Part shown: one piece after another, positions 1 to 18,412 of the stretch
Position numbering within the stretch: the stretch's first letter is position 1
Layout of the letters: the number at the start of each line of letters is the position of its first letter
Origin: Candidatus Methylomirabilis sp.
GTDB taxonomy: Bacteria > Methylomirabilota > Methylomirabilia > Methylomirabilales > Methylomirabilaceae
NCBI GenBank assembly: GCA_041498975.1
Contig: JBGQJI010000037.1
Location: 1-18,412, forward strand
Reading direction: 5' to 3'
DNA length: 18,412 nt
Translations under genes and position numbers: made by a program
The notes under the pieces: model-generated
Database searches by the model: none
What the model saw: the letters and a program-made list of their open reading frames with translations, nothing else
Told to the model about the DNA's origin: nothing

Positions 1-199
1 CCTGGATCATCAGGAGGCTATTGAGCCCAGGCATCTCCAGATCGAGCACCAACAGATCGGCATCTATGATCTCGACCGCCCCCAGAACCTCCAAGCCGGA
101 CTCACAGACCGTCACGCGAGACCCATCCCGATCGAACGCTCCAGAGGCCGCGTCCACCAGCTCCCGACTATTCGAACACACGATAATGTGCATGCTCAT
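1..199 (-). CDS. Response-regulator receiver-domain protein, atypical (5' part; runs off the window)
   Basis: Manual translation from ATG at 199: MSMHIIVCSNSRELVDAASGAFDRDGSRVTVCESGLEVLGAVEIIDADLLVLDLEMPGLNSLLMIQ. The DLLVLDLEMPGLN segment is the receiver beta3/phospho-Asp motif. Absent from the ORF track because it is truncated. Confidence 0.8.
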   Translation of the reverse strand, partial: MSMHIIVCSNSRELVDAASGAFDRDGSRVTVCESGLEVLGAVEIIDADLLVLDLEMPGLNSLLMIQ

Positions 200-236
200 C
201 TAGAAAACCCTTGTCTGCCCAGTCGGTACTCCAAAG

Positions 237-252
237 AGCAAAGGACATACCA
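237..252 (-). promoter_or_regulatory. Sigma-54 (-24/-12) promoter
   Basis: Minus strand TGGTATGTCCTTTGCT fits TGGCAC-N5-TTGCW with exact GG-N10-GC spacing, about 40 bp upstream of the ATG at 199. Confidence 0.65.
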
Positions 253-361
253 GCCAATGAAGGGGAGGCGAACCGGTCAGCATCTTTCGCCAACTGGTTG
301 GAAGTACAGCAGAGAAGCGGAATTAGCAGAAAATCAGAAGTTATTGGGTTCCCTGCAAGGG

Positions 362-397
362 GTAGGATTTTTTCCGGGGGGCTCGGAGTTTTTCCGA
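362..397. promoter_or_regulatory. Tandem palindromic enhancer-like sites for a sigma-54 activator
   Basis: GTAGGATTTTTTCCG (362-376) and TCGGAGTTTTTCCGA (383-397), 21 bp apart and about 110-145 bp upstream of the -24 element. Confidence 0.5.
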
Positions 398-458
398 TCT
401 GAACTTAGAGCCAAGATGAGGTCAAGGCCTGAGAAACTGAAGCCAATAGGCCCATGCT

Positions 459-1580
459 TCAATGGGTCCCCCTGGACCATTCAAACGACTGCCGAATGAG
501 CGGTTGAGCATCCTTCAGGCGCTCGATAGTGTTGATCGCAAGCTCAACATCTCCAACTCCCCAGTGGCCCACCTTGGACATATCTCGAGCGAACTCCGGG
601 GGATCGGTAAGTTCGGAGTACTTCAATTTGACCCACACCCTAAGCCCGCTCTGCTGCAGGTGGGCACAACAAAATATGCGCTTACCCTCAGACCAGCTCA
701 CGTACTTAGCAAGGTGTCGCCGGGTGATAGCTCCAGGGCTCAGGTCCAGACAGAACCTATCGATTGCGCGATAGAGTTCAACCACCTCTCGCGGCCTGCC
801 AGAAGTATGGAACCCTTCACCATAATCCTTTACTTTTTCAGCCGCTTCTTTCACAGAACTTTTGGAGATCGGCAGTGCAGGTTTACCAACTTCACCGACA
901 CGCGGAACCACGCTTTTGCCTTCCCACAGGAGCCGGAGGGCCGAACGAATCTGTGTCGGCTTAAGCTTCTCGTCGCCAGTGGCTTTTCGGACCAAGCGGA
1001 GCAAATTCTCAGGGGGTTCACTGAATAGCTTATCCAGTGCCTTTCTCACCTTGCCGGTTGTGAAGATTTCTTCGCCGACCTTATCCAAAATGCCCTGAGC
1101 CATGGACTCTTGCGAAAGCCTCAATAGCTGCGCAGCAATCTGATGTAGAGCAATACCTTCGCTTCGGCGCGGGTCAATTGATACTTCAAAGAGTAGCTTT
1201 TCGGGGGCGGCAGCTTTTTCTGAACTCTTGTAAACCTTATATATGACGCCGTTGGTGAGCCCGCACCATTCGATACCGTCGTTGGCAGCATATCCGACAA
1301 CTTGAGTGATTGCCTTGACATCTTCAAGCGGATCATCGAGTTGTTTTGCCTCCAAGAGGAACACCGCCTTTCGATTGATCTTCAGGGCGTAGTCGACAGC
1401 TTTTCCATCAATAGTCGGATATTCAAGCTGAACACTATCGGGATCCCGGACATCCCATCCGAGAGCACCAAGTAATGGGTCAATGAAGATGGTACGCGTC
1501 GGATACTCTTTGAGGCCGGACAGACGATGTTTCTCCAGTTGTCGCCGAAGGTCCTCAATACAAGCCTCCAAGCGCGCCAT
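459..1580 (-). CDS. Type I restriction enzyme HsdR N-terminal-like PD-(D/E)xK nuclease with C-terminal DUF5655-like domain (373 aa)
   Basis: ATG at 1580 with GAGGAG RBS. N-terminal motifs: EYPTRTIFIDPLLGALGWD, EYPT...VDYAL...LLEAK, QVVGYA, LTNG. C-terminal motif RDMSKVGHWGVGDVEL is typical of DUF5655. Confidence 0.8.
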   Translation of the reverse strand: MARLEACIEDLRRQLEKHRLSGLKEYPTRTIFIDPLLGALGWDVRDPDSVQLEYPTIDGKAVDYALKINRKAVFLLEAKQLDDPLEDVKAITQVVGYAANDGIEWCGLTNGVIYKVYKSSEKAAAPEKLLFEVSIDPRRSEGIALHQIAAQLLRLSQESMAQGILDKVGEEIFTTGKVRKALDKLFSEPPENLLRLVRKATGDEKLKPTQIRSALRLLWEGKSVVPRVGEVGKPALPISKSSVKEAAEKVKDYGEGFHTSGRPREVVELYRAIDRFCLDLSPGAITRRHLAKYVSWSEGKRIFCCAHLQQSGLRVWVKLKYSELTDPPEFARDMSKVGHWGVGDVELAINTIERLKDAQPLIRQSFEWSRGTH

Positions 1581-1802
1581 AAACAACTCCTCTCTCTCGA
1601 AGATACATATTGAAACCGATGCGGTATTCGAACGGTGGTGATGCGATTCTACTCCTATCGCATCAATGAAGGCAAGACGCTTCGAGGATGCTTCGGAAGG
1701 CATCTTCATCGAGAAGCTGCGCGCCGCTGGGCAACTCGCCCATCCTCTCTCACCCATCGCTCTTTTCAAGTCATTCTTCACCTCCCTCAGTATCCCCGCG
1801 CC

Positions 1803-1849
1803 TTGACATTCACGGGTCAGCAAGGTATCCTTACAACAAGGAGGTAAGG
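1803..1849 (+). promoter_or_regulatory. Sigma-70 promoter and probable operator of the TA operon
   Basis: TTGACA (1803-1808), 17 bp spacer, TATCCT (1826-1831). Inverted repeats AAGG-TAT-CCTT and CCTTAC...GTAAGG (1829-1849) overlap the -10 and RBS. Confidence 0.7.
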
Positions 1850-1852
1850 AAG

Positions 1853-2092
1853 ATGCTGGCCAAGAAGACCTCGAAGAACCAGATCACGCTGCCCAAGAAG
1901 GTAGTGGAGGCGCTGCCACCAACCGAGTACTTTGACGTCACCGTCCGGGAGGAGGAGGTGGTGTTGAGACCCGTGGCGATGACCGCGCCCGGCGAGCGGC
2001 TCCGCGAAGTCCGAGAGAAAATCCGGCGGCTCGGCCTGACGGAGGCAGATCTGACCGCTGCCATCCGCTGGGCCCGGGGCAAGCGGAGGTGA
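1853..2092 (+). CDS. AbrB/MazE/SpoVT-family antitoxin (79 aa)
   Basis: MLAKKTSKNQITLPKKVVEAL...YFDV...VVLRP swapped-hairpin pattern. RBS upstream of the ATG at 1853. GTGA overlap with the PIN gene. Confidence 0.88.
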   Translation: MLAKKTSKNQITLPKKVVEALPPTEYFDVTVREEEVVLRPVAMTAPGERLREVREKIRRLGLTEADLTAAIRWARGKRR

Positions 2093-2496
2093 GCCGGGCC
2101 GTCCTCGACACGAACGTCATCCTGTCGGCGCTCCTGTTTGGCGGCCGCACGGGCGGCTTGGTCAGTGCGTGGCAGACGGGGCGATTCCAGCTCCTTCTCC
2201 CCCGAGCGATCCTCGAGGAACTCCTCCGCGTCCTGGCCTATCCGAAGTTCCAATTGACCGAGGGGGAGATTCGTGGGCTCATTGAAGAGGAGCTGGTCCC
2301 GTTTGCAGAAACCGTGATCGTCCGGCGCCAGCTTGCCGTTCGGCTTCGCGATCCGGACGATCTCGCTGTGGTAGCCTGTGCGCTGACAGGTCGCGCTAGG
2401 TATCTGGTCACTGGAGACGCCGATCTCCTCAGCCTGGAGCGCATTCGGCGGGTGGAGGTGATCCGCCCTGCGGAATTCATTGGCCACCTCGGCTAA
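2089..2496 (+). CDS. vapC: PIN-domain (VapC-like) toxin
   Basis: RAVLDTNVILSALL, ILEEL, RDPDD, YLVTGDADLL: acidic catalytic residues of the PIN_3 type. Coupled to the antitoxin gene. Confidence 0.9.
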   Translation: MSRAVLDTNVILSALLFGGRTGGLVSAWQTGRFQLLLPRAILEELLRVLAYPKFQLTEGEIRGLIEEELVPFAETVIVRRQLAVRLRDPDDLAVVACALTGRARYLVTGDADLLSLERIRRVEVIRPAEFIGHLG

Positions 2497-2515
2497 CGAG
2501 ACCCGCGGTTCAGGA

Positions 2516-2540
2516 AGGGCACAGCAAGCAGCGCCCCTAC
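2516..2540 (-). repeat. GTAG-type REP-like palindrome, copy 1
   Basis: Minus strand GTAGGGGCGCTGCTTGCTGTGCCCT, 24/25 identical to 10585-10609. Confidence 0.75.
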
Positions 2541-2622
2541 CATAAGGCATATGGGATTTCCTTCGCCTTGGGGCTAGTATATAATCTTACGGGCGACAAA
2601 CATCCAATGGTTGGAGAGACGC

Positions 2623-2901
2623 GTGAAGGTCAACTTTTATGCGACGCTGCGGCAGATCGTGGGAAGCAAGACGAAGGAGCTTCCTCTCCCCAAGGGAACG
2701 ACGGTTCGGCAGTTGATTGAGGGCGTTCTCTCCGATTATCCAGGTCTCAAGCCGATGCTGTTCGATGAAATGGGGAAACTTCACGGTCATGTTCATGTGT
2801 TTATCAACGGACGGGATGCTCCCTATCTGCATGGAGGTCTGGAAGCTACGCTGGCTCCCGACGACACCGTTGATATCTTTCCGGCCACGGGTGGCGGATG
2901 A
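2623..2901 (+). CDS. moaD: MoaD/ThiS/SAMP-like ubiquitin-fold sulfur carrier (92 aa)
   Basis: GTG at 2623 after GGAGAG. MKVNFYATLRQIVG...VFINGRD...VDIFPATGGG with C-terminal Gly-Gly. TATAAT at 2580-2585. Lies near aor. Confidence 0.9.
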   Translation: MKVNFYATLRQIVGSKTKELPLPKGTTVRQLIEGVLSDYPGLKPMLFDEMGKLHGHVHVFINGRDAPYLHGGLEATLAPDDTVDIFPATGGG

Positions 2902-3173
2902 GCGCCCCCGGCTCAGTAAAGGTCTATGATAGGGAAATCCGCGGCGTGCCGTTGTGGATGGTCCGAGAATACCTGGAGCAACTGGGCGGGCAGAGCAAGG
3001 TTGATGGGTGGCTGAAAGGCCCCGGCTGGAAGGCTCGTCTGACACCACTAGACGATTACCGAATCGGGTCGCTATGTGTCGGCCAGGTGCGACTGGAATT
3101 GCAAGGAGATGCCAAAGCCGTTGCAGAGGTGAGAGACGCCCTGGAGAAGAGGCTCCTTCGGGCAGGAGGCTAA
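2898..3173 (+). CDS. DUF1952-like (MoaD-related C-terminal domain) protein
   Basis: REIRGVPLWMVREYLEQLGG...GPGWKARL...KRLLRAGG. ATGA overlap with moaD. The pattern matches the Thermus/haloarchaeal DUF1952 family as I recall it. Confidence 0.72.
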   Translation: MSAPGSVKVYDREIRGVPLWMVREYLEQLGGQSKVDGWLKGPGWKARLTPLDDYRIGSLCVGQVRLELQGDAKAVAEVRDALEKRLLRAGG

Positions 3174-3186
3174 GGTTTGGAGGGAT

Positions 3187-3259
3187 CCCTCTCATCCTCG
3201 CCTTCTCCCCGTGATCGGGGAGAAGGGATGAATAGCGACTCCTCACCGGGGAAAAGGGA
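3187..3259 (+). repeat. CCCTCTC...CCTTCTCCCC-loop-GGGGAGAAGG palindromic intergenic repeat, possibly a bidirectional terminator
   Basis: CCTTCTCCCCG-TGAT-CGGGGAGAAGG hairpin between convergent genes, followed by a degenerate second half. Related copies at 6650-6686 and 6826-6868. Confidence 0.65.
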
Positions 3260-3278
3260 AAGAAAAGGTACCGTTCGC

Positions 3279-5093
3279 CTACGGGATCTGCAGGGCTTTC
3301 AGCTTTGCCTCGGGCACCACGCCGTTGACCCAGCCGCGCGCCTTGTAATACTCCTCCAGCATCTGTGGAAGCTCGCAGACATGCCCCTTCGAGCCTCCCA
3401 GGGTGGACGGTTCCTTGAGGAACCGCTCCGGTAGGTAGTCGCTGCCCTCGCGGAACCCGATCAGGTTGTTGTAGTAGCGCTCCAGGTTGTAGATCCGCTC
3501 GCCTGCCTTCAGGACATCATCGACCGTGAAGGGGACGCCGACCATGATGGAATACTGCTGGGCGTACTCCTCCGCGCCCTCGGCGAACGCGCTGAACTTG
3601 CAGAGGTCCAGGCTGTCGGAGAAGGCGTGCAGATCCTGCAACAGCTTCATCAGCTCGCCCTTACCCTTCCAGGCCAGCGGGTCGCTCTTGAGCGGGATCA
3701 GGCCGAGCTCGCTGGCGGGGGAGTAGCCGCGCAGGTGACAGGCGCCCCGGTTGCTCGTGGCGTAGCCAAGGCCCATGCCCTTCAGGCCGCGCGGGTCGTA
3801 CGCGGGCATGGACTGGCCCTTGACCGTCATGGAGATCTCGGGGTGGCCGAAGTGCTTAGCGAGCCGCTCCGCCCCCTCGGCCAGCATGCTGCCGATTCCC
3901 TCGCGGAAGGCGGTCCTGCGAACAGCCTCAACCATGCCCGGAACATCGCCCCAGCGCAGGCCGCCGGTGTTGGTGTAGCCCTTCTCCGTGGCTTCCATGT
4001 ACACGGAGAGGACGTTTCCCATCTCGATGGCATCGACGCCATAGTCATTGCACATGTCAATCAGCTTGGCGATTCCGCCAATGTCATCGTTGTCACAGTT
4101 CGAGCCGAAGGCCCAGGCAGGTTCGTACTCCACACTCTCCATCCGCAAGCCTGCGTACGGCCCCTCCTTGATCTCGACCTCCTTCTTGCAGGCGACCGGG
4201 CAGGCGTGGCAGGTAGGGTCATCCACCAGGATGTGCTCTTTGACGTACTCGCCGCTGATCCGCTCGCCTCTCCCACCGAACGATGCGAACTGGCTGTTGC
4301 GGGTGGGCAGGGCGCCGATGCTGTCGTTGATGTTCATGAGCACGTTGGTGCCGTAGACGGAGAGACCGCCCTTGCGCGGGCTAGTGATGTTCTTCTCGTC
4401 CATGATGGTAGCCAGGGCGCGCCGATGGGCCGGTTTCCAGGCCTGGAGATCCTTGGCCTTGGGCATCCGCTTCTCGGACTTGACGACCACGGCCTTCAGG
4501 TGTTTTGCGCCGCCGACGCACGCCGTGCCCCCACGCCCGCTGGCGCGGTCGTGTTCGTTGACCCAGCACGCGAAGCGCGAGAAGTGCTCGCCGGCCTGCC
4601 CGATAGCCATCACGCTCAGATCCTTCTCGCCATAGCGCTGCTTGAAGAAGCGCACGGTGTCGTGGACGCCCTTGCCCCATACCTCCCGGGCATCCAGGAT
4701 TTCCACCTGGTCGTCGTGGACGTAGGCATAGACCGGCTTCTCTGCCTTGCCCTTGAAGATCAGCCCGTCGAAGCCGGCCCAGCGAAGCCGTGCCGCCGAC
4801 CAGCCGCCGTGATGGCTGTCGGTGACCGTCCCGGTGAGCGGGGATTTGGTGACGATGGCCAGCCGCCCGCTCATGTTGGCCTCCGTGCCGGTCAGAGGCC
4901 CGTTCATGAAGCAAAGGATGTTGTCGGGCGACAATGGATCCACCTGAGGGCCGTTCTCGAAGACATAACGGACGCCGAGTCCGCGCGCCCCGATGTACTT
5001 CAGCGCCCATTCTTCGGGGATAGGTTTGTAAGCGACCTTGCCCGCGGTCAGGTCAACGTGGGCGATTCGATTAGCATACCCTCCGAGCGACAT
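3279..5093 (-). CDS. aor: Tungsten-dependent aldehyde:ferredoxin oxidoreductase (604 aa)
   Basis: ATG at 5093 after GGGAGGAGG. AFOR motifs: GYANRIAHVDL, KSPLTG, AGFDGL, GRGG, CHACPVAC ([4Fe-4S]), EYE, YDPRG, RGACH, DSLDLCKF. Confidence 0.95.
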   Translation of the reverse strand: MSLGGYANRIAHVDLTAGKVAYKPIPEEWALKYIGARGLGVRYVFENGPQVDPLSPDNILCFMNGPLTGTEANMSGRLAIVTKSPLTGTVTDSHHGGWSAARLRWAGFDGLIFKGKAEKPVYAYVHDDQVEILDAREVWGKGVHDTVRFFKQRYGEKDLSVMAIGQAGEHFSRFACWVNEHDRASGRGGTACVGGAKHLKAVVVKSEKRMPKAKDLQAWKPAHRRALATIMDEKNITSPRKGGLSVYGTNVLMNINDSIGALPTRNSQFASFGGRGERISGEYVKEHILVDDPTCHACPVACKKEVEIKEGPYAGLRMESVEYEPAWAFGSNCDNDDIGGIAKLIDMCNDYGVDAIEMGNVLSVYMEATEKGYTNTGGLRWGDVPGMVEAVRRTAFREGIGSMLAEGAERLAKHFGHPEISMTVKGQSMPAYDPRGLKGMGLGYATSNRGACHLRGYSPASELGLIPLKSDPLAWKGKGELMKLLQDLHAFSDSLDLCKFSAFAEGAEEYAQQYSIMVGVPFTVDDVLKAGERIYNLERYYNNLIGFREGSDYLPERFLKEPSTLGGSKGHVCELPQMLEEYYKARGWVNGVVPEAKLKALQIP

Positions 5094-5127
5094 CTTTGCC
5101 TCCTCCCGTACCACTGTATTGCCCTGA

Positions 5128-5175
5128 AGTTTACGGAACCGACATCGAGTTGTCAGATAGCTATTGCACCCTGAC
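5128..5175 (-). promoter_or_regulatory. Putative aor promoter with overlapping inverted repeat
   Basis: Minus strand CTGACA (5156-5151), 17 bp spacer, TAAACT (5133-5128). GTCAG-N14-CTGAC repeat at 5152-5175 overlaps the -35. Confidence 0.45.
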
Positions 5176-5204
5176 GCTGGCCTCCTTTTCTCAATTGCAC
5201 CAGG

Positions 5205-6083
5205 TTATCTCCCCGGAGGGAAGATCGCGATCTCGTCCTTCTCGTGAACCGGGACGTCGAATCCTCCCGCGTAGTTGAGGTCGCGACCGTTGAGCAGGAC
5301 TCGCCAGCCCGGGCGAGGGACATACGTGGGGGTCAGCTCGACCCAGTGAGCGTCGCTTCTCTCCTCGGAGTTCCAGACGCGCTCCAGTGCCTCTGCGCGG
5401 GCTTGCGGGTAATACTCGAAGAACTTGCCCAGCATATCGGCCATGCTCGCCCCGTCCCGGGTGCCCACCTGGATCTCCTGCGTGCCCAACAGGGGTCGCA
5501 GGCGACCATAGACCAAACAGCGAAGGGAGAAGCTCCCCTCCTCCAGCTTTCGCGCGATTCGGTACCCGAGCTGCATCTGGTTCAGTTGCACGGCCAGGTA
5601 CTTGCTCCAGGCAGCCATCGCCGCGGCAACCACTCCTGCCGGCAGGCCCGCCTCTGCCATGTAGCGAGCGAACGCCGCCTGCACCAGCCCGACGGAGCCC
5701 GTCACATATTCGGATGAGGTATGGATGTGGCGTGGGCCGTGTCCGGCGTGATACTTCCCGGCGCGAAACAGGTAGTGGGCGAACTCATCGCTGCTGTCCA
5801 GGCCCAGGGTGCGGGCGAGCCACACCGTGAAGAAGCGGCGACGCTCTTCCAGATGTGCCTCATCCACGCCCTTCTCCCAGCCCAAGATGGCCGCTGTTTC
5901 AGGCACCCGGCGCAGGTAGTCGTAGGTCTCCACCACCAGTTCCGGGCCGCGCCGAAAGAGAACTTCAACGGAACGCGAGGCTGCAACCTTGTCGTCGTCG
6001 CCCCACCCCACAAAGCTCAACATGCGTCGCCATTCGTCCTGGGGTTCCGGCGCCAGGTTGCGCAGCTCTAACCCGTCGTCCAT
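5205..6083 (-). CDS. Protoglobin (sensor globin) fused to a C-terminal MoaD/ThiS-like ubiquitin-fold domain (about 292 aa)
   Basis: N-terminus: MLSFVGW, ETYDYL (B10 Tyr), WL, RAGKYH (proximal His F8). C-terminus: LVYGRLRPLLG...VLLNGRD...DEIAIFPPGR, paralogous to the MoaD at 2623-2901. Probable ATG at 6083. Confidence 0.85.
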   Translation of the reverse strand: MDDGLELRNLAPEPQDEWRRMLSFVGWGDDDKVAASRSVEVLFRRGPELVVETYDYLRRVPETAAILGWEKGVDEAHLEERRRFFTVWLARTLGLDSSDEFAHYLFRAGKYHAGHGPRHIHTSSEYVTGSVGLVQAAFARYMAEAGLPAGVVAAAMAAWSKYLAVQLNQMQLGYRIARKLEEGSFSLRCLVYGRLRPLLGTQEIQVGTRDGASMADMLGKFFEYYPQARAEALERVWNSEERSDAHWVELTPTYVPRPGWRVLLNGRDLNYAGGFDVPVHEKDEIAIFPPGR

Positions 6084-6116
6084 TGTTCTCTCGTGTTTTC
6101 TCTGGAGCAGGTGTGG

Positions 6117-6164
6117 TCGCAAATCGGTGCGAGCATTGTACTTCTCGTCCGGCAGGGAAAGCAA
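6117..6164 (-). promoter_or_regulatory. Putative promoter of the globin-Ubl gene with downstream palindrome
   Basis: TTGCTT (6164-6159), 18 bp spacer, TACAAT (6140-6135). TCGCA-N6-TGCGA palindrome at 6117-6132. Confidence 0.45.
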
Positions 6165-6170
6165 CTGGTT

Positions 6171-6617
6171 TCAGCGGGCGAGGACCAGCCGATCGAGGCA
6201 GCTATTCCATCCCTTGTCGTGGTCGTCGCGCGCTTTCTCGGTCGGGAAGAGTTCGTGCGTGACGACGACTTCGGTGGAATTCCCCCGATCGCGAAATTCG
6301 ACCATCACGAGTGTTTCTCCGAGTTCGGGCTCCGACTCCCAACGCCACGTGTACACGAGCTTTCCCGGGGGACGAACTTCGCGGTACGTTCCGGAAAGGT
6401 AGAACACTTCCCCGTTCGGAAGCTTCCTCATCCCGAGGCGGTATTTTCCGCCTACCCGCAGGTCCAGTTCGGCGGTCGGCGTCGCATACCCAACGGGGCC
6501 CCACCACTTCTTCAGCTCTTCCGCGTCGGTCCATGCCCGGAAGACTTTTTCGCGCGGCGCCGCGAAGGTCCGCATGATGCGGAGCGTGTTCGCTGCGCTC
6601 GGATTCGGCTTGACCAT
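6171..6617 (-). CDS. SRPBCC/AHSA1-like (START-fold) domain protein (148 aa)
   Basis: ATG at 6617 after GAGGAGG. LRIMRTFAAPREKVFRAWTD...WWGP, DLRVGGKY, GTYREV.PP.KLVYTW, GWNSCLDRL. Confidence 0.92.
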   Translation of the reverse strand: MVKPNPSAANTLRIMRTFAAPREKVFRAWTDAEELKKWWGPVGYATPTAELDLRVGGKYRLGMRKLPNGEVFYLSGTYREVRPPGKLVYTWRWESEPELGETLVMVEFRDRGNSTEVVVTHELFPTEKARDDHDKGWNSCLDRLVLAR

Positions 6618-6649
6618 CGGCGTTCCTCCTCTGGCTTTGCTCCGGAAGT

Positions 6650-6686
6650 CCCCCTCACCTTCATCCTCTCCCCACTGGGGGAGAGG
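6650..6686 (+). repeat. CCCCTCACC...CCTCTCCCC-loop-GGGGAGAGG palindromic repeat
   Basis: CCCCCTCACCTTCATCCTCTCCCCACTGGGGGAGAGG, same family as 3187-3228. Confidence 0.65.
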
Positions 6687-6712
6687 AAATATGAGTTGAC
6701 TGTGACGCAGTT

Positions 6713-6826
6713 TCATTCCCATCTGCGCGGCGAAGGCGCATGAGGCATTGATCGGTTTAGATAGTGGGCGAGAGCGTCGCAATTCTCCTCCCAATGGCGC
6801 AGGTAGCGGGCGATGCGGTCGGCAGT
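6713..6826 (-). pseudogene. 3' remnant of an ArsR/SmtB-family regulator
   Basis: Minus-frame translation TADRIARYLRHWEENCDALAHYLNRS...* matches the C-terminal helix (WI.RYR.FWE..LDAL..YL) of ArsR regulators encoded upstream of SRPBCC genes. No HTH part or start codon lies upstream. Confidence 0.6.
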
Positions 6827-6868
6827 CCCCTGAGGGGAGAAGGGAAGATTACCGGGGGTGAGAGCGGG
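6826..6868 (-). repeat. Truncated copy of the CCCTTCTCCCC/GGGGAGA repeat
   Basis: Minus strand CCCGCTCTCACCCCCGGTAATCTTCCCTTCTCCCCTCAGGGGA. The right arm ends at the ArsR remnant. Confidence 0.5.
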
Positions 6869-6875
6869 ACGATGA

Positions 6876-6894
6876 ACCGAGGCAGCCCCTCGGT
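6876..6894 (-). terminator. Hairpin directly after the lipoprotein stop codon
   Basis: ACCGAGG-N5-CCTCGGT, 7-bp stem with only a weak U-tract. Confidence 0.35.
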
Positions 6895-6897
6895 GCC

Positions 6898-7401
6898 TTA
6901 TTTCGCGAGATCCTGAAACGTGGCCTTTGATTTCCAGTAGACCCCGCGCACGACAAAGATCTCATCAGGGCCTGCCGTGGAGGTCAGCCAGAGCTGTTTT
7001 CCCGCAAGATCACCGTACTGAGCCTTTACGGGAAAGGTCACCAGGAGCATGCCTTCGTTGAGCTGGGCCAGGACCGTTCCCGCAGCCGACTTCACCTCTT
7101 CTGGTCTCACGATCATCCTGGCCTTCAGGTCAGGGTCTCGACGTTCGGCCCAGCGAATGCCCTCGCCGTCGGTGTTCTGGAAGACGAACCGCTTCGGCTG
7201 AAGTTGGCCCGGCGAAAAGAGGGGAAGAATGAGCTCCAGGGTCCCATTGTCGAGATACGCCACAGCGCCCGTTGCGGCACTGGATTCATAGCCGGAGGGA
7301 CCCGAGAGAGGATAGGTATAGGTGACCTTCGCGGGAAGGATCGCCGTCCCGGAGCAGCCGGCGAGCCACACCGCAATTAGGATCCATGCCACGCGCCTCA
7401 T
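6898..7401 (-). CDS. Hypothetical lipoprotein (167 aa)
   Basis: MRRVAWILIAVWLAGC lipobox signal with GGAGG RBS. No family recognised. Confidence 0.8.
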   Translation of the reverse strand: MRRVAWILIAVWLAGCSGTAILPAKVTYTYPLSGPSGYESSAATGAVAYLDNGTLELILPLFSPGQLQPKRFVFQNTDGEGIRWAERRDPDLKARMIVRPEEVKSAAGTVLAQLNEGMLLVTFPVKAQYGDLAGKQLWLTSTAGPDEIFVVRGVYWKSKATFQDLAK

Positions 7402-7429
7402 TGCAGCGCCTCCTTCCGCACTCCCCTTC

Positions 7430-8235
7430 TCACGCCGTCAGGGTTTGATCCACCAGCTCCCTCGCAACGAGCGAGTTCGTCCAGTATTTCACGTGCGAGT
7501 AGAAGGGGAACTCGTGAGTATCGATCCGCTGGTCCATGACGGAACTGTAGCCCTTCCGCCGCAAGGGGTTCCAGAAGCCAACGAGATCATCGGTGTCATA
7601 CAAGTTCACCCAGTCGAAAGCGGCGAAGTCAGCACTGTCCATATCGGCCTGGAAGAGCCCGATGGGGCTGCCCGCAGAGACAAACCCTCCAACGGGGGCA
7701 TTCGGAAGATCCTCGCGGATGATATCCAGGATGATGACGGAACCCAGACTATGGCCGAAAAGAACCGGTGGCAGGCCGCCCCGTAGGGGACGAGCGTCTC
7801 GCGAACCTTGGCCCGGACGCGAGGCCCGTAGGTGGGTGAAAAGTAGAACACGATATCCAGGATAGCGCTTAGGGCGTTTCCAATGAACCCTCCCTTTACG
7901 GCGATGAGCTTGGGCAATGGCGTCTTGAATGCCTCGGCCCGGGATTTTAGCTTGAAATCTGTCCGCTGCCCGATCAGCTTGAAAAGATCGAAGGCGGATC
8001 CAGCAAGGTCGCCGGTGAGCAGGTCGTCGATGACCCCGACGCCCCCGAGCAGCTTTCGCTCATCCACTTCAACGACATCAGACCAGAGGACCTCGTGGAA
8101 CCGAAAGCGGATCGTCGGCGCCTGGTTCTGCATGAGATCTTGCGTAGCACGGGAATACCCCTTGAGCTCATAGTCCCGCTGCCACTGAACCCCGTGGACA
8201 AACACCACATCTCGGGGAGCGTCGATCAGCGCCAT
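7430..8235 (-). pseudogene. Alpha/beta-hydrolase (lipase-like GHSLG), frameshifted near 7779-7782
   Basis: ATG at 8235 after GAGGA gives MALIDAPRDVVFVHGVQ.... After a 1-nt shift in a G4 run the frame continues LPPVLFGHSLGSVII...AGSPIG...WVNLYDTDDLVG...SHVKYW to the stop at 7430. Adding one base gives 268 aa. Confidence 0.8.
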
Positions 8236-8325
8236 GACAGGTTCCTCATCTTCTGCTGCGAGCAACACATACACAAGGTAAGAAAGAGTGGTGCGATCAG
8301 GTCCTGCCGGGGATGTCTTCTTTGA

Positions 8326-9432
8326 CTACCGCCAGCGCTGGACTGTGACGTAACCAATCCCTTCACGGATTTCGACGGTTGTCCCGAGGGCGGCTGAGAG
8401 GGTAGCGATGTCACCCAGAATCTTGAGTGCTTCCTCGCCTGAGGGAACCTGTGGCTTCCCTGAATCATCGAGCCGCAATGGCAACAGAGCGACGATGATG
8501 CCATTGGAGGAGATGGTCACCTTTGCCACCATGGAGCGATGTGCCTTTTCGGACATCCGGTAGTCAGGGCGGAACAGAAAGTTCCCGAGGCTGAGCAGGG
8601 CAACACCACCATTGCCTTGGAGGATACCCTGAGGGACATGGGGTCCGTGAGCGATCACAATATCCGCCCCGGCGGCTAGGACGCGTTGCACCAGAGCGAT
8701 GTGCTCCGGCAGCGGCTTCTCCGTCCAGCCCTGCCCTAGGTGAAGATGGAGTACCACTACGACGACATCCCCTGCGGCCACCAGCGTCGCTAGTTGTTCC
8801 TCCCCCGCGCATCCTTCCCAGGATGCCGCGCCTGCCCGGTCAGGTCCCGCTGAGAACCAATCCGGCTCCATGGCCAAATAGGCTACTACCGCTAAGCTGA
8901 CACCATGAACCTGCAACCGGACTGGTTTACAGGCTCGCTCAGAACTCTCGTCCGCACCTGTTGTCAATATCCCGCGCCTCGACAGTTGATCGATGGTCTC
9001 CTGTATTCCATGACGGCCACAATCAAGGATGTGATTATTCGCCAGTGTAGCAATCGCGAGTTCCGTAGGGCGGAGGAAATCCCCAATCCACGGGGGACTG
9101 TGAAAGGACGATTGCCGCGGGAAGTTACGACATATTCCTGGCGGCGGCTCCTTCGATAGGAGGACTCCTTCGAAGTTGAAGAGAAAGATATCTTGCTCTC
9201 TGAGCAGCTCCCTGACGTTGTGTAAGGGATCCTCGTGACCCCCACTGCCGCGGAGAATGTTGTACCCGTTTGTATCTCCAACCGCCGCAATCGTCACAGA
9301 CCGAGGCTGGTGAGGGCTTGGCCCACTCGTATGACCTTGAAGTGTCGAGGTGCAGCCGAACAGAAGAAGCGCCACAGCGACGACAAGAGATCGCTTCGCG
9401 CGCAGTCCCAAGGCGCCGCTAGTTGAACTCAT
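8326..9432 (-). CDS. CapA/PGA_cap-family metallophosphoesterase lipoprotein
   Basis: AAVGD, NFEG, LANNHILDCG, AHGPHVPQ and SLGNFLF motifs, plus LLFGC lipobox. Start uncertain: ATG 9432 or TTG 9411. Confidence 0.88.
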   Translation of the reverse strand: MSSTSGALGLRAKRSLVVAVALLLFGCTSTLQGHTSGPSPHQPRSVTIAAVGDTNGYNILRGSGGHEDPLHNVRELLREQDIFLFNFEGVLLSKEPPPGICRNFPRQSSFHSPPWIGDFLRPTELAIATLANNHILDCGRHGIQETIDQLSRRGILTTGADESSERACKPVRLQVHGVSLAVVAYLAMEPDWFSAGPDRAGAASWEGCAGEEQLATLVAAGDVVVVVLHLHLGQGWTEKPLPEHIALVQRVLAAGADIVIAHGPHVPQGILQGNGGVALLSLGNFLFRPDYRMSEKAHRSMVAKVTISSNGIIVALLPLRLDDSGKPQVPSGEEALKILGDIATLSAALGTTVEIREGIGYVTVQRWR

Positions 9433-9496
9433 AGTCCCTCTGCCACTGAACGCCGGGGACACACACCACATCTCGCGGATCGCGTATTATAGCCAT
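9419..9496 (-). pseudogene. Truncated duplicate of the 5' end of the alpha/beta-hydrolase gene (25 codons)
   Basis: MAIIRDPRDVVCVPGVQWQRDYEFN* versus MALIDAPRDVVFVHGVQWQRDYELK. 9423-9496 aligns to 8162-8235 at 61/74 nt with no gaps. Confidence 0.8.
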
Positions 9497-9557
9497 TCCA
9501 GGCGCCGGTTCTCCTGCTGATGTTTTGTGCGATGCATGCACCAAGGCATGAGCCTCT

Positions 9558-10472
9558 TCACTGTTGGGCCTTTTGCTTAAGCTCGGAGAGGAGAGCGTAC
9601 AGGGCGAAGTTGTATGGGGTGGGGATGCCGAGTCCCGCCCCATACTTTATGACGACGCCGTTCAGGGCCTCATGCTCCAAAGGCCTGCTTAACTCTCGGT
9701 CCTGAAGCATCGAGGTGTTGATGTCGGATCGCCGGGAGAACTTAAGGTTCCGCTCCCAGACCTCTTCAAAGGCCAGCGGGACCCCTGAGGCGACTGCCAC
9801 GGCGACGACCTCCTCGGTCACCCTCTTGGCCAGCTCCAACGTAAGCGGGTTCTCGACGATGGCCTTGACTGTACCACTAACCAAAGCGTTGATGGCGTTA
9901 AAGGGGGCGTTCCACGCGAGCTTCGCCCACAGGGCTTTTCTTATGTCCGGAGAGGCCTCGGCCGGCAGACCGCATCGGCCGAAAAACTGTTTGAGCTGGA
10001 GAACCCGGTCGCTGAGGCCCCCGTCCAGTTCGCCGAAGGCGATCTTTCCCTCCTCCTCGTGGAGGATGACCCCGGGCTCTGGGACGCTCGACCCGATGTA
10101 GGCGACCCCCGCCAAGACCTTCTCCTTCCCGACAACTAACGCGATCTTCTCCTCGTTGTCAATGCCGTTCTGCAGTGACAGGACGACAGTCTCCTTCCTC
10201 ACCATGGGGAGCGCCTGCCGCATGGCCCGCTCGGTGTCATATGACTTGACGCAGAAGAGGATGAGATCGACAGGCCCGACGTCCCCTGGATCGTCGGTGG
10301 CCGTGATAGGGATGGAGAAGTCGCCCTTCACGCTCTTCACGGTCAGGCCCTTGGCTCTCAGAGCGTCCAGATGCTTCCCTCGGGCGATGAATGTGACATC
10401 GGCGCCGCCTTTGGCCAGCAGGCCACCGAAGTAGCCCCCCACTGCCCCCGCCCCCATCACCGCCACCTTCAT
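9558..10472 (-). CDS. panE: 2-dehydropantoate 2-reductase (ketopantoate reductase)
   Basis: MKVAVMGAGAVGGYFG Rossmann motif, CVKSYD, LQNG, WAKLAWNAPFN, SMLQD, EHEALNG. Confidence 0.93.
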   Translation of the reverse strand: MKVAVMGAGAVGGYFGGLLAKGGADVTFIARGKHLDALRAKGLTVKSVKGDFSIPITATDDPGDVGPVDLILFCVKSYDTERAMRQALPMVRKETVVLSLQNGIDNEEKIALVVGKEKVLAGVAYIGSSVPEPGVILHEEEGKIAFGELDGGLSDRVLQLKQFFGRCGLPAEASPDIRKALWAKLAWNAPFNAINALVSGTVKAIVENPLTLELAKRVTEEVVAVAVASGVPLAFEEVWERNLKFSRRSDINTSMLQDRELSRPLEHEALNGVVIKYGAGLGIPTPYNFALYALLSELKQKAQQ

Positions 10473-10556
10473 TTCCGCATCTCTCGCTTCAATCCCCTCA
10501 TCCTGATCTCAAATTGCGGAATGTGGCTCTCAGGGTTCGGGACGGGATACAAGACC

Positions 10557-10609
10557 GCAGGGGCAGGGCTTGCCCTGTGCAATGAGGGCGCAGCAAGCAG
10601 CGCCCCTAC
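10557..10609. repeat. Inverted doublet of GTAG-type REP-like palindromes
   Basis: GCAGGGGCAGGGCTTGCCCTGTGC (10557-10580, plus strand, degenerate) faces GTAGGGGCGCTGCTTGCTGCGCCCT (10609-10585, minus strand). Confidence 0.72.
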
Positions 10610-10804
10610 AACTCGACAATGCACATGAAAAGGATTTCGAGAACGCAGCCTCATGGGTTGGTCGCAACGATGGCTTCGCTACGGCTTCAATAGCACCTTC
10701 AGTGCCTCCCCGGCATCGAACACGCAGTAGCCATGGGGGGCCTCGTCCAGGCTCAGGGTGGCCGCCCTTCTCTCGCCAACAATACAATCACTCCGATACG
10801 TATG

Positions 10805-11014
10805 CTACGACTCCCATGATGACGGCCCGAGACGGCCTCGCCGCGCACGGCCCAGCAGGCGTCTCAATTCATCCATGGTCTCCTCGAGCCATCTCAACCG
10901 TTCGGCCGCGCTGAGTTGAAGGCCAAGCCTGGCCTGGCGACGCCTGTGACCGTCGAAACCGCGATCGAATTCGCCTGCATCCTCCCGGCCGCTTTCGGGC
11001 ATAGTTTCAGGCAT
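10805..11014 (-). CDS. Small hypothetical helical protein (69 aa)
   Basis: AGGAGG lies 6 nt before the ATG at 11014. Sequence includes FDGHRRRQARLGLQLSAAERLRWLEETMDELRRL. Confidence 0.6.
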   Translation of the reverse strand: MPETMPESGREDAGEFDRGFDGHRRRQARLGLQLSAAERLRWLEETMDELRRLLGRARRGRLGPSSWES

Positions 11015-11150
11015 CGTCACCCTCCTGCCGTCGGCCCTCGGTGTCCCTCAGCGACTCCAGCGCAGCGACATCTTCCTGGTCCCTCCGGCGGGACCGACGC
11101 ACCCTCCCCTGCTTCCGCAGGCCAGCCGCGGTCCGCGAGCAAAGCGGAGG

Positions 11151-12492
<1,342 letters not shown>

Positions 12493-12515
<23 letters not shown>

Positions 12516-14268
12516 CCTTGCTGGACCGGCTCTCGGGCCGACCCGCCAGTGGCTCAGTGTATTCGGCCAGTGGGAAGCTGACGGTGACCACCGTCCCTTT
12601 GCCGAGGCCTTCACTCTGCACCTCGATGGTGCCCCGATGCTGCTCCACGATGCTCTGGCAGACGGCGAGGCCCAGACCCGTCCCCTTTCCCACCTCCTTG
12701 GTGGTGAAGAAGGGGTCGAACACCCTCGCGAGATTCTCCGGCAAGATCCCGCTGCCGGTATCCGACACGGACACGTCGAGCCATTCTTGCCCGGGGGTCC
12801 GCCCCGTCGCTTCCCGCCGTCGGGTCGCGACAATCCGGACCTCCCCGCCACCCTCGATGGCATCCAGCGCATTTGTCAGAAGGTTCAGGAAGACCTGCTG
12901 AAGCATCTGGGCATCCGCCTGGACCATGCTCCCCTCTGGAAATGAAGCCACGACGATCTGCTGATTCGCAAGGCTGGCCTGTCGCTGCACGAAAGACACG
13001 GCATCCGCCACCACGATCGAGAGGTCCACCAGGCCGAAGGAGGGCTCGCGCTGCCGGGCGAAATCGAGCAGGCGGCGGACGATGGCGGCCGCGCGGTTCA
13101 CTTCCTCCTGGATCATGATGACATACTCCTGGAATTCGGCCAGGCCCGAGGGGCTTGCGACCTCCCCTGCCCCAGCACGACGCTGGAGGGCCTCGGCGAA
13201 GCCGGCCACCGAGGAGAGAGGATTGTTGAGCTCGTGCGCCAGGCCCGCCGCCAAACGGCCGAGAGAGGCCAACTTCTCCTGCCGCACCAGCAACTGCTGC
13301 GACTGCTTCAGCTCGTCGTAGGAGCGCCGCAGCTCCTCATACAGGCTGGCGTTCTCGAGGGCGATGGCCGCCTGGGTGGCCAGCGTCATGGCAAGGGCCT
13401 CATCCTCTCCATTGAACTCCTCGCCCCCTCGCTTCTCGGTCACGTAGAGGTTGCCGAGGACCTTACCCTTTGAGATGACGGGCACGCCGAGGAACGATTT
13501 CATCGGGGGGTGGTTGGGCGGAAAGCCGTGGGCTCTGGGATCCCTTGCCAGATCTTTCAGGCGCAGCAGCTTCGCCTCGCGCACGACAACTCCCAGGATC
13601 CCCTTCCCGACGGGCAGCGGACCGATGGCCCGCTTGGTCATCTCATCGATCCCTGCAGTGATGAACCGGCGGAGGCCGCCCTTCTCATCCAGGACGCCGA
13701 GGGCGGCATACTTCGCATTCACTAACTTGCAGGCCATGTTGGCGATCCTCTGCAGCACCGCCTCGAGGGAGAGCTTGGCAGTGAGGATCATCCCCGTCTT
13801 CACGAGCATCCGGAGCTGGCCCACTCCTCTCTTGCTGAAGTCTTCCCGTTCCTCCGCAATGACGAAGGCCACATGAGCCAATAGACGGTCGGCCACGGGC
13901 GAATAGAGATCAAGGGCCTTCGTCAGTCTCTGCATCTCCCCTCGATATCTCCTGAAGAGCGATCGCCTGAAGACGTCATGGAGCGTGAGGATGCCTTCCA
14001 TCGCGCGTTCAGGGGTCATGCCTTCCGCCACACCCTGCATCGCCATAGACCGGGCATGGTCCAGGCCGGCCTCGTGCTTCCCGCTTTCCAGAGCGGCCAC
14101 GCAGAAATCGTAGAGCGCGCTGAACTCGCTCCCGATCCCCTTCGAGCTGAGGCCCTTCAAGAAACCCTTCGCCCTCATCCGCTGGACCCACTCCCGCCGC
14201 AGCGCTTCTCGCTTCTCGCGAAAGTGCGCAACCAGTTCTTCCCGTAGCGTGTTACTCCGCCGCTCCAT
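12493..14268 (-). CDS. Cytoplasmic sensor histidine kinase: RsbRD_N-like domain, DosS-type GAF, HisKA, HATPase
   Basis: GAF motif HGFPPNHPPMKSFLGVP, H-box AHELNNPL, N-box NLLTNALDA, DTGSGI, FDPFFTTK, GTGLGL. No transmembrane segment seen. Alternative start at 14310. Confidence 0.92.
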
Positions 14269-14381
14269 CGCCGCACCGCGCTTCAACTTGAACCCGCCGC
14301 TGCGCCACATCGCGGCCGGTCATGGCCGGACCCCCGAGCATATCCCTTCTCTCATCTCCTGACGCCTTTCCAGAAGGCTGC

Positions 14382-15485
14382 CTATGGCGCCCAATCCGCG
14401 ATGAAGATGTTCATCTCGCCGGGCTGCTTCCGGTTCCGGTGCGAGGCGAAGACCAGCTTCGTCCCGTCCGGCGAGAACATCGGGAAGCTGGCGAAGCTGT
14501 CCCCGTACGTCACCTGCTCCAGGCCCCTTCCGTCGAGATCGATCAGGTAGAGGGCAAAGGTCCGTCGGGATGGGTCGTGCAGGTTGGATGAGAAGATGAT
14601 CTGGCGGCCGTTCGGATGGATGAACGGCGCGAAGTTGGCCGAGCCGTTGTCGGTGATCTGTCGCTGATTCGAGCCGTCGGCGTCCATGATGAAGAGATCC
14701 ATCCGCGATGGGCGTGTCAGGCCCTGCTTCAGCAGCGCTTCATATTCGCGGATCTCGGCCTCGGCCGTCGGATGGTGGGCACGGTAGACGATCTTTGCGC
14801 CGTCGTGGGAAAAGAACGCTCCACCGTCGTAACCCCTCGCATACGTGAGGCGCCTGACATCGGTCCCGTCCGCGGCCATGGTGTAGAGCTCCAGGTCGCC
14901 GTCGCGCATCGACGTGAACACGATCCGCCTGCCGTCCGGCGAGATCGTCGCCTCGGCATCGTAGCCGGGCGTCTCTGTCAGTCGGGTCAGCCCGGAGCCG
15001 TCGAGATTCGCGCTGAAAATATCGTAGCCCGGATAGATGGGCCACACGTATCCCCTGGAATGGTCGGGCTTCGGCGGGCAGGCCGACTCCGCCAGGTGCG
15101 TGGAGGAATAGATCAATCGGGGCTGGTCGGGAAAGAAGAAGGAGCAGGTGGTGCGCCCCTCGCCGGTGCTGATCAGCTTGACGTCGGTGCCGTCGGCATT
15201 CATGGTGAAGATCTGATCGCACTGAAGGGGGTCGCGGGTGGACTGGAAGGTGAGACGCCGCCCGTCGGAGGAGAAGTAGGCCTCGGCATTCTGGCCACCG
15301 AACGTCAGTTGCCGGACGTTCCTGAGATGACGCTCTCGGGGGTCGCGAAGCGCCTCTGCCTCTCCGCCGTGGATCGGACGCTGCAGCGCCATGATCATAA
15401 CGACGGCGCTCACCGCCATTCCCACGATGATCGCAGGCATCCGATGCCGCAGGCGAGTGTCGCCGACCTCCTTTCGAGGGACCAT
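14382..15485 (-). CDS. Secreted TolB-like / PD40-repeat beta-propeller protein
   Basis: Repeated AEAYFSSDG, ATISPDG, AFFSHDG, PMFSPDG and (M/A)(N/D)ADG motifs, with a hydrophobic N-terminal segment. TGATG overlap with the peptidase stop. Confidence 0.88.
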   Translation of the reverse strand: MVPRKEVGDTRLRHRMPAIIVGMAVSAVVMIMALQRPIHGGEAEALRDPRERHLRNVRQLTFGGQNAEAYFSSDGRRLTFQSTRDPLQCDQIFTMNADGTDVKLISTGEGRTTCSFFFPDQPRLIYSSTHLAESACPPKPDHSRGYVWPIYPGYDIFSANLDGSGLTRLTETPGYDAEATISPDGRRIVFTSMRDGDLELYTMAADGTDVRRLTYARGYDGGAFFSHDGAKIVYRAHHPTAEAEIREYEALLKQGLTRPSRMDLFIMDADGSNQRQITDNGSANFAPFIHPNGRQIIFSSNLHDPSRRTFALYLIDLDGRGLEQVTYGDSFASFPMFSPDGTKLVFASHRNRKQPGEMNIFIADWAP

Positions 15486-17431
15486 CAACGTCGTACTTCC
15501 AAGGTCGCTTGCGACCGCTGCTCCTTTCCGCCGCGAAGGAAGGTGACCTCCACCCGATCGCCGGGCCGCTTGGTCCTGAGCGCAAAGGTCAGATCCTGAA
15601 GGTTCTTCACCGCGACGCCGGCGAAATTCACGATGAGATCACCGGCCTTGAGTCCCGCCCTCTCCGCGGGGCTGCCGGGCCGGACGCCACCCAACAGGAC
15701 GCCGGGAGCCTCCGACTCGGAAAAATCGGGGATCGAGCCGAAGTATGGGCCGTACCCGGCAACGCGTTCGCCGCCCTCCGTCCGCGGCGGCTCTCCTTTC
15801 GTTCGACGGTAGGCGATCGGGGCGTCCCGATCCGCGATCATCGCCGCGGTTCGATAGGCCATCGTCGTCACGATCCTCAGCCCATCGGCGTTGATCTTCT
15901 CGACTTCGTCAGTGGGGCGGTGGTAGTCGAGATGGGGGCCGGTGAAGAAGTGCAGGACCGGCCGTTCTTTCGCGTAGAAGGGAGTGTGATCGGATGGACC
16001 GAAGCCGTCATCGCGGAGCGTGAGGTCGAGGTCCAGGCCACGGCTCGCCTCCTTCACGATCGACCGAAGCTCCTCGCCCGAGCCGACACCCTGGATGTAC
16101 AGGCGATGCTCCCGCATCCGGCCGACCGAATCGAGATTGATCATCGCGATGGTCCGTTCGATCGGGATAGGGGGGTGCTTCACGTAGTAATACGAGCCGA
16201 GCAGGCCGACCTCCTCGCCCGAGAAGGCGACGAAGACCAGCGTGCGCCTGGCGCCTCCCGCGGCCACGAACGCGCGCGCCAACCCGATGACTGCGGAGGT
16301 GCCGGAGGCATTGTCGTCGGCGCCAGGATGAAGGGCATTAAACTTCGCGGGCGCGAGCGAGTTTTCCCCCCCGTGGCCCAGGTGGTCGTAGTGCGCGCCG
16401 ATCACGACCGCCTCATCTTTCAGGACGGGGTCCCGCCCCGGCAGAATCCCGATGACGTTGGCCGTCTTTCCGCGCTCACGGACCAGCGCGACGTTTGCCT
16501 CGACCTTCGCCCCTGGCAGAGGGAGCGACTTCGGCTTCAGCTCCTCGTCGATCTCCTTCTGAAGCCGCGACAGGGTGGTGCCGGCACGGCCTACCAACCG
16601 TTCGGCCACCCGGCGCAAGATGCTGATTGCGACAATTCCGCTGTCCGAGCTCGTGGCGCCGGTGAAAGAGAAGAGGCGCTCATATTCACCGCCATGATTG
16701 TTCGGATCGCTCACCAGCAGGATCGCGGTTGCCCCGTGCTCCCTCGCATTGATGGCCTTGTAACGATTGCCGGTATAGCGGAAGGCCTCGGCGGTGCGGA
16801 ATGGACCGCTCTGGTCCCGTTCCCGTGGCTCGTGGGTGAAGGCGATCACTGCCTTCCCCTTGACATCGATGCCCGCATAGTCGTCGTACCCGAGATCGAG
16901 GGCGGTGATCCCGTAGCCGACGAAGGCGATCTCGGCCTCAATCTTGCCCTCCCCGGAAAAGCCGAGCGGGTTGAACTCCTTCGAGAGGGCATACACCCGC
17001 GTCGGAGGGGTCACGCCGGGCGCGGTCACCGCCAACCGGTTGCCATCCCCCAACCGGATGCCCGTAACCAGTTCGAAGGGCTGCAGGAAACCACCCCCAT
17101 CGCCGCCCGCGCGCAGACCCGCCTTTCGGAACTCGCCGGCGATCTGTTCGGCCGCTTTCCTTGCGCCTGCCGACCCCGCCGCTCGCCCATCCATTGCCGG
17201 CGAAGCCAGGATCCCGACCTCTGTGACGAGGTCCCAGGCCCGGATCGTCTCCTCCCCCGGTCGCGGCCCGGGGATAGGCCCCGTCGCGCACCCGGCCAGA
17301 AGGCTGAGCGCCGCCGCCAGGGCCACGAATAGGATTGGTTTGAGAGGCCAAGCTGCTGCTCTCCCCCGGCCCGCGTGGGGGGATCGGCCAGAGGTCCACT
17401 GCCTGATTATCAGCGTCATCGTCCCTGTCAT
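15485..17431 (-). CDS. M28-family metallopeptidase lipoprotein with PA and PDZ domains
   Basis: LLAGC lipobox. PA domain FVGYGI...YDDY. Zinc ligands GAHYDH, GADDNASG, GEEVGLLGS, NLD, SDH, YH. PDZ GSPAERAGLKAGD. ATG at 17431 after AAGGAG. Confidence 0.92.
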   Translation of the reverse strand: MTGTMTLIIRQWTSGRSPHAGRGRAAAWPLKPILFVALAAALSLLAGCATGPIPGPRPGEETIRAWDLVTEVGILASPAMDGRAAGSAGARKAAEQIAGEFRKAGLRAGGDGGGFLQPFELVTGIRLGDGNRLAVTAPGVTPPTRVYALSKEFNPLGFSGEGKIEAEIAFVGYGITALDLGYDDYAGIDVKGKAVIAFTHEPRERDQSGPFRTAEAFRYTGNRYKAINAREHGATAILLVSDPNNHGGEYERLFSFTGATSSDSGIVAISILRRVAERLVGRAGTTLSRLQKEIDEELKPKSLPLPGAKVEANVALVRERGKTANVIGILPGRDPVLKDEAVVIGAHYDHLGHGGENSLAPAKFNALHPGADDNASGTSAVIGLARAFVAAGGARRTLVFVAFSGEEVGLLGSYYYVKHPPIPIERTIAMINLDSVGRMREHRLYIQGVGSGEELRSIVKEASRGLDLDLTLRDDGFGPSDHTPFYAKERPVLHFFTGPHLDYHRPTDEVEKINADGLRIVTTMAYRTAAMIADRDAPIAYRRTKGEPPRTEGGERVAGYGPYFGSIPDFSESEAPGVLLGGVRPGSPAERAGLKAGDLIVNFAGVAVKNLQDLTFALRTKRPGDRVEVTFLRGGKEQRSQATLEVRR

Positions 17432-17488
17432 GATCTCCTTCCTCATCACTATCCCCGCTGGAATTGAGCGTCAACGGCAAACTCGACG

Positions 17489-17517
17489 TTGACAGTGGCG
17501 ATCAGGGTCTCTATCCT
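17489..17517 (+). promoter_or_regulatory. Sigma-70 promoter of the Nudix gene
   Basis: TTGACA (17489-17494), 17 bp spacer, TATCCT (17512-17517). Same hexamers as the TA promoter. Confidence 0.65.
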
Positions 17518-17551
17518 CGCCTCGGCAAGGTCACATGTCGCTGGAGGAGAG

Positions 17552-18133
17552 ATGAAACTCATCGAACGCGTCATCGGCAAACGGGTGGTCTACTCCGGAC
17601 ACTACCTCTCTACAGAGCAACAGACGGTCGTCCTCCCCGACGGCCGACAGGCGATTCGGGACATCGTCCGCCCCCCGGACGCCGTCGCGATCGTCCCGAT
17701 CGATGCCGCCGGACGCATCCACCTCGTTCAGCAGTATCGGCCGGCGATCCAGAGGGCCATCTACGAGATCCCAGCCGGAATCATCGATCCCGGCGAGCGG
17801 CCGGCCACAACCGCTCGCCGGGAGTGCGAGGAGGAGATCGGGTTTCGCCCCCGGCGCCTCTTCAAGCTCTGCACCTTCTATTCCGCCGTCGGCTTCTCTA
17901 CGGGCTCGATCCAGCTTTTCTTGGCTCTGGGGCTCGTCGCCGGCCGGAGCGGCCACCACGATGCCACAGAGTTCCTCAAGGTTCACCCGATCCCCTTCGA
18001 GCAAGCCTATCGCTGGGTTCTGGCAAACAGGATCGTGGACGCGAAGAGCATCATCGGAATCCTCTGGGCGCAGCAACGGCTTTCGCTCATGGGGTCAGTG
18101 GGTCGGCGACAGGCCGTTGAACAACGCGGCTAG
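17552..18133 (+). CDS. nudF: Nudix hydrolase, ADP-ribose pyrophosphatase-like (193 aa)
   Basis: ATG at 17552 after GGAGGAG. LVQQYRP, Nudix box EIPAGIIDPGERPATTARRECEEEIG, IVDAKS. Confidence 0.88.
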   Translation: MKLIERVIGKRVVYSGHYLSTEQQTVVLPDGRQAIRDIVRPPDAVAIVPIDAAGRIHLVQQYRPAIQRAIYEIPAGIIDPGERPATTARRECEEEIGFRPRRLFKLCTFYSAVGFSTGSIQLFLALGLVAGRSGHHDATEFLKVHPIPFEQAYRWVLANRIVDAKSIIGILWAQQRLSLMGSVGRRQAVEQRG

Positions 18134-18265
18134 TGCCGTTCCGACGTGTTCGGACAGATGGCAAAACTACGCGACGGCCGATCCAGATGGCTGCGCATCA
18201 TCGTATCGTCAGGCGGATAACGTTGGAACGGCACTGGCCGAACCATGCCGAGTCTGCGCCGGTCC

Positions 18266-18412
18266 CTATCGGCTGAGGAAATCCAGAATCGCCTGATTCG
18301 TCTCGTCGGGGTGTTCCCACATCGGGATGTGACCGCTCCCTTTGATCGCAAGCAGCTCGGAGCCCTTGATCAACCTCTGGAGTTTTCTGCCAACCGCCAG
18401 AGGAAACACCTC
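18266..18412 (-). CDS. Alpha/beta-hydrolase, C-terminal end (partial)
   Basis: Manual translation EVFPLAVGRKLQRLIKGSELLAIKGSGHIPMWEHPDETNQAILDFLSR*, containing the catalytic-His motif GH.P..E.P...N..I..FL. Confidence 0.82.
   Translation of the reverse strand, partial: EVFPLAVGRKLQRLIKGSELLAIKGSGHIPMWEHPDETNQAILDFLSR

Follow-up and report, generated by a model that had tools for sequence, protein, structure and literature searches.

Four adjacent genes in a Methylomirabilis-type bin encode what we suggest, with about an even chance of being right, is a horizontally mobile module around a tungsten aldehyde oxidoreductase (AOR) of the clade 83 type, in which a heme accessory subunit docks on the enzyme beside a MoaD/DUF1952 pair that serves cofactor maturation. 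Such a module hints that oxygen sensing may be coupled to a tungsten enzyme. The genes lie at positions 2623-6083 of contig JBGQJI010000037.1, of which positions 1 to 18 412 were analyzed and are termed the window here. All four had been recognized in an earlier, sequence-only reading of this DNA, and they are confirmed as follows:

2623-2901, plus strand: MoaD/SAMP1-type beta-grasp protein (92 aa, C-terminus FPATGGG)
2898-3173, plus strand: DUF1952 protein (91 aa, C-terminus LLRAGG)
3279-5093, minus strand: AOR (aldehyde:ferredoxin oxidoreductase), large subunit of the WOR family (604 aa), probably clade 83
5205-6083, minus strand: globin-Ubl fusion, whole gene (292 aa, the same length as its homologues)
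5541-6083, minus strand: globin domain of the fusion, of the protoglobin/globin-coupled-sensor type (residues 1-181)
5205-5534, minus strand: MoaD-derived beta-grasp domain of the fusion, plus stop codon (residues 184-292, invariant C-terminus FPPGR)

The MoaD and DUF1952 genes converge on aor, and the fusion gene precedes aor on its own strand, 111 nt upstream, the arrangement that had been described. E1/MoeB, MoaE and ferredoxin genes were also said to be missing from the window, and a gene and domain scan of the window bears this out. E1 and MoaD-MoaE genes are located elsewhere in the genome, which has three genes of the ThiF family.

Complex prediction has the fusion docking on the AOR itself. 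The modeled complex has an ipSAE of 0.69 (0.80, 0.66 and 0.69 in individual runs), the highest of three controls reaching 0.01; in the calibration of the tool, 116 of the 157 solved complexes attained this mark, as did 2 of the 215 mismatched pairs, counts that are approximate here because our own alignments were used. The ipSAE expresses the confidence of a model and is not a measured quantity. The runs concur in at least 84% of contacts, and the pLDDT of the partners is 87 or above. No MoaD-like chain is present in any AOR entry of the PDB that was searched, so the score is unlikely to derive from a memorized complex. In the model the beta-grasp domain and tail of the fusion lie on domains 2 and 3 of the AOR, with contacts from residues 192-196, 258-271 and 286-291, and these residues coincide with motifs common to the neighboring MoaD. 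The globin domain contributes no residues to the predicted interface. Complex modeling of the accessory proteins had been recommended in the sequence-only reading; as run for the fusion, it favors docking on the AOR itself, and not action on a sulfur-transfer enzyme. Interface positions of the AOR are 0.788 identical in fusion-bearing genomes compared with 0.660 in others, the values for the rest of the protein being 0.713 and 0.672. On the tree, however, this interface signature tracks clusters of the DUF1952 type, whether or not they contain the fusion. Only three changes of AOR residue Asn235 occur on the tree, and no significant association emerges from an independent-pairs test (median p 0.5 to 1).

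The fusion begins with a globin. It matches Pfam Protoglobin (1.6e-12, 48.1 bits, cut-off 25), its AF2 model has a pLDDT of 94 and a pTM of 0.90, and in Foldseek the globin domain matches 8H17, the M. acetivorans protoglobin 2VEB and AfGcHK 5OHE with E values of around 1e-5. His112 aligns to the RVHVRIG segment of AfGcHK and Tyr54 to FYD; both are invariant in 54 sequences, and we take them to be the proximal histidine (F8) and distal tyrosine (B10). It is these two aligned residues that suggest heme binding. The globin is followed only by a ThiS-type beta-grasp domain, with no recognized transmitter domain (MCP, GGDEF, kinase and so on). Longer forms of the fusion were not found, nor was a single globin-Ubl-AOR protein, the latter search carrying little weight.

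The tail domain scores slightly below the ThiS cut-off of 22.5 (20.9 bits, 5.3e-4), and its Foldseek matches are the SAMP1/MoaD folds 2L52, 4HRO and 3PO0, together with 1V8C. It is 19% identical to the neighboring MoaD (BLASTP, E = 5e-05), with which it shares YxxLR, NGRD and IFP motifs. The C-terminal FPPGR is present in 119 of 120 homologues, the remaining one being truncated, and 11 of the 14 representatives listed retain a terminal PGR, down to 37% identity. The Gly-Gly required for adenylation and thiocarboxylation is absent. By its sequence the domain is a degenerate MoaD, and not a conjugatable Ubl, in which Gly-Gly has been replaced by Pro-Pro-Gly-Arg. Because MoaD/SAMP chemistry is defined by a Gly-Gly that this invariant end does not have, the fusion should be neither a sulfur carrier nor a conjugator.

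The separate MoaD-like gene has a GTG start with a GGAGAG ribosome-binding site ahead of it. Its product matches Pfam ThiS (4.2e-13, 50.1 bits) and NCBIfam SAMP1 (73.5 bits, cut-off 60), with the N-terminal domain of 1V8C as its top PDB match (residues 2-87, 1.1e-14), and it ends GGG, giving a free C-terminal Gly-Gly. AOR-linked MoaD orthologues keep the motif FP[PA]VGGG, or in a few cases FPxVAGG; some of them extend one to four residues past the motif, and others much further. The start of DUF1952 overlaps the MoaD stop by 4 nt (ATGA). The DUF1952 protein matches its Pfam family (29.3 bits, cut-off 22) and residues 89-151 of the same Thermus ‘MoaD related protein’, 1V8C (phmmer, 2.9e-07), which is the sole Foldseek match (8.8e-07) to its AF2 model (pLDDT 83.7). 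The MoaD and DUF1952 genes are a split form of this Thermus MoaD-DUF1952 protein, and in two Chloroflexota loci (L096 and L111) the MoaD orthologue continues in frame into a fused DUF1952. A Gly-Gly end is found in 28 of 30 DUF1952 homologues, the other two being truncated. We considered DUF1952 as a ubiquitin-like protein and rejected the assignment: the modeled topology (strand, helix, short strand, two long strands, long helix) is not that of a beta-grasp, and beta-grasp proteins are absent from the Foldseek matches with E < 0.01. Thus where three ubiquitin-like or Gly-Gly modules had been proposed, two Gly-Gly tails and two beta-grasp domains survive, the fusion having its FPPGR end and DUF1952 another fold.

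The AOR contains AFOR_N (4.5e-71) and AFOR_C (2.4e-128) domains, and its gene has an ATG start with a GGGAGGAGG ribosome-binding site ahead. Cys295, Cys298 and Cys302 (CxxCxxxC) and Cys498 (DxxxLC) are invariant across 13 orthologues; by homology to P. furiosus Cys288, 291, 295 and 494 they are presumably the [4Fe-4S] ligands. The top PDB match is 9Q1T, the H. volcanii WOR83 (724.9 bits, 9.4e-217), while other solved AORs reach at most 487 bits, the next best at 7.1e-145 and 1AOR at 3.7e-139. Likeness to the tungsten-dependent 9Q1T and 1AOR suggests a tungsten bis-pyranopterin cofactor. The enzyme is probably a member of clade 83 of the published 92-clade WOR tree, judging by its best solved match. 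No Fer4 or FAD subunit gene (WorS/WorN) adjoins aor in the window, leaving a single large subunit. According to PMC9424855 and PMC13328260, clade 83 WORs are an aerobe-associated, O2-resistant group found in Chloroflexota, Thermus and haloarchaea, of which BmWOR from Brevibacillus massiliensis is active in air only with its ferredoxin (PMC9424855). The sequence-only reading had started from the O2 sensitivity of most AORs; since the closest solved relative is the Haloferax WOR83, that premise probably has to be revised for this enzyme.

How consistently are the four genes found together? They co-occur and rearrange together, in at least four gene orders, one of which (order B) has the three small genes as a single same-strand row. 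We examined 301 genomes of one class for the AOR orthologue (at least 59% identity). The orthologue is present in 36 of the 39 genomes with the fusion and 38 of the 262 without; for DUF1952 the counts are at least 29 and 13, respectively. The earlier suggestion of a four-gene module, to be checked by co-occurrence across genomes, is upheld by these figures. Of 18 genome loci, 11 have AOR as the next gene downstream of the fusion, and one more has it within 4 kb. Among 30 further fusion loci, viewed with 1.5 kb flanks, AOR is found in 17 and DUF1952 in 14, and 11 have no partner gene within this distance. Where a genome has both the fusion and the AOR orthologue, the two do not lie within 5 kb of each other in 18 of 36 cases, some of these at contig ends. 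Elsewhere the neighbors of the fusion include DnaA, PNPase, Rex and Fe-ADH, and locus L003 has genes for a ferredoxin and a Prismane/CODH protein between fusion and AOR. The fusion is missing from roughly half of the genomes that carry the AOR orthologue (38, against 36 that have both) and is therefore dispensable. Within the order of the window, 2 of 20 genomes of the same genus have the fusion and none of 21 from other genera, and the window's AOR nests within Chloroflexota rows of the tree (SH-aLRT 96). The four genes look to have been acquired from Chloroflexota.

We propose that the canonical MoaD-like protein, with DUF1952, would be activated by an E1 encoded elsewhere, and would serve sulfur transfer or tungstopterin maturation for this particular AOR. 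The globin fusion would be a heme-carrying accessory subunit, using its retired MoaD domain as a docking module, probably on the same site of the AOR as the MoaD carrier. Depending on its ligand (O2, NO or CO) or redox state, the heme could then modulate the AOR: it might prevent or allow maturation or the access of substrate, or protect the enzyme in the presence of oxygen.

Other functions can be envisaged for the fusion. It might be purely a maturation chaperone, binding apo-AOR like a MoaD carrier and keeping it open for tungstopterin insertion, with the globin fold as a scaffold or heme-independent sensor. The docking motifs shared with the adjacent MoaD and the tight linkage to the MoaD-DUF1952 pair, including the single row of order B, would fit this, as would the finding that the AOR purified from A. 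aromaticum does not include its MoaD-like neighbors as subunits (PMC6365974). However, the invariance of His112 and Tyr54 speaks for a heme, and half of the genomes with the AOR orthologue mature the enzyme with no fusion, so that we consider a pure chaperone possible but on balance unlikely. Alternatively the heme could accept electrons from the AOR, the beta-grasp again serving for docking, and electrons from the aldehyde would pass to O2 or NO bound at the heme in a local scavenging reaction, in place of ferredoxin or in addition to it. Many Chloroflexota, like the host lineage, encounter O2 or NO. A ferredoxin gene is absent from the window and from most clusters, L003 has the ferredoxin and Prismane/CODH gene already mentioned, and clade 83 BmWOR requires its ferredoxin in air (PMC9424855). 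Yet the predicted interface involves the beta-grasp alone, and the closest globins are sensor domains and not reductase-linked globins; a redox partner is thus a rather improbable role.

The sequence-only reading had envisaged that heme gas sensing gates sulfur transfer, cofactor insertion or SAMP-like conjugation for the AOR. In one form of this idea the fused Ubl would act with the two Gly-Gly proteins in SAMP-like conjugation or sulfur relay, and thiocarboxylation or conjugation of the fusion would itself be gated by the heme. The SAMP1/MoaD-like fold, the Gly-Gly ends on both adjoining proteins and the E1 enzymes encoded in the genome are all in keeping with this, and archaeal SAMP1-type MoaDs are known to conjugate (PMC4443979). 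But the near-universal Gly-Arg terminus speaks against it: activation would require removal of the terminal arginine, and even this would leave Pro-Gly rather than Gly-Gly. The window contains no gene for a JAMM or any other peptidase, none occurs among the Pfam-scanned neighbors of 7 of the first 18 loci, and the model sets the tail of the fusion against the AOR. We regard conjugation by the fusion as very unlikely. Least probable of all, and already disfavored, is that the fusion is an independent heme sensor lying near AOR genes by chance. The loci lacking partner genes, and those in DnaA, PNPase, Rex or Fe-ADH contexts, would be explained, but not the linkage across at least four gene orders, the excess of AOR orthologues in fusion-bearing genomes, the joint transfer of the genes into another phylum, or a complex prediction that exceeds its controls.

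The docking accessory subunit that we favor can be set against known systems. The linkage of MoaD to AOR is already known. A literature search gave no publication on DUF1952 or on the globin fusion, and none that connects a globin with AOR or MoaD, in accord with the earlier statement that no characterized system with this combination is known. Iyer, Burroughs and Aravind (2006, PMC1779556) described strict adjacency of MoaD genes to AOR, and in Azoarcus a protein in which the two are fused. In T. kodakarensis deletion of the AOR-adjacent MoaD (TK1065/UblC) lowers AOR and FOR activity, and the authors proposed cognate Ubl-apoenzyme specificity (PMC11323500); the corresponding neighbor is ‘WorX’ in Adams-lab naming (PMC13328260). 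As far as the accessible portions of these papers and of that on Aromatoleum aorD/aorE (PMC6365974) go, such clusters share with ours a small Gly-Gly MoaD gene adjoining a tungsten AOR outside the main Moco operon, a sporadic and mobile distribution, and a presumed role in tungstopterin synthesis for that enzyme. The present locus adds DUF1952 and a globin that carries a second MoaD domain in degenerate form, neither globin nor DUF1952 being mentioned in those portions of the four papers. The clade 83 WORs (BmWOR, 9Q1T) similarly have a single large subunit and no adjacent polyferredoxin gene, and the accessible part of PMC9424855 describes no globin partner for BmWOR.

In T. thermophilus HB8 1V8C, MoaD and DUF1952 form one protein; here they are separate, overlapping genes and both Gly-Gly ends are free, while the in-frame fusions of L096 and L111 are of the 1V8C kind. 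A functional analogy may be drawn with Shethna protein II (FeSII), which confers conformational protection on nitrogenase: this small protein, which carries a redox cofactor, docks on the oxygen-sensitive metalloenzyme when oxygen appears. The fusion has no relation to it in sequence or fold, and we offer the resemblance as a hypothesis of how the fusion might act. The globin-coupled sensors and protoglobins (5OHE, HemAT 1OR4, 2VEB, T. elongatus 8H17) share the globin fold of the fusion (TM of 0.74-0.86 to the target in Foldseek), with the heme-pocket His and Tyr aligned, and the same order of an N-terminal sensor and a C-terminal domain. In the fusion, however, a MoaD-type beta-grasp with no enzymatic motif stands in place of a kinase, cyclase or MCP, and is predicted to bind another enzyme.

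The globin fusion stands in a four-gene module, and all four genes reported by the sequence-only reading were recovered by domain matches (Pfam and NCBIfam). The window is contig C37 of a 2.68-Mb bin that is 85% complete, and the genes of the module are arranged as follows.

Genes of the module in the window
2623-2901 (+): MoaD/SAMP1-type protein, 92 aa; Pfam ThiS 4.2e-13, NCBIfam SAMP1 73.5 bits (cut-off 60)
2898-3173 (+): DUF1952 protein, 91 aa, C-terminus RAGG; Pfam DUF1952 29.3 bits (cut-off 22)
3279-5093 (-): AOR, 604 aa; AFOR_N 4.5e-71, AFOR_C 2.4e-128
5205-6083 (-): globin fusion, 292 aa; Protoglobin 1.6e-12, ThiS 5.3e-4

The MoaD-like gene has a GTG start with GGAGAG 5′ to it, and encodes a protein ending in GGG; its stop overlaps the DUF1952 start by 4 nt. 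The fusion gene lies 111 nt upstream of aor on the same strand, and the ATG start of aor is preceded by GGGAGGAGG. Scans of 2400-7000 for promoters (2 promoter-like sites, 0.9 expected) and terminators (7 terminator-like sites, 3.6 expected) were not informative. Genes for E1, MoaE and ferredoxin had been reported missing from the window, and domain matches found none there. Elsewhere in the genome there are three ThiF-family genes, one MoaD-MoaE pair and ten ThiS-family matches. Contig C87 of the same genome (G000) contains a 393-aa open frame (L125:1225-2403, +) in which a ThiS/MoaD-type domain precedes the strongest ThiF/E1 match of the genome. The frame is read either as a single Ubl-E1 fusion or as two genes in phase. 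This ThiS-ThiF gene is the likeliest candidate activator of the Gly-Gly proteins of the module. The genome also has three further, distant AOR paralogues. With no more than 339-394 bits on the orthologue profile, and no MoaD1-type gene next to any of them, they were placed outside the module.

The fusion is modelled confidently by AF2 (pLDDT 94.0, pTM 0.90). In Foldseek its residues 1-181 match sensor globins and protoglobin (8H17, 2VEB, 5OHE), while the last 109 residues match SAMP1, MoaD and 1V8C, the 'MoaD related protein' of Thermus thermophilus. His112 and Tyr54 are invariant in 54 sequences, and align with stretches of the sensor globin AfGcHK that we take to contain its proximal His and B10 Tyr. 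The beta-grasp domain has 19% identity to the neighbouring MoaD (E 5e-05), and the two have the motifs YxxLR, NGRD and IFP in common. The fused domain had been counted among three ubiquitin-like or Gly-Gly modules, but it has no Gly-Gly end: the C-terminus is FPPGR in 119 of the 120 best homologues, the remaining one being truncated, and 11 of 14 printed representatives of the family end in Pro-Gly-Arg down to 37% identity. Because there is no Gly-Gly end, the SAMP-like conjugation that had been proposed is unlikely for the fusion. The fusions form a tight family of at least 807 clusters at 90% identity, with about seven full-length clusters at 50%. Members are named at source only as 'protoglobin domain-containing' or 'MoaD/ThiS family', and in the Atlas clusters as 'Protoglobin/ThiS'; almost all named members are from Chloroflexota. 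No longer fused forms, such as globin-Ubl-AOR, were found, which is weak evidence.

The two small proteins are together the split form of the Thermus protein 1V8C. The MoaD-like protein aligns with its residues 2-87 (1.1e-14) and the DUF1952 protein with residues 89-151 (2.9e-07). In two Chloroflexota loci (L096:2377-2919 and L111:3405-3941) MoaD and DUF1952 lie in one frame with no stop between them, as in 1V8C; the Gly-Gly-Gly of MoaD is then buried, and only the R[AG]GG end of DUF1952 is free. DUF1952, another of the three modules described as ubiquitin-like or Gly-Gly, is not ubiquitin-like in fold. Its model (pLDDT 83.7) has a strand, a helix, a short strand, two long strands and a long helix, and 1V8C is the only Foldseek match at E < 0.01. 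Its tail is well conserved, being Gly-Gly in 28 of 30 homologues (LLRAGG or LIRAGG in 27, the other two homologues being truncated) and R[AG]GG in all four copies from related loci. Control matches to Pfam DUF1952 were confined to Thermus (above cut-off) and Haloferax (at a looser E-value), both of which are hosts of clade 83 enzymes. At ten Chloroflexota AOR loci lacking the fusion (L059, L065, L066, L067, L075, L078-L081 and L083) the DUF1952 slot is occupied by a second, divergent MoaD-like gene. Its product lacks a Gly-Gly end and is extended at the C-terminus by 10-25 residues (e.g. LFPKTG followed by 15 residues); this cluster type is absent from all 36 AOR loci of fusion-bearing genomes. 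The arrangement recalls aorD/aorE of A. aromaticum (PMC6365974). At one of these loci (L059:800-2630) the intact orthologue is immediately preceded by a second AOR copy, which is broken into four pieces in different frames and looks like a decayed tandem duplicate.

Which AOR is this? Among solved structures its closest match is 9Q1T, entitled 'Tungsten-dependent aldehyde oxidoreductase WOR83 from Haloferax volcanii' (9.4e-217, 724.9 bits), followed by 9MQX (7.1e-145) and 1AOR (3.7e-139). From that best hit we infer that the enzyme is probably a member of clade 83. According to PMC9424855 and PMC13328260, clade 83 of the Adams-lab classification comprises single-subunit enzymes of aerobic haloarchaea, Thermus, Chloroflexota and Firmicutes. 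The one member characterised, BmWOR, is described there as keeping 50% of its activity after 48 h in air and as functioning in air with its ferredoxin; the ThiS-like neighbour is called WorX, 'exact function unknown', and a globin is not mentioned in the passages searched.

How closely do the four genes keep company? Their co-occurrence, postulated on sequence grounds, was borne out by neighbourhood and profiling analysis, with linkage in at least four gene orders.

Gene orders of the module (Glb, globin fusion; DUF, DUF1952; arrowheads give direction)
Order 1, that of the window: Glb>AOR> <DUF<MoaD
Order 2: MoaD>DUF>Glb> <AOR
Order 3: AOR> <DUF<MoaD Glb>
Order 4: MoaD>DUF> <Glb<AOR

Among 18 genome loci with 6-kb flanks, 11 have AOR immediately downstream of the fusion in the same orientation and six have no AOR in their flanks; at L003 AOR is 4 kb away, with a ferredoxin and a Prismane/CODH gene between. 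Full-length fusions occur in 39 of 301 genomes sampled from the class to which G041, the source of locus L004, belongs. A set of 30 loci from these 39 genomes, with 1.5-kb flanks, has AOR in 17, DUF1952 in 14 and no partner in 11; some genomes contributed to both sets of loci. The AOR orthologue (at least 59% identity, paralogues being at 45% or less) is found in 36 of these 39 genomes compared with 38 of the 262 without the fusion, and DUF1952 in at least 29 of 39 compared with 13 of 262, though the genomes are related and the contrasts thus overstate independence. The fusion is optional for the enzyme, being absent from roughly half of the genomes that carry this AOR orthologue. Typing of 70 AOR loci with our own profiles, excluding four partial orthologues from genomes without the fusion, gave the distribution below; L094 was included here and left out of the AOR tree.

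Types of AOR locus (fusion-bearing genomes; genomes without the fusion)
DUF1952-type cluster: 23/36; 9/34
Second, divergent MoaD in the DUF1952 slot: 0/36; 10/34
MoaD-only cluster: 2/36; 7/34
Bare AOR locus: 11/36; 8/34

Other neighbours were seen at two loci from other genomes. The genes between fusion and AOR at L003 (7045-9694) encode a 4Fe-4S ferredoxin and a Prismane/CO-dehydrogenase-family protein. At L005 (4581-5975) an iron-type alcohol dehydrogenase is directly upstream of the fusion, with a NiFe-hydrogenase large subunit further upstream. Such neighbours may point to a setting of aldehyde/alcohol redox metabolism.

The four genes seem to have been transferred together, as one unit. 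Within the window's genus the fusion is carried by 2 of 20 genomes, and in other genera of the order by none of 21; a close relative's contig (titled Candidatus Methylomirabilis) carries the same four genes. In a quick maximum-likelihood tree of 70 AORs the window enzyme is nested among Chloroflexota-class rows (SH-aLRT 96). The contig itself fits its bin, because the peptidase encoded at the window's far end has relatives at 53-76% in six of the seven genera of the order. Unit transfer was proposed for MoaD-AOR clusters by Iyer et al. (PMC1779556).

Directly beside the module, at 1688-2496 (+), an ORF for an AbrB/MazE-like antitoxin (a weak match, 16.4 bits) and a gene for a PIN-domain toxin (PIN_3, 5.1e-19) share a 4-nt overlap. 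The pair is likely of VapBC type; the sister locus L002 also has a PIN relative. A 454-aa protein encoded at 459-1823 (-) contains HSDR_N (type I restriction R, N-terminal) and DUF5655 domains. The G+C content there is 0.53-0.54, against 0.60-0.63 in the module, and this stretch may be the edge of an acquired island. An AHSA1/SRPBCC gene at 6171-6794 (-) lies 87 nt upstream of the fusion on the same strand, and L002 has two AHSA1 matches, one cut by the contig end and the other a C-terminal half only. It was considered as a further member, but is found in the two Methylomirabilis-type loci only; because it is missing from the Chloroflexota loci, it is not counted in the module. Genes for a GAF-domain histidine kinase and an NtrC-type sigma-54 activator at 11151-14310 (-), with overlapping ORF calls and uncertain start sites, show no tie to the module.

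Structure prediction supports binding of the fusion to AOR. The complex of AOR with the whole fusion is predicted with an ipSAE of 0.69 (runs 0.80, 0.66 and 0.69), while the best of three controls gives 0.01; in calibration of the method, 116 of 157 solved complexes reach this mark, as do 2 of 215 mismatched pairs, figures that apply only approximately to the present prediction because it was made with our own alignments. The runs agree in at least 84% of contacts, with partner pLDDT of at least 87. A pass as memory of a solved complex is unlikely, because no AOR entry found in the PDB holds a MoaD-like chain. On the fusion side the predicted interface comprises residues 192-196, 258-271 and 286-291, i.e. 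the motifs held in common with MoaD and the FPPG tail. On the AOR side it is formed by residues 234-260, 282, 463-474 and 566-569 in domains 2 and 3.

Conservation of this surface was considered as further support and set aside. Identity to the window enzyme is 0.788 at the interface in AORs of fusion-bearing genomes compared with 0.660 in the others, and 0.713 compared with 0.672 outside it; by raw counts Asn235 is present in 34 of 35 fusion-bearing rows compared with 11 of 34 others. On the quick tree there are only three changes at Asn235 and the independent-pairs tests do not reach significance, and the signature of Asn235, Ile255 and Leu463 tracks DUF1952-type clusters whether the fusion is present or absent. 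The signature is thus also compatible with a MoaD carrier using the site, and is not fusion-specific evidence.

In our reading the globin fusion is an additional accessory subunit of AOR that would carry heme. It would dock on the enzyme through its retired MoaD domain, and once docked would couple AOR to O2, NO or redox state. Methylomirabilis-type bacteria produce O2 internally, and since the AOR clade is the oxygen-tolerant one an oxygen-related role would be attractive. The heme domain might instead be the direct electron acceptor of AOR; no globin residue is listed in the predicted interface, and we consider this improbable. The link of MoaD to AOR is known, and is thought to serve tungstopterin synthesis (PMC1779556; PMC2948915). 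According to PMC11323500, T. kodakarensis without its AOR-adjacent MoaD retains ~54% of AOR activity and loses FOR activity altogether in pyruvate medium. Its authors raise cognate Ubl-apoenzyme specificity, and the possibility that sulfur is inserted after the precursor binds its enzyme. Our reading, by analogy, is that the MoaD-like and DUF1952 proteins of the window would be a maturation pair of this kind. The fusion too might be purely a maturation chaperone of AOR, in line with the docking motifs that it has in common with the adjacent MoaD, but it is optional for the enzyme and we think this unlikely. The accessory-subunit reading can be taken further, to a form that we offer tentatively and ourselves hold doubtful. 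The fusion would then be a globin-coupled sensor of a novel type, with the retired MoaD domain as output. This domain would enter, tail-first, the site at which MoaD docks on an oxygen-tolerant tungsten AOR, and O2 or NO bound at the heme would directly decide whether the enzyme is matured, sulfurated, accessible or shielded. If so, the output of the sensor would be neither an enzyme nor a signalling domain, and AOR-linked MoaD/WorX would act on the enzyme itself and not just on free MPT synthase, which would explain the cognate specificity in Thermococcus. DUF1952, with its non-Ubl fold and ubiquitin-like LLRAGG tail, would be a second E1-activated carrier.

Tungsten AORs are wanted as biocatalysts for converting acids to aldehydes and most die in air, while AOR maturation and the oxygen tolerance of clade 83 members are not understood. 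Searches found no publication on protoglobin together with aldehyde ferredoxin oxidoreductase, on DUF1952, or on a globin-coupled sensor together with MoaD, nor was such a paper among those shown in a broader literature listing. The components of the module are of known kinds; as far as searched, there is no description of their combination, of a MoaD domain with a PPGR tail or of DUF1952 with a Gly-Gly tail. If confirmed, a heme protein binding AOR would connect gas sensing with a tungsten enzyme for the first time in the literature searched. MoaD/WorX and DUF1952 would stand as a Gly-Gly-tailed pair of helpers, for whose fused form a crystal structure dates from 2004. And if a MoaD-type domain docks on AOR, this would bear on the question posed in Thermococcus of how a given Ubl comes to serve a given tungsten enzyme.

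What the first reader, a model, noticed from the sequence alone, without database searches (positions are those of the whole stretch)
5205..6083. Globin-coupled sensor whose output is a non-conjugatable ubiquitin-like domain
Seen: the globin keeps B10 Tyr and proximal His. The C-terminal domain aligns with the neighbouring MoaD (VLLNGRDLNYAGGF...IAIFPPGR* versus VFINGRDAPYLHGGL...VDIFPATGGG*), carries an insert of about 15-20 residues, and ends PPGR without GG. Known: characterised globin-coupled sensors output through MCP, GGDEF/EAL, kinase or STAS domains. Inference: a gas-switched MoaD mimic or decoy that binds MoeB, MoaE or AOR. This would be a new output class.
Basis: partly seen in the sequence, partly recalled or inferred. 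Interest (0 to 1): 0.8.

Follow-up and report, generated by a model that had tools for sequence, protein, structure and literature searches.

The report
Globin fused to GG-less MoaD domain
This gene encodes a conserved, uncharacterised protein that joins a heme-type sensor globin to a copy of a sulfur-carrier (ubiquitin-like) domain that has lost its reactive end, and it usually sits directly in front of an oxygen-sensitive tungsten enzyme, so it may link gas or redox state to that enzyme.

Summary
Window 5205..6083 (-) encodes a 292-aa protein. It has a Protoglobin-family globin (residues 16-168, invariant B10 Tyr54 and F8 His112) and a C-terminal MoaD/ThiS beta-grasp domain (about 185-292). 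That domain carries a ~15-residue insert and ends in PPGR.

The end is not a local error. 119 of the 121 sequences examined end in PPGR, as do relatives only 36-59% identical. The model is confident (pLDDT 95, pTM 0.91) and matches sensor globins or protoglobin in one half and SAMP1/MoaD in the other.

The C-domain is specifically closest to the GG-ended MoaD that accompanies a tungsten aldehyde:ferredoxin oxidoreductase (AOR). The fusion gene lies upstream of that AOR, on the same strand, in 12 of 18 related loci.

The AOR+MoaD module also exists without the fusion, so the fusion is an optional accessory. Its nearest outside globins are single-domain protoglobins and protoglobin-Rieske fusions, not signalling sensors. 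"Sensor" is therefore not established.

Best reading: a heme accessory protein of the AOR module that docks through a MoaD domain which cannot be activated. Binding, heme loading and gating are untested; the complex predictor was unavailable. My literature searches found no paper on it. I rate it a new variant of a known kind, interest about 0.6.

The parts
5205..6083 (-). Globin-MoaD-like fusion gene, 292 aa plus stop
   Evidence: ORF and translation. 882 relatives at E<=1e-3; the best 120 are 272-320 aa, most 292. AF2 model has pLDDT 95.2 and pTM 0.91.
5580..6038 (-). Protoglobin-family globin domain (residues 16-168). B10 Tyr54 is the codon at 5922-5924; proximal His112 is the codon at 5748-5750.
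   Evidence: Pfam PF11563 at 48.4 bits. Same stretch found in the genome search. Alignment to AfGcHK 5ohe. Y54 and H112 invariant in 57 sequences. Foldseek hits 8h17 and 5ohe at TMt 0.85-0.86 and M. acetivorans protoglobin at TMt 0.73-0.75.
5208..5531 (-). MoaD/ThiS-type beta-grasp domain (residues ~185-292) with a ~15-residue hairpin insert (about residues 238-256)
   Evidence: Pfam ThiS at 21.2 bits. Profile hits to 2m19, 2l52, 1v8c and 1vjk. Foldseek hits SAMP1 3po0 and 2l52 at TMt 0.73-0.80. The C-domain HMM prefers AOR-linked MoaDs. Predicted strands 233-241 and 248-256.
5208..5219 (-). Invariant C-terminal Pro-Pro-Gly-Arg (residues 289-292), in place of the xGG tail of MoaD
   Evidence: 119 of 121 sequences end PPGR. 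P289, P290, G291 and R292 are invariant in 57 sequences. The last two residues have lower pLDDT (block mean 66).
3279..5093 (-). Tungsten-type aldehyde:ferredoxin oxidoreductase (AOR), 111 nt downstream of the fusion gene on the same strand. The likely start is ATG 5093, not GTG 5114.
   Evidence: Pfam AFOR_N and AFOR_C, E 4.5e-71 and 2.4e-128. M8 is invariant in 16 orthologs and the C-x2-C-x3-C motif is kept. GGAGGAGG lies before ATG 5093. An AOR lies downstream of the fusion gene in 12 of 18 loci.
2656..2901 (+). AOR-linked MoaD with an intact GGG end, convergent with the AOR gene
   Evidence: Pfam ThiS at 41.4 bits. Ends FPATGGG. A MoaD lies next to the AOR ortholog in 7 of 7 genomes that lack the fusion. 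All 13 AOR-linked MoaDs keep GG.
2898..3173 (+). DUF1952 protein; its start overlaps the MoaD stop (ATGA)
   Evidence: Pfam PF09189, E 8e-7. Also next to MoaD in L001, L007, L009, L028, L029 and L032, and separated from it by a PUCC/MFS gene in L015.

Best explanation
The gene encodes an optional accessory protein of a tungsten-AOR module.

The N-terminal protoglobin-type globin most likely binds heme b through His112, with Tyr54 on the distal side, and reports O2, NO, CO or redox state.

The C-terminal domain arose from the AOR-linked MoaD. It lost the Gly-Gly end that E1-type enzymes adenylate, so it cannot carry sulfur or be conjugated. It keeps the beta-grasp body and an invariant, probably flexible, Pro-Pro-Gly-Arg tail.

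I propose that this domain docks where the genuine MoaD docks, either on apo- or holo-AOR or on its tungsten-cofactor maturation machinery. The heme state would then modulate cofactor delivery to, or the activity or protection of, an oxygen-sensitive enzyme.

Shown here: the architecture, its conservation, the origin of the C-domain, and the genetic linkage to AOR. Inferred: heme binding, docking, and gating by a ligand.
For: Architecture and fold:
- Pfam hits, the AF2 model and Foldseek agree on a globin plus a beta-grasp domain.
- pTM 0.91 suggests a fixed two-domain unit.
- Y54 and H112 are invariant.

The tail:
- 119 of 121 sequences end PPGR and none shows GG.
- 13 of 13 AOR-linked MoaDs keep GG.

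Origin of the C-domain:
- Its HMM scores the 12 full-length AOR-linked MoaDs at 35-45 bits. Other MoaD/ThiS ORFs of the same genome score 19 bits or less.

Linkage to AOR:
- An AOR lies on the same strand downstream in 12 of 18 loci. It is directly adjacent in 11.
- I searched five of the six genomes whose fusion locus lacks an AOR. Two have the ortholog elsewhere (79% and 70% identity). Three have only contig-edge fragments at 68-84% identity.
- In a sample of 151 Chloroflexota genomes, 4 of the 5 fusion carriers have the AOR ortholog.
- The surroundings are cofactor and substrate genes: tungstate/molybdate-type ABC transporters, MoeA-PBP_like, radical SAM-SPASM, acetyl-CoA synthetase and Fe-ADH.

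Literature (passages read):
- Iyer et al. 2006 (PMC1779556) describe the AOR-linked MoaD set and a MoaD fused to AOR in Azoarcus.
- The T. kodakarensis study (PMC11323500) shows that deleting the ubiquitin-like sulfur carriers, including the AOR-adjacent TK1065, lowers AOR and FOR activity. It raises the idea that cognate Ubls target the cofactor to particular apo-enzymes.
Against:
- 7 of the 11 sampled Chloroflexota genomes with the AOR ortholog lack the fusion. AORs with and without it are interspersed in the tree. It is therefore dispensable for AOR function or maturation.
- 6 of 18 loci show no AOR beside it. Two of these put it next to a YeeE-type sulfur transporter, one of them also with a rhodanese, and one next to Rex.
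- The nearest outside globins are single-domain protoglobins and fusions to Rieske or CDGSH iron-sulfur domains. None is a signalling sensor. This favours a redox role.
- Heme binding is inferred from two residues and the fold only.
Confidence: 0.45

Rival explanations
1. Redox partner rather than sensor. The MoaD-like domain tethers the globin to AOR. The heme then accepts electrons from the AOR [4Fe-4S] cluster and uses them to reduce O2 or NO. This would be an aldehyde-driven scavenger that protects the tungsten site, analogous in logic to flavohemoglobin.
For: - The closest globins outside the family include fusions to electron-transfer domains. Of the 19 Protoglobin-bearing outside relatives checked, 5 carry Rieske domains (P0195, P0197, P0199, P0211, P0212), one of them also with CDGSH and Fer4_19. 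None carries a signalling domain.
- No ferredoxin gene lies beside the AOR in the window, or in the loci where the fusion gene is directly upstream of the AOR.
- Same-strand adjacency in 12 of 18 loci.
Against: - AOR orthologs without the fusion also have no ferredoxin gene beside them, so the absence of one is not specific.
- MoaD-type beta-grasp domains are not known electron-transfer docking modules (my knowledge).
- There is no evidence on heme potential or on the geometry of a complex.
Confidence: 0.25
2. Decoy acting on the cofactor pathway rather than on AOR. The GG-less MoaD domain occupies MoaE (MPT synthase large subunit) or MoeB and so throttles molybdopterin/tungstopterin synthesis according to heme state.
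For: - The C-domain is MoaD-derived with an invariant altered tail.
- The genome has a canonical MoaD-MoaE pair on another contig.
- MoeA-PBP_like and tungstate/molybdate-type transporter genes recur nearby.
Against: - No MoaE or ThiF/MoeB-type domain was found among the 125 of 145 neighbouring ORFs scanned at 18 loci.
- The linkage is to one AOR subfamily, not to the general pathway. The window's genome holds 4 AOR paralogs but only 1 fusion gene.
- The tail is two residues shorter than in MoaD, which may not reach an active site (inference).
Confidence: 0.12
3. The fusion acts on something other than the AOR module, for example sulfur or redox homeostasis. On this view its position next to AOR reflects co-regulation or co-transfer only.
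For: 6 of 18 loci lack an adjacent AOR. L011 has a YeeE-type Sulf_transp gene plus a rhodanese upstream, L013 has the Sulf_transp gene, and L010 has Rex downstream.
Against: - The AOR ortholog, or edge fragments of it, occurs in all five such genomes searched.
- The C-domain is specifically related to the AOR-linked MoaD.
- Fusion and AOR identities to the window's copies rise and fall together across loci. Related genomes are not independent, so this is weak.
Confidence: 0.1

Closest known systems
Globin-coupled sensors (HemAT, AfGcHK, EcDosC, BpeGReg)
   Same: N-terminal S-family globin with B10 Tyr and F8 His. The fold matches 5ohe, 2w31 and 4uiq at TMt 0.82-0.86. A second domain follows the H helix.
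   Different: The C-terminal domain is not an MCP, GGDEF, EAL, HD-GYP, kinase or membrane domain. Those classes are as listed in PMC8076648 (passages read) and PMC10882959 (listing and abstract). There is no middle or linker domain, and the model is a compact unit. The nearest sequence relatives are protoglobins, not signalling GCS.
Protoglobin (Methanosarcina acetivorans MaPgb, Aeropyrum pernix Pgb)
   Same: Pfam Protoglobin family. Foldseek E about 1e-5. The closest outside relatives are single-domain proteins of 181-201 aa.
   Different: About 17-18% identity to MaPgb in the structural alignment. It carries an extra beta-grasp domain and family-specific invariant motifs (ILGWE 66-70, R81, R82, W88).
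AOR-linked MoaD subfamily (Iyer et al. 2006; TK1065/UblC of T. kodakarensis)
   Same: The beta-grasp body and the NGRD and FPP motifs. The C-domain HMM scores it highest. Both lie next to the AOR gene.
   Different: It has no Gly-Gly end, so it cannot be activated by an E1 enzyme (established chemistry of MoaD/ThiS). It has a ~15-residue insert and is fused to a globin.
Thermus thermophilus MoaD-related protein (PDB 1V8C; MoaD domain + DUF1952)
   Same: A MoaD-like domain whose FPP strand is followed by more protein rather than by a free GG end: the alignment stops at residue 83 of 168. The window encodes the same two domains as separate, overlapping genes beside the AOR.
   Different: The partner domain there is DUF1952, not a globin. 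As far as I recall, its function is also unknown.
Flavohemoglobin and other globins fused to redox domains
   Same: Only by analogy: a globin supplied with electrons by an attached or docked redox module. Protoglobin-Rieske fusions are close relatives of this globin.
   Different: The fusion has no flavin or iron-sulfur domain of its own. The electron source would have to be the separate AOR.

Membership tests
Protoglobin / S-family sensor globins (PF11563) | Profile match above the curated cut-off | tested here: met
   48.4 bits against a cut-off of 25; 49.8 bits in the genome search.
Protoglobin / S-family sensor globins (PF11563) | 3-on-3 globin fold like solved GCS and Pgb globins | tested here: met
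   AF2 pLDDT 95. Foldseek hits 8h17, 5ohe and 2w31 at TMt 0.85-0.86 and 2veb at 0.73.
Protoglobin / S-family sensor globins (PF11563) | Proximal His (F8) and distal Tyr (B10) | tested here: met
   H112 and Y54 align to the F8 and B10 positions of AfGcHK. The residue names are from my knowledge of that protein. Both are invariant in 57 sequences.
Protoglobin / S-family sensor globins (PF11563) | Binds heme b | not testable with these tools
   Needs expression and UV-vis spectra.
Globin-coupled sensor (functional class) | C-terminal transmitter domain with a known signalling output | tested here: not met
   The only second Pfam hit is ThiS. Foldseek and the profile search match the C half to SAMP1 and MoaD.
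Globin-coupled sensor (functional class) | Ligand-dependent change of output | not testable with these tools
   Biochemical property.
MoaD/ThiS sulfur-carrier proteins (PF02597) | Beta-grasp fold and profile match | tested here: inconclusive
   The fold is met. The Pfam score is 21.2 bits, just under the 22.5 cut-off, and 22.6 bits in the genome search. Many of the 120 relatives carry a precomputed PF02597 hit.
MoaD/ThiS sulfur-carrier proteins (PF02597) | C-terminal Gly-Gly for adenylation and thiocarboxylation | tested here: not met
   The protein ends PPGR. None of the 121 sequences shows GG, and the tail is invariant in 57 sequences.
MoaD/ThiS sulfur-carrier proteins (PF02597) | Works with an E1-like MoeB/ThiF and MoaE/ThiG | tested here: inconclusive
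   No such domain was found among the 125 of 145 neighbouring ORFs scanned. A MoaE-MoaD pair exists elsewhere in the genome. Interaction was not tested.
AOR-linked MoaD subfamily (Iyer et al. 2006) | Gene adjacent to an AOR gene | tested here: met
   12 of 18 loci, plus the window.
AOR-linked MoaD subfamily (Iyer et al. 2006) | Closest sequence affinity to that subfamily | tested here: met
   35-45 bits for the AOR-linked MoaDs against 19 bits or less for other ThiS-family ORFs.
AOR-linked MoaD subfamily (Iyer et al. 2006) | Free GG end, stand-alone small protein | tested here: not met
   It is fused to a globin and ends GR.

The most novel reading that the evidence does not exclude
A heme-gated MoaD mimic. 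Binding of O2 or NO to the globin would move a GG-less ubiquitin-fold domain, whose invariant Gly-Arg tail plugs or unplugs a site on the tungsten AOR or on its cofactor-loading machinery. If so, this would be the first ubiquitin-fold output for a globin, and, as far as I know, the first direct protein-level gas control of a tungsten enzyme.
Probability: 0.3. Interest if true: 0.8.

Novelty: new variant of a known kind. Interest (0 to 1): 0.6.

Why it matters
- Protoglobins have no established physiological role (my knowledge). A family locked to one enzyme module gives a concrete, testable partner.
- Tungsten AORs are oxygen-sensitive (my knowledge), yet this module sits in Chloroflexota lineages and in a Methylomirabilis-type genome. 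I recall that genus making NO and O2 internally. A dedicated heme protein could explain how such enzymes are protected or switched.
- The T. kodakarensis work (PMC11323500, passages read) left open how particular ubiquitin-like carriers serve particular tungsten enzymes. A MoaD-derived domain that cannot be activated but is retained beside AOR argues that the MoaD body itself recognises something in the AOR module.
- It would add a protein-docking ubiquitin fold to the known partner domains of globins.

Tried and rejected
- Complex prediction (AOR alignment A2 plus fusion alignment A1) was not available.
- RNA evidence: no RNA holder was listed for window 2600-6700.
- Read laying on four DNA runs gave only short contigs. 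No single piece bridges the AOR island and the genus-core genes. Depths of the two parts are of similar size in each run, which I treat as weak.
- The search for longer fused forms (512-2000 aa) found none at E<=1e-10. The tool calls this weak evidence.
- The promoter and terminator scan of 2400-7000 found nothing above chance between the fusion gene and the AOR: 2 promoter-like sites against 0.9 expected, and no terminator in 5094-5204. Co-transcription is therefore only inferred from the 111-nt same-strand spacing.
- One literature search was wasted because the word ThiS matches 'this'.
- Searches of earlier findings of this scan returned nothing.
- The Asgard globin preprint (passages read) concerns truncated hemoglobins and is irrelevant here.
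- A local mutation or sequencing error at the C-terminus is rejected, because the end is conserved family-wide.
- A mis-called start at TTG 6164 is rejected, on the lengths of homologs.
- An Fe-S ferredoxin-type beta-grasp is rejected. The window protein's C-domain has a single Cys, and that position is not invariant in the family.

Full report
**Observation.** The finding's coordinates match an ORF on the minus strand, ATG 6083 to stop 5205-5207, 292 aa. Pfam places a Protoglobin domain at residues 16-168 (48.4 bits, cut-off 25). It places a ThiS-family domain at 191-290 (21.2 bits, just under the 22.5 cut-off). Window 2656..2901 (+) is a ThiS-family protein ending FPATGGG. It is followed, with an ATGA overlap, by a DUF1952 protein at 2898..3173. 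Directly downstream of the fusion gene on the same strand lies an aldehyde:ferredoxin oxidoreductase (AOR). Its likely start is ATG 5093, behind a GGAGGAGG motif. The Met there is invariant in 16 orthologs.

**Is the PPGR end real?** A search of 5.8 billion proteins gave 882 relatives at E<=1e-3. The best 120 are 272-320 aa, most of them 292, at 60-96% identity. Where a source names them they are mostly Chloroflexota or Anaerolineae. One search looked at 121 sequences, those 120 plus the window ORF. Of these, 119 end PPGR, one ends PIGR and one is truncated. A search with no word index over 1.84 billion cluster representatives found 126 hits. Only a handful are full-length divergent members. 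P0122, P0124, P0126, P0127 and P0141, at 36-59% identity, end PPGR. So does P0136, whose reading frame is disturbed in its globin half. In an alignment of 57 members, P289, P290, G291 and R292 are invariant, as are Tyr54 and His112.

**Fold.** AlphaFold2 on that alignment gives pLDDT 95.2 and pTM 0.91, with only the last two residues less confident. Foldseek against the PDB matches the N half to sensor globins: Tlr1989 globin 8h17, AfGcHK 5ohe and GsGCS 2w31, at TMt about 0.85. It also matches M. acetivorans protoglobin at TMt about 0.73-0.75. The C half matches SAMP1 and MoaD proteins 3po0, 2l52, 1vjk and 1v8c. A profile search of PDB sequences aligns residues 186-291 to SAMP1 2l52, with a gap of about 11 residues in the target. 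All these alignments stop at the shared FPP, after which the solved proteins continue to their GG. Alignment to AfGcHK puts Tyr54 at B10 and His112 at F8.

**Origin of the C-domain.** I built an HMM from the C-terminal columns of the family. I then searched all six-frame ORFs of the window's genome and of the fetched loci. It scores the 12 full-length MoaD ORFs that lie next to AOR genes at 35-45 bits (E 1e-8 to 1e-11), and the truncated L001 copy at 20 bits. The other MoaD/ThiS ORFs of the genome score 19 bits or less. All 13 of those AOR-linked MoaDs keep GG, some with 2-4 extra residues after it. The simplest history is a duplication of the AOR-linked MoaD. That was followed by fusion to a globin, loss of the GG end and gain of a hairpin insert.

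**Gene context.** Of 18 loci from species-representative genomes, 12 have the AOR ortholog (70-97% identical) downstream on the same strand. It is directly adjacent in 11. In L002 it lies behind a CooF-like ferredoxin, a Prismane/CODH-family gene and a pyridine-nucleotide disulfide oxidoreductase. A MoaD gene follows the AOR in L001, L003, L007, L009 and L015, with DUF1952 in four of these (not detected in L003). For the Pfam scan I sent 125 of the 145 candidate ORFs. The first attempt exceeded the size limit. I dropped mainly the ORFs covering the fusion gene itself.

The recurrent neighbours are:
- acetyl-CoA synthetase directly upstream (L005, L006, L008, L016);
- Fe-ADH upstream (L004);
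- tungstate/molybdate-type ABC transporters and ArsR-PBP_like or MoeA-PBP_like genes (L004, L012, L018);
- a radical SAM-SPASM gene (L003).

Six loci show no AOR. I searched the genomes of five of them. Two hold the ortholog elsewhere (79% and 70% identity). Three hold only contig-edge fragments at 68-84% identity. L017 was not examined.

**Is the fusion required by the AOR?** In 151 Chloroflexota genomes drawn evenly, 5 carry the fusion and 11 carry the AOR ortholog (71% identity or more). Four carry both. All 7 AOR-only genomes have the GG-ended MoaD next to the AOR. They often also have DUF1952, radical SAM-SPASM or MoeA-PBP_like genes. In an AOR tree, enzymes with and without the fusion are interspersed. 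The core module is therefore AOR plus MoaD plus maturation genes. The fusion is an optional addition that seems not to occur without that AOR.

**Sensor or redox protein?** Outside the family, the next-best hits of the exhaustive search are only about 24-35% identical. I checked 19 such Protoglobin-bearing relatives. Most are single-domain protoglobins. Five are fused to Rieske [2Fe-2S] domains, one of them also with CDGSH and Fer4_19. None has an MCP, GGDEF or kinase domain. This weakens the label 'globin-coupled sensor'. It keeps open a role in which the heme receives electrons, here from the AOR.

**Literature.**
- Iyer et al. 2006 (PMC1779556, passages read) describe MoaD genes strictly adjacent to AOR and a MoaD fused to AOR in Azoarcus. 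The word globin does not occur in that text.
- Makarova and Koonin 2010 (PMC2948915, passages read) confirm the association.
- The T. kodakarensis study (PMC11323500, passages read) shows lower AOR and FOR activity when the ubiquitin-like sulfur carriers, including the AOR-adjacent TK1065, are deleted. It speculates on cognate Ubl-enzyme targeting.
- Searches for protoglobin+MoaD (0 papers) and globin+AOR+Chloroflexi (0 papers) found nothing. In a search combining MoaD with globin terms, none of the 12 papers listed contains MoaD. A broader term set also found no description of this architecture.
- Subscription-only papers are not covered.
- Databases already give the family automatic names.

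**Placement of the window.** The histidine-kinase gene at 12493..14310 has 65-86% identical counterparts in 19 of 19 same-genus genomes (the same-order tally there includes the unpublished G027, on which nothing here depends). The fusion and this AOR occur in only 1 of those 19 (G016, whose contig is titled Candidatus Methylomirabilis sp.). They occur in 0 of 21 same-order genomes. The window's AOR nests inside the Chloroflexota clade. The module therefore looks like a horizontally acquired island. An assembly or binning artefact is not fully excluded, because no independent contig bridges island and core.

**Verdict.** This is a real, conserved and apparently undescribed protein family that couples a protoglobin-type globin to a MoaD domain which cannot be activated. 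It is genetically tied to a tungsten AOR module. Whether it senses, plugs, chaperones or shuttles electrons is open.

Noticed in passing
window 2600-6700; L001: The MoaD-DUF1952-AOR-fusion cluster looks like an island acquired from Chloroflexota. It is present in only 2 of 20 genomes of the genus, counting the window's own, and in 0 of 21 same-order genomes. The AOR nests within Chloroflexota orthologs, while a kinase gene on the same contig is genus-core (19 of 19).
   Followed up: partly
proteins P0195, P0197, P0199, P0211, P0212: Protoglobin domains fused to Rieske [2Fe-2S] domains, one also with CDGSH and Fer4_19. They are among the closest relatives of this globin outside its family. I know of no description of this architecture.
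   Followed up: no
window 2656-3173 (+): MoaD and DUF1952 are separate genes joined by an ATGA overlap. In the solved Thermus protein 1V8C the same two domains form one chain, so the MoaD domain there has no free GG end.
   Followed up: partly
L002:7045-10919: In one Chloroflexota locus, a CooF-like 4Fe-4S protein, a Prismane/CO-dehydrogenase-family gene and a pyridine-nucleotide disulfide oxidoreductase lie between the fusion gene and the AOR, all on one strand. This hints at a link to CO metabolism.
   Followed up: no
L011:2400-5989; L013:3691-4926: In two Chloroflexales-type loci the fusion gene follows a YeeE-type sulfur-transport gene instead of preceding an AOR. In L011 a rhodanese gene is also present.
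   Followed up: no
window 5091-5114: The mechanical AOR ORF starts at GTG 5114. The ATG at 5093 has a strong GGAGGAGG motif before it, and that Met is invariant in orthologs.
   Followed up: yes
window 459-1823 (-): A 454-aa protein with HSDR_N (restriction-enzyme N-terminal) and DUF5655 domains lies in a lower-GC stretch (about 52% against about 63% elsewhere).
   Followed up: no
G000 contigs C28, C36, C240, C43: The 2.7-Mb genome holds four AOR paralogs and ten ThiS-family matches. One is a second AOR followed by a ThiS-like ORF on C36. Another is a canonical MoaD-MoaE pair on C43.
   Followed up: partly
window 6171-6617 (-): An AHSA1/SRPBCC protein lies directly upstream of the fusion gene. 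The related MAG contig L001 has two copies plus a cytochrome P450. It is not found in the Chloroflexota loci.
   Followed up: partly
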